Source of the DNA: Gemmatimonadota bacterium
GTDB taxonomy: Bacteria; Gemmatimonadota; Gemmatimonadetes; Longimicrobiales; RSA9
Direction of reading: 5' to 3'
Assembly (NCBI GenBank): GCA_039715185.1
Contig: JBDLIA010000002.1
Span: 3,361 to 67,360 of the forward strand
DNA length: 64,000 nucleotides
Shown here: positions 1 to 64,000 of the stretch, one piece after another
Layout of the letters: the number at the start of each line of letters is the position of its first letter
How positions within the stretch are numbered: position 1 is the stretch's first letter
Translations under genes and position numbers: made by a program
Notes under the pieces: generated by a model
What the model saw: the letters and a program-made list of their open reading frames with translations, nothing else
Database searches by the model: none
What the model was told of the DNA's origin: nothing

Positions 1-392
1 AGCAGGCGCTGCACCATGAACTGGACCTGCTCCTTGGTCGCCCGTCCGGTGCCCACGATCGCGTTCTTCACTTCCGCGGGAGAGTACTCGTGAACGGCCA
101 GGTCCCGGCGCGCCGCGGCCAGCAGCAGCACGCCGCGCGCCTGACCGAGGGTAATCGTCGTGCGCACGTTGCGGGCGTAGAAAACGCCCTCCACGGCGAA
201 CGCGTCCGGCGCGTGCCGCTCGATGATGCCGTCGATTCCCTCGAAGATATCGCGCAAGCGCTGGGGCAGCGGCAAGCGTCGATCGGTCCTGATGACTCCG
301 CACTCCACCAGCGACACGGCGCCGCCACTCTCACGGGTGACGACACCGTAACCGGTAACCGCGGTTCCTGGGTCGACCCCGAGCACCCTCAA
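1..392 (-). CDS. ruvC: Holliday junction resolvase RuvC (C-terminal end cut by window edge)
   Basis: My own minus-strand translation from TTG at 392 gives LRVLGVDPGTAVTGYGVV..FAVEGVFYARNVRTTITLGQARGVLLLAAA..EYSPAEVKNAIVGTGRATKEQV, a typical RuvC pattern. The TTG start overlaps the yebC stop (TTGA, 389-392). It is absent from the ORF track because it is open at the window edge. Confidence 0.9.
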   Translation of the reverse strand, partial: MRVLGVDPGTAVTGYGVVTRESGGAVSLVECGVIRTDRRLPLPQRLRDIFEGIDGIIERHAPDAFAVEGVFYARNVRTTITLGQARGVLLLAAARRDLAVHEYSPAEVKNAIVGTGRATKEQVQFMVQRL

Positions 393-1135
393 GACGCGGC
401 CGCCGCGGTGGCTTCGTCAACGTCCGCGTTGGAGTGGACCCGCTGGACGTCGTCGAGGTCCTCGAGCGCGTCCACGAGCCGCAGCAGGCGCTCGGCCTCC
501 GCCCCGGAAACCGCCACGGTGGCCTTCGCCACCATCGTCGGCTCCGGCGTCTCGCACTCCAGGCCCTGAGCCGCGAGCGACTCGCTCACGGCGTGGAGGT
601 CCGCGAACTCGGTGGTGACCACGAGCACGTCCCCGGCGGCTTCGACGTCTTCGGCGCCGGCCTCCAGGGCGGCCAGCATCACCAGGTCTTCGTCGTGGCG
701 CGTCGCGTCGATGAGGATCTGCCCCTTGCGGTCGAACTGCCAGGCGACCGAACCGGCCTGACCCAGGTTGCCTCCGTGCTTTTCGAGCGCGTGGCGAACC
801 CCTGCGACGGTGCGGTTGGTGTTGTCCGTCAGCGTCTCGATGTAGAGAGCCACGCCGCCCGGACCGTACCCCTCGTAGACGATCTCCTGGTACTCGACGC
901 CCTCCAGGTCGCCCGAGCCCCGGGCGATCGCCCGGTCGATGTTTTCGTTCGGCATGTTCGCGGCCTTGGCGGTGTCGACCGCCAGCCGCAAGCGCGGATT
1001 CGCGTCCGGATCGGGGCCGCCCGCCCGCGCCGCCACCGTGAGCTCACGGATCAGCTTCGTGAACATCTTGCCGCGCTTGGCGTCGTTTGCGGCCTTCTTG
1101 CGCTTGATCTGGGCCCACTTGCTGTGGCCGGCCAC
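389..1135 (-). CDS. yebC: YebC/PmpR family DNA-binding transcriptional regulator
   Basis: ORF 389..1705 contains AGHSKWAQIKRKKAANDAKRGKMFTKLIRE.., the family-typical N-terminus. I trimmed the start to GTG 1135 (M-AGHSKW), which lies 6 nt after AGGAGG. Confidence 0.9.
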   Translation of the reverse strand: MAGHSKWAQIKRKKAANDAKRGKMFTKLIRELTVAARAGGPDPDANPRLRLAVDTAKAANMPNENIDRAIARGSGDLEGVEYQEIVYEGYGPGGVALYIETLTDNTNRTVAGVRHALEKHGGNLGQAGSVAWQFDRKGQILIDATRHDEDLVMLAALEAGAEDVEAAGDVLVVTTEFADLHAVSESLAAQGLECETPEPTMVAKATVAVSGAEAERLLRLVDALEDLDDVQRVHSNADVDEATAAAAS

Positions 1136-1395
1136 GGCCACCTCCTGCGTCGGCTCTGGGGGGTCGAAAACGCCCCGGAACGGCGATTTCGGCGCCGAAA
1201 ACATAATCCTGGGCCGAGGGTCGATCAACGCGCGGGATTCGCGCCCCGGTGTGGGCGAACCGGGAGGGAACGCACGCGTTCGGGGGGGTAGCATCATCGG
1301 TCCGTCGGTCCGTCTTGGGATTGCTCGGATTACGTACATGAGATCAACGGCCGCGGGCCCGAACCCGGACCCGAGTCGGCCGATTGGAGGATATC

Positions 1396-1632
1396 GTGAG
1401 CATCGCCAAGGAGTGCGGCCGCTGCGACGGCTGCGGACACGTGGTCGCCAGCGCGCGCTTCGACATGTCGTGGTCGCGCTGGACCGGAGTCGCCAACGGG
1501 TCCGGCTCGGGCCCGGCGACGAGGATGTTTCGGCCGCGCATTTGCCCCACGTGTGAGGGCACGGGGCTGACCCCTCAGCCCATGGCGCCGGTGCGGAAGC
1601 CCTCCTACGAGCAGGTCGCGGACCTCTGGTAG
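1396..1632 (+). CDS. small zinc-ribbon protein with two DnaJ-type CxxCxGxG knuckles (hypothetical)
   Basis: This lies in ORF 1384..1632. GGAGG at 1386-1390 is followed by GTG at 1396. The motifs are CGRCDGCG and CPTCEGTG. A terminator follows. Confidence 0.45.
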   Translation: MSIAKECGRCDGCGHVVASARFDMSWSRWTGVANGSGSGPATRMFRPRICPTCEGTGLTPQPMAPVRKPSYEQVADLW

Positions 1633-1669
1633 CAGGCCCCGCGTGGATAACGCGCCCGTGATGCGCAAA

Positions 1670-1701
1670 GGGCGGGGTGGATCGACCACCCCGCCCTTTT
1701 T
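1670..1701 (+). terminator. Rho-independent terminator, possibly bidirectional
   Basis: The stem GGGCGGGGTGG (1670-1680) pairs with CCACCCCGCCC (1686-1696), followed by TTTTT (1697-1701). It lies between convergent genes, and the opposite strand has only a TTT tail. Confidence 0.65.
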
Positions 1702-1738
1702 CCATCCCGCCCCCGAGAGAGGGGGCGAAAAGCCGCAG

Positions 1739-2158
1739 CTACGTGGACAACTGCATGCAGCCCACGATGTCGCCCAGGTTGGTGGACGACTCGTGGATGT
1801 TCACGTAATACGAGCCCGCCGGATCCAGCCCGATGCGCAGCCGCGCGGTCGCGTCACCGTTGCCCGTAGCACCGACGCGGATGGGCGGGTAGTCGGTAAC
1901 CTGCCCGACCGGAGCGCCGCCGCTGCCGCAGGTGCCCTCGTGGACGTGCCACGGCCGGACCGCGCCGTTCGCGTCGCCCGCGAGCGCAACAGAGATAACC
2001 GTCTCCTTGATGCCGGCGTTGACGTTCGCCGCCGCCCGCATGTCGTCGTGCTCCTCGGCCTCGATCATGCCGGCCCAACTGTCCACCGGGCGCGCCTCGC
2101 CCGTCGAAGCACAGCCGACCAACAGCAGGGCGCAGAGTCCAGACGCCACCTTCTTCAT
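1739..2158 (-). CDS. lipoprotein, CHRD / Cu-Zn-SOD-like His motif (function uncertain)
   Basis: This lies in ORF 1739..2185. An internal start gives MKKVASGLCALLLVGC, a lipobox. WHVHEGTCGSGGAPVG resembles the HxH-G-C motifs of CHRD/SodC-like domains. Confidence 0.6.
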   Translation of the reverse strand: MKKVASGLCALLLVGCASTGEARPVDSWAGMIEAEEHDDMRAAANVNAGIKETVISVALAGDANGAVRPWHVHEGTCGSGGAPVGQVTDYPPIRVGATGNGDATARLRIGLDPAGSYYVNIHESSTNLGDIVGCMQLST

Positions 2159-2380
2159 CGTTCCTCCTCCGTACGGTGTCTCCACCTACTCCGAAAATCG
2201 ACCGGTCGATACAAGCCACCTACTCGCTCTGCAGGTTGCGCGCCACCGCGACGGGCGCCGCCCGTCCAGCACCCGGCTTGACCCGCTTCCGAGGCCACCG
2301 TCAGGTTGGAGGCCGCCCGGAATCGAGCCGCATTGTCAAGGGTTTAACGGTCTGATCGTTCGCTCGCAAGGAGTCTCCCC

Positions 2381-4297
2381 ATGATGGTCATCGCCCCGCT
2401 CGCCGCCGCCCTCGCGATCCAAGCCGCGGCGGCACCCGCGCCGGCGCGCATAGAGATAGACCCGGCGCCCACGGAGATCGAAGTGGGGGAGGCGATCGAG
2501 TTGCGGGTCGCCGCGTTCGCGGAGGACGGCACGCCGCTCTCAGCTCCCGAGGTTCGCTGGCTCGCGGTGACCCCCGAGTACGTGTCGCTTTCGCCGGCCG
2601 GGACGCTGACGGGGATCCGCCCCGGCCCCGGCCGAATCGCGGTGGTCGTCAACGGGGCGACGCACTTTCACGAGGTCCGCGTGCCGGATCTCCCCGTCAC
2701 CTTGATACGCGCTGCGCCCGCCGGGGCGGTCCGCGTGGGCATCTCGACGCCGCTGCGGGTGACGCCTCTGAACGCGCTCGGCGAACCCGTGCCCGGGGCC
2801 CGGCTTTCCTACGAGTCGCTGGATGAGGAGATCGCGCGGGTCGATGCCTTCGGCGCGGTCACCGGAGTTCGAGTTGGGGACGCCCGCATCGGTGTCAGCG
2901 CCGGCGCCGCGCGCACCGAGCTGAGCGTGAGGGTGGAAGAGAACCCGGCCACTGCCTACGACCTCACGCCGTCTTCGGCGTCCGTGCGCACGGGGGACGT
3001 GGTCCGCCTGCGCGCCGTGGGACTGGGCGCCGACGGCGCTCGCTCCGTGGAGGGCTTCCACCCGTCCTGGTCGGTGTCGGGGGCCGGAGCCGAAGTCGAG
3101 GTCGAGGGAGAGGAGGGCGTGTTCGTCGCGGAGGATCCCGGGACCTACCGGGTGGGCGCTCTCTTGGGCCCCTACGTCTTCGCAGAGGCGGTCATCGAGG
3201 TCGCGCCGCGCGAACACTCCGCGCGCGTGGAAGTCGTCGGGCACGGGCCCAGCGTCGACCACCACTCCGGCGATGTCTGGGTGTTCGAGGGCGCGGACGG
3301 CCGCGATTACGCCTACATCGGCACCTTCCTGCACGACTGGATGAAGGTCTGGGACGTGACCGATGCGACCAACCCGGTCCTGGTCGACTCCATGCAGCTG
3401 GACGCCAGGCGGATCAACGACGTGAAGATCCACCCGAACAACCGCATCGGCATCCTGACCCGCGAAGGCGCCGCCAGCAGGCGCAACGGCATAGTGCTCC
3501 TCGACCTCTCGGAGCCGGCGCACCCCAGCGTCATCTCCGAATACACGGAGACCGTGTCCGGGGGCGTCCACAACGTCTGGATCCGGGGCGAGGAGAACCT
3601 GATCTACGCGTGCCACAACGGCACCGGCGATCTGCACATCATCGACATCTCGGATCCGGCGGCGCCACGAGAAGTGGGCCGCTGGGGGCTGGACAAGCCG
3701 TTCAAGACGCTGCACGACGTGATCGTGCAGGACGGCTACGCCTACCTCAGCTACTGGGACGATGGCGCCGTGGTTCTGGACGTGGGCGCGGGCACGCACG
3801 GCGGCACGCCCACCGCGCCGACGTTCGTCAGCAGCTACAGCTATCCGCAGGGCAACACCCACGTGGCGTGGCGCCACGGCCGCTACCTGTACGTGGGGGA
3901 CGAGCTGTTCCCGGACGGGTGGGATCCCCAGAAGCCGATCGAAGCGCGCGGCTACATCCACGTCCTCGACATGAGCGACATCGACTCGCCCCGTGAGGTG
4001 GCCCGCTACGAGGTGCCCGAAGCCGGCGCGCACAACGTCTGGGTGGAGGAAGACAGGCTCTACGTCGGTTACTACCAGGCGGGGCTACGGGTCGTGGACG
4101 TTAGCGGAGAGCTGCGGGGCGACCTGTACCGGCAGGGCCGCGAGATCGGCTACGTGATCCCGCTCGACGATCGGACCACCGTGCCCAACTGGCCCATGAC
4201 GTGGGGCGCCCAGGTCTTCAAGGGCAACGTCTTCACCGCCGACCTGAACTCGGGGCTGTGGGTGGCCAAAGTGGTTGACGAGCGGCCGGTTTCGTAG
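2381..4297 (+). CDS. secreted Ig-like (Big_2-type) repeats plus LVIVD-repeat beta-propeller protein
   Basis: The 638-aa ORF has an N-terminal signal-like segment. Repeated Ig-like modules (VTPEYVSLSPAGTLTGIRPG, ARVDAFGAVTGVRVGDARI) come first. LVIVD-type blades follow (HDVIVQDGYAYLSYWDDGAVVLDV; HNVWVEEDRLYVGYYQAGLRVVDVS). Confidence 0.8.
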   Translation: MMVIAPLAAALAIQAAAAPAPARIEIDPAPTEIEVGEAIELRVAAFAEDGTPLSAPEVRWLAVTPEYVSLSPAGTLTGIRPGPGRIAVVVNGATHFHEVRVPDLPVTLIRAAPAGAVRVGISTPLRVTPLNALGEPVPGARLSYESLDEEIARVDAFGAVTGVRVGDARIGVSAGAARTELSVRVEENPATAYDLTPSSASVRTGDVVRLRAVGLGADGARSVEGFHPSWSVSGAGAEVEVEGEEGVFVAEDPGTYRVGALLGPYVFAEAVIEVAPREHSARVEVVGHGPSVDHHSGDVWVFEGADGRDYAYIGTFLHDWMKVWDVTDATNPVLVDSMQLDARRINDVKIHPNNRIGILTREGAASRRNGIVLLDLSEPAHPSVISEYTETVSGGVHNVWIRGEENLIYACHNGTGDLHIIDISDPAAPREVGRWGLDKPFKTLHDVIVQDGYAYLSYWDDGAVVLDVGAGTHGGTPTAPTFVSSYSYPQGNTHVAWRHGRYLYVGDELFPDGWDPQKPIEARGYIHVLDMSDIDSPREVARYEVPEAGAHNVWVEEDRLYVGYYQAGLRVVDVSGELRGDLYRQGREIGYVIPLDDRTTVPNWPMTWGAQVFKGNVFTADLNSGLWVAKVVDERPVS

Positions 4298-4315
4298 GCC
4301 GACAGGAACGGAATC

Positions 4316-4741
4316 GTGAAGCCTCGCACCGCGCGCGGCCTGGCACTGGTCCTGGCCGCGCTTGCGCTGTGGCTCGTCGCCGACCGGCGCGAGGACACCG
4401 GCGCGCCGCCGCCGCAGGTCATCGAGGCGCTCTTCGAACGAGGGGCGTCCGGGGTCTTCGTGGAGGCCTTGGGTGTCGTGGACCGGCTGCTCCCCGATGA
4501 CAACTCGGGCTCGCGCCATCAGCGCTTCGTGGTGCGCCTCGCGTCCGGGCACACGGTCCTGATCAGCCACAACATCGACCTGGCTCCACGCGTCGAGAAC
4601 CTGGCCGCGGGAGACTCCGTCAGCTTCCTGGGCGAGTACGAGTGGAACGAGCGCGGCGGCGTCATCCACTGGACGCATCACGACCCGGACGGCCGACGCG
4701 CCGGCGGCTGGGTGCGCGCGCACGGCCGCGAGTACCGGTAG
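4316..4741 (+). CDS. DUF3465-like secreted protein
   Basis: GTG start with a signal/TM segment. HQRFVVRLASGHTVLISHNIDLAPRV..GEYEWNERGGVIHWTHHDP matches the DUF3465 pattern as I remember it. Confidence 0.7.
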   Translation: MKPRTARGLALVLAALALWLVADRREDTGAPPPQVIEALFERGASGVFVEALGVVDRLLPDDNSGSRHQRFVVRLASGHTVLISHNIDLAPRVENLAAGDSVSFLGEYEWNERGGVIHWTHHDPDGRRAGGWVRAHGREYR

Positions 4742-4763
4742 TCCTTCCCACCCGGCCGAAGGC

Positions 4764-6488
4764 CTATCGCCCCAGTCCCCAGCCGGCCATGCGGTCCAGC
4801 ACGACGTACTCGGGCCGTATGTCGACCGGCACCCCCGCCAGACGCGGCAGAAAGTCCCGCATTGCCTCCGGAGCCGCGCCGTAGTCGGCACGGAGCGCCG
4901 CCGCCGCCGCCAGGTCCCCTTCCGCCTGGATGCGCAGGATCTCGGCGGCGAGCGCGCGGTTAGCCTCCACGTATGCGGGAAGGTCGAGCGCGAACGCCCC
5001 CACCTCCTCGTCGAACAGGATCGCCCCGCGCTCCCACGCCCACGCGAACTGGATTGCCGCCGCCTGTCCGTGCGCCTCCTCCACGCCGAAGCGCACCGAC
5101 CGGAACAGGTCGGCCAGGTGCGCCCGGTAGGCCCCACGCACGAACGCCGCCTGGTAGAGCCCCTCCTCGGCCAACACGCCCAGGGAGTGCAGCCCCACCG
5201 CGTCCGCCTTCGCCTCTTCGAGCGCGGAGTGGTGTTCGCGGAGCGCCTGGTGGACCGGCACTCCCGAGCCGCCGGCCACCACCCCGGGACCCAATCCGTG
5301 GGCCAGCTCGTGCAGCAGAACGGCGGTAAACCACGGGTCGAATTCGATGGCGGACGCCATCACGGGGCCCAGCACCAGCTCCGCGATGGGGGTGAGTATC
5401 AGCTCGAACTTGGCTCGCGACACGTTGCGCAGCATGACCTTCTTCGAGCCCTTCTCGCTACGAACCCGCTCGTCGTTGGGAAGGTTGAAGGCGATCGTCT
5501 GCACGCCCGCCCGCGCATCACCACCCGCGTAGATCAGATCGACCACGCGGATGGGACTCTCGAAACTCCGGTCCAGGTCCTTGTACCGGTCGGCCACCGG
5601 CAGCCGCCCCTCCAGGAAGCGCATGCGTCCCTTGAGGCCGTCGAGCTCCGCGGACGCGGCCGAGTCGGCGAGCGCGATGAAGCTCTCGAACGCGGCCTTG
5701 GCGCCCCGGAGGCCGTCCTCGTAGACCTCGTACGGACCGATGGTCGGCTCGATCCTCGTGCCGCCTATGTCCATCCACGCGACGTCGCTGGCGTAGTAGT
5801 CGTCGGACCGGAACGCGGCCGCGCGCAGCTCCAGATACGCGGCCAGGCTGGCGTCTTCGGCCGCCTCCGCGGCCTCCAGCAGCAGCGCCGCCGCGCGCTC
5901 GAGCTCGGCGCGGTACTCCACCGAATAGGGGATGGATATGAGCGTCCCGTGCTCGCGGCGCAGCACGCTGAAGTAGCCCGTGAAGGCCTCCCGGTCCTCG
6001 GGGTGCTGGGCCAGCCACTCGTCCAGTTCGCCGCTCGACAGGTCGGCGGGGTAGAAGCCCGCGCCGGCCGGCCTGGCGCCCACATCGAGGAACGGCTGGT
6101 TGCCATCGAGGCGGTCCCAGGGGCCCGCCATGATGTCGAGGTACGCGACCGCGTCCTCCGCCCAGGGCTCGGTGGAAAGCGCCAGCCCCTGGTGGAGCTC
6201 GGCGTTCCGTTCGGACACCTGGCGCAGGAAGATCTCGTGCATGGCGTCCGAGGCCCTGATCAGCCGCTCGAGCACGACCTTCTCCCACGGCGCCAGCCGG
6301 TCCGTGTCCGCGTCGATGTCGGCGGGGGCGAAGCGCTCGACGCGCTCGGCGAGGGCCTGCGCGGATACGCCGGGGGCCAGGCGCGGACGGCGTGGAGCGT
6401 CCTCATCGGCGCAGCCGGCGGCCAGGAAGAGCGCCGCGACGATCGCCGGCGCGACCCGATCGGTGGCCGGGCGGGTGTTCCTTTTCAT
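4764..6488 (-). CDS. zinc metallopeptidase lipoprotein, DPP III (M49)-like
   Basis: This lies in ORF 4764..6524. The start MKRNTRP.. leads to the lipobox LAAGC. HELAHGLGP and the downstream EEAKADAVG resemble the two M49-like zinc motifs. Confidence 0.7.
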   Translation of the reverse strand: MKRNTRPATDRVAPAIVAALFLAAGCADEDAPRRPRLAPGVSAQALAERVERFAPADIDADTDRLAPWEKVVLERLIRASDAMHEIFLRQVSERNAELHQGLALSTEPWAEDAVAYLDIMAGPWDRLDGNQPFLDVGARPAGAGFYPADLSSGELDEWLAQHPEDREAFTGYFSVLRREHGTLISIPYSVEYRAELERAAALLLEAAEAAEDASLAAYLELRAAAFRSDDYYASDVAWMDIGGTRIEPTIGPYEVYEDGLRGAKAAFESFIALADSAASAELDGLKGRMRFLEGRLPVADRYKDLDRSFESPIRVVDLIYAGGDARAGVQTIAFNLPNDERVRSEKGSKKVMLRNVSRAKFELILTPIAELVLGPVMASAIEFDPWFTAVLLHELAHGLGPGVVAGGSGVPVHQALREHHSALEEAKADAVGLHSLGVLAEEGLYQAAFVRGAYRAHLADLFRSVRFGVEEAHGQAAAIQFAWAWERGAILFDEEVGAFALDLPAYVEANRALAAEILRIQAEGDLAAAAALRADYGAAPEAMRDFLPRLAGVPVDIRPEYVVLDRMAGWGLGR

Positions 6489-6712
6489 ACCTGTCTTTGC
6501 ATCCCCTTCCGGCGCGTTACTCATGAAACCCTGCCCGCGTTCGCGGGTGTGCTAACATTGGACCTCACGCGCGCGTCGGGAAGTAGTAGGGAGCCCGCCC
6601 GCCGTCCCCGTGAATGCCTCCGCGCCGGAGCAGGGTGGAACAACGCAGGCCCCGGCGTCGTTGAAGGAAGTGGAGGGGGCTGGGGTCATCCTCGAATTAG
6701 GAGAGTATTTCG

Positions 6713-9700
6713 ATGCCTCATGCTCGGCATCATGTCGCGCGACGCGCGTCCTTGCTGGTCCTTGCCGCGCTCACCGTCGCGCCCGCGGCGCTGGCGGCCC
6801 AGTACTTCGGCCGCAACAAGGTCCAATACGACGACTTCGACTTCCAGGTGATCAGAGCCGATCACTGGGATATCCACTATTACCCGGAAGAAGAAGAAGC
6901 CGTCCGCGACGCTTCGAGGATGGCCGAGCGCTGGTACGATCGCATCTCGGGTCTGCTGGATCACGACTTCCGCGTCAAGAAGCCGGTCATCCTGTACGCC
7001 AACCACCCCGACTTTCAGCAGACGAATACGACGAGCGGGTTCATCGGCGAGGGCACCGGCGGCTTCACTGAAGGCCTGAAGGATCGGCTCGTTATGCCGC
7101 TGACGGGCATATACGGCAGCAGCGACCACGTGCTGGGGCACGAGATCGTGCACGTCTTCCAGTACGACATGGCGGGCGCGGGCGTGGGCGGGCCGGGGCT
7201 GACGTCGTTGCTGCGCCTGCCCCTGTGGGTGGTCGAGGGGATGGCCGAGTACCTGTCGGTCGGGCGCTACGATCCGCACACGGCCATGTGGCTGCGCGAC
7301 GCGCTGCTGCGCAACGACCTGCCGGACCTGGGCCGGCTCACCACGGATCCCAACTTCTTCCCGTACCGCTTCGGGCAGGCGTTCTGGGCCTGGGTGGGCG
7401 GCACCTACGGCGACGAGGCGGTGGGCCGCATCTACAGGGCATCCCTCAGAGAGGGTCCCGGCGCGGCCTTCCAGAAGGTGCTCGGGCTGGACGCCGGCAC
7501 GCTTTCGGACATGTGGATCACGTCCATCCGCCGCGACTACCTGCCGGAGATCTCCGGCCGGGAGCTGCCCCGCGAGGTGGGGCGCCGCGTGCTCGCCGCC
7601 GACCTCGACGCGGGCGAGATGAACGTCGGCCCGGTGCTCAGCCCCGACGGCAGCCGCGTGGCTTTCCTGTCCGAGATCGACCTCTTCAGCATCAGCATCT
7701 TCGTGGCCGACGCCGAGACCGGCCGGGTCATCAAGCGCATCGCCAGCTCGGACACCGACCAGCACATCGACGCCCTGAGCTTCCTGGAGTCCACGGGCAC
7801 GTGGTCGCCCGACGGCTCGCAGTTCGCGTTCGTGGTGATCGCCGATGGCGACCATCAACTGGCCGTGGCGGACGTCGAGCGCGGCAGCTTCGAGCGCCGC
7901 ATCACGGTGCCCGGCGTGACCGCCATGCGCGACCCGGCGTGGTCGCCGGACGGCCGCCACATCGCGGTGACCGGCGTCGAGGGCGGTATCAGCGACCTGT
8001 ACGTGATCGACGTGGAGACGGGCGAGGCGCGCCAGATCACCGACGACCGCTTCGCCGACATCCACGCCGCCTGGTCGCCGGACGGGCGCACCATCGCGTT
8101 CGTGAGCGACCGCGGCCCGCAGACCGACTTCCAGCGGCTCGCCTACGGCAACATGCGGCTCGCGTTCGCCGACGTGGAGAGCGGCGACGTGACGATGCTC
8201 GAGCTGTTCGAGCAGGCCAAGCACATCAACCCGCAGTACTCGCCGGACGGCTCCGAGCTGTACTTCATCTCGGACCGGGGCGGCTTCAGCGACATATACC
8301 GGTACGAGTTCGGCACGCAGAAGGTCTTCCAGGTCACGCGCATCGCCACCGGCGTCAGCGGCATCACCGCGCTCGCGCCTGCGTTGACTGTGGCGCCCCG
8401 CAACGGCCGGGTCATGTTCTCGGTCTTCGAGGATGGCGGCTACCAGGTGAACGCGCTGGAGGGCGACGCCACGCGGGGGGTGGAGGTGGACCCGGCCGCG
8501 CCCGCGCCCACCCGCGCGGGGCTGCTGCCGCCCATGGACGCCGAAGGCAGCGGCGTCATCGACCTCTACCTGAACGATCCGGAGTTCGGCCTGCCCGAGA
8601 CGCCCGATGACTTCCCGCTCGACCAGTACAACTCCGGACTGGCCCTGGACTACGTGGGCAGCTCCGGCGTCGGCGTGGGCGTGGACCGCTTCGGCACCGG
8701 GCTGGCGGGCGCCGCGGCGGGCTTCTTCAGCGACCTGCTGGGCAACCACCAGATGGCGGTCGCCATCCAGGCGAACGGCGGCGTGAAGGACGTCGGCGGC
8801 CAGGCTCAGTACCTGAACCGCTCCAACCGCTGGGTCTGGGGCGGCGGGTTGTCCCACATCCCGTTCCTGACTTCCTTCGGCACGACGTTCGTCCAGGGCG
8901 TCGACGGGAACAACGACGGCGTGCCCGACCTGAATGGGAGTACGTTCTCGCAGCTCCTGCTGCGGGTGTTCTCGGACCAGGTGTCGCTGGTCACGCAGTA
9001 TCCCTTCTCGGTCACCAACCGGTTGGAGTTCGGCGTAGGCTACTCGCGGCTAGCGTACGACTTCGAGGTGCGAGAAATAGGCGCCGCGGGGAGCACGATC
9101 ATCTTCGACCGTACCCGGTCCGTCGAGCCCGAGGAGATCGGGCTGGAGAGCTTCCCGACCGCCCTGAACACGGTGGAGGCGTCCGCCGCGTACGTGGGCG
9201 ACTACTCGTTCTTCGGGTTCACCTCGCCCATCCGCGGCGGGCGGTATCGCATAGAGGCCGGCGCGACCACGGGCGACGTGTCGTTCGCGACCGGGCTGAT
9301 CGACTACCGGCGCTACTTCTTCGACAACCCCGTCACCTTCGCCGTGCGAGGCCTGACCTTCGGACGCTACGGAGGCGACGCCAACAGCAGCCAGCTCCAG
9401 TCGCTCAACGTGGGCACGGAGACGCTCGTGCGAGGGTACGCGGTCGAGAGCTTCGACCCGGATCTGGAGTGCACGGATACCGCGGTGTCGTTCTGTGAGG
9501 AGTTCGACGCGCTTCACGGCAGCAAGATCGTGGTGGGGAACGTAGAGGCGCGGCTCGCTTTGTTCGGCGTGGAGCAACTCGGCCTCATCGCCGCCTCGTT
9601 CCTGCCCACGGAATTGTTCCTGTTCGCCGACGGCGGGTACGCGTGGACCGGTGACCTGTCTCCGGACGTCGACGATCCGCTCAACGACAATCCGTTCTTC

Positions 9701-9862
9701 CGCAACCTGGTCGACGTCGACCGGGAGCCGGTCTTCAGCATCGGCGCGGGCACCCGCGTGAACCTGTTCGGCTTCTTCATCGGCGAGGTCTACTACGCGC
9801 TGCCGTTCCAGCGCCCCGAGAAGGGCGGCCACTTCGGCTTCGTGCTGTCGCCGGGCTGGTAG
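6713..9862 (+). CDS. multidomain outer-membrane protein: HExxH peptidase-like domain, TolB-type beta-propeller and Omp85/surface-antigen barrel
   Basis: 1049 aa with a signal peptide. HEIVHVFQYD is an HExxH motif. There are five or more PD40-like repeats (LSPDGSRVAFLSE, WSPDGSQFAFVV, WSPDGRHIAVTG, WSPDGRTIAFVSDR, YSPDGSELYFISDRGG). The C-terminus has barrel-like alternating strands ending in ..HFGFVLSPGW. Confidence 0.8.
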   Translation: MPHARHHVARRASLLVLAALTVAPAALAAQYFGRNKVQYDDFDFQVIRADHWDIHYYPEEEEAVRDASRMAERWYDRISGLLDHDFRVKKPVILYANHPDFQQTNTTSGFIGEGTGGFTEGLKDRLVMPLTGIYGSSDHVLGHEIVHVFQYDMAGAGVGGPGLTSLLRLPLWVVEGMAEYLSVGRYDPHTAMWLRDALLRNDLPDLGRLTTDPNFFPYRFGQAFWAWVGGTYGDEAVGRIYRASLREGPGAAFQKVLGLDAGTLSDMWITSIRRDYLPEISGRELPREVGRRVLAADLDAGEMNVGPVLSPDGSRVAFLSEIDLFSISIFVADAETGRVIKRIASSDTDQHIDALSFLESTGTWSPDGSQFAFVVIADGDHQLAVADVERGSFERRITVPGVTAMRDPAWSPDGRHIAVTGVEGGISDLYVIDVETGEARQITDDRFADIHAAWSPDGRTIAFVSDRGPQTDFQRLAYGNMRLAFADVESGDVTMLELFEQAKHINPQYSPDGSELYFISDRGGFSDIYRYEFGTQKVFQVTRIATGVSGITALAPALTVAPRNGRVMFSVFEDGGYQVNALEGDATRGVEVDPAAPAPTRAGLLPPMDAEGSGVIDLYLNDPEFGLPETPDDFPLDQYNSGLALDYVGSSGVGVGVDRFGTGLAGAAAGFFSDLLGNHQMAVAIQANGGVKDVGGQAQYLNRSNRWVWGGGLSHIPFLTSFGTTFVQGVDGNNDGVPDLNGSTFSQLLLRVFSDQVSLVTQYPFSVTNRLEFGVGYSRLAYDFEVREIGAAGSTIIFDRTRSVEPEEIGLESFPTALNTVEASAAYVGDYSFFGFTSPIRGGRYRIEAGATTGDVSFATGLIDYRRYFFDNPVTFAVRGLTFGRYGGDANSSQLQSLNVGTETLVRGYAVESFDPDLECTDTAVSFCEEFDALHGSKIVVGNVEARLALFGVEQLGLIAASFLPTELFLFADGGYAWTGDLSPDVDDPLNDNPFFRNLVDVDREPVFSIGAGTRVNLFGFFIGEVYYALPFQRPEKGGHFGFVLSPGW

Positions 9863-9886
9863 GCGACGCACCCGGGCCCGCGAGCG

Positions 9887-9918
9887 CGAAGGCGCATCCC
9901 TGCGGGGGTGCGCCTTCG
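9887..9918. terminator. GC-rich hairpin between convergent genes (putative bidirectional terminator, no U-tract)
   Basis: CGAAGGCGCA (9887-9896) pairs with TGCGCCTTCG (9909-9918). It lies between the stops at 9862 and 9924. Confidence 0.35.
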
Positions 9919-9923
9919 TCGCG

Positions 9924-11288
9924 TCAGGGCTCCACGATCGTCTTCACGTTGACGAATTCGCGGACGCCGAAGGACCCGAGCTCGCGTCCGTAGCCCGAGC
10001 GCTTCACGCCCCCGAACGGTAGCCGCGGGTCCGACGCGGTCATGCCGTTCAGAAACACCGCCCCCGCTTCGATCTCCTCCGCGAAGAAGGCCTGCTCGGC
10101 CGGGTCCGTGGTCCAGGCCGCGGCGCCCAGGCCGAAGCTCGTGGCGTTCGCCAGCGCGACCGCCTCCTCGGCGTCTTCCACCACGAAGAGCGACGCCACC
10201 GGCCCGAACAGCTCCTCCGAGTACGCCGGCGCGTCTTCGGGCACGTCGGCCAGGACGGTGGGCGGATAGAACCAGCCCCGACCCTCCAGGCGGTGCCCGC
10301 CGGCGAGGAGCCGGGCCCCGGCGTCGATGGTCTCGCGCACCTGCTGATCCAGCTCCTGCAGGATCGAGGCGGTGGCGAGCGGGCCGATGTCGGTCGCTTC
10401 GTCCATGGGGTCCCCCACCGTCAGCGCCTCCATCCCCGCGACGAACCGGTCGCGGAAGCGATCGGCGACGTCGCGCTGGACGATGAACCGCTTGGCCGCG
10501 ATGCAGGACTGCCCGTTGTTGATCGTGCGCGCCCTGATCGCGGTGGTCACGGCTGAGTCCAGGTCCGCGCTCGCCATGACGATGAAGGGGTCGCTGCCCC
10601 CCAGCTCCAGGACCGTCTTCTTGAGGGCCCGTCCCGCGCGGCCCGCCACCGCGCTCCCCGCCCGCTCGCTACCGGTGAGGGTGGCGGCGCGCACGCGGGG
10701 GTCGTCCAGCACGCCGCCGACCCTATCGACCTCGATGAGCAGCGTCTGGAATGCCCCTTCCGGAAAGCCCGCCCGGCGAAAGATCTCCTCGATGGCCAGC
10801 GCGCAGCCGGGCACGTTGGCGGCGTGCTTGAGGAGCGCGACGTTGCCCGCCATGAGCGTGGGAGCGGCGCAGCGAATGACCTGCCAAAAGGGGAAGTTCC
10901 AGGGCATGATGGCCAGGACGGGGCCCAGCGGCCGGTAGCGAATCAGGCTGCGCTTGCGCCCCGTGTCGACGGCCTCGTCGGCCAGGAAGCCCGCGGCGTG
11001 TTCGGCATAGTAGCGGCATACCCAGGCGCACTTCTCCGCCTCTGCCTCCGCCGCCAGGATGGGCTTGCCCATCTCGCGCGTCATCAGCTCCGCCCAGGAA
11101 CGCTTCTCCGCGTCCAGCAGCTCGGCCGCGCGCAGCAAGCGCTCGGCGCGCCCGGCGATGGAGGTGCGGCGCCACGACGAGTAGGCGTCCCAGGAGGCGG
11201 CGAGGCGTCGCTCCAGCTCTTCGTCGTCGTGCGACGCGAAGGTGGCGAAGGTCTCTTCGGTCGCGGGGTTCGTGGACTGGAATGACAT
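9924..11288 (-). CDS. gabD: NAD(P)-dependent succinate-semialdehyde / aldehyde dehydrogenase
   Basis: This lies in ORF 9924..11309, starting at MSFQSTNPATEE. Aldehyde dehydrogenase (ALDH) family motifs are present: ..LELGGSDPFIV.., ..NNGQSCIAAKRF.., ..EELFGPV... Confidence 0.85.
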   Translation of the reverse strand: MSFQSTNPATEETFATFASHDDEELERRLAASWDAYSSWRRTSIAGRAERLLRAAELLDAEKRSWAELMTREMGKPILAAEAEAEKCAWVCRYYAEHAAGFLADEAVDTGRKRSLIRYRPLGPVLAIMPWNFPFWQVIRCAAPTLMAGNVALLKHAANVPGCALAIEEIFRRAGFPEGAFQTLLIEVDRVGGVLDDPRVRAATLTGSERAGSAVAGRAGRALKKTVLELGGSDPFIVMASADLDSAVTTAIRARTINNGQSCIAAKRFIVQRDVADRFRDRFVAGMEALTVGDPMDEATDIGPLATASILQELDQQVRETIDAGARLLAGGHRLEGRGWFYPPTVLADVPEDAPAYSEELFGPVASLFVVEDAEEAVALANATSFGLGAAAWTTDPAEQAFFAEEIEAGAVFLNGMTASDPRLPFGGVKRSGYGRELGSFGVREFVNVKTIVEP

Positions 11289-11405
11289 GATCACCAGGCT
11301 CCATCGCACGGTCCGTTCGGACGCAACGTAAGGCGTCGAGCCGGGTCGCGCGCCCGGGTCGCGACCGCTCGAAGCGGGGGCCTCTATGCCGTCGTCGCGC
11401 TCTCC

Positions 11406-11434
11406 TTGTTTTCGGGTTTTGTTCGGGTTATTCT
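11406..11434 (+). promoter_or_regulatory. imuA promoter (TTGTTT-17 nt-TATTCT) overlapped by the direct-repeat motif TTTCGGGTTTTGTTCGGGT; candidate SOS-type operator
   Basis: The -10-like TATTCT ends 6 nt before ATG 11441, which implies a leaderless or near-leaderless mRNA. The 19-mer at 11410-11428 recurs upstream of dnaE2. Confidence 0.45.
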
Positions 11435-11440
11435 CCGTCC

Positions 11441-12286
11441 ATGTCCGCCGCGACCGCCCTGGAACTCCGTCGCCTGCTGGAGCAGCGTTTCCCCGACGCC
11501 CTTCCGGTTACATACGGCACCACCGAAACGGTGCCGACAGGTATCGCCCACCTGGACGCCATCCTTCCCTCCGGCGGCCTCCCACGAGGTCGCCTTACGC
11601 GCTGGCAAGCAGGCGGCGGAGCCACGGCGTTGTTGCGGGGGGCGTGCGCGCACACGTCCGCCCACGGCGAACGCACGGCCTGGGTGGATGGAGCGGGCGT
11701 GATCGCGGGCGCGTCCTGGCCCGCCGGCCCGGTGCTGCTTCGCCCGACGGGCGAGCGCGAGGCCCTGGAGTGCGCGGAGGTGCTGCTCCGCTCCACCGGT
11801 TTTTCGCTGGTGGTCCTGGCCGGCACCAGAACTGACTCCATGGCGCACTGGCGGCTCGCCCGCGCGGCCCGCGAAGGCGGCGGCGCGCTGGTCGTGATGG
11901 AGGGTGGTTGGTGGCTGACGGGATCCTCCCGCACCCGCACCCGCTCCGGTGCCGACACGTTTTCCGCCGCCGACTCCCGCGTTACGGAATGGCGGGTACG
12001 CGCGCGCAAGCCGCGTAACGGCGCGCGCGTCCTCACCCCTCCCTCCGGCGGCTCCGCCGCGCTCCAGGTCGAGACGCGCATAGATCCGGACGCTTACCGG
12101 TGGCGCGCGGGACCCTCCGGCCCGGCCCTGGCCGAATCCGTCCGAGTGCGCGCTCGCGTTCGAGCATCCGGGCTCGAGCGAACAGCCAGCTTCCAGCTAC
12201 CCATCGACGTACATGAACATCGCCTGTCTCTGGACGCCGGACTGGCGGACCGACGAGGAACCCCCCGCCCCCGCCGTCCCTCCTGA
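11441..12286 (+). CDS. imuA: ImuA-like RecA/SulA-fold protein of the imuA-imuB-dnaE2 mutagenesis cassette
   Basis: The N-terminus ..VPTGIAHLDAILPSGGLPRGRLTRWQAGGGATALL.. resembles ImuA, and the gene sits directly before imuB. The 3' end overlaps imuB by 74 nt, so the true stop/start relationship is uncertain. Confidence 0.65.
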   Translation: MSAATALELRRLLEQRFPDALPVTYGTTETVPTGIAHLDAILPSGGLPRGRLTRWQAGGGATALLRGACAHTSAHGERTAWVDGAGVIAGASWPAGPVLLRPTGEREALECAEVLLRSTGFSLVVLAGTRTDSMAHWRLARAAREGGGALVVMEGGWWLTGSSRTRTRSGADTFSAADSRVTEWRVRARKPRNGARVLTPPSGGSAALQVETRIDPDAYRWRAGPSGPALAESVRVRARVRASGLERTASFQLPIDVHEHRLSLDAGLADRRGTPRPRRPS

Positions 12287-13574
12287 CGTCGTTCGGGCGC
12301 TGCTCGAGATCGTCCCCCGAGTGGCCCTGGACGCCCGCGGGCCGATCTGGGCGGACGTGCGTGGGCTGCCGACCCGCCAGACGGCACGGCGTCTGAAGGA
12401 TGCGGCCGGCGCGTCCACCCGGGACGGCTCGACGACCTCGGGCGACGCGGCGACCGCTCCCTGCGTAGGCGTTGCAGACGTCCCGGCTGCCGCCGAGGTG
12501 GCCGCGCGCTGGAAACCGCGGGACGGAATCGCGGTCGTGCCCGCCGGCGCCGACCGGGCGTTTCTGGCGGGAGCGCCCATCGCGCTGCTGGAGCCACCTC
12601 CTTCCCTGCTCTCGCTGCTGGAGGGCACGGGCCTGCTGACCTGCGGCTCGCTCGCGGCGCTTTCTCGTGAATCGGTGGAGGTGCGACTGGGCACGGAGGG
12701 AGGGCGCCTGTGGCGGCTGTCCCGCGCGGATGACCCGCGCCGGCTCTTCGACCGGATCGCCCCGCTGCGCCCGCACGCCTCGATCGACTTCGTCGAGTAC
12801 GTAATCACCGACCCCGCGCGCCTGGTGTTCGCCGCCAACGCTCTGATCACGCCCATCTGCCAGGAGCTGGCCGAGCGCGGCGAGCACGCGCGCAGCATGA
12901 CGCTCACGCTGCCGCTGGCCAACGGCCGCGCCTGGTCGCGCGCGCTTCGGCCCGGCCGCCCCACCGCCAGCCGCGACATCTGGCTGCGCCTGGTGCGCTC
13001 TCGGCTGGAGCGATTGTCCGTCCCGGATGCGGTCATAGGCGTCGCCGTGGAGGTGGGCTCCACCGAGCCCGCGGGCGTGCGCCAGGGCGACCTGTTCGAC
13101 CGCGGATTCGGCAGCGCGGGCGCGGTAGAGGCGGCGCTGTCCCGGCTCGTCGGCGAGCTGGGTGAAGTGGTCGTCGCGCCCGACAACGACGCGCACCCGC
13201 TGGCCGAACGCCGCACGAGCTGGCGCGTGCGCGACCCCATCGAGATCGCCGACAACCGGGATCGTTCGGAGCCCGGAGCGCCCGACCGTGCCGTGCCGGG
13301 GGCGTCCGCCGATGCGCCGCTCACCCTCCAGCTTCTGCCCGATCCCCGGCCGGTGCGCGTGGAGTTGGAGGCCGGCCGGCCGAGCCGCTACCACGACCGA
13401 TCCGGCTGGCGGGCGCTCCGGGTGGTCGCGGGCCCGGACCGCATCTCCGGAGGTTGGTGGGAAGAGGCCTACGCCCGGGAGTACTACCGTTGCGTCGACG
13501 AGGACGGCGTTCTGGTCTGGATCTACCGCGACGCCGGCCGCGACCTGTGGCTGCTGCAGGGCTGGTGGGACTGA
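12213..13574 (+). CDS. imuB: ImuB-like Y-family polymerase homologue
   Basis: 453 aa starting MNIACLWTPDW... Its position between imuA and, further on, dnaE2 supports the call. The C-terminal ..ISGGWWEEAYAREYYRCVDEDGVLVWIYRD.. block is typical of ImuB as I remember it. Confidence 0.7.
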   Translation: MNIACLWTPDWRTDEEPPAPAVPPDVVRALLEIVPRVALDARGPIWADVRGLPTRQTARRLKDAAGASTRDGSTTSGDAATAPCVGVADVPAAAEVAARWKPRDGIAVVPAGADRAFLAGAPIALLEPPPSLLSLLEGTGLLTCGSLAALSRESVEVRLGTEGGRLWRLSRADDPRRLFDRIAPLRPHASIDFVEYVITDPARLVFAANALITPICQELAERGEHARSMTLTLPLANGRAWSRALRPGRPTASRDIWLRLVRSRLERLSVPDAVIGVAVEVGSTEPAGVRQGDLFDRGFGSAGAVEAALSRLVGELGEVVVAPDNDAHPLAERRTSWRVRDPIEIADNRDRSEPGAPDRAVPGASADAPLTLQLLPDPRPVRVELEAGRPSRYHDRSGWRALRVVAGPDRISGGWWEEAYAREYYRCVDEDGVLVWIYRDAGRDLWLLQGWWD

Positions 13575-13664
13575 AGCGGGACCGGCCGAGCGCGGAACGC
13601 ATCGTGCGGACCGACGCCGTATTCTCCGTTCGTCGAGTTCGAAGACTCTCATCAGGAGCGAACC

Positions 13665-14411
13665 ATGACGCGCACCACGCGCCTGCTCGTTGCGTGCCTC
13701 ACGCTGCCCATCGCCATTCCGCTGGCCGCCTCGGCCCAGGAGAGCGGGGTCCGCGTTTCGGAGCGGCTCCGCCACAAGAACCGGCTGGCCGCGGTGGAGC
13801 TCCCGGCAGGCGTCGTCGCAGCCGAGTTCACCGTCACGCCGAGTCCGGCCCGGGCCTTCCGCCCGGAGGGGAGGCCCCTGCGGGCGCGCGTCCGGCTCGC
13901 CGAGACGGTACCGACGCCGGTGCCGCCCAGCCCGCTGCCCGAGCCCACCCTGGACCTGCTCGGCGAGGCGCTCGGCGGCGGCGGCTTCGGAGGCGCCGGA
14001 TCGCGCGACTTTCAGAATCCGGGGCCGCCGGTCCTCGATCACATCGAGCTCAGCGCGCGCACTCCCTGGATCAACGAGAAGGGCAACGTCGAGTTCTTCC
14101 TCCCCTATGACGTGGACCCGGACGTGCCGTCGGTGAACTTCAACAAGAATTTCCCCGGCCTGTTCTACGTGAATCTCAAGCTGGAAGAGGGCAAATCGTA
14201 CCTCGTCGACGTCGCGGTGAGCAGCTGGGGAGCCGGCGCCTACAAGGTGGAGGTGAACGGTTCCGAGCAGGAGTTCGCCGACCCGCAGGGCAACCTGGAG
14301 CACCTGCTCATCGCGCTGCAGGCGACCGAGAGCGGCTGGGTCGAGATCGACATCATCCGCGAGGGCACGGGCTACTACCTGTATTCGGTGACGGCGGACC
14401 GGGTGAACTAG
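13665..14411 (+). CDS. secreted hypothetical protein
   Basis: Signal peptide MTRTTRLLVACLTLPIAIPLAASAQE. The sequence has coding-like composition. I recognise no family. Confidence 0.55.
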   Translation: MTRTTRLLVACLTLPIAIPLAASAQESGVRVSERLRHKNRLAAVELPAGVVAAEFTVTPSPARAFRPEGRPLRARVRLAETVPTPVPPSPLPEPTLDLLGEALGGGGFGGAGSRDFQNPGPPVLDHIELSARTPWINEKGNVEFFLPYDVDPDVPSVNFNKNFPGLFYVNLKLEEGKSYLVDVAVSSWGAGAYKVEVNGSEQEFADPQGNLEHLLIALQATESGWVEIDIIREGTGYYLYSVTADRVN

Positions 14412-14574
14412 TGTACCGTAACGGAAGTTGGGTGTGCACCGAAGCGAGCGAAGCGCCCGCGACGCAAGGCGCCGTGACGAAGCGTAGCCGTAGCTACGGT
14501 GAGAAGCGGCAACGATGCGCTCGCGGGATGCAGCGCGCGCTGAATGCCATCGACACTTCTGTTACGGTGCACTA
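14408..14574. repeat. miniature inverted-repeat element, family A, long copy
   Basis: The 20-nt terminal inverted repeats (TIRs) are TAGTGTACCGTAACGGAAGT (14409-14428) and the reverse complement of 14555-14574, matching at 18 of 20 positions. There is an internal perfect palindrome CCGTAGCTACGG (14488-14499). The right half is homologous to the copy at 60926-60991. Confidence 0.7.
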
Positions 14575-15183
14575 ACCGAAGAAGTCCACGAGGCCCGTTT
14601 CCAGGGAGTATTCGGCCCCCACGACCGCCAGGCCGTCCTCGGCGATCAGTCGCGCGAGGGTATCGGACCCGCGCATGAGGTGTTCGGCCGAGGCCCGTAT
14701 GTGCGCGCGCCCGGCTGCGTCGAGCAGCGCCCGCCGATCGTCTCTCAGGTCGCTCAGCATGAGCGGCTCCACGGAAGGTCGGATCCGGTCGACGATGGAA
14801 CGCAGGTTGGGAGAGCGGGCTTCTCCCGGCCGTTCGAGCGACTCCAGCGTGGCGGCGACCGCGCCGCAGTCGGAGTGTCCCAGCACCACGACCAGGCGCG
14901 TGCCGAACGCCTCGACCGCGAACTCGACGCTGCCGACGAGCGCCGGCGTGGCGACGTTGCCGGCGACGCGAATCACGAACAGGTCGCCCAGGCCCTGGCC
15001 GAGCACGATCTCCGGCGGCACGCGCGAGTCCGAGCACCCGAGCACGATCGCGAAGGGCTTCTGTCCGTCCACGAGCTCGGCCCGGCGGGCCTCCGCTGCC
15101 GGCGCCGCTCCGCTCCAGTCGCCGGCGGCGAAGCGGCGGTTGCCTTCGCGCAGGCGCTCCAGCGCCTCGGCGGAGCCCGTCAA
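14572..15183 (-). CDS. can: beta-class carbonic anhydrase
   Basis: ..FAIVLGCSDSRVPPEIV..FVIRVAGN..VVVLGHSDCGAV.. shows the beta-CA zinc-ligand motifs CxDxR and HxxC. Confidence 0.9.
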   Translation of the reverse strand: MTGSAEALERLREGNRRFAAGDWSGAAPAAEARRAELVDGQKPFAIVLGCSDSRVPPEIVLGQGLGDLFVIRVAGNVATPALVGSVEFAVEAFGTRLVVVLGHSDCGAVAATLESLERPGEARSPNLRSIVDRIRPSVEPLMLSDLRDDRRALLDAAGRAHIRASAEHLMRGSDTLARLIAEDGLAVVGAEYSLETGLVDFFG

Positions 15184-15189
15184 ATCGTC

Positions 15190-16149
15190 CTACTCGCCCG
15201 CCGTCGTCACCGCGGCCTGCTCGGGCACCGCCTCCGGCGGGCTCGCCTCGCGCAGAACGAAGTCCTCGAGCGACACCGTGTAGTCACCCGTTTCCGGCAC
15301 GTACCGCAGGCACGAGGAGGTCGGGTAGTAGCCGGCCACCGCCACCGCCGGCGGGGAGTCGATGGGGAAGCACTCGGACGGCTGCGCCACCAGGAATGCG
15401 AGCGAGACCATCTCCTCGTAGAACGTCACCCGCCCGTCGTAGCTGCCGTAAATCCACGCTCGGGTGAAGGGCTCGCCGCTGAACTCCGGGCCGCTCACGT
15501 CGACCAGGTGATTGCCCATCGCCGGCGCGACCGCATCCACATTCACGTACTTGGGATCCATGTAGTTCGCCGGCAACGGCTTGCGGCCCGTCTCGAACTG
15601 GTCGCAGTTGACGAACTCCGGCCCGCACGGCCCCGGCTCGATCCCCATGATCGACTCGACCGGCTCGATGTAGAAGTGGACGTCGAAGTGCGGCGAGTCG
15701 TACACCCCGGGCGGGATGTGGCCGAGCGGGTTCCAGTTCAGCAGCGCCCATTTGAACGGCATGTCCGCGCGTGCCGCGGCGGCGCTGGGAAGCGGGATCA
15801 CCCAGTCGTGGGTCGGGATGCACTCGTCGGGCTGCGCGACCTCACCGTCTTCGTCCCGATCCCAGCAGTAGCGTAGGTTGGAAGGTTCGCGCGGCAACTC
15901 ATCGAAGAAGTTCTCCGAAAGCGCGATCCCGATAGCGCTCGGCGCCCCGTCGGCGTCGAACTCGGCGTAGGGAGTGGCGGTGGCTGCTCCCACCTGTGCG
16001 GCTTCTCCCAGCTCGGGGCCCTGGTCCGCCGGGGGAGGCGCCGCCTCACAGCCCGCGATCGTCAGGACCGCCAGGCCCAGGAGGCCGGCGACTCGGCTGG
16101 TGTGGGTCCGCGTGGGGCTGCGGAAAAGTTGAAAAACGAAGCGCGTCAT
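15190..16149 (-). CDS. lipoprotein of unknown function (possibly DUF5602-like)
   Basis: This lies in ORF 15190..16233. ATG 16149 follows GGAGG. The signal ends at the lipobox TIAGC. There are conserved-looking HFDVHFY and GNHLVD blocks. Confidence 0.6.
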   Translation of the reverse strand: MTRFVFQLFRSPTRTHTSRVAGLLGLAVLTIAGCEAAPPPADQGPELGEAAQVGAATATPYAEFDADGAPSAIGIALSENFFDELPREPSNLRYCWDRDEDGEVAQPDECIPTHDWVIPLPSAAAARADMPFKWALLNWNPLGHIPPGVYDSPHFDVHFYIEPVESIMGIEPGPCGPEFVNCDQFETGRKPLPANYMDPKYVNVDAVAPAMGNHLVDVSGPEFSGEPFTRAWIYGSYDGRVTFYEEMVSLAFLVAQPSECFPIDSPPAVAVAGYYPTSSCLRYVPETGDYTVSLEDFVLREASPPEAVPEQAAVTTAGE

Positions 16150-16290
16150 CAAGACCTCCGAGTGGCGCGCGGGAGGCCTGACCGGCAGGGCCCGCGCTGA
16201 ATCGAACGAACGTCCGAGCGGCGGACCGCGCACATGATCCCCGCCGCCGAGAGCTGTTCCCGAGTGCGAATTGGGATAGGCAAGCAGGGT

Positions 16291-17142
16291 CTAGTCGGCA
16301 AGTCCGACCCACCCGGCGCTCCGTTCCCACAGCTCGGCCTGCAGCCTTTCGTGGTGTCCAGGCAGGCTCGGCTCGGCGCGCTCCATGACGTCGAAGTACT
16401 GTCCTGTCACGGACCCGAGGGCGGGTTCCGCGACGAGCCGCTCGACCGCCGCGCCGCCCACGTCGGGCGACTCCATGAAGACCTTGAACAGGCGCGCGAT
16501 GAACCACAGCGGGCGCCGGTTGCGGTCCCAGATGCGGGTGGCCAGCACGCCCGGGTGCAGCGCGTTGACGGTGACGCCGTGGTCGGCCCAGCGGCGCGCG
16601 GCCTCCCGCGCGAAGAGCACGTTGGCGAGCTTCGAGTTGGCGTAGGCCCGCCAGCCGTCGTAGCCGGCCGGGTCGGCGACGCGGTCCAGCCGGAGGTCCG
16701 CGCGGCGGTGGGCGTTGGAGGCGACGACGACGATCCTCGCCTCCCGATCCGCCGCCGCCGCGCGCAGCGTGTCCAGCAGCAGGTGCGCGAGGAGGAAGTG
16801 CGCGAGATGGTTCACGGCGAAGGTGCGCTCGTAGCCCTCGGCGGTGGTCTCGCGGGGCGCACGCGCCAGGCCGGCGTTGAGCACGAGCGCGTCCAGCGCC
16901 GGGGCCCGCTCGCGTACCGCCTCCGCCAGGTCGCGGACGGCGGCGAGCGAGGACAGGTCGGTGGAAATGAGCTCGGCGGCGCCGCCGGCGGCGGCGATGT
17001 CGGTCAGCAGGGCCTCTCCGCGCTTCTCGTCCCGCCCGTGCAGCAGCACGCGCGCGCCCCGCGCGGCGAGCCGTCTGGCGGCGGACGCGCCCACCCCGGC
17101 GGTCGAGCCCGTGATGAAGACGGTGCGGTCGTGCAGATCCAT
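16291..17142 (-). CDS. short-chain dehydrogenase/reductase (retinol-dehydrogenase-like)
   Basis: The Rossmann motif TVFITGSTAGVGAS is present, along with NAG and a YxxxK-like motif (YANSKLANV). Confidence 0.85.
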   Translation of the reverse strand: MDLHDRTVFITGSTAGVGASAARRLAARGARVLLHGRDEKRGEALLTDIAAAGGAAELISTDLSSLAAVRDLAEAVRERAPALDALVLNAGLARAPRETTAEGYERTFAVNHLAHFLLAHLLLDTLRAAAADREARIVVVASNAHRRADLRLDRVADPAGYDGWRAYANSKLANVLFAREAARRWADHGVTVNALHPGVLATRIWDRNRRPLWFIARLFKVFMESPDVGGAAVERLVAEPALGSVTGQYFDVMERAEPSLPGHHERLQAELWERSAGWVGLAD

Positions 17143-17222
17143 GGCGCGCGATCGGTGTCCAGGAAACGAAAGCGGAAGGATTGCCCCCCGGGGGCGTGCG
17201 CGCCAGCGGAGGTGGCGATCCT

Positions 17223-17243
17223 ATTTCGGGTTGTCTTCGGGTA
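17223..17243 (+). promoter_or_regulatory. distal copy of the TTTCGGGTT..TTCGGG direct-repeat motif upstream of dnaE2
   Basis: TTTCGGGTTGTCTTCGGGT (17224-17242) matches the imuA 19-mer at 17 of 19 positions. Confidence 0.4.
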
Positions 17244-17300
17244 GGCGTGGTGTCATCATGCGGGAAGAGAAGGGCGCAGGAGCCGGATCGGCTCTCTTTT

Positions 17301-17340
17301 TTTCCGGTTTATTTTCGGGTTTTATTCGGTGTCGATTCCG
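17301..17340 (+). promoter_or_regulatory. proximal motif cluster at the dnaE2 start: four TTC(C/G)G repeats at 11-12 nt spacing
   Basis: TTTCGGGTTTTATTCGGTG (17313-17331) matches the imuA 19-mer at 16 of 19 positions. The cluster runs into the GTG start at 17329. Confidence 0.45.
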
Positions 17341-20300
17341 TACGTCGAGCTACGAAACCACAGCGCTTTTTCCTTCGGTGACGGGGCCGTCACGCCGGAA
17401 GCGCTCGCCGCGCGCGCGGCGGCGCTGGGCTACGACACCGTGGGCCTCACGGATTCGGCGGACCTGGGCGGCGCGATCCGCTTCGGCCTCGAGTGCGCGC
17501 GCCAGGGCATCCGCGCGGTGGTGGGGGCGGAGCTCAAGGTCGACGGGCACCCGGCGGCGTTTCTGGCGCGCGACCTGGAAGGCTGGCGCAACCTGGCCGC
17601 GCTGGTCACACGGGCGCGCATCGGCCACTGGGACTGGTGGCGCAAGGACGGCGAGGACGCGGACGCCGAACAGCACGCCGGCCCACACGCTCCCGGCCGG
17701 GCCTGGGCGCACGCGCGCTCGGACCGGCGCCGGCCCGGCGAGGTCGGCGCTCCCCCCAAGCAGGCGCTCGTGCGCCGCGGATACGCCGGCGTGAGCTGGG
17801 ACGACGTGGCCGAACGCTCCGCCGGGCTCGTTGCGCTCACCGGTCCACCCAGCGGCGAGATCGGCTACCTGCTGCACCGCGGCCGCCCGCACGAGGCCGG
17901 CCGTACGCTGGCGCGCTGGCGCGAGGCGTTCGGCCAACGACTGGCCGTGGAGGTCCAGCGCCACAACGTCTCGGGAGGCGAGGCCGCGCTCGCCGGCGCG
18001 CTCAAGGCGCTCGCCGAAGAGCAGCGAGTGCCGTGGGTGGTGACCAACGACGCGCGCTACCTGGACGGATCGAGCCGCCTCGTCCACGACCTGCTCACGG
18101 CGCTGCGCTCCGACGTGTGCGTGGACACCGCCGCGAGCTGGGGCCTGCTGCACCCCAACGGCGAGTGGCGCCTCAAGTCGCCCCAGGAGATGGCGTCGCT
18201 GTGGCGCGGCCACGAACGCGGCCTGGAGGAGAGCGCGCGCATCGCCGGCGAGTGCGCCTTCTCGCTGCGCTGGCTGGCCCCTCCCCTGCCCCACTTTCCG
18301 TGCCCGGACGGCAAGGACGACGACGCCTACCTGCGCGAGCTCACGTACGCCGGCGCGCGCACGCGCTGGGGTGACCTGGACGAGCGCCAGTGCGGCCAGC
18401 TCGACCACGAGCTGGGGGTCATCGCGCGACTGGGCTTCGCGGGCTTCTTCCTGGTCATGTGGGACGCCGTACGCTTCGCGCGCGCCCGCGGCATCCTGTG
18501 CCAGGGACGCGGCAGCGCGGCCAACTCCGCGGTCGCCTACTGCCTCGGCATCACGGCCGTTGATCCCGTGCGCCACGGCCTGCTGTTCGAGCGCTTCCTC
18601 TCCGAGGCCCGCACCGACGGCCTGACCGAAGCCCCCGACATCGACGTCGACTTCGAGATGGAGCGGCGCGAGGAGGTGCTGGACTACATGTACCGCACCT
18701 GGGGCCGCCGGCGCGCGGCGATCACCTGCACCACCCTCACCTACCGCGCGCCGAGCGCGCTGCAGGACGTCATGCGCGGGCTCGGCTACCCCGCCGAGCA
18801 GACCTTCAACCTGTCCAAGCGGCTGCACCGCCACGACCCCGACGAGGGCGCCGACTACCTGGCCGCGGAGCTGGCCTCCAAGCACGGCCTGGATCTGTCC
18901 GGCAGCCGTGGCCGCGCGCTGCTCGCGGCCATGCGCGCCATGCAGGACCTGCCCCGCATGCGCGGCACGCACCCCGGCGGCTTCGTGCTCTCCTCTATCC
19001 CGCTGGGCGAAACCATGCCCATCGAGGGCACCGCCATGGGCCGCACCATCATCCAGTACGACAAGGACGACCTGGACGCCGCGGGCGTGCCCAAGTTCGA
19101 CTTCCTGGGCCTCGGCGGGCTGTCGGTCATCCACCGCGCGTTCGACGCGATCGAGGCGCGCACGGGCAAGCGGCACGAGCTGTACGAGCTCCCCACCGAC
19201 GATCCGCGCACCTACGAGCTCATCGCCCGCGGCGACACGCTGGGCACGTTCCAGATCGAGAGCCGCGCCCAGATCGCCTCGATCCTGCAGACTCAGCCGG
19301 GTCGCCTGTACGACATCGTCGTGCAGGTAGCGCTGATCCGTCCCGGACCGATCCAGGCGCGCTTCGTCCACCCCTACACCGCGCGCCGACGCGGCGAGGA
19401 GGAGGTCACCTACCGCCACCCGGACCTGGAGCCGATCCTGCGCCGCACCTACGGCATCCCGATCTTCCAGGAGCAGGCCATGGCGCTGTCCATGGCGTTG
19501 GGCGGCTTCAGCGCGGCGGAGGCGGACGAGCTGCGCCGCGCGATGGGGCACCAGAAGAAGCTGCCCAAGCTGACCGCCGCGCTGGAGAAGCTGAAGGCGC
19601 GCATCGCCGCGCGCGGGGTCGACCCCGGCGTGGCCGGCGAGATCGTCGACGACCTCTACTCGTTCGCCAACTACGGCTTCCCCGAGTCGCACGCCTGGAG
19701 CTTCGGCCTGATCGCCTACGCGACCGCCTGGCTCAAGGCCAATTACCCGACCGAGTTCCTGCTCGGCCTGCTCAACTCCTGGCCGATGGGCTTCTACCCG
19801 CCGGCCACGCTCGTCCACGACGCGCGCCGCCACGGCGCCATCGTGTTGCCGCCGTGCATGAAGCGCGGCGACTGGGAGTGCACCACCGAGCCCATCGCGC
19901 TCGACCACCCCGCCGCGCTGGCCACGCGCACCGAACAGGAGGCCTACCGCGAGGGCCTCGCGCGCGAGGCCGATCTGCTGGTGGACCTGGACGCGCGCGG
20001 ATCCGGACGTCGCGCGGGCAGTCGCGCGGCGTCGCTGGCCGCCAAGCATGCCGCCATCGGCGCCACGCGCGTCTCGGAGCGCCTGGCGCCGGGCTACGTC
20101 GGCTTCGACCCGGAGCCGGAGGAAGGAGACGGCCCTCCGCTCGCCTTGCGCGTGGGCTGGCGCTACATCCGCGGCCTGGGGGAACGAGCCCGCGACGCGC
20201 TGCGCGCGGCCACCGAGGAGGGCCCGTTCGCGTCCACCGAGGACGCCGTGCGCCGCGCCCGGCTGACCCGCCACGACGGGCTGCACATCGCGCGTTCCGG

Positions 20301-20871
20301 TGCCTTCGAGGCCTTTCACCCCGGCCGCCGCAGGGCCGCCTGGCAGGCGCTCCGCAGCGCCGGGGACACGCTCCCCCTCGCGCCCGCGCGCCGGGAGCTC
20401 CCGAAGGGTCTCGCCACCGGCATCGACGGGCCACTGCCCTTCGATCCGGCGGAGCTGGAAGGCGATGAGCTCGTGCTGCTGGATTACCTGGCCACGGGCA
20501 TCTGCACGCACGGTCATCCCATGCACGCGGTGCGCGACCGGCTCGACGCCGCGGGCGTGATGGACAGCCGCGCGCTACGCGAGTTGCGCGGGGGAGAGTG
20601 GGTCACGGTGGCCGGGCTCGTGGTGATCCGGCAGCGCCCGGCCACCGCCAAGGGGACCGTCTTTCTGCTCATGGAAGACGAGGCCGGCTTCATCAACGTG
20701 ATCGTGAGCAAGCCGCTCGTGGAACGCTACCGCGAGATCGTCTCGCACGCCCCCTTCGTGATCGCCGAGGGGCGCTTCGAGCGCCAGGAACGCGTCATCA
20801 ACGTGGTCGGCAAGCGCTTCCGCACGCTGGATGCGAACGCCGTCTCGTTCCGCTCGCGGGACTTCCGGTAG
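17329..20871 (+). CDS. dnaE2: error-prone DNA polymerase III alpha-like subunit DnaE2
   Basis: 1180 aa. The N-terminal PHP domain begins YVELRNHSAFSFGDGA. Pol III alpha core blocks are present (GFFLVMWD, PDIDVDF, GTHPGG, FQIESR, LIRPGP). The gene is linked to imuA-imuB. Confidence 0.9.
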   Translation: MSIPYVELRNHSAFSFGDGAVTPEALAARAAALGYDTVGLTDSADLGGAIRFGLECARQGIRAVVGAELKVDGHPAAFLARDLEGWRNLAALVTRARIGHWDWWRKDGEDADAEQHAGPHAPGRAWAHARSDRRRPGEVGAPPKQALVRRGYAGVSWDDVAERSAGLVALTGPPSGEIGYLLHRGRPHEAGRTLARWREAFGQRLAVEVQRHNVSGGEAALAGALKALAEEQRVPWVVTNDARYLDGSSRLVHDLLTALRSDVCVDTAASWGLLHPNGEWRLKSPQEMASLWRGHERGLEESARIAGECAFSLRWLAPPLPHFPCPDGKDDDAYLRELTYAGARTRWGDLDERQCGQLDHELGVIARLGFAGFFLVMWDAVRFARARGILCQGRGSAANSAVAYCLGITAVDPVRHGLLFERFLSEARTDGLTEAPDIDVDFEMERREEVLDYMYRTWGRRRAAITCTTLTYRAPSALQDVMRGLGYPAEQTFNLSKRLHRHDPDEGADYLAAELASKHGLDLSGSRGRALLAAMRAMQDLPRMRGTHPGGFVLSSIPLGETMPIEGTAMGRTIIQYDKDDLDAAGVPKFDFLGLGGLSVIHRAFDAIEARTGKRHELYELPTDDPRTYELIARGDTLGTFQIESRAQIASILQTQPGRLYDIVVQVALIRPGPIQARFVHPYTARRRGEEEVTYRHPDLEPILRRTYGIPIFQEQAMALSMALGGFSAAEADELRRAMGHQKKLPKLTAALEKLKARIAARGVDPGVAGEIVDDLYSFANYGFPESHAWSFGLIAYATAWLKANYPTEFLLGLLNSWPMGFYPPATLVHDARRHGAIVLPPCMKRGDWECTTEPIALDHPAALATRTEQEAYREGLAREADLLVDLDARGSGRRAGSRAASLAAKHAAIGATRVSERLAPGYVGFDPEPEEGDGPPLALRVGWRYIRGLGERARDALRAATEEGPFASTEDAVRRARLTRHDGLHIARSGAFEAFHPGRRRAAWQALRSAGDTLPLAPARRELPKGLATGIDGPLPFDPAELEGDELVLLDYLATGICTHGHPMHAVRDRLDAAGVMDSRALRELRGGEWVTVAGLVVIRQRPATAKGTVFLLMEDEAGFINVIVSKPLVERYREIVSHAPFVIAEGRFERQERVINVVGKRFRTLDANAVSFRSRDFR

Positions 20872-20894
20872 CGGGGGCCAACTCGGCGCGGTCT

Positions 20895-21686
20895 TCAGCC
20901 CGACGTCACTCCATATCTTTTTTTCATAACCTCGAAGAGGGAGCACTCCGGGAAGGTGGCGTCCTTGTCGAACTCTTCGTCCAGACGCAGCATCTCGTTC
21001 CAGAGGTGGACCGAGTAGCTTCCGTCGAAGAAATCCAGCCTGTCACAGTAGGTCTCGTCGAACAGTGAGCGCCAGGAATAGTAGGGCACCGGATAAAACC
21101 ATGACGCCGGCTTTGCCAGCCCATCCAGACCGTACAGTTTGAGCACGTTGGTCAGTCCGAACGGGCCGGTCTCGCCCCACCTCAAGTCGTTTATGCGGTT
21201 GCCCTTGAAGTACTTGCGGATGAACTTGCGCCCCTTGATCTTTGGGGCGTCCCAGGGCTGCCATTTGTTGGGTTTGAGTGCCAAAGAGGCCACATGGGCC
21301 AGGGCCTCGCTATCGCTCGGCAGCTTCAGTACCGCAGTATTGCACTCTTGCCCCTGCCACCCGAAGAGGTACTCGTCCTCGAAGTCAAAAGGCTTGAGGC
21401 ATACCGTGTCGGTATCCACCCAGATGCCTTCCTCTTTCCGCAAGAGCTCATAGCGAAAGTGGTTTGCAAAACCCGCGTAAGATGGTCGCCCCTTGTAGGT
21501 GAAAATCTTGGATTCGTGGATGATGTCGTTGGCGTCCTTTATGACAACGCGCCGAGGTACGCCCTCGACCTCTCCATAGGTGTAGAGGTGGACGGGGTGG
21601 CCGTTGGCTACGAAGGAGGTGAGCGACAGGCGTTCCACGGTCGACAGCCGATCGCCTACCCAAAGGGCAAGGATTGTTTGAAGCAT
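20895..21686 (-). CDS. glycosyltransferase (Gly_transf_sug / DXD-type, capsule- or LPS-sugar-transferase-like) in an AT-richer islet
   Basis: This lies in ORF 20895..21764, starting at MLQTILALWVGD. Supporting blocks are FRYELLRKEEGIWVDTDTVCL (DxD) and SVHLWNEM. Its G+C is visibly lower than that of its neighbours. Confidence 0.75.
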   Translation of the reverse strand: MLQTILALWVGDRLSTVERLSLTSFVANGHPVHLYTYGEVEGVPRRVVIKDANDIIHESKIFTYKGRPSYAGFANHFRYELLRKEEGIWVDTDTVCLKPFDFEDEYLFGWQGQECNTAVLKLPSDSEALAHVASLALKPNKWQPWDAPKIKGRKFIRKYFKGNRINDLRWGETGPFGLTNVLKLYGLDGLAKPASWFYPVPYYSWRSLFDETYCDRLDFFDGSYSVHLWNEMLRLDEEFDKDATFPECSLFEVMKKRYGVTSG

Positions 21687-21714
21687 GGTTCCCCGCGACT
21701 CAAACAGGGGCACG

Positions 21715-21933
21715 GGACTTGATATGACGGCTCCCGGCTGCAACACCCTGAAGGACGACAACAACGACGGCTTTGCTGACGGCGTCCTGCAGGAAACCCA
21801 CGACGACGGGTCTTGGAGCTACTGGTTCTTCCAGCGCAGGTCAATGGCCACGTCTCATGTATCGGCTGCAGCCGCAATGCTCACGACGAGAGCTACGGAC
21901 GCGGCTTTCTCCAGGTCCACTATCGCCTTGTGA
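21715..21933 (+). pseudogene. 3' fragment of a subtilisin-family (S8) peptidase gene with a degraded active-site Ser block
   Basis: LDMTAPGCN..DGFADGVLQET..WYWFFQRRSMATSHVSAAAAML compares with the canonical ..APG..GTSMAxPHVxGxxAL... No upstream Asp/His portion exists, and the N-terminal side is occupied by the opposite-strand glycosyltransferase. Confidence 0.5.
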
Positions 21934-22834
21934 GGACCACGCGCGCGTCCGCGGGCCTGGCGGAGCGTCCCTCATCGAAAGGCTCCGCGAACGACGCCTC
22001 CAGCACCAGGTGCGTGCCGTTAAGCGCGAGCGTGCCATCGGGCGCCTCGGCGATCGAGTAGTAGGTGCGCGGAATCACCACCCCGTCCACCGTCTGGCGC
22101 ACGTCCACTATGCGCGCGATGCGCATGCCGGCGACGTTGCCGGGGAACGGCGTGGGCGGAATTCCGCCGGGGAGCGGGGGATAGAACGCGTCGTGCACGA
22201 ACCCCTCCAGCAGGTGCGTGTCGGGATCGATGAAGAGCTGGAAGTGCACCGCCCCGTCGCCCACCGACAGGGTCATCGACACGACGGGAAGCTCGCGCTC
22301 CTGGCCCGGAAGGGTGCCCGTGCCGCCGTCCTCCAGGCGCGCGCCATCTAGCTGGGTCAGGAACGGCATCTGGACGATCGAGCTGTGCATGTACAGCAGG
22401 TTGAGAGGCGGATCGCGGAACATCGGCTCGATCACGTACTCGCGCGCCCACACCGAGGCGCCGTCGAAGCCCACCGAGGGCTGCTCGATCTCCTCGAACG
22501 GCATCTCCACGAATCCCCGGCTGGTACGCGGGTCCAGGGTCACGTCGTAGCGGCGCCAGTTGTGGAAGTAGCGGCGCTCTCCCTGCACCGGCAGCTCCAG
22601 CAGGTTCATGATCAGCTCGAAGCGCGCCGAGGGCGCCTCCGTCCAGCGCTCGTAGCCGTGGGCCTCGAGCATGGCCTCCACGACCTCGCGGGTCGCGTCA
22701 CCGTCGTAGGTCGGGCCAGCCGCGGTGGGTGTCGCCCCGCCGGCTCCCGGCAACGCCAGCGCCGAGGCGACGGCGGTGAGGAGGGCGATCAGCGTGGCGG
22801 CCGGCGGAGGCGCGTGCCTGGGTACGTATGTCAT
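21920..22834 (-). CDS. secreted hypothetical protein
   Basis: This lies in ORF 21920..23089. ATG 22834 gives MTYVPRHAPPPAATLIALLTAVASALALPG, a signal peptide. I recognise no family. Confidence 0.55.
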   Translation of the reverse strand: MTYVPRHAPPPAATLIALLTAVASALALPGAGGATPTAAGPTYDGDATREVVEAMLEAHGYERWTEAPSARFELIMNLLELPVQGERRYFHNWRRYDVTLDPRTSRGFVEMPFEEIEQPSVGFDGASVWAREYVIEPMFRDPPLNLLYMHSSIVQMPFLTQLDGARLEDGGTGTLPGQERELPVVSMTLSVGDGAVHFQLFIDPDTHLLEGFVHDAFYPPLPGGIPPTPFPGNVAGMRIARIVDVRQTVDGVVIPRTYYSIAEAPDGTLALNGTHLVLEASFAEPFDEGRSARPADARVVLTRR

Positions 22835-23317
22835 GTGTCGTCGAATCCGTTCTGAGTCGCCTGCGCGCGCGCTTCCCACCGTGCCCGCGTTCGGCAGAGA
22901 GACCGCCGTCGACGGCCCGAGGTTCGACGGCGTGGGACGGGATACCACCTGCCGGGACGAACGGCCGCGCGCCGGGATGAATCGGCTGCTGGTTGGCACC
23001 GAATCGCGTTGCGTCGACCCCCGACGCTCGCCCCGGGCGCCCCCCGGGCAACCAAATGCCGCCTTCGCGCAGCAGAGAAACCGAACCACGTGGATCCTGG
23101 AGCCCGACGCGAAGGTACGTCAGTGCACGGAGGTCTCTTCCGACCAGGGACAGTCCTGGTCCCGCAGCTTCGAGGCCCTCTACGAAGGGAGATGGCGGGC
23201 GGCCGGGGCGCTATCGTTTCCCGCGCGGGCGCCGGTAGGAGGGAGGCCGCGTGCTTGCGCGGGAGCCCCGGTGGGCTGACCGTTTCGGGCCTCATTCACG
23301 CGAAGAACCGGAGACCA

Positions 23318-23785
23318 ATGATCGATCCTCGCAGCGGCGTGCGCTCGAAAGCAGCCGCGTTCTTGACGTCCGTAGTCGCGTTGCTCACGCTCGCTCCCGC
23401 TCTCGCCGCCCAGGCGGACGCCCCTCCATTCACCGCGGAGCAGGCCGAGGCGGGCTCGGAGGCATATCGGTCCGAGTGCGCCATGTGCCACGGCCTGGCG
23501 CTGGAGGGCACGGTAGCGCCGCCGCTCGTCGGAAACGTTTTCCGGACCAACTGGTACGCGGGCGACCGGACGCTGGGCGACCTCTTCGACCACATCGCCA
23601 ACAGCATGCCGCTCGCCGCGCCCGGCTCGCTGACCGATGGCCAGTACGCGGCCATCACGGCGTTCCTGCTCGAGCGCAACGGCCACCCCGCCGGAGACGA
23701 GCCGCTGGTGGCCGACCTCGAGGCGCTGGACGGGTACACGCTTGCTCCGCCTGAGGACGCGGAGGAGAAGGAGGAAGGACGATGA
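23318..23785 (+). CDS. secreted mono-haem c-type cytochrome
   Basis: ATG 23318 sits within ORF 23009..23785. There is a signal peptide, then the CAMCH haem-binding motif and a distal Met (ANSMPLAAPG). Confidence 0.8.
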   Translation: MIDPRSGVRSKAAAFLTSVVALLTLAPALAAQADAPPFTAEQAEAGSEAYRSECAMCHGLALEGTVAPPLVGNVFRTNWYAGDRTLGDLFDHIANSMPLAAPGSLTDGQYAAITAFLLERNGHPAGDEPLVADLEALDGYTLAPPEDAEEKEEGR

Positions 23786-26169
23786 GGGGGCTCTCGACGC
23801 GCACCACGCTCGGTGGGATGCTGGCGCTGGCCCTGTCGGCGGGCGGGGCCGCGCACGCGTCCGGCCAGGACAGAGTGGGCTCGGGGGTCGCCGTCGTCGG
23901 TGAGGACGTGGTGGTGCTCAAGCCCGTGCCCACGCGCGGCGCACCGCACCTCATGGTGTTCCGCCACGACGGCGGCGAGTGGGCGCTGGCGCTGCGCCTC
24001 GAGCCCGCCGGCGGCGGCATGACCGGCGAGGGGTTGGGCGCCTCCATGGCGACCTCGGGGTCCTCCGTCATCGCCGCCGCCGCCGATCCCGACGGCCACT
24101 GGGCGTTCCACGACTGGCGGCGCGGGCCGAACGGCACCTGGAGCGACGCCGCCCGCGTGGTGCTCGATCCGAGCGTCGTCGTACCGGACGCGAGCGCCCC
24201 GCTGGAGGTGGGCCGGGTCTTCCAGATCCTGCAACCGCCGCAGCGGACCGTGGCCGCGGGATTCGGGCTCGCCGCCGCGGTGCGCCAAGACGCCCAGCCC
24301 GTGACCGTGCGCGTGTACTCCCTCAGCGGCGCGAACGCGGGCGACTGGGAGCCCGCGGGAGAGGTGCCGCTCGGCACCGTCACGCCGGTGCCCGTGGTGC
24401 CGGCGCTCGGCCCCGACATGCTCCTGGTCGGCGTGCCGACGGCAGGCGCGGGCATGGTGCGCGTGTTCCGGCGGGCGGACGGGGGCGAATGGACGGAGGG
24501 CGCGACCCTGGCCCCCGCCGACCTGGACGACGCGGCGCGGTTCGGAGCCGCCATCGCGGTCACCGAGGGGCGCCTGTTCGTAGGCGCCCCCGGACTCGAC
24601 GGCGGACGCGTGTTCGTCTTCGCCCAGACCGCGGAGGCGTTCGAGGAGACGACGCGCCTGTCCGCGCCCGCCGACAGGGGGCCGGACAGCTTCGGCGCGG
24701 CGCTGGCGGCGTCCGAAGGCGAGCTCCTGGTGGGCGACCCCGGCGCCGAGGAGGGACGCGGCCAGGTGATCCGCTTCGCGCTGGACGACGACATCTGGCG
24801 GCCGGCGGAGGCGATACCCACGCCGACCGTCACCGAGGGCGACGTCTTCGGGTCCGCGGTTGCGCTTGGGGATGCGCCCGGCGGACTCATCGGCGTCGCC
24901 GGCGCGCCCGGCGTATGGGCCAACCTGGGAGCAGCCTTCGCCCTGACCGCGTCCGGGACGACCGAGCTGGAGCACGGGCTCATGCTGAGCGCCGTCGTGC
25001 CCGGGGCTGAGGTCCGCTGCGAGGAGGGCGTCGCCGCCGGTTTTTCCTGCGAGGAGGTTGACCTGCAGGCGTACCTGACCCTGGACGCGCTGGGCGGCGG
25101 ACCGGGCGAGCGGGTCAGCGACCTGTGGGGCTGGACGGACCCCGAAACGGGTCGCGAGTACGCCCTGATCGGGCGCACCGGAGGAGTCGTCATCCTGGAC
25201 GTCACCGAGCCGGCCGCGCCCGTCAGCCTCGGCATCATCGAGGCCAACGCCAGCGGCGCCCGCGACGTGAAGGTGTACGCCGACCACATGTTCTTCACCG
25301 GGGACGGCGCCGGCGACCACGGGCTGTTCGTGTTCGACCTGGCGCGCCTGCGTGAGTTGAGCGGACCGGCGGGGGCGCTCGAGCCGGACGCGGTCTACGA
25401 GGGGTTCGCGAGCGCCCACAACCTGATCGTGGACACCGAGAGTGGCTTCGCGTTCGCGGTGGGCGCGAGCGCCGGCGGCGAGACCTGCGGCGGCGGGCTG
25501 CACATGGTCGACATCAGGCAGCCCAAGAGCCCCGTTTTCGCCGGCTGTTATACCGACACGAATGGGCTGATCTGGCAAGGCAGGACGCACGACGGCCAGT
25601 GCGTCGTGTACCGCGGGCCGGACGAAGAGCACCAGGGCAAGCAGCTCTGTTTCGCGTCCAACGAGACCGCGCTGCGCATCGTCGACGTGACCGACAAGAG
25701 CAACCCCGTGCCCATCTCGGCCGCGGACTATCCCTCCCGTGCCTACATCCATCAGGGCTGGCTCACCGACGACCAGCGTTATTTTTACATGGACGACGAG
25801 ATCGACGAGCTCACGGGCAAAACGGACCGGACCAAGACCACGATCTGGGACGTGAGCGATCTGGACGATCCGGTGATGGCGGGGGTGTATCTGGGGCCCG
25901 ACAACGCGACCGACCACAACCTGTACATCAAGGGCGACCGGATGTACCAGGCCAACTATCAGGCGGGGCTTCGGGTCATCGACATCAGCGACCCGCTCAA
26001 CCCGGTCGAGGTAGGTCATTTCGACACGACCCCGTACGAGGGCGAGGGATCGGGCTTCTCGGGCGCGTGGACGGCGTTCCCGTTCTTCGACAGCGGCACC
26101 GTGGTCGTAACGAGCATGAACGAGGGAGTGTTCATTCTGCGGCCCAGACGCGCGGTGCTGATCCCGTGA
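23782..26169 (+). CDS. secreted FG-GAP-like repeat plus choice-of-anchor-B / LVIVD beta-propeller protein
   Basis: 795 aa. The ATG overlaps the cytochrome c stop (ATGA). Supporting blocks are SDLWGWTDPETGREYALIG, HNLIVDTESGFAF, GGLHMVDI, THDGQCVVY, IHQGWLTDDQRYFYMDDE and YQAGLRVIDISDP. Confidence 0.8.
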   Translation: MRGLSTRTTLGGMLALALSAGGAAHASGQDRVGSGVAVVGEDVVVLKPVPTRGAPHLMVFRHDGGEWALALRLEPAGGGMTGEGLGASMATSGSSVIAAAADPDGHWAFHDWRRGPNGTWSDAARVVLDPSVVVPDASAPLEVGRVFQILQPPQRTVAAGFGLAAAVRQDAQPVTVRVYSLSGANAGDWEPAGEVPLGTVTPVPVVPALGPDMLLVGVPTAGAGMVRVFRRADGGEWTEGATLAPADLDDAARFGAAIAVTEGRLFVGAPGLDGGRVFVFAQTAEAFEETTRLSAPADRGPDSFGAALAASEGELLVGDPGAEEGRGQVIRFALDDDIWRPAEAIPTPTVTEGDVFGSAVALGDAPGGLIGVAGAPGVWANLGAAFALTASGTTELEHGLMLSAVVPGAEVRCEEGVAAGFSCEEVDLQAYLTLDALGGGPGERVSDLWGWTDPETGREYALIGRTGGVVILDVTEPAAPVSLGIIEANASGARDVKVYADHMFFTGDGAGDHGLFVFDLARLRELSGPAGALEPDAVYEGFASAHNLIVDTESGFAFAVGASAGGETCGGGLHMVDIRQPKSPVFAGCYTDTNGLIWQGRTHDGQCVVYRGPDEEHQGKQLCFASNETALRIVDVTDKSNPVPISAADYPSRAYIHQGWLTDDQRYFYMDDEIDELTGKTDRTKTTIWDVSDLDDPVMAGVYLGPDNATDHNLYIKGDRMYQANYQAGLRVIDISDPLNPVEVGHFDTTPYEGEGSGFSGAWTAFPFFDSGTVVVTSMNEGVFILRPRRAVLIP

Positions 26170-26834
26170 CGGCCGCAGGGTCGGGCGGCCGTTCCGAGCG
26201 GACGCGCCCCCCGCCCCGGGTGGACCACGTGATCTACGGCGCGCCGGACCTGGAAGCCGCGGTATCGGCGCTGGAGGTCCGCACGGGCGTGCGCGCCGCG
26301 CTCGGTGGGCGCCACAGCGCCTACGGCACGCACAACGCGTTGCTCGCGCTCGGGCCGCGCGTGTACCTGGAGATCCTGGCGCCCGACCCCCGCCGCGATG
26401 CGGGCGTCGAGCCCACCCTGTTCGGCCTCGACCTACTCGCTGAACCCCGCATGGTCGCGTGGGCCGCGAGCTGTTCCGACCTGGGCGAACGGGTCGCGAG
26501 CGCCGCGGACGCGGGCCTGCACCTCGGAGAAGTGCAGTCGGGGGCACGGGAGACGTCGGACGGAGGCGTCCTGCGCTGGCGCATCTCGGACCCGTACGTG
26601 CGACACTGCGACGGCGTCGTGCCGTTCCTCATCGACTGGGGAGAGACGCCACACCCGGCGGCCTCGGCGCCGGGTGGCCTGCGCCTGCTCGGCCTGCGCG
26701 CCACGCACCCGAACGCGGCCGGAGCCCAGGCGGCCCTGGACGCGCTGGGCGTGGACCTGGATGTCTCGCGCGGGGACGCGGCGGCGCTGAGCGCCATCAT
26801 CGAGGGTCCCGTGGGCAAGCTGGAACTGGCGTGA
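26166..26834 (+). CDS. VOC / glyoxalase-like domain protein
   Basis: The GTG start overlaps the upstream stop (GTGA). VDHVIYGAPDLEAAVSALE..GTHNALLALGPRVYLEILAPDP is typical of the Glyoxalase_3-like family. Confidence 0.7.
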   Translation: MTAAGSGGRSERTRPPPRVDHVIYGAPDLEAAVSALEVRTGVRAALGGRHSAYGTHNALLALGPRVYLEILAPDPRRDAGVEPTLFGLDLLAEPRMVAWAASCSDLGERVASAADAGLHLGEVQSGARETSDGGVLRWRISDPYVRHCDGVVPFLIDWGETPHPAASAPGGLRLLGLRATHPNAAGAQAALDALGVDLDVSRGDAAALSAIIEGPVGKLELA

Positions 26835-26841
26835 GAGTCGC

Positions 26842-28416
26842 TTGAAGCGCGCCGACATGCTGGACCGCCTCGTCGGCCGGGCGGAGCCGTGGGACCTGTT
26901 GGTCGTCGGCGGCGGCGCCACGGGCGTCGGCGTCGCGGTCGACGCTGCGTCGCGGGGCTACGACGTGGCGCTGGTGGAGCAGTCCGACTTCGGTAAGGGC
27001 ACATCGAGCCGCAGCACCAAGCTCATCCACGGCGGCGTCCGCTACCTGCAGCAGGGCAACGTGCCGCTGGTCATGGAGGCCCTCAAGGAACGCGGGATCC
27101 TGCGTCGCAACGCCCCGCACCTCGTATCCGATCTACCGTTCGTCGTGCCCAACTACCTGTGGTGGGAAGCGCCGTTCTACGGTATCGGCATGAAGGTCTA
27201 CGACGCGCTGGCGGGTCGCTACGGGTTCGGCTCGTCGGCCAACCTGTCGCGCGAGGAAACCATCGCGCGCATCCCCACCATCGAGACCGAGGGACTGCGC
27301 GGCGGCGTCATCTACCACGACGGGCAGTTCGACGACGCTCGCCTGCTGATCAACCTGGCCCGCACGGCGGCCGAGCAGGGGGCCGTGCTCCTCAACTACG
27401 CCCGCGTCGTTGCGCTGACCCGCGAAGCGGGCCTGTTCCTGGACGGCGCGCTCGTGCGGGACGAGGAGGCCGGCGAGGAGATCCAGGTGCGGGCCCGCCT
27501 GGTGATCAACGCCACTGGGGCGTTCACCGACGAAGTGCGCCGCATGGATGACGCGAAGGCCGAGCCCATGGTCCGCCCCAGCCAGGGCGTCCACGTGGTG
27601 CTCCCGCGCGAATTCCTGCCGGGTGAGGCGGCCATCATGGTGCCCCACACGGACGATGGACGGGTCCTGTTCGCCATCCCGTGGCACGGGCGCGTGCTGG
27701 TAGGCACCACGGACACGCCGCTCGATGAGGTCTCGCTGGAGCCGCGACCGCTGGCGGAAGAGGTGGACTTCATTCTGGAGCACGCGGTTCGCTACCTGAC
27801 CCGCGATCCGCGTCGAGAGGACGTGCTGTCGGTGTTCGCCGGCATCCGGCCGCTCGTCGCGGCGCAGGACGCGCCCGAGGGGGACACCGCGAAGATCTCG
27901 CGCGAGCACCAGATCCACGTTTCGGCTTCGGGGCTCATGACGGTCGCGGGTGGCAAGTGGACGACCTACCGGAAGATGGCGGAGGACGCGGTCGATCACG
28001 CGGCCGTGATCGCGGAGTTGGAGCCGCGCGAGTGCGTCACCAGGACGCTCAACATTCACGGCCACCACGCCAACGCGGAACGGTTCGGGCCGCTCGCCCT
28101 CTACGGCGCAGACGCACCCGCGCTGCAGGAGCTTCTGGACGAACGGCCGGGATACGCCGAAGCGCTGCACCCCAGGCTACCCGTGCGGACTGGGGAAATC
28201 GCGTGGGGAGCGCGGCACGAGATGGCGCGCACCTTGGACGACGCGCTGGCGCGGCGCACGCGCTCCCTGGTCCTGGACGCGCGCGCGGCGATCGAGGCCG
28301 CGCCCACGGCCGCGCGCGTGCTCGCCGAGGAACTCGAGCGCGGCGACGACTGGGCGAGCGCCCAGGCGGAGGAGTTCCGGGAGTTGGCGCTCGGCTACCT
28401 ACCCGCGGAGTCCTGA
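26842..28416 (+). CDS. glpD: FAD-dependent glycerol-3-phosphate dehydrogenase
   Basis: DLLVVGGGATGVGVAVDAASRGYDVALVEQSDFGKGTSSRSTKLIHGGVRYL is the classic GlpD N-terminus. The length is 524 aa. Confidence 0.9.
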   Translation: MKRADMLDRLVGRAEPWDLLVVGGGATGVGVAVDAASRGYDVALVEQSDFGKGTSSRSTKLIHGGVRYLQQGNVPLVMEALKERGILRRNAPHLVSDLPFVVPNYLWWEAPFYGIGMKVYDALAGRYGFGSSANLSREETIARIPTIETEGLRGGVIYHDGQFDDARLLINLARTAAEQGAVLLNYARVVALTREAGLFLDGALVRDEEAGEEIQVRARLVINATGAFTDEVRRMDDAKAEPMVRPSQGVHVVLPREFLPGEAAIMVPHTDDGRVLFAIPWHGRVLVGTTDTPLDEVSLEPRPLAEEVDFILEHAVRYLTRDPRREDVLSVFAGIRPLVAAQDAPEGDTAKISREHQIHVSASGLMTVAGGKWTTYRKMAEDAVDHAAVIAELEPRECVTRTLNIHGHHANAERFGPLALYGADAPALQELLDERPGYAEALHPRLPVRTGEIAWGARHEMARTLDDALARRTRSLVLDARAAIEAAPTAARVLAEELERGDDWASAQAEEFRELALGYLPAES

Positions 28417-29012
28417 CCGGCCCCCTCGGCCTCCGCCCAGCCCTCCTCGAACGGCCGAAACGCCAGGGGCGGGCGGCCCGTTTCGGTGCACAGGATGGTG
28501 TCCAGATGAGGGTTGTGTTGGGACAGCGCGCGCCTGCGGAAGGGGTTCGGTCGACCATCCCGGTGCCGCTCGAGGTTCAGCGGCGTCCTGGCCCAGGCCG
28601 ACGGGTCGAGACGGACCCGGGGCCGTAGAAACGCGACCAGGTCGTCGGTCGGGACGATCACCCGCGCCCAGCTCAGCCGCACATCGCCCTCGCCTGCGCC
28701 CTTCCGGGGCTCTTTCAGCTCCCTGTACAACGCCTGGAGTCCCCGCGTGCGAGCCCGCACGGATTCCTCACGGAAGGTCTCGTCGAACGCGGCGGCCACC
28801 GATCGCATGGTGTCCAGGTTGCGACCCCACGCCCCCACCTCGCCCTCCATGCGGACGCCCGAGGCGGTCAGGTAACCCTTGAAATAGCGTTCCAGGGCGC
28901 GGTGGGCGGAAAGCGCGGACTCGATCGGGATGCCCGTGAACCAGAGCAGGCGTGCCGCCAGGTAGGCCTCATCCGCGTAGGCCAGCCAGGCCCCCGGAGA
29001 GCGGTCCCTCAA
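28395..29012 (-). CDS. hypothetical protein with a HEPN-like N-terminal helical region, translationally coupled to merR
   Basis: This lies in ORF 28395..29099. I prefer the TTG start at 29012 because it forms a TTGA overlap with the merR stop. AWLAYADEAYLAARLL..ALSAHRALERYFKGYL resembles the first HEPN helices. I see no clear Rx4-6H motif. Confidence 0.45.
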   Translation of the reverse strand: MRDRSPGAWLAYADEAYLAARLLWFTGIPIESALSAHRALERYFKGYLTASGVRMEGEVGAWGRNLDTMRSVAAAFDETFREESVRARTRGLQALYRELKEPRKGAGEGDVRLSWARVIVPTDDLVAFLRPRVRLDPSAWARTPLNLERHRDGRPNPFRRRALSQHNPHLDTILCTETGRPPLAFRPFEEGWAEAEGAGQDSAGR

Positions 29013-29491
29013 GCCGTCTGGCCAACCGCGTTCGAGCGCGGCGGAGGGAAGAGCCGTCCGGCGACCGCTTCCCCAGCGCCAACTGCCGGCCCGAGGCATC
29101 CGCCCTCGGCCAGGTCGTCCAGGTCCACCCTGCAGCCCTCTCCGAAGCAGTCGTCCAGTGCGCCCGCAAGGGCGTCCCGGCGGGACTGCAGTCTAGCGAT
29201 CAGGCCATCCAGCTCGCGCACGTGCTCGCGCGCCACGTCGGCCACGGGATCGCACGCCGAAGGACCGTCGCGCAAAGCCTCGACCACCGTGGTGATCTCG
29301 TCCAGGGAGAAGCCCAGCTTGCGCCAGGAGCGGATCGCGTTCAACTCGCGCAGAGACTGCTGGCCGTAGCGCCGGTAGCCCGAGGCGTCCCTGGGCGGCG
29401 GCCGCAGCAGCCCGCGTCGCTCATAGAAGCGGATCGTTTCGGGCGTGGTCTCGGCGCGGCGCGCGAGCTGCCCGATCAGGTAAGTAGACAT
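29009..29491 (-). CDS. MerR-family (heavy-metal-sensor type) transcriptional regulator
   Basis: MSTYLIGQLARRAETTPETIRFYERRGLL..GYRRY is the MerR helix-turn-helix (HTH) region. Cys80, Cys115 and Cys120 sit at positions like the metal-ligand Cys of MerR/ZntR/CadR-type sensors. Confidence 0.85.
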   Translation of the reverse strand: MSTYLIGQLARRAETTPETIRFYERRGLLRPPPRDASGYRRYGQQSLRELNAIRSWRKLGFSLDEITTVVEALRDGPSACDPVADVAREHVRELDGLIARLQSRRDALAGALDDCFGEGCRVDLDDLAEGGCLGPAVGAGEAVAGRLFPPPRSNAVGQTA

Positions 29492-29498
29492 TCTGCTA

Positions 29499-29565
29499 CG
29501 ACTAAACACTGTAGCGCACTACAAGGCAAGGCCCTTGCTCTGTAGTCGACATCAGGGTCTAGCGT
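29499..29565. promoter_or_regulatory. pair of divergent MerR-type promoters with 19-nt spacers, each containing a TGTAG-N4-C(T/A)(A/T)CA dyad
   Basis: The plus-strand promoter is TTGCTC (29535-40), then 19 nt, then TAGCGT (29560-65). The minus-strand promoter is TTGCCT (reverse complement of 29524-29), then 19 nt, then TAGTCG (reverse complement of 29499-504). The two promoters are near mirror images. Confidence 0.5.
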
Positions 29566-29622
29566 TCGGATCGACCGGCCGACGCGCCGTCGGCTCGGCG
29601 CAACGACAAACGAGGAGAAGCC

Positions 29623-29685
29623 GTGTCTCAGTTCACCAAGCGGGCGGACGATCCCTGCTGCCCGGGATCGCCCTGCGATTGCTGA
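29623..29685 (+). CDS. 20-codon Cys-rich micro-ORF MSQFTKRADDPCCPGSPCDC (candidate metal-binding micropeptide)
   Basis: The GTG start lies 5 nt after GAGGAG (29612-17), downstream of the rightward MerR-type promoter. A 10-bp-stem hairpin follows. The ORF is below the ORF-track size cutoff. Confidence 0.4.
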   Translation: MSQFTKRADDPCCPGSPCDC

Positions 29686-29693
29686 AACGGACC

Positions 29694-29726
29694 CCGCGGC
29701 GTGGCCCCTGGCTGGTCACGCCGCGG
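29694..29726 (+). terminator. hairpin after the micro-ORF, between it and the convergent yfcC-like gene
   Basis: CCGCGGCGTG (29694-703) pairs perfectly with CACGCCGCGG (29717-26). There is no clear U-tract. Confidence 0.4.
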
Positions 29727-29754
29727 CCCGTGCTTCAACCCACCGAGCTCTTCC

Positions 29755-31173
29755 TCAGCCCGTCCAGCCGGTCAGCACCGGCCACACCAGGGCGGCGGCT
29801 CCCAGCAGAAAGAACACGATCTGGAGCGGGAACATCCAGCGCGCCCAGCGCTCCCAGGACACGCCTCCCATGGTGATCGCGCCGATCAGCACCGGGTTGG
29901 TGGGAATGATCATGTTGGTGAAGCCGTCGCCGAGCTGGTAGGCGAGTACCGCGGTCTGGCGGGTGACGCCCACCAGATCGGCCAGGGGCGCCATGATGGG
30001 CATGGTGAGGGCCGCCTGACCGCTGCCCGACGGCACGAAGAAGTTGAGCACCGTCTGAACTCCGTACATCGCCTCGGCGGTCAATACCGGGCCGACGCCG
30101 TCCACCAGCGACGCGGTCGCGTGCAGCAGGGTGTCGATCACCTGACCGTCGTCCAGGACGACCAGGATGCCGCGCGCGACGCCAATGATCACCGCGACCG
30201 ACACCAGGTCGCGCGCGCCCTGCACGAAGCCACCGGAGGTGCCGCCCACCCCGAGCCCGCCGATCAGCCCGACCACGACGCCCACGGCGATGAACAGGCC
30301 GGCGATTTCGTTGATGTACCAGCCGTAGTCGGTGACCCCCACGACCAGCACGACGAGGCCGATGCCGAAGGCCCACAGCACGGCCTTCTCGCGCGCGCCG
30401 AAGGCGCCCAGGGCCTCGTCCAGAGCGCCCGCGGCGTCCTCCGCCATGACCGGCCCGGCCTCCAGCGCCTCCCGCTCGCGGCGCGCCTTCACGCGCCCCG
30501 CATACCACATCACGAACGCGATGGCGACCGTCGTGGTGAGCACCCACAGGCCGAATCGGTAAGCGAACCCGGAGAAAGGGGAGACGTCGGCTATGCCCTG
30601 CGCGACGCCGATGGTGAACGGGTTCATGAAGGCCGCGGCGAAGCCGGCCTGCGACCCCACGAACGGAATGGCTATCCCGGTGATCGCGTCGTACCCCAGG
30701 GAGATCGCCAGCGGCACGAAGATCAGCACGAAGGGAATGGTCTCCTCGGCCATGCCGAAGACCGCCCCGCCCAGCGAGAACAGCGTCATGAAGCCGGGGA
30801 TGATGGCGACGCGCAGCGCGGGAGACGCCTCGGCGGCCGCGGCCAGCCGCTTGAGGCCCGCGTCGATCGCGCCGGTGCGCTGCAGCACCCCGAACGTGCC
30901 GCCCACGATCAGAACGAACCCGATCACGTCGGCGGCCTCGATGAAGCCGCGGATGGGCGCCGTCAGGATCGCCATGAGGCCCTGAGGCGAGCTCTCGGCG
31001 AGGAACGCGAACGAGCCCGGGATGACGACCTCTCGCTCCCCCGCCCCGGGCACGTCGATCACCTCCTTGGCGAACGACCCGGCCGGCACCAGCCAGGTGA
31101 GAATCGCCGCGATTATGACCATCCCGAAGATCAGGACGGTCGTGTCGATCGTGCGCGTGCGGCGTGCGGTCAC
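29755..31173 (-). CDS. YfcC/DcuC-like anion or basic-amino-acid transporter (C4-dicarboxylate anaerobic carrier family)
   Basis: This lies in ORF 29755..31224. The GTG 31173 start forms a GTGA overlap with the upstream stop. The protein is polytopic and Gly/Ala/Val-rich, in a YfcC-like pattern (..FVPSGSGQAALTMPIMAPLADL..). Confidence 0.75.
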   Translation of the reverse strand: MTARRTRTIDTTVLIFGMVIIAAILTWLVPAGSFAKEVIDVPGAGEREVVIPGSFAFLAESSPQGLMAILTAPIRGFIEAADVIGFVLIVGGTFGVLQRTGAIDAGLKRLAAAAEASPALRVAIIPGFMTLFSLGGAVFGMAEETIPFVLIFVPLAISLGYDAITGIAIPFVGSQAGFAAAFMNPFTIGVAQGIADVSPFSGFAYRFGLWVLTTTVAIAFVMWYAGRVKARREREALEAGPVMAEDAAGALDEALGAFGAREKAVLWAFGIGLVVLVVGVTDYGWYINEIAGLFIAVGVVVGLIGGLGVGGTSGGFVQGARDLVSVAVIIGVARGILVVLDDGQVIDTLLHATASLVDGVGPVLTAEAMYGVQTVLNFFVPSGSGQAALTMPIMAPLADLVGVTRQTAVLAYQLGDGFTNMIIPTNPVLIGAITMGGVSWERWARWMFPLQIVFFLLGAAALVWPVLTGWTG

Positions 31174-32036
31174 GCCTCCTCCTCGGCCAGGTGTCGTCGC
31201 AGGAAGTCGATCGTGCGACTCCACGCCAGGCGAGCGGCCTCCTCGTCGTAGCGGGCGGTCGCCGTGTCGTTGTGGAAGGCGTGGTTCACGCCCTCGTACA
31301 TGTGCAGCTCGTAGGTCTTGCCCGCGGCGTCCAGGGCTTCTCGAAACGCCTCGATGCCCGCGTTGATGCGCTGGTCGAGACCCGCGTAGTGGAGCAGCAA
31401 CGAGGCCTGAATCCTGGCCACGTCCTCCGCTGCCGGCTGGCGCCCGTAGAACGCCACCGCCGCGGCAAGCACCCCAGAGTGCACGGCCAGCTGGTTGGCC
31501 ATGGCGCCGCCCCAGCAGAATCCCACGCAGCCCACGCGGCCGCTGGTCTCCTCGTGCTCGGCGGCGAACGTCACGCCCGCCACGAAGTCATCGCGTGTGG
31601 TGGCGGGGTCCAATTCGCGCATGCGCTCGCGCGCTACGTTGGCGTCCTCGGATGTGCCCCCGAGCGGTGATAAGGCGTCGGGCGCGATAGCCCAGAAGCC
31701 GGCGGCCGCGGCCCGCCGGGTGACGTCCTCGATGTGGGGGTTGAGGCCGCGATTCTCATGGATCACGACCACGGCGGGAAGAGGGCCCGGCAGACGGGGA
31801 CGCGCCCGGTAGGCGCGGACCGTCCCGGACGCGCCCTCGTAGGTCACGTAGTCGATCCGGATGCGCCCGTCGTCGCCGGACACGACCGCGCGGTCGTAGT
31901 CGTTCTCGAGGCTGCTCAGCGTGGCCGCGGCGGCGGGCAGACCGCCCACCACGGCTGCCAGGCGCGACAAGAAGCCCGCGCGGGACATGTCCCCGTGGGT
32001 GAACTCGTCGTACAGGTCGATGACGCGCTGGTCCAA
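31170..32036 (-). CDS. dienelactone hydrolase family protein
   Basis: TTG start. The N-terminus DLYDEFTHGDMSRAGFLSRLA is Tat-like, followed by VVVIHENRGLNPHIEDVTRR and the GCVGFCWGG nucleophile elbow. Confidence 0.85.
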   Translation of the reverse strand: MDQRVIDLYDEFTHGDMSRAGFLSRLAAVVGGLPAAAATLSSLENDYDRAVVSGDDGRIRIDYVTYEGASGTVRAYRARPRLPGPLPAVVVIHENRGLNPHIEDVTRRAAAAGFWAIAPDALSPLGGTSEDANVARERMRELDPATTRDDFVAGVTFAAEHEETSGRVGCVGFCWGGAMANQLAVHSGVLAAAVAFYGRQPAAEDVARIQASLLLHYAGLDQRINAGIEAFREALDAAGKTYELHMYEGVNHAFHNDTATARYDEEAARLAWSRTIDFLRRHLAEEEA

Positions 32037-32567
32037 GTCCGACCTCTCTCTCGGGTTTGTGGCGCAGACCCCCTGCCCCTCGCCTCGAGCGAAGGGCTCA
32101 GAGCCCGAGCCAGAGGTTGATTTTGACCATGAATACGTCTTCGGCGGGGCTGTCGAACAGGGCGCCGGCGTCCCGCCGGCTTCCCTGCGTCGCCGACTTC
32201 GACATCTCGTTCCCCGCCCGTGGCGCCGCCACCGGGCTGCTGGGCCCGGGCGTAGCCGGAGTCGGCCGCCACGATGGCGAGCACGGCCGCCACGGACGCG
32301 ATGAAGCCGCGCCTGGCGGACCCCAACCGGTTCGTCGTATCCCTATCCGTCAAAGCCCGCTGGTCGAAAAGAAGCGCTCGCTCGGAGTCGTCCGCGTCCG
32401 GTGGGACCACGCCGAGGCCCTGGGGGGCGCTGCTCGCCGGCGATCGAGCCCCATACGACATCGGGGACGTTCGCGGCACCATGGAAGATAGAGGTGGGTC
32501 GGCGGGAACACACACCGTCTCTCATCGCCCGGCACAACGGGTACGAACCGGAAGGGGATGGACCGGC

Positions 32568-33200
32568 ATGCACGACGGCCTCCAAGTCGGCTCCGATGGA
32601 GTCACCCGGTGCTGGTGGCCGGGCGAAAGCGACGACTACGTCGCCTACCACGACGTCGAGTGGGGCATGCCGGTCACCGACGACCGGCGCCTCTTCGAGA
32701 AGATCACGCTCGAGCTTTTCCAGTCCGGCCTGAGCTGGCTGACGATTCTGCGCAAGCGGGACAACTTCAGGGCGGCATTCGACGGCTTCGACGCGGAGCG
32801 GGTGGCGCTCTACGGAGCGGCGGACGTGGGGCGGCTGCTGGGGGACGCCGGCATAGTGCGGCACCGGGGCAAGATCGAGGCGACCATCAACAACGCCGCG
32901 CGCGTGCTGGAGTTGGCGGCCGAGTGGGGTTCGCTGTCCGCGTACGTCTGGAGCTTCGAGCCGCCCGCCGAGGAGCGGCCGGAGCGGCTCACCTACGACG
33001 TGATCATGACCCTAGGCCAGACGCCCGCGTCGAAGGCGCTCAGCAAGGATCTCAAGAAGCGCGGTTGGCGCTTCTTCGGCCCGACGACGGCGTACGCATT
33101 CATGCAGGCGGCGGGCCTGGTCAACGACCACCTGGAGGGCTGCGCGCTACGGCAGGCCGCGGAGGATGCGAGGCGTGCTCTGGCAGACGCCCGGGCCTGA
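32568..33200 (+). CDS. tag: DNA-3-methyladenine glycosylase I
   Basis: ..RCWWPGESDDYVAYHDVEWGMPVTDDRRLFEKITLELFQSGLSWLTILRKR..FFGPTTAYAFMQAAGLVNDHL..C shows the Tag signature blocks. Confidence 0.85.
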   Translation: MHDGLQVGSDGVTRCWWPGESDDYVAYHDVEWGMPVTDDRRLFEKITLELFQSGLSWLTILRKRDNFRAAFDGFDAERVALYGAADVGRLLGDAGIVRHRGKIEATINNAARVLELAAEWGSLSAYVWSFEPPAEERPERLTYDVIMTLGQTPASKALSKDLKKRGWRFFGPTTAYAFMQAAGLVNDHLEGCALRQAAEDARRALADARA

Positions 33201-33234
33201 TCCGCTCGCTTGGAAGGAGCGTCAATCCGGCGCG

Positions 33235-34716
33235 CTACGAGCGCCGACCGGGTGCCGCGGGCTCCACTTCCTGCCTGTCGGTGAACCTCCTCAGAAGCTC
33301 CTCCACCATCGCTCGTTTCTCGCCGCCCGGCGGCGGTGCCCGTTCTCCCTCGGTCCCGCGCTCGGCGTAAAGGAGCTCGCCCCCCGGCGACACGAGCACC
33401 GAGAGCACAGGCAGAGGGCCGTCGAAGGCGAAGACCGCGAGCATCGAACCCTCCAGATCCAGGATCAGCGCTTCGCCTTCCAGCCAACCCTCGTTGGCCA
33501 GATCCCAGACGGCGAAGCGCCTGGAAACGCTATCCACCGGGAGCGTGAACGCCAAGGGAGTGAGGAGCTCCTCGTGACCCTCCAGCCAGAACCCCCACAC
33601 CGCCACCGATGGAGGCGGAACCAGAGGGGCTCCGACCTCGTCGGCGATCGCCCCTTCGGCCACGGTCAGAATCACCTCTCGGGTCGCCTCCAGGGGCGCG
33701 CTCATCCGCCAGACGATTTGCTCGGGAACGGCGCCGCTCAGGCGCAGCTCCACGGTACTCACGCGCCCTCCCGTCAGCGCCTGTCCCCCCACGATCAGGC
33801 TGTCGGCGGTGGCGGCCGTGTGCAGCGCCGACCTTCCGTCCGCGAAGCTCAGCGCGAAAGTCGTGTCGCGCCCGGGCAGCGGCCGCGCCAACAGCGCGGC
33901 GCGGTCCGCGCTGGTGAGGCGCAGCGTCTGCCGCGAGATCAGGCCCGCGGGAAGCGTCTCCGTGGGCTCCCCCGGCGCGCGTATGGTACCCGAACCGAGA
34001 AGTCGCATGGACCACGAGCGCGACACCATGCGACCGGCCGCGACGTCGACCAGAAACGTCTCCTCCACCGGCCCGCTCACCGCCATGGTCGTGACCAGCC
34101 CGAGCGCGCTGTCGACCAGGAACGCGTCCCGGTAATCGACCTCACCCTCGGACCGAATTCGCGCGATGCGTCCGCCCAGACTGTCGCTGACCTCCCAGAC
34201 CTCCAGGCGCCGCGTGACGGCGTACCGGTGTGATCCGTGTTCGTCCTCCCACGTTTGGCTCAGGGAATCGCGCCAGACGGCGCCCGGGACCAGCGCGGAC
34301 GTGTCGCCGGGCAGGGGCGGCAGGAGATCCCAGCGGCCATCCGGGCCCGCGCCCGGTCCGTTTATCGACAGGACCCGGCCGGTGGGCGCCACCAGGAACG
34401 TGTCCTCCTTCACTTCTCGCGCAGCGTCGAGGGCATGCTGCGCGACGATGCCGGACAGCGCCGCCGGCGGCGCGCGCGTCCATACGTGCGCCTCCACGGC
34501 CGCGTTGTCCCCGCTCCAGCCGAGCGTATCTGCACCCCTCACCCAGTAGAGGCGGAACGGGTTGGTCTTCTCGTACCAGAGGGTGTCGGCCTGAGGAAGG
34601 TAGGCGGCGCTCGGATTACTCGCGGGCTCCGCCTCCTGGGCTGCCGCGGAGCGTGACACCGATGTCAGAATCGCCAGTCCCAGCGCCATCAGGACCCGGC
34701 GCCGGCGCGCGCTCAC
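33235..34716 (-). CDS. secreted hypothetical protein, last gene of the EF-G2 operon
   Basis: This lies in ORF 33235..35040. The GTG 34716 start forms a GTGA overlap with the CAT-like stop and gives MSARRRRVLMALGLAILTSVSRSAAAQ, a signal peptide. Confidence 0.55.
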   Translation of the reverse strand: MSARRRRVLMALGLAILTSVSRSAAAQEAEPASNPSAAYLPQADTLWYEKTNPFRLYWVRGADTLGWSGDNAAVEAHVWTRAPPAALSGIVAQHALDAAREVKEDTFLVAPTGRVLSINGPGAGPDGRWDLLPPLPGDTSALVPGAVWRDSLSQTWEDEHGSHRYAVTRRLEVWEVSDSLGGRIARIRSEGEVDYRDAFLVDSALGLVTTMAVSGPVEETFLVDVAAGRMVSRSWSMRLLGSGTIRAPGEPTETLPAGLISRQTLRLTSADRAALLARPLPGRDTTFALSFADGRSALHTAATADSLIVGGQALTGGRVSTVELRLSGAVPEQIVWRMSAPLEATREVILTVAEGAIADEVGAPLVPPPSVAVWGFWLEGHEELLTPLAFTLPVDSVSRRFAVWDLANEGWLEGEALILDLEGSMLAVFAFDGPLPVLSVLVSPGGELLYAERGTEGERAPPPGGEKRAMVEELLRRFTDRQEVEPAAPGRRS

Positions 34717-35357
34717 GACCAGCGATCCAGCTCGCTCTGTAGCCTCTGCAGGTAGCGCCCCACGTGGAGGCCGTCGACGAGCGCGTGGTGCACTTCGACC
34801 CCGACCGGCATGCGCCAGCGCGCGGCATTCTCCGAGTACGCTCCGAACACGCTTCTGGGAATCGATTCCTGCTTCCCACGGCGCGCGTTCTTGAACGACG
34901 TGAAGTCGAGCCACGGCAGCACCGAGTGGTAGATCAGGTCGTCCCGATCGTGTCGCGGCTCCAGCGGACCCGCTGCGGCAGCGACGCGCTCGAGGTCCTG
35001 CCGACCCGCCGAGTGGAACTCCTCGAAGTCCTCCGCCCACTCGAAGTACGCGAAGCCGAACGTGTCGTTCGCGCTTCGCACGGCGCTGCCCGCGCCAACG
35101 AAGTCGTGCTGCCAGATGCCGTCGGGCCTGAGCCGCTGTTTGAATTCCGGCACGGCGTTCGCTGCTCGCATGGACGCGAACAGCGTGCCGAGAAAGAACG
35201 AGGGACCGGCCTCTACTTTCGAAGCGAGGTAGAGGCCGGTCACGTCGACCGATACGGTCAGCGAAAAAAAAGGATCCGCGTAGTCTCTGAACAGCGCATA
35301 CTGCGATCGCCGCGGATAGGTATCCAGGGCGACGAGGTGCCCAGCGGGTCCGCTCAC
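34713..35357 (-). CDS. chloramphenicol-acetyltransferase (CatA)-family acetyltransferase
   Basis: ..VEVHHALVDGLHVGRYLQRL.. corresponds to the CAT catalytic block VQVHHAVCDGFHVGR. The length is 214 aa. Confidence 0.8.
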   Translation of the reverse strand: MSGPAGHLVALDTYPRRSQYALFRDYADPFFSLTVSVDVTGLYLASKVEAGPSFFLGTLFASMRAANAVPEFKQRLRPDGIWQHDFVGAGSAVRSANDTFGFAYFEWAEDFEEFHSAGRQDLERVAAAAGPLEPRHDRDDLIYHSVLPWLDFTSFKNARRGKQESIPRSVFGAYSENAARWRMPVGVEVHHALVDGLHVGRYLQRLQSELDRWS

Positions 35358-35364
35358 GATCGGC

Positions 35365-37473
35365 TCATGCCGACGCCACCTCCTCGCGCTCGCGCTTCAC
35401 GTCCTCCACGACCTTGGCGAGGATGTTGGCCGGCACTTCCTCGTAGCCGTGGAACGACCGCGAATGCGCCGCCCGGCCATGCGTGATGGAGCGCAGAGTA
35501 GTGGCGTACTTGTAGAGCTCCGCCTCCGGAACGTACGCCTTCACCGTGGTCTTGCTGCCCTGCGAGTCCATCCCCAACACCCTCCCGCGCCGCTGGTTCA
35601 GGTCGCCCATGACGTCGCCCATGTACTGGTCGGGCGTGATGACCGTGACCTGCACGATGGGCTCGAGCAGCACCGGCCTGGCCTTCTCGGCGGCGTTGCG
35701 GAACGCGACCGATCCGGCGATCTGGAACGCGATGTCGCTCGAGTCGACGGTGTGATAGGAGCCGTCGTAGCACTCCGCGCTGAAATCCACGACCTGGAAC
35801 CCCGCCAGCACGCCGCGGCCGGCCGCCTCGCGGATCCCCTTATTCACGGACGGGACGTACTTGCCCGGGATCACGCCGCCTTTGATCGAATTGACGAACT
35901 CGTACTCCGAGCCGCGCGGTAGCGGCTTGAGCCGAATGCGGCAGTCGCCGAACTGTCCGCGCCCTCCGCTCTGCTTCTTGTGCCGGCCCTGCGCCTCGGC
36001 GCCGGTCCTGATGGTTTCGCGGTACGCGATGCGGGGCGCCTCGGTGACGACCTCCACGCCGAACTTTCGCTTCAGCCGCTCCATCTGGACGTCGAGGTGC
36101 ATCTCCCCCAAGCCGCGGGCGATGGTCTGCCTGAGCTCCGGGTTGTAGGCAGCGGCGAATACCGGGTCTTCCTCGTGCAGCTTCTGGAGCGCCGCGCCGA
36201 TCTTGTCCTCATCGCTGCGGGTGGCCGCTCGAATCGCGACGGCGATGTCCGGATCCGGAAAGTCGACCGGCGTGATCACGACGGGGCGGCCCGCGTCTCC
36301 CAGCGTATCGTTCGTGTGCGTGTTCTTGAGCTTGGCGATCACGCCGATGTCGCCGGCGTGCAGGCGTGTGACCTCCAGGCGGTCCTTGCCCTGCGGCACG
36401 GATAGGTGGGACAGCTTCTCGCTCCCGCCGTGGTTGGCGTTGCGCACGTCCGCGCCCGTGGCGGCCGAGCCACCGAAGATGCGAAAATAGCTCAGCTCGC
36501 CGACGTGCGGCTCGGAGGTGGTCTTGAACACGAGCGCCGCGAAAGGGTCGTCGTCGGTCCCCGCCAACTCTATTTCCTGGTCCACGTTGGCGCGCTTGGC
36601 CGTCTCGTGCAGCGCCTCCGAAGGACTGGGCACGAGCTGGACCAGCTTGCTGAGCAACGCGCGCGTTCCCCAGGTCTTCTCGGGGGCGCCACAGAAGAGC
36701 GGGCAGGCGTCCCCGGCGGCCATGGCGGCCTTCATCGCCTCGATGGCCTCATCGCGGCTGATCTCTTCCCCCTCCAGGTAGTGCTCGAGCAGCGTGTCGT
36801 CGGTCGTGGCGATGGTCTCGATGAGTTCGGTGCGCCACTCCTCGAACTTGCTCTGCAACTCCTCCGGTACGTCCGCCTCTTCGTACTCGCCCGACGCGCT
36901 GTTGGGCTTGTACATGTGCGCGCGGCCGCTGAACAAATTGATGATGCCCCGGAAGTCATCGCCCGCGCCGATGGGAATCTCCACCGGAATCACCTTGTCG
37001 GTAAGGTGCTCCTTGATCTCGCGATAGACCTTGTCGAAGTCGGCGTGCTCCTTGTCCATCTGGGAGACGAAGAACACCCTCGGCAGGCCGCGTTCCTTGC
37101 AGTAGACCCAGGTCCGCTCGGTACCCACCTCGACCCCCGTCGTCGCCCCCAACACCATGACCGCCCCGTCGGCGACCCGCGTGGCCGCCATGGCCTCGGC
37201 GGCGAAATCGAGATACCCGGGGGTGTCGAGCAGGTTGATCTTGGTCCCCTGCCATTCGGCGAAAGCGGGCGTGGTCTGGAGCGAGATGCCGTGGTCCAAC
37301 TCTTCGGGCGTGTACATCGTGTGCGCCGTGCCCTCCTTCGTGCTGCCGTGCCGGCGGGTAGAGCCGGCCACGAAGCACAGGGCGTCGACAAGGCTAGTTT
37401 TTCCGGAGCCGCCGTGCCCGAGCACGACGACGTTCCGAATGTTCTCGGTGGCGTATTCTCTTGCGGATGACAT
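35365..37473 (-). CDS. elongation factor G paralogue, EF-G2 type
   Basis: This lies in ORF 35365..37488. ATG 37473 lies 6 nt after AGGAGG. The P-loop is GHGGSGKT and the G3 motif is DTPGYLDF, with Tyr where canonical EF-G has the catalytic His. Domains II-V are recognisable (..GRHKKQSGGRGQFGD.., ..LLEPIV..). Confidence 0.85.
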   Translation of the reverse strand: MSSAREYATENIRNVVVLGHGGSGKTSLVDALCFVAGSTRRHGSTKEGTAHTMYTPEELDHGISLQTTPAFAEWQGTKINLLDTPGYLDFAAEAMAATRVADGAVMVLGATTGVEVGTERTWVYCKERGLPRVFFVSQMDKEHADFDKVYREIKEHLTDKVIPVEIPIGAGDDFRGIINLFSGRAHMYKPNSASGEYEEADVPEELQSKFEEWRTELIETIATTDDTLLEHYLEGEEISRDEAIEAMKAAMAAGDACPLFCGAPEKTWGTRALLSKLVQLVPSPSEALHETAKRANVDQEIELAGTDDDPFAALVFKTTSEPHVGELSYFRIFGGSAATGADVRNANHGGSEKLSHLSVPQGKDRLEVTRLHAGDIGVIAKLKNTHTNDTLGDAGRPVVITPVDFPDPDIAVAIRAATRSDEDKIGAALQKLHEEDPVFAAAYNPELRQTIARGLGEMHLDVQMERLKRKFGVEVVTEAPRIAYRETIRTGAEAQGRHKKQSGGRGQFGDCRIRLKPLPRGSEYEFVNSIKGGVIPGKYVPSVNKGIREAAGRGVLAGFQVVDFSAECYDGSYHTVDSSDIAFQIAGSVAFRNAAEKARPVLLEPIVQVTVITPDQYMGDVMGDLNQRRGRVLGMDSQGSKTTVKAYVPEAELYKYATTLRSITHGRAAHSRSFHGYEEVPANILAKVVEDVKREREEVASA

Positions 37474-37726
37474 GAGCACCTCCTGCACGCACCTACCCGC
37501 CTCGCCCGAAGTGACGGGCGGGCCGGAGCTTTCCGGGGGGCGGGAACACTAGGCGGGCCAATTTTTCGGGTCAAGCGAGGCGCCTTCGCGCGAGGAGACT
37601 CTGCCCGGCGGGCCAACCGTTCCCTGACAAGGCGCTGACGAGTCTCGCGCCATTGCTCCTGCGCGCTGCCGTAGTGTTCGGCACGTACCGAAACGTACGG
37701 CAGGAGACACACCCAGGAGGATGACC

Positions 37727-38197
37727 ATGCGCGTTGTCGGACTCATCATCGCAGTCGCCGCGCTGCCGGCGGCCGCGTTCCCCGGCGCCGCCCGGGCTCA
37801 AGATGCGCCGGAGGGTGCGTGCGAGACGCCGGCCGAGGAGGCTGCCGGAGTATGCGCGGCGTTGCACAGTTACCTCCAGGGTCACGCGACGGGGCAGCGC
37901 CGGCACGCCGAGGCCGCCTTCCATCCCGACGCCCGCATGATCTGGGTCTCGGACGGCGAGCTGAGGCGGCGGCCGATCGACGAGTACCTGGGAGGCTTCG
38001 AGGGAGAGCCGGCCGAGGACGAGGCGGAGCAGGAGCGGTGGGTGGAGACGGTGGACGTCACCGGCGACGCGGCGATCGCCAAGATCGTTTTCCTCTACCC
38101 GGGCGGCCGCACGGTCGATTACGCAACCCTGCTTCGCACCGGCGGCGAGTGGCGCATCATCCACAAGAGCTTCCAAGTGGAACCCGCGTCGCGTTGA
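37727..38197 (+). CDS. secreted NTF2-like (SnoaL / lumazine-binding-like) protein
   Basis: The start is the second ATG of ORF 37721..38197, 6 nt after AGGAGG. There is a signal peptide. ..ALHSYLQGHATGQRRHAEAAFHPDARMIWV.. and ..GGEWRIIHKSF are consistent with the family. Confidence 0.65.
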   Translation: MRVVGLIIAVAALPAAAFPGAARAQDAPEGACETPAEEAAGVCAALHSYLQGHATGQRRHAEAAFHPDARMIWVSDGELRRRPIDEYLGGFEGEPAEDEAEQERWVETVDVTGDAAIAKIVFLYPGGRTVDYATLLRTGGEWRIIHKSFQVEPASR

Positions 38198-38503
38198 AAC
38201 TCGGGGGACCCTCCCTCCGAAGTGGATACAGACGAAAGCGGCCCCGCGACCCGTACCTGGTTCGGGAGCCGACTCAGATAGAGAGAATGGACGATGAAAA
38301 CGAAGACTCAGGATCGCTGCCCGCGATCCGCGTTCAAGATAATGGCGCTGCTGGCCTTGCCGTTCTTGGCGGGCTCTGGACTCGCGACCGCGCACCAACT
38401 CGGCGGCGAAACCGAGCGCACCGAGGTGACGAGCCCTCACGCGCCGGTCGCCACCGCCCCGGCGCTGCGGGCCGACATCGGCTGACGCCCTCCCTCGCCG
38501 CGC

Positions 38504-38761
38504 TCAGGATTCGAGCGTCGCCCTGACCCGCGCCGATCGCTCCGGATTGGCCAGCAGTCTTTCGTAGAACTCCAGCTTTTCCTCCACCTGCACGAGCCGG
38601 TCTTCCGTGCTCGACAGGCGCTGCCGTGCCGCCTCGAGTTCCGCCTTCAGCAGCTTGGCGGTCTTGCCGGATATCTCGCCCGATCCGGCGATGCGATCGC
38701 CGATTCCCTTGGCTATGGGACCGCATACCGCGATCACCACGAAGAACCATATGAGCCACAT
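38504..38761 (-). CDS. small membrane-anchored coiled-coil protein
   Basis: MWLIWFFVVIAVCGPIA forms a TM helix and is followed by a helical, charged tail. The gene is co-oriented downstream of the rhomboid gene. Confidence 0.5.
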   Translation of the reverse strand: MWLIWFFVVIAVCGPIAKGIGDRIAGSGEISGKTAKLLKAELEAARQRLSSTEDRLVQVEEKLEFYERLLANPERSARVRATLES

Positions 38762-38813
38762 GGCGCTCTCTCCTGCTAGGCCACGGTGTCAGCGGGAGTC
38801 GCGCTGCACCGAT

Positions 38814-39644
38814 TCAGTTCGTGCGGTACCGACGGCTGACCTCGTCCAGGAGCGCCCGCTCCGAGTCCGAGAGACTGGCCATCCCGTCGCGCCCGATCTT
38901 GTCGAGAACCTTGTCCACTTCGTCCAGCATGGCCGCCTCTTCGCGTCCCTCGCGGCCGGGCGTAGACCCCTTGGCGGCGGCGCGCCCCGCGCGCTTCTCG
39001 ACGACCCGAATACGTCCGCGGCCGGGGCGTCTCTTCAACACCCGAAGACTCACCCTGCGCTGGAGGTCCAACTTCAGGTATACGAGCGCGGCGATCAGTC
39101 CGCCCAGGTGGGCCAGGTGGGCGATGCCATCGTTCGTCGGGCTGGTGGCGCTCATCAGGGCCCCCAACGCCACGAACGCAGCGAGCCACTTGGCCTTCAC
39201 CGGAAAGATGCCGAACACGTAGATGGGCGCGTCGGGCCAGTTCATGGCGAACGCGAGCAGCACACCAAGCACCGCCGCCGAGGCCCCCACGATGGCTGTT
39301 TGGGGCGCCAGCAACGACAGCGCGGCACCGCCCAGCCCCGCGATCATGTAGAACTTCAGGAACTCGCGGCCGCCCCACTTCGCCTCCAGCGGCGGCCCGA
39401 AGAAGAACAGGCCCAGCATGTTGAAGAACAGGTGTCCCAGGCTCGCGTGGACGAACATGTAGGTGACGACCGTCCACGGCGTCGTGGCCACCGCGACCGG
39501 CGCGAACCAGAGCCAGGGCCTCAGCGCCGGGATTATCCACAACAGCACGAACACACCGGTGTTCGCGATGATCAGGTTCTTGACCATCGGCGTCGGCTGG
39601 AACGACGACCCGAAGCCGGACCAGGAGGAGGATCGGTACGCCAT
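38814..39644 (-). CDS. rhomboid-family intramembrane serine protease
   Basis: The protein is polytopic. It has the GASAAVLGVL (GxSxxxxG) catalytic Ser motif and HLAHLGG (catalytic His). Confidence 0.85.
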   Translation of the reverse strand: MAYRSSSWSGFGSSFQPTPMVKNLIIANTGVFVLLWIIPALRPWLWFAPVAVATTPWTVVTYMFVHASLGHLFFNMLGLFFFGPPLEAKWGGREFLKFYMIAGLGGAALSLLAPQTAIVGASAAVLGVLLAFAMNWPDAPIYVFGIFPVKAKWLAAFVALGALMSATSPTNDGIAHLAHLGGLIAALVYLKLDLQRRVSLRVLKRRPGRGRIRVVEKRAGRAAAKGSTPGREGREEAAMLDEVDKVLDKIGRDGMASLSDSERALLDEVSRRYRTN

Positions 39645-39687
39645 GACTACTCTACCCCCATGGCGCCCGGGGCGGTTCCTACCGCGG

Positions 39688-40695
39688 TCAGGAGCCGAGC
39701 GCGAGTCTGCAGATGCGGTCGCACAGCGCGGGGAACGAGACGCCCGCCGCCTGGCCCGCCTTGGGGAGCAGACTGGCCGACGTCATGCCGGGGGCGGTGT
39801 TCGCCTCCAGGCACCACATGATCCCGGCGGGGTCCATCCGGAAGTCCACCCTGCTGTAGCCGCCCAGCTTGAGCGCCCGGTGCGTGGCCAGCGCGAGCGC
39901 CGACACTCCGCGCGCCTCGCGGTCGGTCAGGGCGGCCGGAAAAACCTCCTCGGCCATCCCCGGCTGGTACTTGCACTCGTAGTCGAAGATTTCGTGCTGG
40001 GAGATGATCTCCCCGGGCGGAAACGTTTCGTCGCCCACCACCGCCACCGTGAGCTCGCGGCCGGGCACGAACCTCTCGATCATCACCTCGTCGTCGTGAC
40101 GATAGCCGAGCTCGATCGCCGCCGGCAGCTCCCCGGGCTCGCGCACGAGCGAGAGCCCCACGGTCGATCCCTGCTTGCTCGCCTTCACGATGACCGGAAA
40201 GCCCAGGCGGTCCGCCACTTCTTCGGTTGAAGCGGGCGCCATCAGCCAGTCCGCCGTGGGCACGCCAGCGGCGCGCATGAGGTGCTTGGCGATGTCCTTG
40301 TCCATGGCCAGGGCGCAGCCAAGGGGCCCGCTCCCGGTGTAGCGGATCCCCTCGAGCTCGAGCATCGCCTGCAGGCGCCCGTCTTCGCCGGCTCCCCCGT
40401 GCAGGGCGACGAACACCACGTCGGCCCCGCGCACGGGCTCGGAGCGCAGCACGTCCGTCAGAGCCGGCCTCTCCGGCGGCGCCACCTCGGCCGGGGGGAG
40501 CGCGGACACTTCGGCGCTGAGCGCGGTCTCCTCGGTGGGCCCCAGAACGCCGCGCGCGGGGTCGACGCCCACGACACGGTGGCCGCGCTCGCGCAGCGCC
40601 GAGATGACCTCCCGGCCGCTCGCCAGCGACACGTCGCGCTCGACGCTGTCGCCGCCTAGAAAGACGGCCACGCGCAGGCTATCGCCGGTGGACAC
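39688..40695 (-). CDS. ddl: D-alanine--D-alanine ligase
   Basis: ..VAVFLGGDSVERDVSLASG.., ..VFVALHGGAGEDGRLQ.., ..VIVKASKQGSTVGLS.., ..LEANTAPGMT... The length is 335 aa. Confidence 0.9.
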   Translation of the reverse strand: MSTGDSLRVAVFLGGDSVERDVSLASGREVISALRERGHRVVGVDPARGVLGPTEETALSAEVSALPPAEVAPPERPALTDVLRSEPVRGADVVFVALHGGAGEDGRLQAMLELEGIRYTGSGPLGCALAMDKDIAKHLMRAAGVPTADWLMAPASTEEVADRLGFPVIVKASKQGSTVGLSLVREPGELPAAIELGYRHDDEVMIERFVPGRELTVAVVGDETFPPGEIISQHEIFDYECKYQPGMAEEVFPAALTDREARGVSALALATHRALKLGGYSRVDFRMDPAGIMWCLEANTAPGMTSASLLPKAGQAAGVSFPALCDRICRLALGS

Positions 40696-40703
40696 CGGGG
40701 GGC

Positions 40704-42143
40704 CTAGCGGCCTGTGAGGTGGCGGACCATGTCGTAGCGCGTGAGGATGCCGCCAATGCGGCCCCCCTCGCGCACGAGCACCGCGCCGTTCTTGCGCGTA
40801 AGCAGGGGCGCGACCGCCTCCGGATCGGTGCCCGAGTCCACCACAGGGAAGGGAGGATCCATGAACGACTCCACCCCTCGCTCGATCGCCTCCGGGTCGG
40901 CGATCACGCTGGCCATCAACCCCGCCTCGGAGACCGAGCCCACGCAGTCCGCTCCCTCCAGGACCGGCAGCTGCGAGAGGTTGTTGTCGGACAGCAGCGC
41001 GAGGGCACCGCGCACGGTGGTGCCCGCCTCGACCGCGATGAGCTCCGCGGGGGCGCCATCCTCCTTCTCGCTAACCAGGTCGGCCACGCGCGTCGGCGCC
41101 GGCGGCAGCATCCGATTCTCACGCAGCCACTCGTCGTTGTAGGCCTTGGAGAGGTAGCGCTCTCCCGTATCGGCCAGGACGAAAACCACGAGCGCGTCGG
41201 GGTCGTCCACCTCGCGCGCGACCTCCAGGGCCACGTGCGCGATGAGCCCCGCGCTGCCGCCGACGAACAACCCATCCTCTCGAGTCAAGCGGCGCGCGGT
41301 GAGAAAGGCCGTGCGGTCATCCACGGTGCGAAACTCGTCGATGTAATCGAACCACAGCGTGGAGGGGATCTTGTCGTTGCCGATGCCCTCCACCTTGTAC
41401 GGATGGCCCTCGCCCACCTCGCGCGTCCGGTGGTACTCGGCGAGCAGGGAGCCATCGGGATCTCCAGCGATCACCCGCACGTCGGGGTTCTGCTCCTTGA
41501 GGTACTTGGCCGCGCCGCTGATCGTCCCGCCGGTACCCGGGGACGCCACGAAGTGCGTCACGCGCCCGGCCGTCTGGGCCCAGATTTCCGGCCCCGTAGT
41601 GGCGTAGTGCGCCTCGGGGTTGGCCTGGTTGTAGAACTGGTCCGCGAAGACGGCGTTGGGGGTGGTTTCAGCGATCCGCTTCGCCACCATCACGTAGTAG
41701 TCCGGGTGGTCGACGGGCACGCCGGTGGGCGTCACGATCACCTCGGCCCCGAACGCCTTGAGCAGGCGCACCTTCTCCTGGCTCATCTTGTCGGGGATGG
41801 TGAACACGCACTTGTAGCCGCGGATGGCGGCGGCGATGGCCAGGCCTATGCCGGTGTTGCCGCTCGTGCCTTCCACGATCGTGCCGCCCGGCTTCAGCCG
41901 ACCCTCCCGCTCGGCGGCATCGATGATCGCGAAGCCGACGCGGTCCTTCACCGAGCCGCCCGGGTTGAGGTACTCCGCCTTGCCGTAGATCCGCGTGCGG
42001 ATGCCGCGGGCCGTGCGATGGAGGCGAATCAGCGGGGTCCAGCCGACCGCTTCCATGATGCTGTCGCTCAGTCCGGGGTGACGCGGCGGGCTGTCGGCCG
42101 CGCCCCAGCCGTCCGGACGGCCCGGCGTCGCATTATTGCTCAA
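40704..42143 (-). CDS. cystathionine beta-synthase-like PLP enzyme with a C-terminal CBS-domain pair
   Basis: This lies in ORF 40704..42275. The TTG 42143 start forms a TTGA overlap with the upstream stop. Supporting blocks are GKAEYLNPGGSVKDRVG and TSGNTGIGLA, and the C-terminal half is CBS-pair-like. Confidence 0.8.
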   Translation of the reverse strand: MSNNATPGRPDGWGAADSPPRHPGLSDSIMEAVGWTPLIRLHRTARGIRTRIYGKAEYLNPGGSVKDRVGFAIIDAAEREGRLKPGGTIVEGTSGNTGIGLAIAAAIRGYKCVFTIPDKMSQEKVRLLKAFGAEVIVTPTGVPVDHPDYYVMVAKRIAETTPNAVFADQFYNQANPEAHYATTGPEIWAQTAGRVTHFVASPGTGGTISGAAKYLKEQNPDVRVIAGDPDGSLLAEYHRTREVGEGHPYKVEGIGNDKIPSTLWFDYIDEFRTVDDRTAFLTARRLTREDGLFVGGSAGLIAHVALEVAREVDDPDALVVFVLADTGERYLSKAYNDEWLRENRMLPPAPTRVADLVSEKEDGAPAELIAVEAGTTVRGALALLSDNNLSQLPVLEGADCVGSVSEAGLMASVIADPEAIERGVESFMDPPFPVVDSGTDPEAVAPLLTRKNGAVLVREGGRIGGILTRYDMVRHLTGR

Positions 42144-42601
42144 AGGTCCACTTCCCGGCGGGTATCGCCCCGGTCCGGCGTACCATTGAGGCTGTCCGGC
42201 GCGGCCGGCAGCTGGATCCCGAATTCCGCCGCCTGACCCGCGTCGCGGCTGAAGCGAACGGGCAGGCGGGCCCACGTCTCCACGCGCCGCTCACCGCGCT
42301 TCCCCGGCATGAACCGCAGCAGGTGTGCTCCCGCGATCGCGGCCGAATCGAACTGGGCGTAGCCGCTCGACTCGTGGACGTAGGCGCTATCCACCATCCC
42401 GAGCGGCGTGATGTGAACCATGAGCACCGTCTGGCCTTCCACGCCGCGGTCCCAAAGCGCGAGCGGGAACTCGAAGGGGGGCGCCTCGAACAGCGGGGTT
42501 GGTTGCTGCATGGGCTCGTCGGAGACGCACGCCCCACACGCCACGGCGCCCACCAGTGTCGCAACCGCCCCCCATGCGCGTGAATTGCGGCGATCGATCA
42601 C
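42140..42601 (-). CDS. TonB C-terminal-domain lipoprotein
   Basis: The signal ends at the lipobox-like AVACGAC. ..GQTVLMVHITPLGMVDSAYVHESSGYAQFDSAAIAGAHLLRFMPG.. is TonB_C-like. Confidence 0.6.
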   Translation of the reverse strand: MIDRRNSRAWGAVATLVGAVACGACVSDEPMQQPTPLFEAPPFEFPLALWDRGVEGQTVLMVHITPLGMVDSAYVHESSGYAQFDSAAIAGAHLLRFMPGKRGERRVETWARLPVRFSRDAGQAAEFGIQLPAAPDSLNGTPDRGDTRREVDL

Positions 42602-42691
42602 GTTCCTCCCAAGCCTCGGATCAGGTTCGGCCGGTTTCGGTCGGCCGCGCGGGCAGCAGCGGGGCGCCCGCGTCTGTCCGCCGAAGCGCCG

Positions 42692-45364
<2,673 letters not shown>

Positions 45365-45574
45365 GGCAGACGGACGTAACGTTTGGTGGCTCGACACGAT
45401 AGTCCCCACCGGGTTCCTGGACCATAAGGCGGGCGGAGAACGCAGTCGGCATCCGCCCCCACGGGATCGCCTGACGGCGTCCGGAGTACGATTTTTCGGT
45501 TGCCCGACATCGCCCGACTCCTAAGCCCTCGGTATGTTGTGGGCCTCGGCAATACAGTTCTTTCGGGAGGAGCC

Positions 45575-46183
45575 ATGAGAAGGTTGATTACGTTCGCGAC
45601 GGCGTTGGTGCTGGTTGTCCCCGCGGCGGCGACGGCGCAGGACGACGAAGCGGAATCGGTCGCCCCCCCGCCCCACGCGGAGCAGATCGCTCAGGCGCTG
45701 GCGGCCGCGCCCGCGGAGCGCGTGGACGGTGCCACCGTACTCGGGTTCGACGACGCGGGGAAGCTGGTCATGCTCCGAGAAGGGACCAACGACCTCGTCT
45801 GCCTGGCTGACAACCCGGCGCAAGAGGGGTTCAACGTCGCCTGCTACCATGAGTCTCTCGAGCCCTACATGACGCGCGGGCGGGAGCTCCGCGAAGAGGG
45901 CGTCACCGGCATGGAGCGCATGACCATGCGTTGGGAGGAGGCCGAAGCGGGCACGCTGGCCATGCCCGAAGAGCCCGCGTTTCTCTACATCGTCATGGGC
46001 GACTCCTTCGACCCGGAGACGGCCGAGGTCGCGAGCCGCTACGAGAGGTGGGTCGTGTACACGCCGTTCGCCACTCCCGAGAGCACGGGGTTGTCGGCAA
46101 CCCCCGCGGAAGGCACTCCGTGGCTGATGTTTCCGGGGACCGCGGGCGCGCACATCATGATCACGCCGCCGCGAGGCCAGTAG
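45575..46183 (+). CDS. secreted hypothetical protein
   Basis: ATG 45575 follows GGAGGAG. The signal peptide is MRRLITFATALVLVVPAAATAQ. I recognise no family. Confidence 0.55.
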   Translation: MRRLITFATALVLVVPAAATAQDDEAESVAPPPHAEQIAQALAAAPAERVDGATVLGFDDAGKLVMLREGTNDLVCLADNPAQEGFNVACYHESLEPYMTRGRELREEGVTGMERMTMRWEEAEAGTLAMPEEPAFLYIVMGDSFDPETAEVASRYERWVVYTPFATPESTGLSATPAEGTPWLMFPGTAGAHIMITPPRGQ

Positions 46184-46207
46184 CGAACCGCCGACGTGGC
46201 CCGGCCC

Positions 46208-46957
46208 TCAGGGCTCGGCCATGTCGGCAATGAACATGTCGTCGAAGGAAGCGCAGTTGGCGTGCGCCGTGCACACCGCGTCGACGCCGAAGGGACGCGC
46301 CCGTTCCAGCACCCCCAGGAGGCTGCGGCGGGCGCGTCGTGCATCCTCCGAGTAGCGCGACACAGGCGGGCGAAAGCCGCCGAACAGGTTGGAGTGCGAG
46401 AGTGCGTCCCCCAGGAAGAGGACGCCGTCCACCAGGTAGGCGGCGCTGCCCGACGTGTGGCCGGGGACCGCGAACGCCCGCACCGTGTCCGCCCCGAACG
46501 CCAACGCCGTATCCCGCGAGAACGTGCTCACCCGCAGCTCACCGGGCTCCGGCAGGTCCGGCCTCAGGATGCGTGCGCCCCAGCGCGGTACCCAGCCCTC
46601 GTGTTCTCGACGGCCGTGCAGCAACTCCAGCTCTCCGTCCGCGGCGAAGAAGCGCGCGTGGGCGACAGCTCGCCACCCGCCGATGTGGTCGCGGTGGGAG
46701 TGCGTGATGAGGATCGCGATCACGTCGCTCGGTTCGGCGTCCAGCCGCCGGAGGCTGCGCCGGAGCGCCGCGGGCCCGTCGAACCACCCCAGATCGATCA
46801 GCACGACCCCGGACTCCGTCCGCCGGGCGTAGATCATGCTCTGGCTCGGACCGCCGGTGGTCGCCACGGCCGCCCGTGGATTCTCCACCACTGCTTCCAG
46901 GCCGTGGGTGCAGCCGGCCAGACCGAGCGCCAGGAGCGCGGCGGTTGCCTCTCGCAT
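46208..46957 (-). CDS. MBL-fold metallo-hydrolase lipoprotein
   Basis: ATG 46957 gives MREATAALLALGLAGC, a lipobox. The HxHxDH motif ITHSHRDHIGG is present. Confidence 0.8.
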   Translation of the reverse strand: MREATAALLALGLAGCTHGLEAVVENPRAAVATTGGPSQSMIYARRTESGVVLIDLGWFDGPAALRRSLRRLDAEPSDVIAILITHSHRDHIGGWRAVAHARFFAADGELELLHGRREHEGWVPRWGARILRPDLPEPGELRVSTFSRDTALAFGADTVRAFAVPGHTSGSAAYLVDGVLFLGDALSHSNLFGGFRPPVSRYSEDARRARRSLLGVLERARPFGVDAVCTAHANCASFDDMFIADMAEP

Positions 46958-46994
46958 TCCCGTTATAGGCCCCACCCGCTCGCGCGGTCCGGGG

Positions 46995-47552
46995 TCAGTA
47001 CAGTCGCTCCGGCAGCAGCGCGGTATGGGACGTCTCGATCCCGAGTAGCCTCCTTCGCTCCACGATCTGCTGCGCGTGCCGTTCGGAGTGGTCGGCGTAC
47101 AGCTCGAGGAGTTGCCGCAAGGTGACCGACCCATGCTCCGCGTGCACCCCCCTCTTTCTCCAGTCACCCTCATCGAGCCCACGCAGGATGCCGATGGATC
47201 TCTCTCTAAGCGCCGCGAAGAGCGCCAGGTGTCCGGCCAGCGCGCGTTCGTCGGCCTCCTGATACCGAAGCTCGCGCGCCCACACATCCTGGTCGTAGAA
47301 CGGCAGAGCGCCGCCCGGCTCGGCCAGGACCATGCGAAACCGCACGGCGCCCACGAGCTCGGAATCCACGACGTGAACGGCTATCTGCCGGATGGACCAC
47401 TTGCCGTCGATGGGCCGGGCGTCGAGCGCGGCGTCGTCGAGCCGCTGCACCAGGCCTCGGATGATGGCAGGGCCCGCTTCGAAGGCGGCCAGAAGGCGCG
47501 CCGTATCCAGCGACTCGTAAATATCGGGGAAAGTGCCGCTCGTGGGCATCAT
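46995..47552 (-). CDS. DinB-superfamily protein
   Basis: ..KWSIRQIAVHVVDSE.. and ..LELYADHSERHAQQI.. form the His triad of DinB-like four-helix bundles. The start could instead be TTG 47594. Confidence 0.7.
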   Translation of the reverse strand: MMPTSGTFPDIYESLDTARLLAAFEAGPAIIRGLVQRLDDAALDARPIDGKWSIRQIAVHVVDSELVGAVRFRMVLAEPGGALPFYDQDVWARELRYQEADERALAGHLALFAALRERSIGILRGLDEGDWRKRGVHAEHGSVTLRQLLELYADHSERHAQQIVERRRLLGIETSHTALLPERLY

Positions 47553-47764
47553 GGACACACCCTCAGGTAGAGACACGGCGTCGGCCTTGGCCAACTTGGA
47601 GCGAGGACATTAGCGTGCCGCGCGTTCTTTGCCATGTCTGTCACTCCTTTTGAAGAATGATCGAGGCGCCGTACGGGGTTTCGCGACCTTCCGCACCCGC
47701 GAGCGCCAGGCGCCCGCCGCTGGAGCTTCCCCCCTTCCCCTCTCTCGTCTACGTTTCGGGCTCA

Positions 47765-48775
47765 ATGCCCGACACCATCACACAGGTTCTGCTTTTCGCC
47801 CTTGGAGTCCTGGGGCTCTATTACGGCGCCGAATGGCTGGTCCGAGGAGCGGGCCGGCTCGCACGCGGGTGGGGTGTGAGCGCTCTGACGATAGGGCTCA
47901 CGGTCGTCGCGTTCGGCACGTCCGCGCCAGAGTTGGCGGTGGGCGTGTTCGCGGCGCTGGGCGGGAAACCCGAGCTGGCGCTGGGCAACGTGGTGGGATC
48001 GAACGTGATGAACATCGCGCTCATCCTCGGGATCACCGCCTTGCTGCTGCCCATCGAGGTGGGGGCCGGGGTGATCCGTCGCGAGATCCCGGTGATGATA
48101 CTGGTCACGCTCGCGACCGCCCTGTTCGCGCTCGATGGGTCGATCGACGGCCTCGACGCGATCATGCTCCTGACGCTGTTCGCCGCTTACTTCTGGGTGG
48201 TGTTTCGCGGCCCGGCGCGCGGCCGCGTAAAGGCCGAGGCCGAGTACGAAGAACTCGTACAGCCCGGCGCCGCGGCCCCTCCCAGGACCTGGATCAACTT
48301 CGTGCTGATCGGCGCCGGCATCGCCGTCATGCTCGTGGGGGCGCGAGCGCTGGTCATCGCGTCGATCTTCTTCGCCCGCCGCATGGGCCTTTCGGAGATG
48401 GTGATCGGGCTGACGATCGTGGCGGTCGGCACGTCGCTGCCGGAGCTCGCCACGGCGCTCGTGGCGGTGTGGCGAAAGAAGTCGGAAATAGCGGTCGGCA
48501 ACATCGTCGGCTCGAACGTATTCAACCTGTGCGCCATCCTGGGGGTAACGGCGCTCATCTCGCCGATTCCCGTGTCGCGCAACGTGCTCAGCGTCGAGTT
48601 CGTGCAGATGACGGCTATCAGCGTGGTGCTGCTGCCGCTCGCCTGGCCCAAAGGGGGTTTCCAGGGCATCGATGGGGGACCGGCCTACCGCCTGCACCGC
48701 TCGGAGGGGTTGCTGCTGCTGGGCCTGTACGTGTTGTTCGCGCTGACGATCTTCGTGCGCGCCGGCAGGATCTGA
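47765..48775 (+). CDS. Ca2+/Na+ antiporter (CaCA / YrbG family)
   Basis: There are two alpha-repeats: GLTVVAFGTSAPELAV and GLTIVAVGTSLPELATA. Confidence 0.85.
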   Translation: MPDTITQVLLFALGVLGLYYGAEWLVRGAGRLARGWGVSALTIGLTVVAFGTSAPELAVGVFAALGGKPELALGNVVGSNVMNIALILGITALLLPIEVGAGVIRREIPVMILVTLATALFALDGSIDGLDAIMLLTLFAAYFWVVFRGPARGRVKAEAEYEELVQPGAAAPPRTWINFVLIGAGIAVMLVGARALVIASIFFARRMGLSEMVIGLTIVAVGTSLPELATALVAVWRKKSEIAVGNIVGSNVFNLCAILGVTALISPIPVSRNVLSVEFVQMTAISVVLLPLAWPKGGFQGIDGGPAYRLHRSEGLLLLGLYVLFALTIFVRAGRI

Positions 48776-48788
48776 CTCGAAGAACGCC

Positions 48789-51557
48789 ATGACCGCCGAT
48801 TCCAACGGCTTCACCGACCCGTACAACGCCGCCTACGCCGAGGAGATGTTCGAGCGTTGGCGCGCCGACCCCGACAGCGTGCCCCTCGAATGGCGCCGCG
48901 TCCTGGCGCTGCGCGACGCGGAAGGAGAGCCCGTCGCCGGGCCGCCCCGGCCGGGGCCTTCCGACGCGGGTTCCGCCGCCCTGGGCCAGGCGCTCGCGTC
49001 GGAGCAGGTGCGCGCGGCGCGGGCGGCCGCGATGCTCGTGGACGCGTACCGGCTGGCGGGGCACCAGGCCGCGGATGTGGACCCCCTGGGCCGGCCCCAG
49101 ACCGGCAATCCCATGCTGGACCCGGAGTTCCACGGGCTGACAAGCGCGGAGCTAGCCGCCGGCCCCGTAGCCGACATCGTCGCCGAGGTGCTGGAATGGC
49201 TGCGCTCCATGTACTGCGGCACGATCGGCTACGAGTTCGAGCACCTGGAGGAGCCCGAGCGCCGCGAGTGGATGCTGGAGGCGATCGAGGGCGGGCGCTT
49301 CGGGGTGACGCTGGAGGACGATGAGCGGCTGCGGCTGCTCGACCGCCTGACCGAGGTGGAGGGCTTCGAGCAGTTCCTGCACCGGGCGTACCTGGGCCAG
49401 AAGAGGTTTTCGATCGAAGGCCTGGACATGCTCGTGCCGATGCTCGATCTGGCCATCGAGCGTGCGGCCGCCGCGGGCGCGCAGGAGGTCGTGCTCGGCA
49501 TGGCCCACCGGGGCCGCCTGAACGTCCTGACGCACGTCCTGGGTCGACCCTACGAGCGCATCTTCGCCGACTTCGAGGGGCACCAGGCGGGTACCGGCAC
49601 CGGCGACGTGAAGTACCACGCGGGCGCCGAGGGGACCTACGCCACCGCGTCGGGCCAGCCGCTCACGGTGGCTCTCGCCCCCAACCCGAGCCACCTCGAG
49701 GCCGTGAACCCGGTGGTGGAGGGCGTTACGCGCGCGCGCCAGGAGGACAGCGACGAGCCGACGTTGCGACGCGACGCGCGCCGGGTGGTCCCGATTCTGA
49801 TCCACGGCGACGCAGCGTTCTCGGCGCAGGGGGTGGTGGCAGAGACGCTCAACATGGCCGAGCTGGACGGCTACGCCACCGGCGGAACGCTGCACCTGAT
49901 CGCCAACAACCAGATCGGCTTCACGACCCTGCCGCGGGACGGACGCTCGACCTACTACGCGAGCGATCTGGCGCTCGGCTTCGACATCCCGGTGATCCAC
50001 GTCAACGCCGACGACCCGGAGGCCTGCCTGACCGCGGTGCGGATCGCGTTGGCGTACCGCGAGGCTTTCGGCGCGGACTTCGTCATCGACCTGGTGGGCT
50101 ACCGGCGTTACGGCCACAACGAGGGAGACGAGCCGGCGTACACGCAGCCGCTGCTGTATCAGGACGTCGCTCCGCACCCTACCGTGCGCGCGCTGTGGGA
50201 GCGAAGGCTCATCGACGAGGGGCTGCTCGACGAGCCGAGCGCCGCGGACGTGCGCGCAGCCTTCCAGACGCGCCTCCAGGGAATCCAGGACGCGATGAAG
50301 GCGGAGGAGGACGGGCACGACGACCGACGCATGCCGTCGCCGCCCACGCTCCCCGAGGGCCCCCCGGAGGCCGATACGGCGCTCCCCCCCGAGCGGATTC
50401 GCGCGCTGGACGAGGCCATCCACTCGTGGCCGGACGAAGTGCACATACACGACAAGCTCGCGCGTCAGTTGGAGCGACGCGCCGGGGCCCTGGCCGGGGG
50501 CGAGGGGCCTGTCGATTGGGCGCACGCGGAGGCGCTCGCGTTCGCCTCCCTCGTCGCGCACGGCACGCCTGTTCGACTGACCGGACAGGACTCCGAGCGG
50601 GGCACCTTCAGCCAGCGCCATCTGGTGCTGCACGACGTGGACAGCGGCGAGGCTTACTGCCCGCTCGCGCACGTGCCGGGAGCTTCCGCACCTTTTTCGG
50701 TGCACAACAGTCCGCTGTCGGAGGTGGCCGCGCTCGGCTTCGAGTACGGCTACTCGACCGCGGCGCTGGAGACGCTCGTGCTCTGGGAGGCGCAGTTCGG
50801 GGACTTCGTGAACGGGGCCCAGGTGATCATCGACCAGTTTCTGGTCGCGGGCCGCGCCAAGTGGGCCCAGGAGGCGCGCCTCGTGCTGCTCCTGCCGCAC
50901 GGCTACGAGGGCCAGGGGCCGGAGCACTCCAGCGCGCGCATCGAGCGTTTCCTCCAACTCGCCGCCGAAGACAACATCCGCGTGGCGAACTGCACCACGC
51001 CGGCCCAGTACTTCCACCTGCTGAGGCTGCAGGCGCTGGAAACCCGCCGGCGGCCCCTGGTGGTGTTCACGCCCAAGAGTCTGCTGCGACATCCGAAGGC
51101 GGTGTCCACGCTTCCCGACTTCACGGCAACGGGCTTTCAGCCGATACTCGGTGACCCCTCGGCGGTGAGCCGAGCCGACCGGATCAGCCGCCTCATCCTG
51201 TGTTCCGGCAAGGTGTACTACGACCTGCTGGCGTACGACGGGGAGGAGGCGAATCGAACGGCCCTGGCCCGACTGGAGTTGCTCTATCCGTTCCCGAAGG
51301 CCGCCGCCGAAGCGTTGCTCGCGACCTACCCGGCCCTGGAGGAAGTGGTCTGGGCGCAGGAAGAGCCGCGCAACATGGGGGGCTGGCATTACGTGGAGCC
51401 GCGTATCCGCAAGCGCCTGCGCGACGGTCAGCTTGTGCGCTACGCGGGCCGGCCCGGGCGGGCCAGCCCGGCCGAGGGCTCCGCGCTCGCGCATCGTGAG
51501 CAGCAGGCCGCCATCGTGCGCGACGCGTTCGGCGTCGGGGTGGGGGCGGCGAGCTAG
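48789..51557 (+). CDS. sucA: 2-oxoglutarate dehydrogenase E1 component
   Basis: 922 aa. Supporting blocks are ..KRFSIEGLD.., ..GMAHRGRLNVL.., ..HGDAAFSAQGVV.., ..GYRRYGHNEGDEP.. and ..LPHGYEGQGPEHSSAR... Confidence 0.95.
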   Translation: MTADSNGFTDPYNAAYAEEMFERWRADPDSVPLEWRRVLALRDAEGEPVAGPPRPGPSDAGSAALGQALASEQVRAARAAAMLVDAYRLAGHQAADVDPLGRPQTGNPMLDPEFHGLTSAELAAGPVADIVAEVLEWLRSMYCGTIGYEFEHLEEPERREWMLEAIEGGRFGVTLEDDERLRLLDRLTEVEGFEQFLHRAYLGQKRFSIEGLDMLVPMLDLAIERAAAAGAQEVVLGMAHRGRLNVLTHVLGRPYERIFADFEGHQAGTGTGDVKYHAGAEGTYATASGQPLTVALAPNPSHLEAVNPVVEGVTRARQEDSDEPTLRRDARRVVPILIHGDAAFSAQGVVAETLNMAELDGYATGGTLHLIANNQIGFTTLPRDGRSTYYASDLALGFDIPVIHVNADDPEACLTAVRIALAYREAFGADFVIDLVGYRRYGHNEGDEPAYTQPLLYQDVAPHPTVRALWERRLIDEGLLDEPSAADVRAAFQTRLQGIQDAMKAEEDGHDDRRMPSPPTLPEGPPEADTALPPERIRALDEAIHSWPDEVHIHDKLARQLERRAGALAGGEGPVDWAHAEALAFASLVAHGTPVRLTGQDSERGTFSQRHLVLHDVDSGEAYCPLAHVPGASAPFSVHNSPLSEVAALGFEYGYSTAALETLVLWEAQFGDFVNGAQVIIDQFLVAGRAKWAQEARLVLLLPHGYEGQGPEHSSARIERFLQLAAEDNIRVANCTTPAQYFHLLRLQALETRRRPLVVFTPKSLLRHPKAVSTLPDFTATGFQPILGDPSAVSRADRISRLILCSGKVYYDLLAYDGEEANRTALARLELLYPFPKAAAEALLATYPALEEVVWAQEEPRNMGGWHYVEPRIRKRLRDGQLVRYAGRPGRASPAEGSALAHREQQAAIVRDAFGVGVGAAS

Positions 51558-51563
51558 TGTACG

Positions 51564-52277
51564 CTAGCGGTCCAGGCGGTAACCCACCTTACGGACCGTG
51601 ATGATGTGGCGCGGGCTGGAGGGTTCGTCCTCCAGTTTTCCGCGCAGGTTGCCTATGTGGGTGTCCACGGTACGGGTGGGGACCGCCACCTTGTAGCCCC
51701 ACACCTCCGTCAGCAGCGTTTCGCGGTCCACGACGGCGCCGTCTCGGCGCAGCAAGCACACCAGCAGCTCGTACTCGAGCGGCGACAGGTCCACGGGCTG
51801 CCCGGCCTTCTCGACGACGTGCCGGGAGGGGTCCACTACGACATCGCCGAACCCAACCGCCGCGACCAGATCGTTGGCGGCGATGGACGCCGCGGCGCCC
51901 GTGCTCTCGGGCTGAGAGCGCCTCAGGATGGCCTCCACGCGGGCGATCAGCTCCAGGATACCGACCGGCTTCACCACGTAGTCGTCGGCGCCCAGTCGAA
52001 ACCCCTGGACCTTCTCGGCTTCCTGGCCCCGCGCGCTCAGGATCAGGACCGGGGTCCGGTGCCCCGCCGCGCGCAGCTCGCCCAGGACCTCGAAGCCGCT
52101 CCGGCCGGGTAGCGTCAGGTCCAGCACGATGAGGTCGGGCGGGCGCGCCTGGACGGCGGCGATGGCGCCCGCTCCATCGCCTATCACGTCGGCCAGAAAA
52201 CCGGCGGCCTCCAGGCTGCGGGCCAGTCCGAGGGCGAGGCTTTCATTGTCCTCGACGATCAGGACCCGCGTACTCAC
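51564..52277 (-). CDS. OmpR-family response regulator
   Basis: The receiver domain contains VLIVEDN..DLIVLDLTLPG. The winged-helix output contains ..VDTHIGNLRGKLE..IITVRKVGYRL. The GTG start overlaps the kinase stop (GTGA). Confidence 0.9.
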   Translation of the reverse strand: MSTRVLIVEDNESLALGLARSLEAAGFLADVIGDGAGAIAAVQARPPDLIVLDLTLPGRSGFEVLGELRAAGHRTPVLILSARGQEAEKVQGFRLGADDYVVKPVGILELIARVEAILRRSQPESTGAAASIAANDLVAAVGFGDVVVDPSRHVVEKAGQPVDLSPLEYELLVCLLRRDGAVVDRETLLTEVWGYKVAVPTRTVDTHIGNLRGKLEDEPSSPRHIITVRKVGYRLDR

Positions 52278-53992
52278 GGAGCGCCGACGGTGCTGCGGGC
52301 GGTGGCATCTTCAGCGTCCGGCGGACCGGCGGCGGCCGCCGAGCCTGCCGACGGATTCTCCTGCGCCCTTCGGAAGCGCACCCGGAACACGGCCCCGCCG
52401 GTCTCGCCGTCGCGGACGTCGACGGTGGCGCCCGAGCGGCCCGCCAGTTCGCGTACGACCGCCAGGCCGATGCCGCTCCCCGACCGCGCCTCGCGGCTTT
52501 CCCGCTCCAGTCGGTAGAACGGCTCCCAGATGCGCTCGCGGTCCTCCGCGGGGACGCCGGGGCCGCGGTCGCCCACCTCGAGGGTGACGTCCGGCCCAAC
52601 GTCCACCCTGACCGAGATCACCTGACCCCTGGGGCCGTACTTCAATGCGTTGTCGAGCAGATTGAGCGCGATCTGGTGCACGGCGTCGGGGGCCGCCAAG
52701 GCGCGGGCGTCGTCTGCCAGACTCAGCGAGACGCGCGCGCTGCGCTCTGCCAGCAGCGGCTCCAGCCCGGTGACCGTATCCCTCAGGACCTGGCTGACGT
52801 CCGCCACCTCGTCATCGCTCGCCCCCCGCACGCCGTTGCGCGAGCGCGCGAATTCCATGACGCGCTCCACCAGCGCGATCAGTCGCAGCGCCTCGCGCTC
52901 GATGATCGCCAGAAACCGGCTGCGCTCCTCGGCGTTTCGCACCTGGCCGATGCGCAGGAGCTGCGAGAACAGGAGCACCTGCTGCAGAGGCGTGCGCAGC
53001 TCGTGCGATACGTCCGCCACGAACCGCTCGCGCAGACGCACGAGCCGGATCGAGCGGACCAGCAGCATGGCCGCGACCACGACCAGGCCGATGGTAGCCA
53101 GCAGCAGCGCGATGGCCACCGGGGCCCGCGAGTACAGCGGCAGGCCGCCCCGCACCAGCTTCTCGGCCACGTCGGGCCGCAACGTCACCTCCAGCGTCGC
53201 GCCGCCGAACACACCCGCTCCGGGCAGCTCGGCGCGCCCCACGTACTCCGACCGGTAGGCCGCCGCGGTCTGGAACAGGACGCCGCCGAGCGGGTCGAGG
53301 AAGCGCACCGACACGAGGGAGTCCGCCGGCGCCTCGCCCACGAGGCTGGGCGGCAGCATGGGGCCGGCGGCCATGGCGGAAGCCACGACCGGCCCGTCGC
53401 GGTCCCGGAAGCAACTCGACAGCGCGTAAACGGCCAGGGGTTCGCCCGAGGCGCCGTCGCGCCTCACGCGGTACGATACGACCCGACGCTCGCCGTCCAC
53501 GACGTCGATGACGTGGCCCGCTTCGGGCTGGTCCGGGGCCTCCGCGGCGACCAGGGCGGGGAGCGTATCCGCCAGCCAGACGCGCACGGCTGCGCCCGGC
53601 GCGCCCTCCAGGACCACTTCCCGTCCGGGCAGATCCAGCCGCGCGAACCAGCGCTCTCCGTCCGCGTACGCGTCGGCGCACCGCCCCATCTCCTGCATAT
53701 CCGCGGCGAATCCGGCGGGCGGCATCAGGGCGCCGCTCCGCTCCCACGCCAGATCCTCCCTGTAGTACGAGTACAGGAACGCCTGACGCAGCCTGGCCTC
53801 GCTCTCGCTGGCCAGGATGAACGCGGCGAAATCGGCGTAGTCGGACACGGTGGCTTCGGCCGCCGCGCGCTGCGCGCGGTCCGCCCCGATGGCGGTCCAC
53901 GCCAGCGCTCCGGCGCCGGCCACCACCAGGACCAGCAGCAAGACCACGGCCCGCGGGCCCTTGGCCCGACGGCCAGGCTGTGAGCTATCCAT
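52274..53992 (-). CDS. sensor histidine kinase
   Basis: The start MDSSQPG.. is followed by a TM segment, a periplasmic-type domain and a second TM segment. The H-box is FVADVSHELRTPL. The N and G boxes are NLLDNALKY and GSGIGLAVV. Confidence 0.85.
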   Translation of the reverse strand: MDSSQPGRRAKGPRAVVLLLVLVVAGAGALAWTAIGADRAQRAAAEATVSDYADFAAFILASESEARLRQAFLYSYYREDLAWERSGALMPPAGFAADMQEMGRCADAYADGERWFARLDLPGREVVLEGAPGAAVRVWLADTLPALVAAEAPDQPEAGHVIDVVDGERRVVSYRVRRDGASGEPLAVYALSSCFRDRDGPVVASAMAAGPMLPPSLVGEAPADSLVSVRFLDPLGGVLFQTAAAYRSEYVGRAELPGAGVFGGATLEVTLRPDVAEKLVRGGLPLYSRAPVAIALLLATIGLVVVAAMLLVRSIRLVRLRERFVADVSHELRTPLQQVLLFSQLLRIGQVRNAEERSRFLAIIEREALRLIALVERVMEFARSRNGVRGASDDEVADVSQVLRDTVTGLEPLLAERSARVSLSLADDARALAAPDAVHQIALNLLDNALKYGPRGQVISVRVDVGPDVTLEVGDRGPGVPAEDRERIWEPFYRLERESREARSGSGIGLAVVRELAGRSGATVDVRDGETGGAVFRVRFRRAQENPSAGSAAAAGPPDAEDATARSTVGAP

Positions 53993-54162
53993 GCCTGCAA
54001 CCATTCGTCGGCGGCAGCCGCGGCGCAACGGCGCCGTCCCCCACCCCGGGGTGGGCTTTACGCAACCTTGTCACGGGCGTGACGGGCCCTTCACGGCGTC
54101 GGCCGCCGGGGAAAGTAACTTCGAGTCACCAAGCATCCAGTCCAGCCAGGAGGCGACCGCTC

Positions 54163-54229
54163 ATGAAAAGATTCGTGCTCTTCATCGCGCACTAGGGGCG
54201 GGAATGGACGAGCGCGTCCGTCCCGCCCC
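54163..54229 (+). promoter_or_regulatory. 10-codon micro-ORF (MKRFVLFIAH) followed directly by a strong GC hairpin, upstream of the phosphoesterase/GMC operon
   Basis: AGGAGG (54149-54) is followed after 8 nt by ATG 54163. The TAG stop is at 54193-95. In the hairpin, GGGGCGGGA (54195-203) pairs with TCCCGCCCC (54221-29), with an inner GGACG/CGTCC stem. Confidence 0.25.
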
Positions 54230-54348
54230 TCGTCTTGGGCGGTAGCCGTGCCGCACCCGCGGTGGCGGAACCGTACCCGGGCATGTTCACTTCTCTCTAT
54301 GGGCGCGCCAGACCCCACTCGACCCGCCCCTCACTCGCACGAGCAACC

Positions 54349-55947
54349 ATGACCGCGTTCGAACCGGACGACATCCGTTGGGTCGTCATGAGCGACCTGC
54401 ATCTGGGTGACGACGGCAGCTTGCTGACCAGCGTGGACCCGGACACGTACGCGGTGGACCCGCGCCGAGGCTCGGACACGCTGACGGCGCTCGTTGCGGT
54501 GTTGCGCGACATGGTCGAGCGAAACGACGGGACGGCGCGTCCTACGCTCATTGTCAACGGCGACTTTCTGGACCTGGCCTTCAGCCGATTCAACATCGCG
54601 CTGATGCACTTTCAGCGGTTCGCTGAGCTCGTGCTGGAGCCCGGCAACGAACTGTTCGACCGGATCGTCTTCCTGCCCGGCAACCACGATCACCACCTGT
54701 GGGAGATGGCACGGGAAACGCAGTACGCGCGCACGATCGCGGACGCCCGCGCCGGCGACCTGCCGCCCATGCGGCACAGCACCTCGCCGCACCTGGAAGA
54801 AGGCGTCTCCTCCTTCCTGTTGTCTCGCCTCCTGCGGAGCGTCAGACCGAACGAGCCGGAGGAGCAGCGGCTGCGTCGGCTCGCGGTCGTCTATCCCAAC
54901 CTCATCCTCTCGGACGGGGGTGATCGCGCGGCCATCCTGCACCACGGCCATTACGCGGAAGGGATCTATCACCTGGTCAGCCGCGCCTATCGGTGGCTCT
55001 TCCCGGGCCGGCCGGAGCCCCACACCCTCGAGTCGATCGAAGGGGAGAACTTCGCCTGGATAGACTTCTTCTGGTCGCTGTTGGGTCGTTCGGGAGACGC
55101 GGGCAAGGACATCGAGACCCTGTCCGAGATGCTCCACTACCCGGAGCACGTGGGCGACTACGCCGACCAACTGGCGGAACGCGCCGCCGCGGCGCGCGAT
55201 ATCCCCTGGATTCCCACCGCCGCGCTGGAAAAGCGAGCGCTCAAGAAGGTCTTCTCGATGGTGGCCGAGCGCTTCGCGGGCGAGCGCTTCCACCGCGACC
55301 GGGTGTGCACCGCGGAGACCATGGGCGTGCTGGCGCGATACCTGTTCGGCCCCACGCTCGAGCAAGTGCGCACGTCGCTGGGTGAAGTGCCCGCGGATCT
55401 CTCGTTCCTCTGGGGGCACACCCACAAGCCGTTCGAGAAGATCCTGCGGGACACGCGCACGGGGCGTGAGGTGGCGGTCTACAATTCGGGCGGGTGGGTG
55501 ATCGACTCGCTCTCTCCGTCGCCTACGATTGGTGCGTCCGCCATTCTGCTCAACGAGTCACTCGACGTTGCGTCGCTGCGCTTCTTCTACGACGCGCCCG
55601 GCGGCGGGAGCATAGTCTTCGAGGTCGTGCGCCCGGGGGGCGTTCAGGACTTCGACGTGGAGCCCACCCCGGCGGCTCCGCTGCCGGCGCCCGGCGAGGG
55701 CGGAGGCGAGTGCCTGGCGGCGGAGCCGGGCGGAGGCATGCCGGTGGAGGAAGGGGAGCGCGAGGCGGCCGAGCCGTCCGGGCGCGCGCCGGACGACGCC
55801 GGCGTTCGGCTCGACTTCGCCCGGGCGATGCAGCGGCGCGTACGCGCGTCGGTCGCCGGCGGCGGCGGCTGGGACGAGCTGGCCGAGCGCATACGCGCGG
55901 GCATCCTGCTCCGCCGCCGCCGCCTGGAGGCGACGTTCGGACCGTGA
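54349..55947 (+). CDS. calcineurin-like metallophosphoesterase with a long C-terminal extension
   Basis: ATG 54349 sits within ORF 54235..55947. The motifs are MSDLHLG, NGDFLDL, GNHDHH, HHGH and GHTHKP. Confidence 0.75.
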   Translation: MTAFEPDDIRWVVMSDLHLGDDGSLLTSVDPDTYAVDPRRGSDTLTALVAVLRDMVERNDGTARPTLIVNGDFLDLAFSRFNIALMHFQRFAELVLEPGNELFDRIVFLPGNHDHHLWEMARETQYARTIADARAGDLPPMRHSTSPHLEEGVSSFLLSRLLRSVRPNEPEEQRLRRLAVVYPNLILSDGGDRAAILHHGHYAEGIYHLVSRAYRWLFPGRPEPHTLESIEGENFAWIDFFWSLLGRSGDAGKDIETLSEMLHYPEHVGDYADQLAERAAAARDIPWIPTAALEKRALKKVFSMVAERFAGERFHRDRVCTAETMGVLARYLFGPTLEQVRTSLGEVPADLSFLWGHTHKPFEKILRDTRTGREVAVYNSGGWVIDSLSPSPTIGASAILLNESLDVASLRFFYDAPGGGSIVFEVVRPGGVQDFDVEPTPAAPLPAPGEGGGECLAAEPGGGMPVEEGEREAAEPSGRAPDDAGVRLDFARAMQRRVRASVAGGGGWDELAERIRAGILLRRRRLEATFGP

Positions 55948-57734
55948 TGGGTGACGGAGCGACCTGCGAGGTCGATGTCATAGTCGTCGGCTCCGGGTTC
56001 GGCGGGTCGGTCGCGGCGCTTCGGTTCGCCGAGGCCGGCCACCGCGTCGTCGTGCTGGAGCGCGGGGATTGGGTGCTGCGCGAGAGCCACGAGCCGGACG
56101 CCGACGCGCTCTGGAAGCCGCACCGGCAGCTGTTCGGCATGCACGACTTCCGAGCGCGCGGCCGCAACGTCATCCCCTGGCTGGGTAGCTGCGTCGGCGG
56201 CGGCTCGCACGTCTACGCGGCCACGCTGAAGCGCCTCCTCTCTCTGGACGGCTTCCCGGCGGCGGTCAGGGAAGAGGGCCTGGACGAGTTCTACGACGTG
56301 GCAGAGTGCGTCCTGGACGCTCAGCGCTACCCCGACTGGGCCCCGTACGGCCAGGTGCGCTCCACGCAGCTGCTTTACCGCGCCGGCGACCGGTTGAAGG
56401 AGACGCACCCGGAGTTGGTCGAAGAATGGGGCGCGATCAACCTGGGCATCAGCTTCGCGCCGGAGGGCGGACAGCCCGGCGCGCCGTTTACCAACAAGCA
56501 CGGGGCGCGGCAACGCTATCAGGATCCACAGGCTCCCGACCTTCTCGGAGGCGACATCGGGGCGACCAACAGCCTCGATCTGAACTACCTGTTCCTTGCG
56601 CAGAAGGAAGGAGCGGAAGTCAGGGCGCTGTGCGAGGCGGACAGGATCGAGCCGCTGGAGGGCGGCGGGTACCGCGTGCACTACGTTCGCCGGACTCCGT
56701 TCCCCGGCCGCCTGCGGCGACACCTGGCGCGCTGGCTGCCCTTCCTGGCGGCGCCCGTGGAGTCGACCGAATCGCTGTGCGCCCAGCGCGTCGTGCTCGC
56801 CGCCGGCAGCATCGGCACGACCGAGCTGCTGCTGCGCAACCGGGACGTACACGGCACGCTCGCGGGGCTCGGCGACGCGCTCGGCAGGGGCTACTCGTCC
56901 AACGGCGACTACGTCACGCTCATGCAGCCGTTCAAGGGATTCTATCTGTCCTGGGCGGGGCTCATCGTCGCGGCGGGGGCTGCCGTCCTGGGTGCGTGGT
57001 GGATCGCCGCTGCGGGTGCGCTCGCCTACGCCGTCGGCCTGCTCGTGTCCAGGAGGGCCTTCGATCCCGACATAGGGGCGACCAACAGCGACTATATCCG
57101 TTTCGTGGCACGAGACGGGAGTCCTCAGGGCGTCTACGTGGAGGGCGGGCGCTACCCCACGCCGCTGAGAGCCGGACTGGCGATCGCGCTCAGCGTCGTG
57201 GGGCTCTGGCGGCCGGGACGCTACAAGCGGATCGTCGCCCTCACCAACTTCCTGCGACGCTGGGTTCCGCCCTTCGAGCTCATCGGCCGAAGTTGGCCGA
57301 TTCCGCTCCTGCAGATGGGCCGGGACGCGGCCCGTGGCACGTTCGCACTCGATGAGGCCGGGAGGGCCGAGATCGATTTCGAGCTGGAGGCCAACGACGA
57401 CTACTACGAGTACCTGGGCGAGCTCGGGCGCCTCACCTCGGACGCCGTCGGCGCCCGGTGGTTTCCGAACTTCGTCGCCCGCACGCTGCGCAAGGTGGAG
57501 GTGCCGCACAACCTGGGCGGAGCCCACATGGCGGACGGACCCGCCGATGGCGTCGTCGATCACGCCGGTCGAGTATTCGGCTACCGGGATCTCCTGGTGC
57601 TCGACGGGTCGGTCATCCCTCGGGCGCTGGGTCCCAACCCGGCGCTGACCATTGCCGCGCTGGCTGAGCGCGCCATGCGTCACGTGCTCGACCAGATCGA
57701 GAGGGAGGGATCCGCTCGCGCCGACCCTCGGTGA
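55947..57734 (+). CDS. GMC-family (cholesterol-oxidase-like) FAD oxidoreductase with an internal hydrophobic insert
   Basis: The ATG overlaps the upstream stop (GTGATG). VDVIVVGSGFGGSVAALRFAEAGHRVVVLERG is the FAD-binding fold. The C-terminus contains HNLGGAHM..GYRDLLVLDGSVIP..GPNPALTI. Confidence 0.8.
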   Translation: MGDGATCEVDVIVVGSGFGGSVAALRFAEAGHRVVVLERGDWVLRESHEPDADALWKPHRQLFGMHDFRARGRNVIPWLGSCVGGGSHVYAATLKRLLSLDGFPAAVREEGLDEFYDVAECVLDAQRYPDWAPYGQVRSTQLLYRAGDRLKETHPELVEEWGAINLGISFAPEGGQPGAPFTNKHGARQRYQDPQAPDLLGGDIGATNSLDLNYLFLAQKEGAEVRALCEADRIEPLEGGGYRVHYVRRTPFPGRLRRHLARWLPFLAAPVESTESLCAQRVVLAAGSIGTTELLLRNRDVHGTLAGLGDALGRGYSSNGDYVTLMQPFKGFYLSWAGLIVAAGAAVLGAWWIAAAGALAYAVGLLVSRRAFDPDIGATNSDYIRFVARDGSPQGVYVEGGRYPTPLRAGLAIALSVVGLWRPGRYKRIVALTNFLRRWVPPFELIGRSWPIPLLQMGRDAARGTFALDEAGRAEIDFELEANDDYYEYLGELGRLTSDAVGARWFPNFVARTLRKVEVPHNLGGAHMADGPADGVVDHAGRVFGYRDLLVLDGSVIPRALGPNPALTIAALAERAMRHVLDQIEREGSARADPR

Positions 57735-57837
57735 TCTTGCCCGGAACTTCGGGGGGGGGTGTATTATTCGGGCGAAGCGTCCACCGGCGGCCCCGCCACC
57801 GACGGTACGGACACCAGGCGAGGGTTGGAGGCGACCG

Positions 57838-58458
57838 ATGATGGACACCACGACCGGAGATGGCTCCACCGGCGACGCCGGGGCGCTGCCCGCCCCCGTT
57901 GCCGACTGGGTCGTCGAATCGGACCGGCAGCGCGAGGAGTTGCGCGCGCTGATCGACGCGTACTCGACCGAGGAGTTGATGTGGCGTCGGGGCCCCGGCA
58001 AGTGGGCGATCGCTGACCACGTCTCCCACCTCGTCCTCACCAACTCGGCGTACATCCCGGCGATCGCGGAGGCGGCCCGGCGAGCCAAGGACGCCGAACT
58101 GCTGGGGACGCCGCCCTATCGAAGCTCCTTCGTAGGGTCGCGATTCCTGCGTATGCTGGAGCCACCGGTCGTGCGCCGATTCAAGACCATGAAGCGGCTC
58201 GAGCCCTCTACCGATGACACGCCGCCCGCGGCTCGCGTCGAAGCCTTCGAGGCCGGTATGGAGCACCTGGAGCGAGTGTTGCGCGGTGCCGCCGACGTGG
58301 ACCTGGGCCGCGCCAAGATGCGCTCCCCGCTGATGTGGCTAATGAAGCTCACGCTGGCGGAGGCCGTGCAGGTCGTCCTGGCTCACAATCGGCGACACCT
58401 CTGGCTCGCCGACGAGGTGATCAGATCGCCGGGGTTCCCCGCGGCAGGAGCGGCGTAA
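57838..58458 (+). CDS. DinB_2-like family protein
   Basis: ATG 57838 sits within ORF 57652..58458. ..KWAIADHVSHLVLTN.. and ..VLAHNRRHLWLADE.. fit the family. Confidence 0.7.
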   Translation: MMDTTTGDGSTGDAGALPAPVADWVVESDRQREELRALIDAYSTEELMWRRGPGKWAIADHVSHLVLTNSAYIPAIAEAARRAKDAELLGTPPYRSSFVGSRFLRMLEPPVVRRFKTMKRLEPSTDDTPPAARVEAFEAGMEHLERVLRGAADVDLGRAKMRSPLMWLMKLTLAEAVQVVLAHNRRHLWLADEVIRSPGFPAAGAA

Positions 58459-58463
58459 CGGCA

Positions 58464-59450
58464 ATGTCTCCGGGGCGGTGGGGTGGTGTCGGGTTGGTCT
58501 TGGCTCTGGTCGCGGGAGCCGGCTGCGAGGACCTGCTTCAGGCCGGACGCTCCGCGTTCGGCACGGCGGCGCCGGATTCGACGCCGCAGGGCTCGACGCC
58601 GCGCTCGCCACCGCCCGGCCAGGAGCAGCCGGCGCCCGGGGGCGTCGCGAGGCAGTCGCCGCTGCTCGAGGCGCGGCCCGATCTGCTGGGTCGGCCGGCG
58701 TGGGAGGGAGAGCGGTCCGGCGTGGCCGACAACCTCCGGGCGATCTTCGAAGACGAGGGCGCCGAAGGGGTCATCGTGGTGCACGATCTGAGGAGCGGAG
58801 CCACGCTTCGCTCGGACTCGGTGCGCGCCGGACGGCGGGCGATCCCGGCGTCCACCTTCAAGATCCTCAACGCGCTGATCGCGCTCGAGACGGGGGTGAT
58901 CTCGGGGAGCGCGGACACCATCCCCTGGGACGGCGTCGACAGGGGGGCCCCTGCCTGGAATCGCGACCACGACCTGGCGTCGGCGTTTCGCGCCTCGGCC
59001 GTGTGGTACTACCAGGAACTGGCGCGGCGGGTCGGCCTGGAGCGGATGGAGGCGTGGCTCAGGCGAATCGGGTACGGAAACTCCGACGTCGGCGGCGTGG
59101 TCGACGGGTTCTGGCTCGACGGGCCGCTCGCGGTCTCACCGGACGAGCAGATCGGCTTCCTGCGTCGCCTGCAGTCGGGTCAGCTCCCGTTTTCGACGCG
59201 GTCGATGGAGGTAGTGCGCGAGATCATGGTGCTGGAGCGCGGCGCCGACTGGACGCTGCGCGGCAAGACGGGCTGGAGTCGTCAGGGGCTGACCGAGGGC
59301 CTGTGGTTCGTCGGGTGGGTGGAGCGCGGCGATGACGCGGCGTTCTTCGCGATCGAGTTCGAGATCAGCAGCCCGAACCGGGACGTGGGCATGATGCGTG
59401 AGCGTATCTACCGGCGCACGCTGTCCGAGCTCGGACTCATCCCGTCTTGA
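58464..59450 (+). CDS. class D (OXA-like) beta-lactamase / penicillin-binding-fold lipoprotein
   Basis: ATG 58464, with the lipobox LVAGAGC. All class D signature motifs are present: STFK (PASTFKILNAL), SAV (SxV), YGN, WxxG (FWLDGPL) and KTG (GKTGWS). Confidence 0.8.
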   Translation: MSPGRWGGVGLVLALVAGAGCEDLLQAGRSAFGTAAPDSTPQGSTPRSPPPGQEQPAPGGVARQSPLLEARPDLLGRPAWEGERSGVADNLRAIFEDEGAEGVIVVHDLRSGATLRSDSVRAGRRAIPASTFKILNALIALETGVISGSADTIPWDGVDRGAPAWNRDHDLASAFRASAVWYYQELARRVGLERMEAWLRRIGYGNSDVGGVVDGFWLDGPLAVSPDEQIGFLRRLQSGQLPFSTRSMEVVREIMVLERGADWTLRGKTGWSRQGLTEGLWFVGWVERGDDAAFFAIEFEISSPNRDVGMMRERIYRRTLSELGLIPS

Positions 59451-60433
59451 CGCTGGGTGGGGTGGGGCCCGTCGTCGTGGTCGGCGCGGGCGTGGTGGGC
59501 CTGACCTCCGCCATCCGCCTCCGGCAGCACGGCATCGGCGTGCGCATCGTGGCCCGTGAGGTGCCGCCGCGCACGACGTCGGACGTGGCCGCCGCGATCT
59601 GGTATCCCTACCTGGCCTACCCGCCCGAGCGGGTGCTGCCGTGGAGCGAGGCCACACGCAGGACGCTCGACGCCATCGAGGATCCGGCCGCCGGTGTTTC
59701 CACCGTCAGGCTGCTGGAGCTGTTCGACGGCCCCGCCCCCGAGCCGTGGTGGCGCGAGGCGCTCCCCGACTTCGGCTGGGCCGACGGGGCGGAGCTTCCG
59801 GAAGGCTACGAGGCGGCGTACGACGTTCGCGTCCCGCTCGTTGACACCTCCGTCCACATGCGGTGGTTGATGGGCCGCGCCGCCGCGCTCGGCGTCGCCG
59901 TCAGCCGCGCCGCGGTCGCCGACCTGGACGACCTCTTCGGCGCAGCGGCGCTGGTGGTGAACTGCGCCGGCGTGGACGCCGGACCCCTCGCCGGCGACGC
60001 GTCCGTGACGCCCATCCGCGGACAGGTCGTCCGGCTCGCACCCGTCAACGGAGTCAGGACGGCGCTCGTGGACGAAGCGGGACCGCTGGGCCTCACCTAC
60101 ATCATCCCCAGGCCGCGCGACATCGTGGTGGGGGGCACCGCCGATGCCGGCGCGTGGAACGCGGAGCCGGATCCGGCCGTCGCGAGCGCCATCCTGGCGC
60201 GGGCATGTGTTCTGGAGCCGCGTCTGGCCGGCGCGCGCGTGCTGGGGCACGCCGTGGGGCTGCGCCCCGGGCGGCCCACCGTACGGCTCGAGTTGGAGCG
60301 CCGGCTGAGCGGACCGGTCATCCACAACTACGGCCACGGAGGCTCGGGGTTCACCCTCGCGTGGGGCTGCGCAGACGACGTGACCGCGCTGGCGGCCGAC
60401 GTCCTGGGCGCGCCGGCGGAGCCTGCCGATTGA
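59447..60433 (+). CDS. FAD-dependent D-amino-acid oxidase
   Basis: The TTG start overlaps the upstream stop (TTGA). VVVVGAGVVGLTSAIRL is the FAD-binding fold. AAAIWYPY and the C-terminal HNYGHGGSGFTLAWGCA are DAO-typical. Confidence 0.85.
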   Translation: MTLGGVGPVVVVGAGVVGLTSAIRLRQHGIGVRIVAREVPPRTTSDVAAAIWYPYLAYPPERVLPWSEATRRTLDAIEDPAAGVSTVRLLELFDGPAPEPWWREALPDFGWADGAELPEGYEAAYDVRVPLVDTSVHMRWLMGRAAALGVAVSRAAVADLDDLFGAAALVVNCAGVDAGPLAGDASVTPIRGQVVRLAPVNGVRTALVDEAGPLGLTYIIPRPRDIVVGGTADAGAWNAEPDPAVASAILARACVLEPRLAGARVLGHAVGLRPGRPTVRLELERRLSGPVIHNYGHGGSGFTLAWGCADDVTALAADVLGAPAEPAD

Positions 60434-60583
60434 GCCCCGGCCGCAGGGTCGGCGGCGACGTCGCACCCCTGTTTGCCGCGCACCTTCGTTGCGCCACTTG
60501 CGACCCCCGGGGCACAGTGTATGCTAGTCGGCCCGCCAGTTAGAAAACCCGGACGACGCCGTCACTCCCGGCCAGGAGATGCC

Positions 60584-60919
60584 ATGCCGACGCCTCAGCG
60601 ACACCCGCTATCCGTCTTCGAAGCCAAGCGGGAGGCGCTGGTCGATCTGCAGAGGATCCCTGGAGTCGGCCCTGCCATCGCGAACGACCTCTGGGAGCTG
60701 GGAGTCGAGCGCGTCGGCGACCTGCGGGGGAAAGACCCCGAAGCGCTTTACGATGCGCACTGCGCGCAGCGCGGCGTGCCGGTGGACAACTGCATGCGCT
60801 ACGTATTCAGGTGCGCCGTGTACTTCGCCACCGAGAAGGAGCCCGATCCGGAGTTCTTGCGGTGGTGGCGCTGGAAGAGCCTGGACGCCGATGCGCGACC
60901 GGCGAATCTGAGCGCCTGA
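60584..60919 (+). CDS. helix-hairpin-helix domain protein (Cdd1 / pathogenicity-locus-like)
   Basis: ATG 60584 follows GGAGA. LQRIPGVGPAIANDLWELGV is the helix-hairpin-helix (HhH) motif. Confidence 0.6.
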   Translation: MPTPQRHPLSVFEAKREALVDLQRIPGVGPAIANDLWELGVERVGDLRGKDPEALYDAHCAQRGVPVDNCMRYVFRCAVYFATEKEPDPEFLRWWRWKSLDADARPANLSA

Positions 60920-60925
60920 GCGGTC

Positions 60926-60991
60926 CTAGTGTACCGTTGCAGAAGTCCCGTAGGCATTCGGCCCGCGCTGCATCCCGCGGCGGCACACTAG
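60926..60991. repeat. miniature inverted-repeat element, family A, short copy
   Basis: The element is bounded by CTAG on both sides. The TIRs are CTAGTGTACCG and the reverse complement of CGGCACACTAG (10 of 11). Positions 60927-60979 match the reverse complement of 14522-14574 at 44 of 53 positions by my own alignment. Confidence 0.7.
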
Positions 60992-60994
60992 CGC

Positions 60995-61330
60995 ATGGAG
61001 CAGCCGCTGTCCCGCATCACCGAGGAAGCCGACCTGGAAGCGGCTCTCGCGCTACCGCTCGCCATCCTTTACAAGCACAGCCCCGCCTGCGGCCTGTCCA
61101 TGCTCGCGGCCCGCCAGGTGCAGCGGTTCTCCGGCGAGCGCCCCGAAATCCCCACGTTCGCGGTCGACGTGATCGGGTCCCGCGCGGTGTCCGACCTGAT
61201 CGAACGGCAGCTCAGCGTGCGCCACGAATCCCCCCAGGTGATCGTGGTCCGCCACGGCGTCGCGCGCTGGTCGGCGTCGCACCTCGGCATCCGCGTCAGG
61301 CAACTGCGCGCCGCGGTGGAGGACGGCTAG
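60995..61330 (+). CDS. ytxJ: YtxJ-like thioredoxin-fold protein (bacillithiol-system monothiol redoxin family, DUF2847)
   Basis: ..LAILYKHSPACGLSMLA.. corresponds to the family KHSxxCxxS motif. The length is 111 aa. Confidence 0.7.
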   Translation: MEQPLSRITEEADLEAALALPLAILYKHSPACGLSMLAARQVQRFSGERPEIPTFAVDVIGSRAVSDLIERQLSVRHESPQVIVVRHGVARWSASHLGIRVRQLRAAVEDG

Positions 61331-61609
61331 CAGGTCGCTGAAAAAGGGGAGTGCGGCCGCGAGCAGGGGGCTTGCGGGCGTCCAGGGCAGGAACGACGAG
61401 GAGGCATAGCCTAAGCTATGGCGACGAGGAGAGACGAACGCTGGATCCCGCAACCCCCCTGCTCCCTTCGGGTTGGGGCGGCACGGGGTCGTCTGACGTC
61501 GTTAGCGCTCCTCCCCGATACGCAGCGGTATCGCCTCGTCGCGCTGCCTTGCATCCGACCCCGTGGCGCTCCCAACGCGGCTCGCTACCCTTTTTCAGCG
61601 ACCTGCTAG
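61327..61609. mobile_element. 283-bp MITE-like element (family B) with perfect 22-bp terminal inverted repeats and CTAG/TA ends
   Basis: CTAGCAGGTCGCTGAAAAAGGG (61327-48) equals the reverse complement of 61588-61609. The interior has long-range complementarity (61361-77 with 61448-64) and local hairpins (CATAGC..GCTATG, GATAC..GTATC). It contains no plausible CDS. Confidence 0.7.
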
Positions 61610-61611
61610 GC

Positions 61612-63132
61612 GTGAGCGGGGGCGCCGCGCGGCTGCTCTTCCCGGCCATCCGCTGGGTCGACGGCGCGGGCTTCGCGCCGGCCGAAGACGGCATCGCCGC
61701 CGGCCTCCGCATGGGGGCCGGCGGTTTCATCATCTTCGGGGGAGAGGCCGGCGCGGTGCGCGCCCTGACGACCCGCCTGCGCGGCGAGTCGGCGCATCCG
61801 ATCCTGATCGGCGCCGACCTGGAGCGAGGCGCCGGGCAGCAGTTCGACGGCGCCACCCGCCTGCCGCCGCTCGCCGCCGTGGGGCACGTCGATGACCTGG
61901 AGGCGACCAGGCGGTGCGGAGCGCTCACGGCCCGCGAGGCGCTCGCGCTCGGCGTCGACTGGGTCTACGGGCCGGTGGCCGACCTGGACGTCGAGCCGCG
62001 CAACCCGATCATCGGCACGCGCTCTTTCGGGGCCCGGCCGGGGCGCGCCGCGCGCCACGTGCGGGCCTGGGTCGAGGGGTGCCAGGACGAGGGCGCGCTG
62101 GCGTGCGTGAAGCACTTCCCCGGCCACGGCCGCACGGTCACGGACAGCCACGCCGAGTTGCCGGAGGTGACCGCCGCCGGCGACGTCGTGCGCGCGGACA
62201 TGGAGACGTTCGCCGCCGGGATCAGCGCCGGCGTGGCTTCCGTGATGACCGCCCACGTGTCGTTCCCGGCGCTGGACCCGAGCGGGCGCCCCGCGACCCT
62301 GTCGCCCGTGATCCTGGGCGAGGTGCTGCGCGGCGAGCTGGGCTTCGGGGGTCTGATCGTCACCGACGCCATGATGATGCAGGGCGTGGTGGACGCCGCG
62401 GCGCGCGAAGGAGGCGGCTCGGCCGCGGCGGCCGACCCGGGCGCGCTCGCGGCGGTGCGCGCCATCGCCGCCGGGTGCGACGCCAGCCTGTATCCGGAGG
62501 ATCCGGCCGCGGTCCTGGAGGCGCTGGGGGTCGCCCTCGGCGATGGGTCGCTGGACGCCGGGCGGGTGCACGAGTCGGTGGCCCGGATCGACGCCGCGGC
62601 CGGAGCGGCGTCCGCCGCGCGCGAGAGGGTCCAGCGCAGCGGTCAGGGCTGGGGTGTGCGCAGCGACGCGGAATGGGCGCTGGACCTGGCGCGCCGCTCG
62701 CTCGTTCCTCTGGCCGGCTCGGCGACGCTGCGCGGCGAGGCGGTGAGCGTGATCGACGTGGACGACGACCTGGGGGGACCCTATCCGCCTCCGGCGCGCG
62801 CAGCGTTGCCGGATCGTCTGCGCGCCGCCGGACCGCAGGTGGACCACCGGTCCGCGCCGTCGGAGGGCGGAGCCGAGACCGAGCACGACGGCGATCGGGT
62901 GATCGCGGTGTACGCGGACATTCGCGCGTGGAAGGGTCGCCCGGGGCTCTCCGACGACGCCGTGGCGGCGGTGCGCGCCGAGCTGAGCTGGACCCCGGAC
63001 GCGCTCGTGGTTCTGTTCGGCCATCCGCGACTGGCGGGCGCTTTGGACGCGGGCCGCATGTTGGCGGCCTGGGGCGGGGAGTCCATCATGCAGCAAGCCG
63101 TGGCCGCCGAGATGGCCGGCCCCTCCGCGTAG
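61612..63132 (+). CDS. nagZ: glycoside hydrolase family 3 beta-N-acetylhexosaminidase (NagZ-like)
   Basis: This lies in ORF 61351..63132, trimmed to GTG 61612 because the upstream 261 nt are the repeat element. Supporting blocks are ..ILIGADLERGAGQQF.., ..GVDWVYGPVADL.., ..KHFPGHG.. and ..LIVTDAMMMQG... Confidence 0.85.
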   Translation: MSGGAARLLFPAIRWVDGAGFAPAEDGIAAGLRMGAGGFIIFGGEAGAVRALTTRLRGESAHPILIGADLERGAGQQFDGATRLPPLAAVGHVDDLEATRRCGALTAREALALGVDWVYGPVADLDVEPRNPIIGTRSFGARPGRAARHVRAWVEGCQDEGALACVKHFPGHGRTVTDSHAELPEVTAAGDVVRADMETFAAGISAGVASVMTAHVSFPALDPSGRPATLSPVILGEVLRGELGFGGLIVTDAMMMQGVVDAAAREGGGSAAAADPGALAAVRAIAAGCDASLYPEDPAAVLEALGVALGDGSLDAGRVHESVARIDAAAGAASAARERVQRSGQGWGVRSDAEWALDLARRSLVPLAGSATLRGEAVSVIDVDDDLGGPYPPPARAALPDRLRAAGPQVDHRSAPSEGGAETEHDGDRVIAVYADIRAWKGRPGLSDDAVAAVRAELSWTPDALVVLFGHPRLAGALDAGRMLAAWGGESIMQQAVAAEMAGPSA

Positions 63133-63147
63133 CTTGACGAAGAATCG

Positions 63148-64000
63148 ATGACCACCATCGACTGGATCATCGTCGCCGTCTACATGGCGCTGACCCTCGC
63201 GCTCGGCGTCTGGCTCGCGCGGCGCGCGTCGGGCAGCATGGAGGACTTCTTCGTCGGCGGGCGGGCGCTGCCCTGGTGGCTCGCGGGCACGTCGATGGCC
63301 GCCACGACGTTTTCCATCGACACCCCCCTCTACATCTCGGGCGTGGTCGGCAACCGTGGCATCGCGGGCAACTGGGAGTGGTGGAACTTCGCCATCGCCC
63401 ACGTCATCCTGATCTACATCTTCGCCAAGATGTGGCGCCGCGCCGAGATCGTCACCGACAACGAGCTCACGGAAATCCGCTACTCCGGACGTCCCGCGGC
63501 GGCGCTGCGGGCCACCAAGGGCTTCCTGTTCGCGGTGGTCGTCGGGTCCATCGGCATCGGCTACGCCATGCTGGCGATGGTGAAGGTGATCGACGCGCTC
63601 GAGATCTTCCCCAGCCTGGGGCTCGCGCCCGGCGAGCACGCCAAGCTGTGGGCGGTGGTCGCTGTGAGCGTGCTCGTGCTCGCGTACGCCGGGGTGGCGG
63701 GGCTCTGGGGCGTGGTCGCGACCGACTTCTTCCAGTTCTTCCTGGGCATGCTCGGCGCGATCCTGGTGGCGGTCTTCGCGGTGAACCACGTCGGCGGGCT
63801 GGACGACATGGTCCGGCTCGCCCAGCAGAACACCGACTTCGACGTGCTGGCGTTCACCCCGCTCGACTTCGGCGCCGGGGGCTTCCTGGGCGTGGGTTGG
63901 TCGAGCGTCGCGCAGATCAGCGCGTGGACGTTCGTCGCCTACATGGTGCTGCAGTGGTGGGCCTTCCGCCGCTCGGACGGCGGCGGCGAGTTCATCCAGC
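63148..64000 (+). CDS. sodium:solute symporter family transporter (3' end beyond the window)
   Basis: My own translation from ATG 63148 gives MTTIDWIIVAVYMALTLALGVWLARRASGSMEDFFVGGRALPWWLAGTSMAATTFS.., a typical sodium:solute symporter (SSS) N-terminus. It is open at the window edge and so is absent from the track. Confidence 0.8.
   Translation, partial: MTTIDWIIVAVYMALTLALGVWLARRASGSMEDFFVGGRALPWWLAGTSMAATTFSIDTPLYISGVVGNRGIAGNWEWWNFAIAHVILIYIFAKMWRRAEIVTDNELTEIRYSGRPAAALRATKGFLFAVVVGSIGIGYAMLAMVKVIDALEIFPSLGLAPGEHAKLWAVVAVSVLVLAYAGVAGLWGVVATDFFQFFLGMLGAILVAVFAVNHVGGLDDMVRLAQQNTDFDVLAFTPLDFGAGGFLGVGWSSVAQISAWTFVAYMVLQWWAFRRSDGGGEFIQ

Follow-up and report, generated by a model that had tools for sequence, protein, structure and literature searches.

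The intergenic gap at positions 29492-29726 was analysed within a 64,000-nucleotide (64-kb) stretch of Gemmatimonadota DNA, referred to below as the window. The analysis revealed a compact transcription unit in which two back-to-back MerR-type promoters appear to serve a merR gene on one side and a very short Cys-rich micro-ORF on the other. Judged from its sequence and from its recurrence among relatives, this unit is beyond chance. On balance, the micro-ORF probably encodes a MerR-induced thiolate peptide with a buffering role towards soft metals. For this concept there is a precedent from 2025, the CadR-Zrd pair; the peptide family, its size and the HEPN-like partner gene coupled to merR are new.

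The features of the locus are summarized in Table 1. The elements named in a preliminary description of the region (merR start, both promoters, Shine-Dalgarno sequence, GTG-initiated ORF and hairpin) are all present where the table places them.

Table 1. Positions of the features at the merR/micro-ORF locus (numbering of the window)
Feature	Position	Strand	Details
ORF2, 205 aa	28395-29012	-	TTG start overlaps merR stop (TTGA)
merR	29491-29009	-	160-aa MerR-family regulator, heavy-metal subgroup; ATG at 29491
merR promoter	29499-29529	-	-35 TTGCCT (29529-29524), 19-nt spacer (29505-29523), -10 TAGTCG (29504-29499)
micro-ORF promoter	29535-29565	+	-35 TTGCTC (29535-29540), 19-nt spacer (29541-29559), -10 TAGCGT (29560-29565)
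5' stem-loop of micro-ORF mRNA	29575-29597	+	predicted with RNAalifold
Shine-Dalgarno GAGGAG	29612-29617	+	5 nt ahead of GTG start
micro-ORF, 20 codons + TGA	29623-29685	+	GTG at 29623, TGA at 29683-29685; encodes MSQFTKRADDPCCPGSPCDC
3' stem-loop, 13-bp stem, 7-nt loop	29694-29726		between micro-ORF stop and yfcC stop
YfcC/DcuC-family transporter gene	29755-31224	-	convergent; NCBIfam YfcC E=2.8e-116, Pfam DcuC E=5.6e-103

The spacers of both promoters hold dyads of the CTGTAG-N4-CTACAG type. The merR promoter spacer contains TGTAGCGCACTACA when the sequence is read directly, and the dyad search returned CTGTAGCGCACTACAA at 29509-29524 for this promoter and CTGTAGTCGACATCAG at 29540-29555 within the spacer of the micro-ORF promoter. 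The promoter pair forms an imperfect palindrome of 30+30 nt with its centre at 29532, and the two putative operators lie 31 bp apart, centre to centre. The mirror-image promoter pair proposed earlier was borne out, and its layout recurs in nine orthologous loci. The merR mRNA is predicted to be leaderless because the -10 element ends 7 nt ahead of the ATG, essentially as the preliminary description had it. The transcription start of the micro-ORF mRNA is predicted near 29572. A standard sigma-70/terminator scan gave no match at the locus, a null result that is uninformative because the scan accepted 16-18-nt spacers only and required a T-run. An Rfam search of 28000-31500 at E<=10 returned noise only. 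The 3' hairpin pairs 29694-29706 with 29714-29726 through ten perfect pairs, then a G.U pair and then two G-C pairs, so that the perfect 10-bp stem reported earlier extends to 13 bp. It is a probable terminator, possibly a bidirectional one. The YfcC/DcuC-family transporter gene, which is syntenic across the orthologous loci, bounds the micro-ORF unit and lies outside it.

The conservation of the unit was then compared across loci. Nine distinct orthologous loci, including two in Longimicrobiales MAGs, share the complete arrangement, and the micro-ORF family was found in marine as well as soil Gemmatimonadota (Longimicrobiales). The peptides of the orthologous loci have 16-20 aa with at least four Cys, always end in Cys and share an invariant PCCP. 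Further micro-ORF loci are carried on at least four metagenome contigs, and here as in the two MAGs a merR orthologue adjoins the micro-ORF. The metagenome pattern scan used a loosened first codon; mostly chance GPCCPG matches stood beside at least four true loci among those listed, and the distribution beyond Longimicrobiales is under-sampled in it. The single exception among the loci that include the intergenic region is an orthologous merR locus (L031) with no micro-ORF in the 250 nt available. Mean pairwise identity over the nine loci is 82-88 % for the promoters overall (merR promoter 85 %, micro-ORF promoter 82 %) and 79 % for the ORF core, while it is 42-48 % in the leader, the segment from Shine-Dalgarno to start, the ORF N-terminus (N-terminal half, 42 %) and the 3' flank. 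Conservation is limited to the promoters and the peptide core. The spacer of the micro-ORF promoter is exactly 19 nt in all nine tabulated loci (the window and eight others), TAGCGT is the -10 element in six of these nine, and the alignment of an additional locus (L029) gave TTGCCC, a 19-nt spacer and TAGCGT. All orthologues have a purine-rich Shine-Dalgarno sequence with comparable spacing to the start codon, which is also conserved. The promoter had been described as dedicated to the micro-ORF, and in accordance with this it drives a larger gene in no orthologous locus. A promoter that formerly served such a gene was rejected as an explanation, since the orthologues carry the micro-ORF only.

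The peptide itself was analysed on a set of nine nucleotide versions and nine peptide versions, two of which differ by one residue; the same peptides recur in further loci. The core reads DPCCPG[S/C]PC(xC). Four to five Cys among 16-20 residues (20-28 %), arranged in CC and CxC motifs, give the peptide a metallothionein-type composition. For a peptide that is to buffer metals, four Cys are rather few, a point that counts against a chelator. The peptides with Ser at the third Cys position carry an added C-terminal xC, and thus four Cys are maintained. In the core, eight of nine columns at codon position 3 are variable against six of 18 at positions 1 and 2 (p=0.013), and the five invariant residues show variation at codon position 3 only (p=0.004). 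The GC3 of the orthologous micro-ORFs is 0.72-0.95. In a related strain (run X2) the last 39 nt of the ORF are unchanged, while the next ~65 nt have 11 substitutions and three indels. Not the promoter alone but also the ORF is conserved, its substitutions being biased towards synonymous changes, and these codon patterns are a clear sign of purifying selection on the peptide. Pro, Gly and Asp show conservation alongside Cys, and a missing Cys is made up for at the C-terminus; both observations point to selection on the peptide. The search of Pfam and NCBIfam, metallothionein families included, gave no match to the peptide at E<=1, and the exact peptides were not among 15 billion predicted proteins. 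The peptide has no CXXC pairs and hence no zinc-ribbon CXXC-N10-CXXC. Selenocysteine read-through, suggested by the hairpin behind the TGA of all nine loci, was rejected, as the downstream sequence is unconserved and its indels are not multiples of 3.

On the other side of merR, ORF2 is coupled to the regulator gene in every locus extending far enough; this translational coupling was overlooked in the preliminary description. The close family of ORF2 comprises seven clusters and the profile search raised this to about 34. ORF2 itself has no Pfam match. Its profile-detected relatives (E=1e-35 to 1e-4) match the HEPN family PF05168 (E=7.6e-09 to 2.4e-04), and one distant relative is annotated 'HEPN domain-containing protein [Dasania marina]'. 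Across the ORF2 family there is no conserved canonical Rx4-6H motif, and the AlphaFold model built with seven sequences is unusable at a pLDDT of 44. PADLOC gave no defence-system match for ORF2, and tblastn of a distant relative (P0128) against plasmids found no homologue. ORF2 thus appears to be a diverged HEPN-like protein, predicted to be co-transcribed with merR, and the coupling would give the regulon a second output. We know of no link between HEPN-like proteins and metals, which counts against the metal-buffering reading, and the coupling of merR to such a protein poses a separate question. The neighbouring genes are merR, the HEPN-like ORF2, a Gly-zipper ORF3, glpD, yfcC and a dienelactone hydrolase gene; an efflux pump or other classical resistance gene was not found at the locus, a further point against that reading.

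Instead of chelating metal in bulk, the peptide could have a regulatory or adaptor function, bringing metal to a partner, removing it or binding the partner directly. The candidate partners are MerR (feedback or reset), the HEPN-like ORF2, an exporter encoded elsewhere and the YfcC transporter. This is unlikely, although each peptide would hold one metal site at most and the peptide is strictly co-inherited with merR-ORF2. The D-P-CC-PGC of the micro-ORF also recalls the D-x-PGC tail, with terminal Cys, in which many distant ORF2 homologues end. The Longimicrobiales versions of ORF2 have no such tail, and this gives a hint that the Cys tail may come in trans. However, the PGC resemblance covers three residues, and the N-terminal half, needed for partner specificity, is poorly conserved. 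The peptide could also be the precursor of a post-translationally modified product such as a RiPP or metallophore, with ORF2 or the products of genes outside the locus as possible maturation enzymes. Such a role would suit a short peptide rich in Cys that varies in its N-terminal part and is conserved in its C-terminal part, as well as a co-regulated ORF2 of unassigned function. Yet it is improbable, and the RiPP-precursor-like character suggested earlier finds no support among the neighbouring genes: a maturase, protease or exporter was found in none of the loci, ORF2 appears HEPN-like without a RiPP-enzyme domain and has distant homologues that occur without merR or the micro-ORF, and, at 7-10 residues, the variable N-terminal part would make a very short leader peptide.

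The regulator was compared with characterised sensors. It matches Pfam MerR_1 (E=7.7e-20), MerR (E=1.4e-14) and MerR-DNA-bind (E=9.4e-14), and the MerR fold class, an N-terminal winged-helix HTH with a dimerisation helix, was confirmed by PDB matches to CueR, CadR and MerR at E=1e-17 to 1e-14. C80 aligns to CueR S77, C115 aligns to CueR C112 and C120 lies in the metal-binding loop. These three Cys had been recognised earlier; C132 is added here, and all four are invariant in the nine MerR orthologues. A Cys at the position of CueR Ser77 together with two loop Cys is common to the divalent-metal MerR sensors (PMC11672702, PMC1526738), and the Cu(I)-sensing CueR has Ser77 at that position (PMC11672702). 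The three-Cys pattern of divalent-metal sensors is therefore present, which agrees with the metal-sensor likeness claimed before. The next relatives of the protein are at most 47 % identical, and a PDB search with its C-terminal half gave only coiled-coil noise from viral spike proteins. The half-sites CCCTGTAGT and ACTACAG match the PaCadR motif AACCCTGTAGTTACTACAGGGTT, which was experimentally selected (PMC12301328), and the 11-0-11 geometry of the putative operator is that of the ZntR consensus ACTCTGGAGTCGACTCCAGAGT (PMC1526738). A palindromic operator in a 19-20-bp spacer is a hallmark of the MerR family (PMC1526738). In sequence, the putative operator resembles CadR and ZntR sites; further copies were not found within the 64-kb window, a point against the metal-buffering reading.

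The metal loop of this MerR, C-x4-C, is unusually short, and the protein scores below every NCBIfam equivalog cut-off: 88 bits against 147 for CueR, 80 against 151 for MerR, 75-80 against 143-168 for ZntR and 69 against 151 for CadR-PbrR. Hence the inducer could be a signal other than a metal, for example an oxidant, electrophile or thiol-reactive compound, with the peptide as a sacrificial thiol or redox buffer; the fourth conserved Cys, C132, would be in keeping with this. Such a signal is highly improbable, however, as the three-Cys topology and the CadR/ZntR-like operator indicate the divalent-metal subgroup, and metal sensors provide all of the best NCBIfam matches, with SoxR and NmlR scoring much lower.

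The predicted RNA structure was examined at both ends of the micro-ORF transcript. The 5' stem-loop has nine pairs, five with compensatory changes; 90 % of its cells are paired, none of 500 shuffles attained its covariation score, and slid controls reached at most 47 % paired. The 75-nt 3' tail with the hairpin has a predicted energy of -34.9 kcal/mol in the window. A strong 3' hairpin is present in every orthologue (tails of -35 to -58 kcal/mol) in unrelated sequences, and L029 has a T-run behind it. The distance from stop to hairpin is 8 nt in the window and ~8 to 20 nt across loci. An RNA-run search with the window returned no run containing the locus. Mycobacterial polycysteine uORFs are Cys-responsive attenuators in cis; they are leaderless and precede co-oriented operons of Cys metabolism (bioRxiv 10.1101/834739). 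That the micro-ORF likewise works in cis as a Cys-codon translation sensor, or as an RNA (yfcC 3' antisense or sRNA), with the peptide irrelevant, is the least probable of the readings weighed here: it too is an unannotated micro-ORF with consecutive Cys codons, its stop lies close ahead of the hairpin in the window and its transcript converges on yfcC, but unlike the mycobacterial cases its mRNA is monocistronic with a leader and Shine-Dalgarno sequence, a co-oriented downstream gene was found in no locus, the stop codon of the convergent yfcC following the hairpin except in L029, where the downstream sequence differs, the stop-to-hairpin distance varies, and the core Pro, Gly and Asp are conserved too, with the Cys count compensated by the C-terminal extension.

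For the metal-buffering peptide, the following mechanism is proposed. A MerR homodimer would sit on two adjacent CadR/ZntR-like operators, each inside an over-long 19-bp spacer. A soft divalent metal of the Cd, Zn, Hg or Pb class would be held by C80' of one subunit and C115/C120 of the other, possibly with C132, and the metal-bound MerR would untwist both spacers and switch on two transcripts. The first would be a leaderless merR-ORF2 mRNA. The second would be a monocistronic mRNA of ~150 nt with a protective 5' stem-loop, the Shine-Dalgarno sequence, the micro-ORF and the terminator hairpin. On translation, the C-terminal CC-PG-C-P-C (or CC-PG-S-P-C-x-C) may fold into a tight turn presenting four thiolates, which would chelate the inducing metal in a mononuclear S4 site or in small oligomeric clusters. 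Such chelation would buffer the metal, making the peptide a minimal metallothionein or ribosomal analogue of phytochelatin, and would also lower the signal to MerR.

Somewhat short of probable, though a serious possibility, is that no known gene-encoded metal-chelating peptide is as small as this product, which would be a natural tetracysteine hairpin (CC-Pro-Gly-C-x-C) made on the ribosome only when MerR detects a soft metal. It would then be a bacterial, genetically encoded counterpart of phytochelatin and may cooperate with a HEPN-like protein recruited into the metal regulon. Should the peptide bind metal, gene-encoded metal buffers would extend to a smaller size than hitherto, and standard annotation would be overlooking a whole output class of metal regulons. 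The Gemmatimonadota, a poorly studied phylum, would gain a defined metal response. The merR gene and intergenic region, about 750 bp, could also offer a compact sensor-plus-chelator cassette for biosensing and bioremediation.

Among the closest known systems is that of CadR, which activates zrd in Pseudomonas aeruginosa PAO1 with experimentally shown induction by Cd and Zn (Barrows et al. 2025, PMC12301328); zrd is a previously unannotated gene for a small Cys4 protein, located between convergent genes (PMC12301328). The view that such a module is undescribed was thus too strong, as CadR-activated Zrd is a precedent for the concept (PMC12301328), though Zrd is unrelated in sequence and much larger. 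Both systems have a MerR-family sensor of divalent metals, predicted as such at the present locus, and an over-long spacer that contains a CCCTGTAG...CTACAGGG palindrome, with binding shown for CadR. Both have an unannotated stand-alone small Cys-rich ORF in a gap beside a convergent gene, and a proposed metallothionein-like sequestration by mononuclear Cys4 sites. Zrd, however, is a zinc-ribbon with two CXXC-N10-CXXC motifs and a long disordered N-terminus, with no sequence relation to the 16-20-aa peptide. Moreover, cadR lies apart from zrd and does not regulate itself, whereas the micro-ORF and merR are divergent and each of their promoters has a putative operator, whose centre is 1 bp wider than at CadR-zrd.

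In the smtB-smtA divergon of Synechococcus, a metal sensor and a small Cys-rich sequestering product are encoded divergently from one operator-promoter region, an arrangement like that of merR and the micro-ORF. The bacterial metallothioneins SmtA, MymT and PmtA have at least 53-56 aa and form clusters of the polynuclear type, and their sensors are repressors of the ArsR/SmtB or CsoR type. These systems therefore differ in having repressors rather than a MerR-type activator, longer products and no homology to the peptide. Metal-induced buffering by very short, thiol-rich peptides with 2-7 Cys is also known from phytochelatins and from the smallest copper metallothioneins of fungi, the 25-aa Neurospora protein among them. 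Phytochelatins, however, are synthesised enzymatically from glutathione and not on the ribosome, and the fungal proteins are eukaryotic and built of CxC repeats. To our knowledge, no gene-encoded metallothionein is as short as the micro-ORF peptide. The tetracysteine (FlAsH) tag CCPGCC is a man-made hairpin optimised to unite four thiols for thiophilic arsenic (PMC5638890). The CC-Pro-Gly-C core is common to tag and peptide, but the last Cys of the peptide is shifted by one residue (CCPGCPC), or Ser takes the third Cys position and xC is added. Owing to this likeness the peptide might be seen in vivo with biarsenical dyes, and such visualisation would make the metal-peptide hypothesis unusually easy to test.

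The region opposite merR, the gene of a 160-aa MerR-family regulator, was analysed by reading window positions 28900-30100 with all ORFs listed. The coordinates that the preliminary description gave for mirror-image MerR-type promoters, a Cys-rich micro-ORF and a terminator hairpin were found to be exact for the whole unit.

Features of the merR/micro-ORF locus in window coordinates
Feature	Position	Strand	Detail	Basis
glpD	26842-28416	plus	converges directly on ORF2; 22-nt overlap with ORF2 end (28395-28416)	
ORF2	28395-29012	minus	205 aa; TTG start overlaps merR TGA stop	
merR	29491 (ATG) to 29009	minus		sequence reading, ORF list
merR promoter	-35 29529-29524; -10 29504-29499	minus	TTGCCT, 19-nt spacer with TGTAGTGCGCTACA, TAGTCG	sequence reading
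micro-ORF promoter	-35 29535-40; -10 29560-65	plus	TTGCTC, 19-nt spacer with TGTAGTCGACATCA, TAGCGT	sequence reading
micro-ORF SD	29612-17	plus	GAGGAG	sequence reading
micro-ORF	GTG 29623; stop 29683-85	plus	20 codons, MSQFTKRADDPCCPGSPCDC	ORF list
stem-loop I3	29694-29726		10 perfect pairs, then G.U, then two G-C pairs	inverted-repeat search
yfcC stop	29755		convergent gene	sequence reading

Both promoters jointly form a 30+30-nt imperfect palindrome centred at 29532 (inverted repeat I1), in which 31 bp, or some three turns of the helix by a count on the window sequence, separate the two dyad centres; the only two dyad copies in the 64-kb window are at this locus. The window sequence was confirmed in a marine metagenome (run X1) at a depth of 29. 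A search of the merR/micro-ORF region against Rfam gave no match. A 14-nt inverted repeat (I4, 29568-29581 / 29641-29654) with 86 % complementarity might allow the 5' leader to pair with micro-ORF codons 7-11. The convergent gene encodes a YfcC/DcuC-type transporter and is followed by a YghX-like dienelactone hydrolase gene, both by NCBIfam and Pfam matches. Over about 100 nt of yfcC (29884-29985) the contig depth rose 2-3 fold in three marine runs with many variant letters, probably reflecting a conserved motif that YfcC-family genes share across many members of the community.

Close MerR orthologues form only nine 90 %-identity clusters among 5.8 billion proteins, all metagenomic, with identities of 72-82 % by BLASTP and 68-79 % over the full alignment; the nearest relatives beyond them are at most 47 % identical. 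Contigs were fetched for all nine clusters and the gap opposite merR was inspected. The common gene order was hydrolase, yfcC, gap, merR, ORF2, (ORF3) and convergent glpD, and a micro-ORF lay opposite merR in every gap-containing locus but one. Besides the window version, the peptides were (V)TYIAKLADDPCCPGSPCDC (L001, L023), MVRFTTFVCDPCCPGSPCDC (L030), MTMRSHTDPCCPGCPC (L004), MTMRGHTDPCCPGCPC (L027), MRVFARTGDPCCPGCPC (L006), MLVFARTDGPCCPGCPC (L028), MGRRSHSDPCCPGCPCGC (L009) and MTSTYIGFDPCCPDGGCC (L029), the last being the most divergent (DPCCPDGGCC). All versions have an invariant PCCP, at least four Cys and a terminal Cys; where Ser occupies the third Cys position, two residues (D-C) are appended, restoring four Cys. 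The peptide matched no Pfam or NCBIfam model, and the 20-aa peptides and two plausible N-terminally extended forms were absent from 15 billion predicted proteins. In the exceptional locus (L031, 901-nt contig) no Cys-rich ORF was present in the 250 nt beyond the merR promoter. There (1-252) the merR promoter and operator are kept and unrelated sequence occupies the expected second promoter and micro-ORF, which could reflect loss, rearrangement or an assembly chimera.

The codon pattern indicates that the peptide itself is under selection. In the nine-codon core, variable sites comprised 8/9 third positions against 6/18 first and second positions (Fisher p=0.013), and the five invariant residues varied at third positions only (4/5 vs 0/10, p=0.004). 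Pairwise codon differences were 112 synonymous and 47 non-synonymous, and GC3 of 0.72-0.95 matched the expectation for coding DNA in this high-GC genome. Mean pairwise identity over the nine-locus alignment was 85 % for the merR promoter, 88 % for the five central base pairs between the promoters, 82 % for the micro-ORF promoter and 79 % for the ORF core; it was 48 % for the leader, 43 % for the SD-to-start segment and 42 % for both the N-terminal codons and the 3' flank. A related strain in marine sediment (run X2) showed no difference over the last 39 nt of the micro-ORF, and 11 substitutions and three indels (1, 1 and 3 nt) over the next 65 nt or so.

The micro-ORF -35 fits TTGCYY in 9/9 loci, reading TTGCTC in the window and either TTGCCC or TTGCCT in the relatives, and the spacer is always exactly 19 nt, while the -10 is TAGCGT in seven loci and GAGACT or GAACGT in the others; a purine-rich SD precedes the start codon, which lies 54-58 nt from the -10. 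At the predicted 5' end of the mRNA, RNAalifold gave a stem-loop of 9 pairs, 5 with compensatory changes, in which 90 % of cells were paired (slid controls at most 47 %) and whose covariation score was reached by 0/500 shuffles; it would presumably stabilise the mRNA. The 3' hairpin is strong in every locus with unrelated sequences (folded 75-nt tails, -35 to -58 kcal/mol) and is followed by a T-run in L029. No locus has a co-oriented downstream gene, so the unit is monocistronic. The stop codon is TGA in all nine loci with a strong hairpin within 8-20 nt (window 29683-29726); SECIS-like selenocysteine read-through was unsupported, the downstream sequence being unconserved, with indels of lengths not divisible by 3. 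For merR, only 7 nt lie between the -10 and the ATG in 8/9 loci including the window, implying a leaderless mRNA; in L029 (150-462) about 46 nt separate them, and either merR is not leaderless there or the start is mis-called.

The MerR protein matched Pfam MerR_1, MerR and MerR-DNA-bind. Its best NCBIfam matches were all metal sensors (CueR 88 bits, MerR 80, ZntR 75-80, CadR/PbrR 69), every score being below the equivalog cut-off. C80, C115, C120 and C132 are invariant across the orthologues; C80 aligns to CueR Ser77 and C115 to CueR Cys112. Divalent-metal MerR sensors have in common two loop Cys plus one in the dimerisation helix, at its N-terminal end (PMC11672702), and Permina et al also used this three-Cys arrangement as a criterion (PMC1526738). 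The half-sites of the operators (e.g. TTGCCCTGTAGTCGACTACAGTGTT in L004), CCCTGTAGT and ACTACAG, also occur in the P. aeruginosa CadR site AACCCTGTAGTTACTACAGGGTT that was selected experimentally (PMC12301328), and the 22-bp geometry is that of the ZntR consensus ACTCTGGAGTCGACTCCAGAGT (PMC1526738).

MerR proteins of the next similarity level (45-47 % identity) are encoded first in classical operons with MerR-type operators (merR with a P-type ATPase; with DUF6410, merA and merB; or with merC), none of which has a Cys micro-ORF. A degenerate DNA pattern for DPCCPG[S/C/T..]PC, searched in one genome per species, gave 15 matches with only 2 true micro-ORFs, both adjoining a merR orthologue in Longimicrobiales MAGs (DATKCH010000044 and DATHRK010000009). 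A looser pattern on metagenomes gave at least four further true loci, all adjoining merR among the matches listed. On this distribution, the module appears to be a clade-specific invention.

The proposed second output of the regulator is ORF2, translationally coupled to merR across loci by a TTGA, ATGA or GTGA overlap. Its close family comprises seven clusters, and about 34 emerged when a profile was run against 1.84 billion representatives; distant members of about 200 aa match Pfam HEPN, and one in Dasania marina, where merR does not adjoin, is annotated as a HEPN-domain protein. The AlphaFold model of ORF2 was unusable (pLDDT 44). In most of the distant homologues (P0128-P0140) the C-terminus reads F-x-x-D-x-P-G-C, closing on a Cys, a tail that the Longimicrobiales ORF2 does not have and that the D-P-C-C-P-G-C and terminal Cys of the micro-ORF (29650-29682) recall; the likeness may be fortuitous, or may point to a Cys tail provided in trans. 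In Dasania marina (L156, 4001-5161) the stand-alone homologue is followed by a gene of the GFA family, a glutathione-dependent, Cys-rich zinc enzyme family, which is a possible thiol link or may be coincidental. ORF3 (L001, 4144-4590), which the window lacks, encodes a glycine-zipper membrane protein of 148 aa whose tail is rich in His; it follows ORF2 in L001, L004, L006 and L009.

What the sequences show is the anatomy of the unit, its conservation and selection on its peptide; the reading with most support is a metal-inducible micro-gene. In the mechanism that we infer, a soft divalent metal would be the inducer, loading operator-bound MerR so that both 19-bp-spacer promoters are activated; the short mRNA would be translated, and the CC-PG-C-x-C end of the peptide would offer four thiolates to bind the metal. 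A partner-directed regulatory peptide and a response of this atypical MerR to a non-metal signal were also considered. For a RiPP precursor, no maturase was found nearby. A cis-acting Cys-codon sensor or an antisense RNA is opposed by the lack of a downstream gene and by the conservation of non-Cys residues too.

Neither the peptide nor the module was found described in the literature searched. Precedents exist for the concept. What is new is the peptide family and how extremely short the peptide is, together with the divergent arrangement with two operators and the HEPN-like partner. Compared with smtB/smtA, the unit would be a minimal version of the same sensor-plus-metallothionein logic, and the peptide core is like the synthetic tetracysteine tag CCPGCC. 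The closest known system is the CadR-activated zrd, described in 2025 (PMC12301328).
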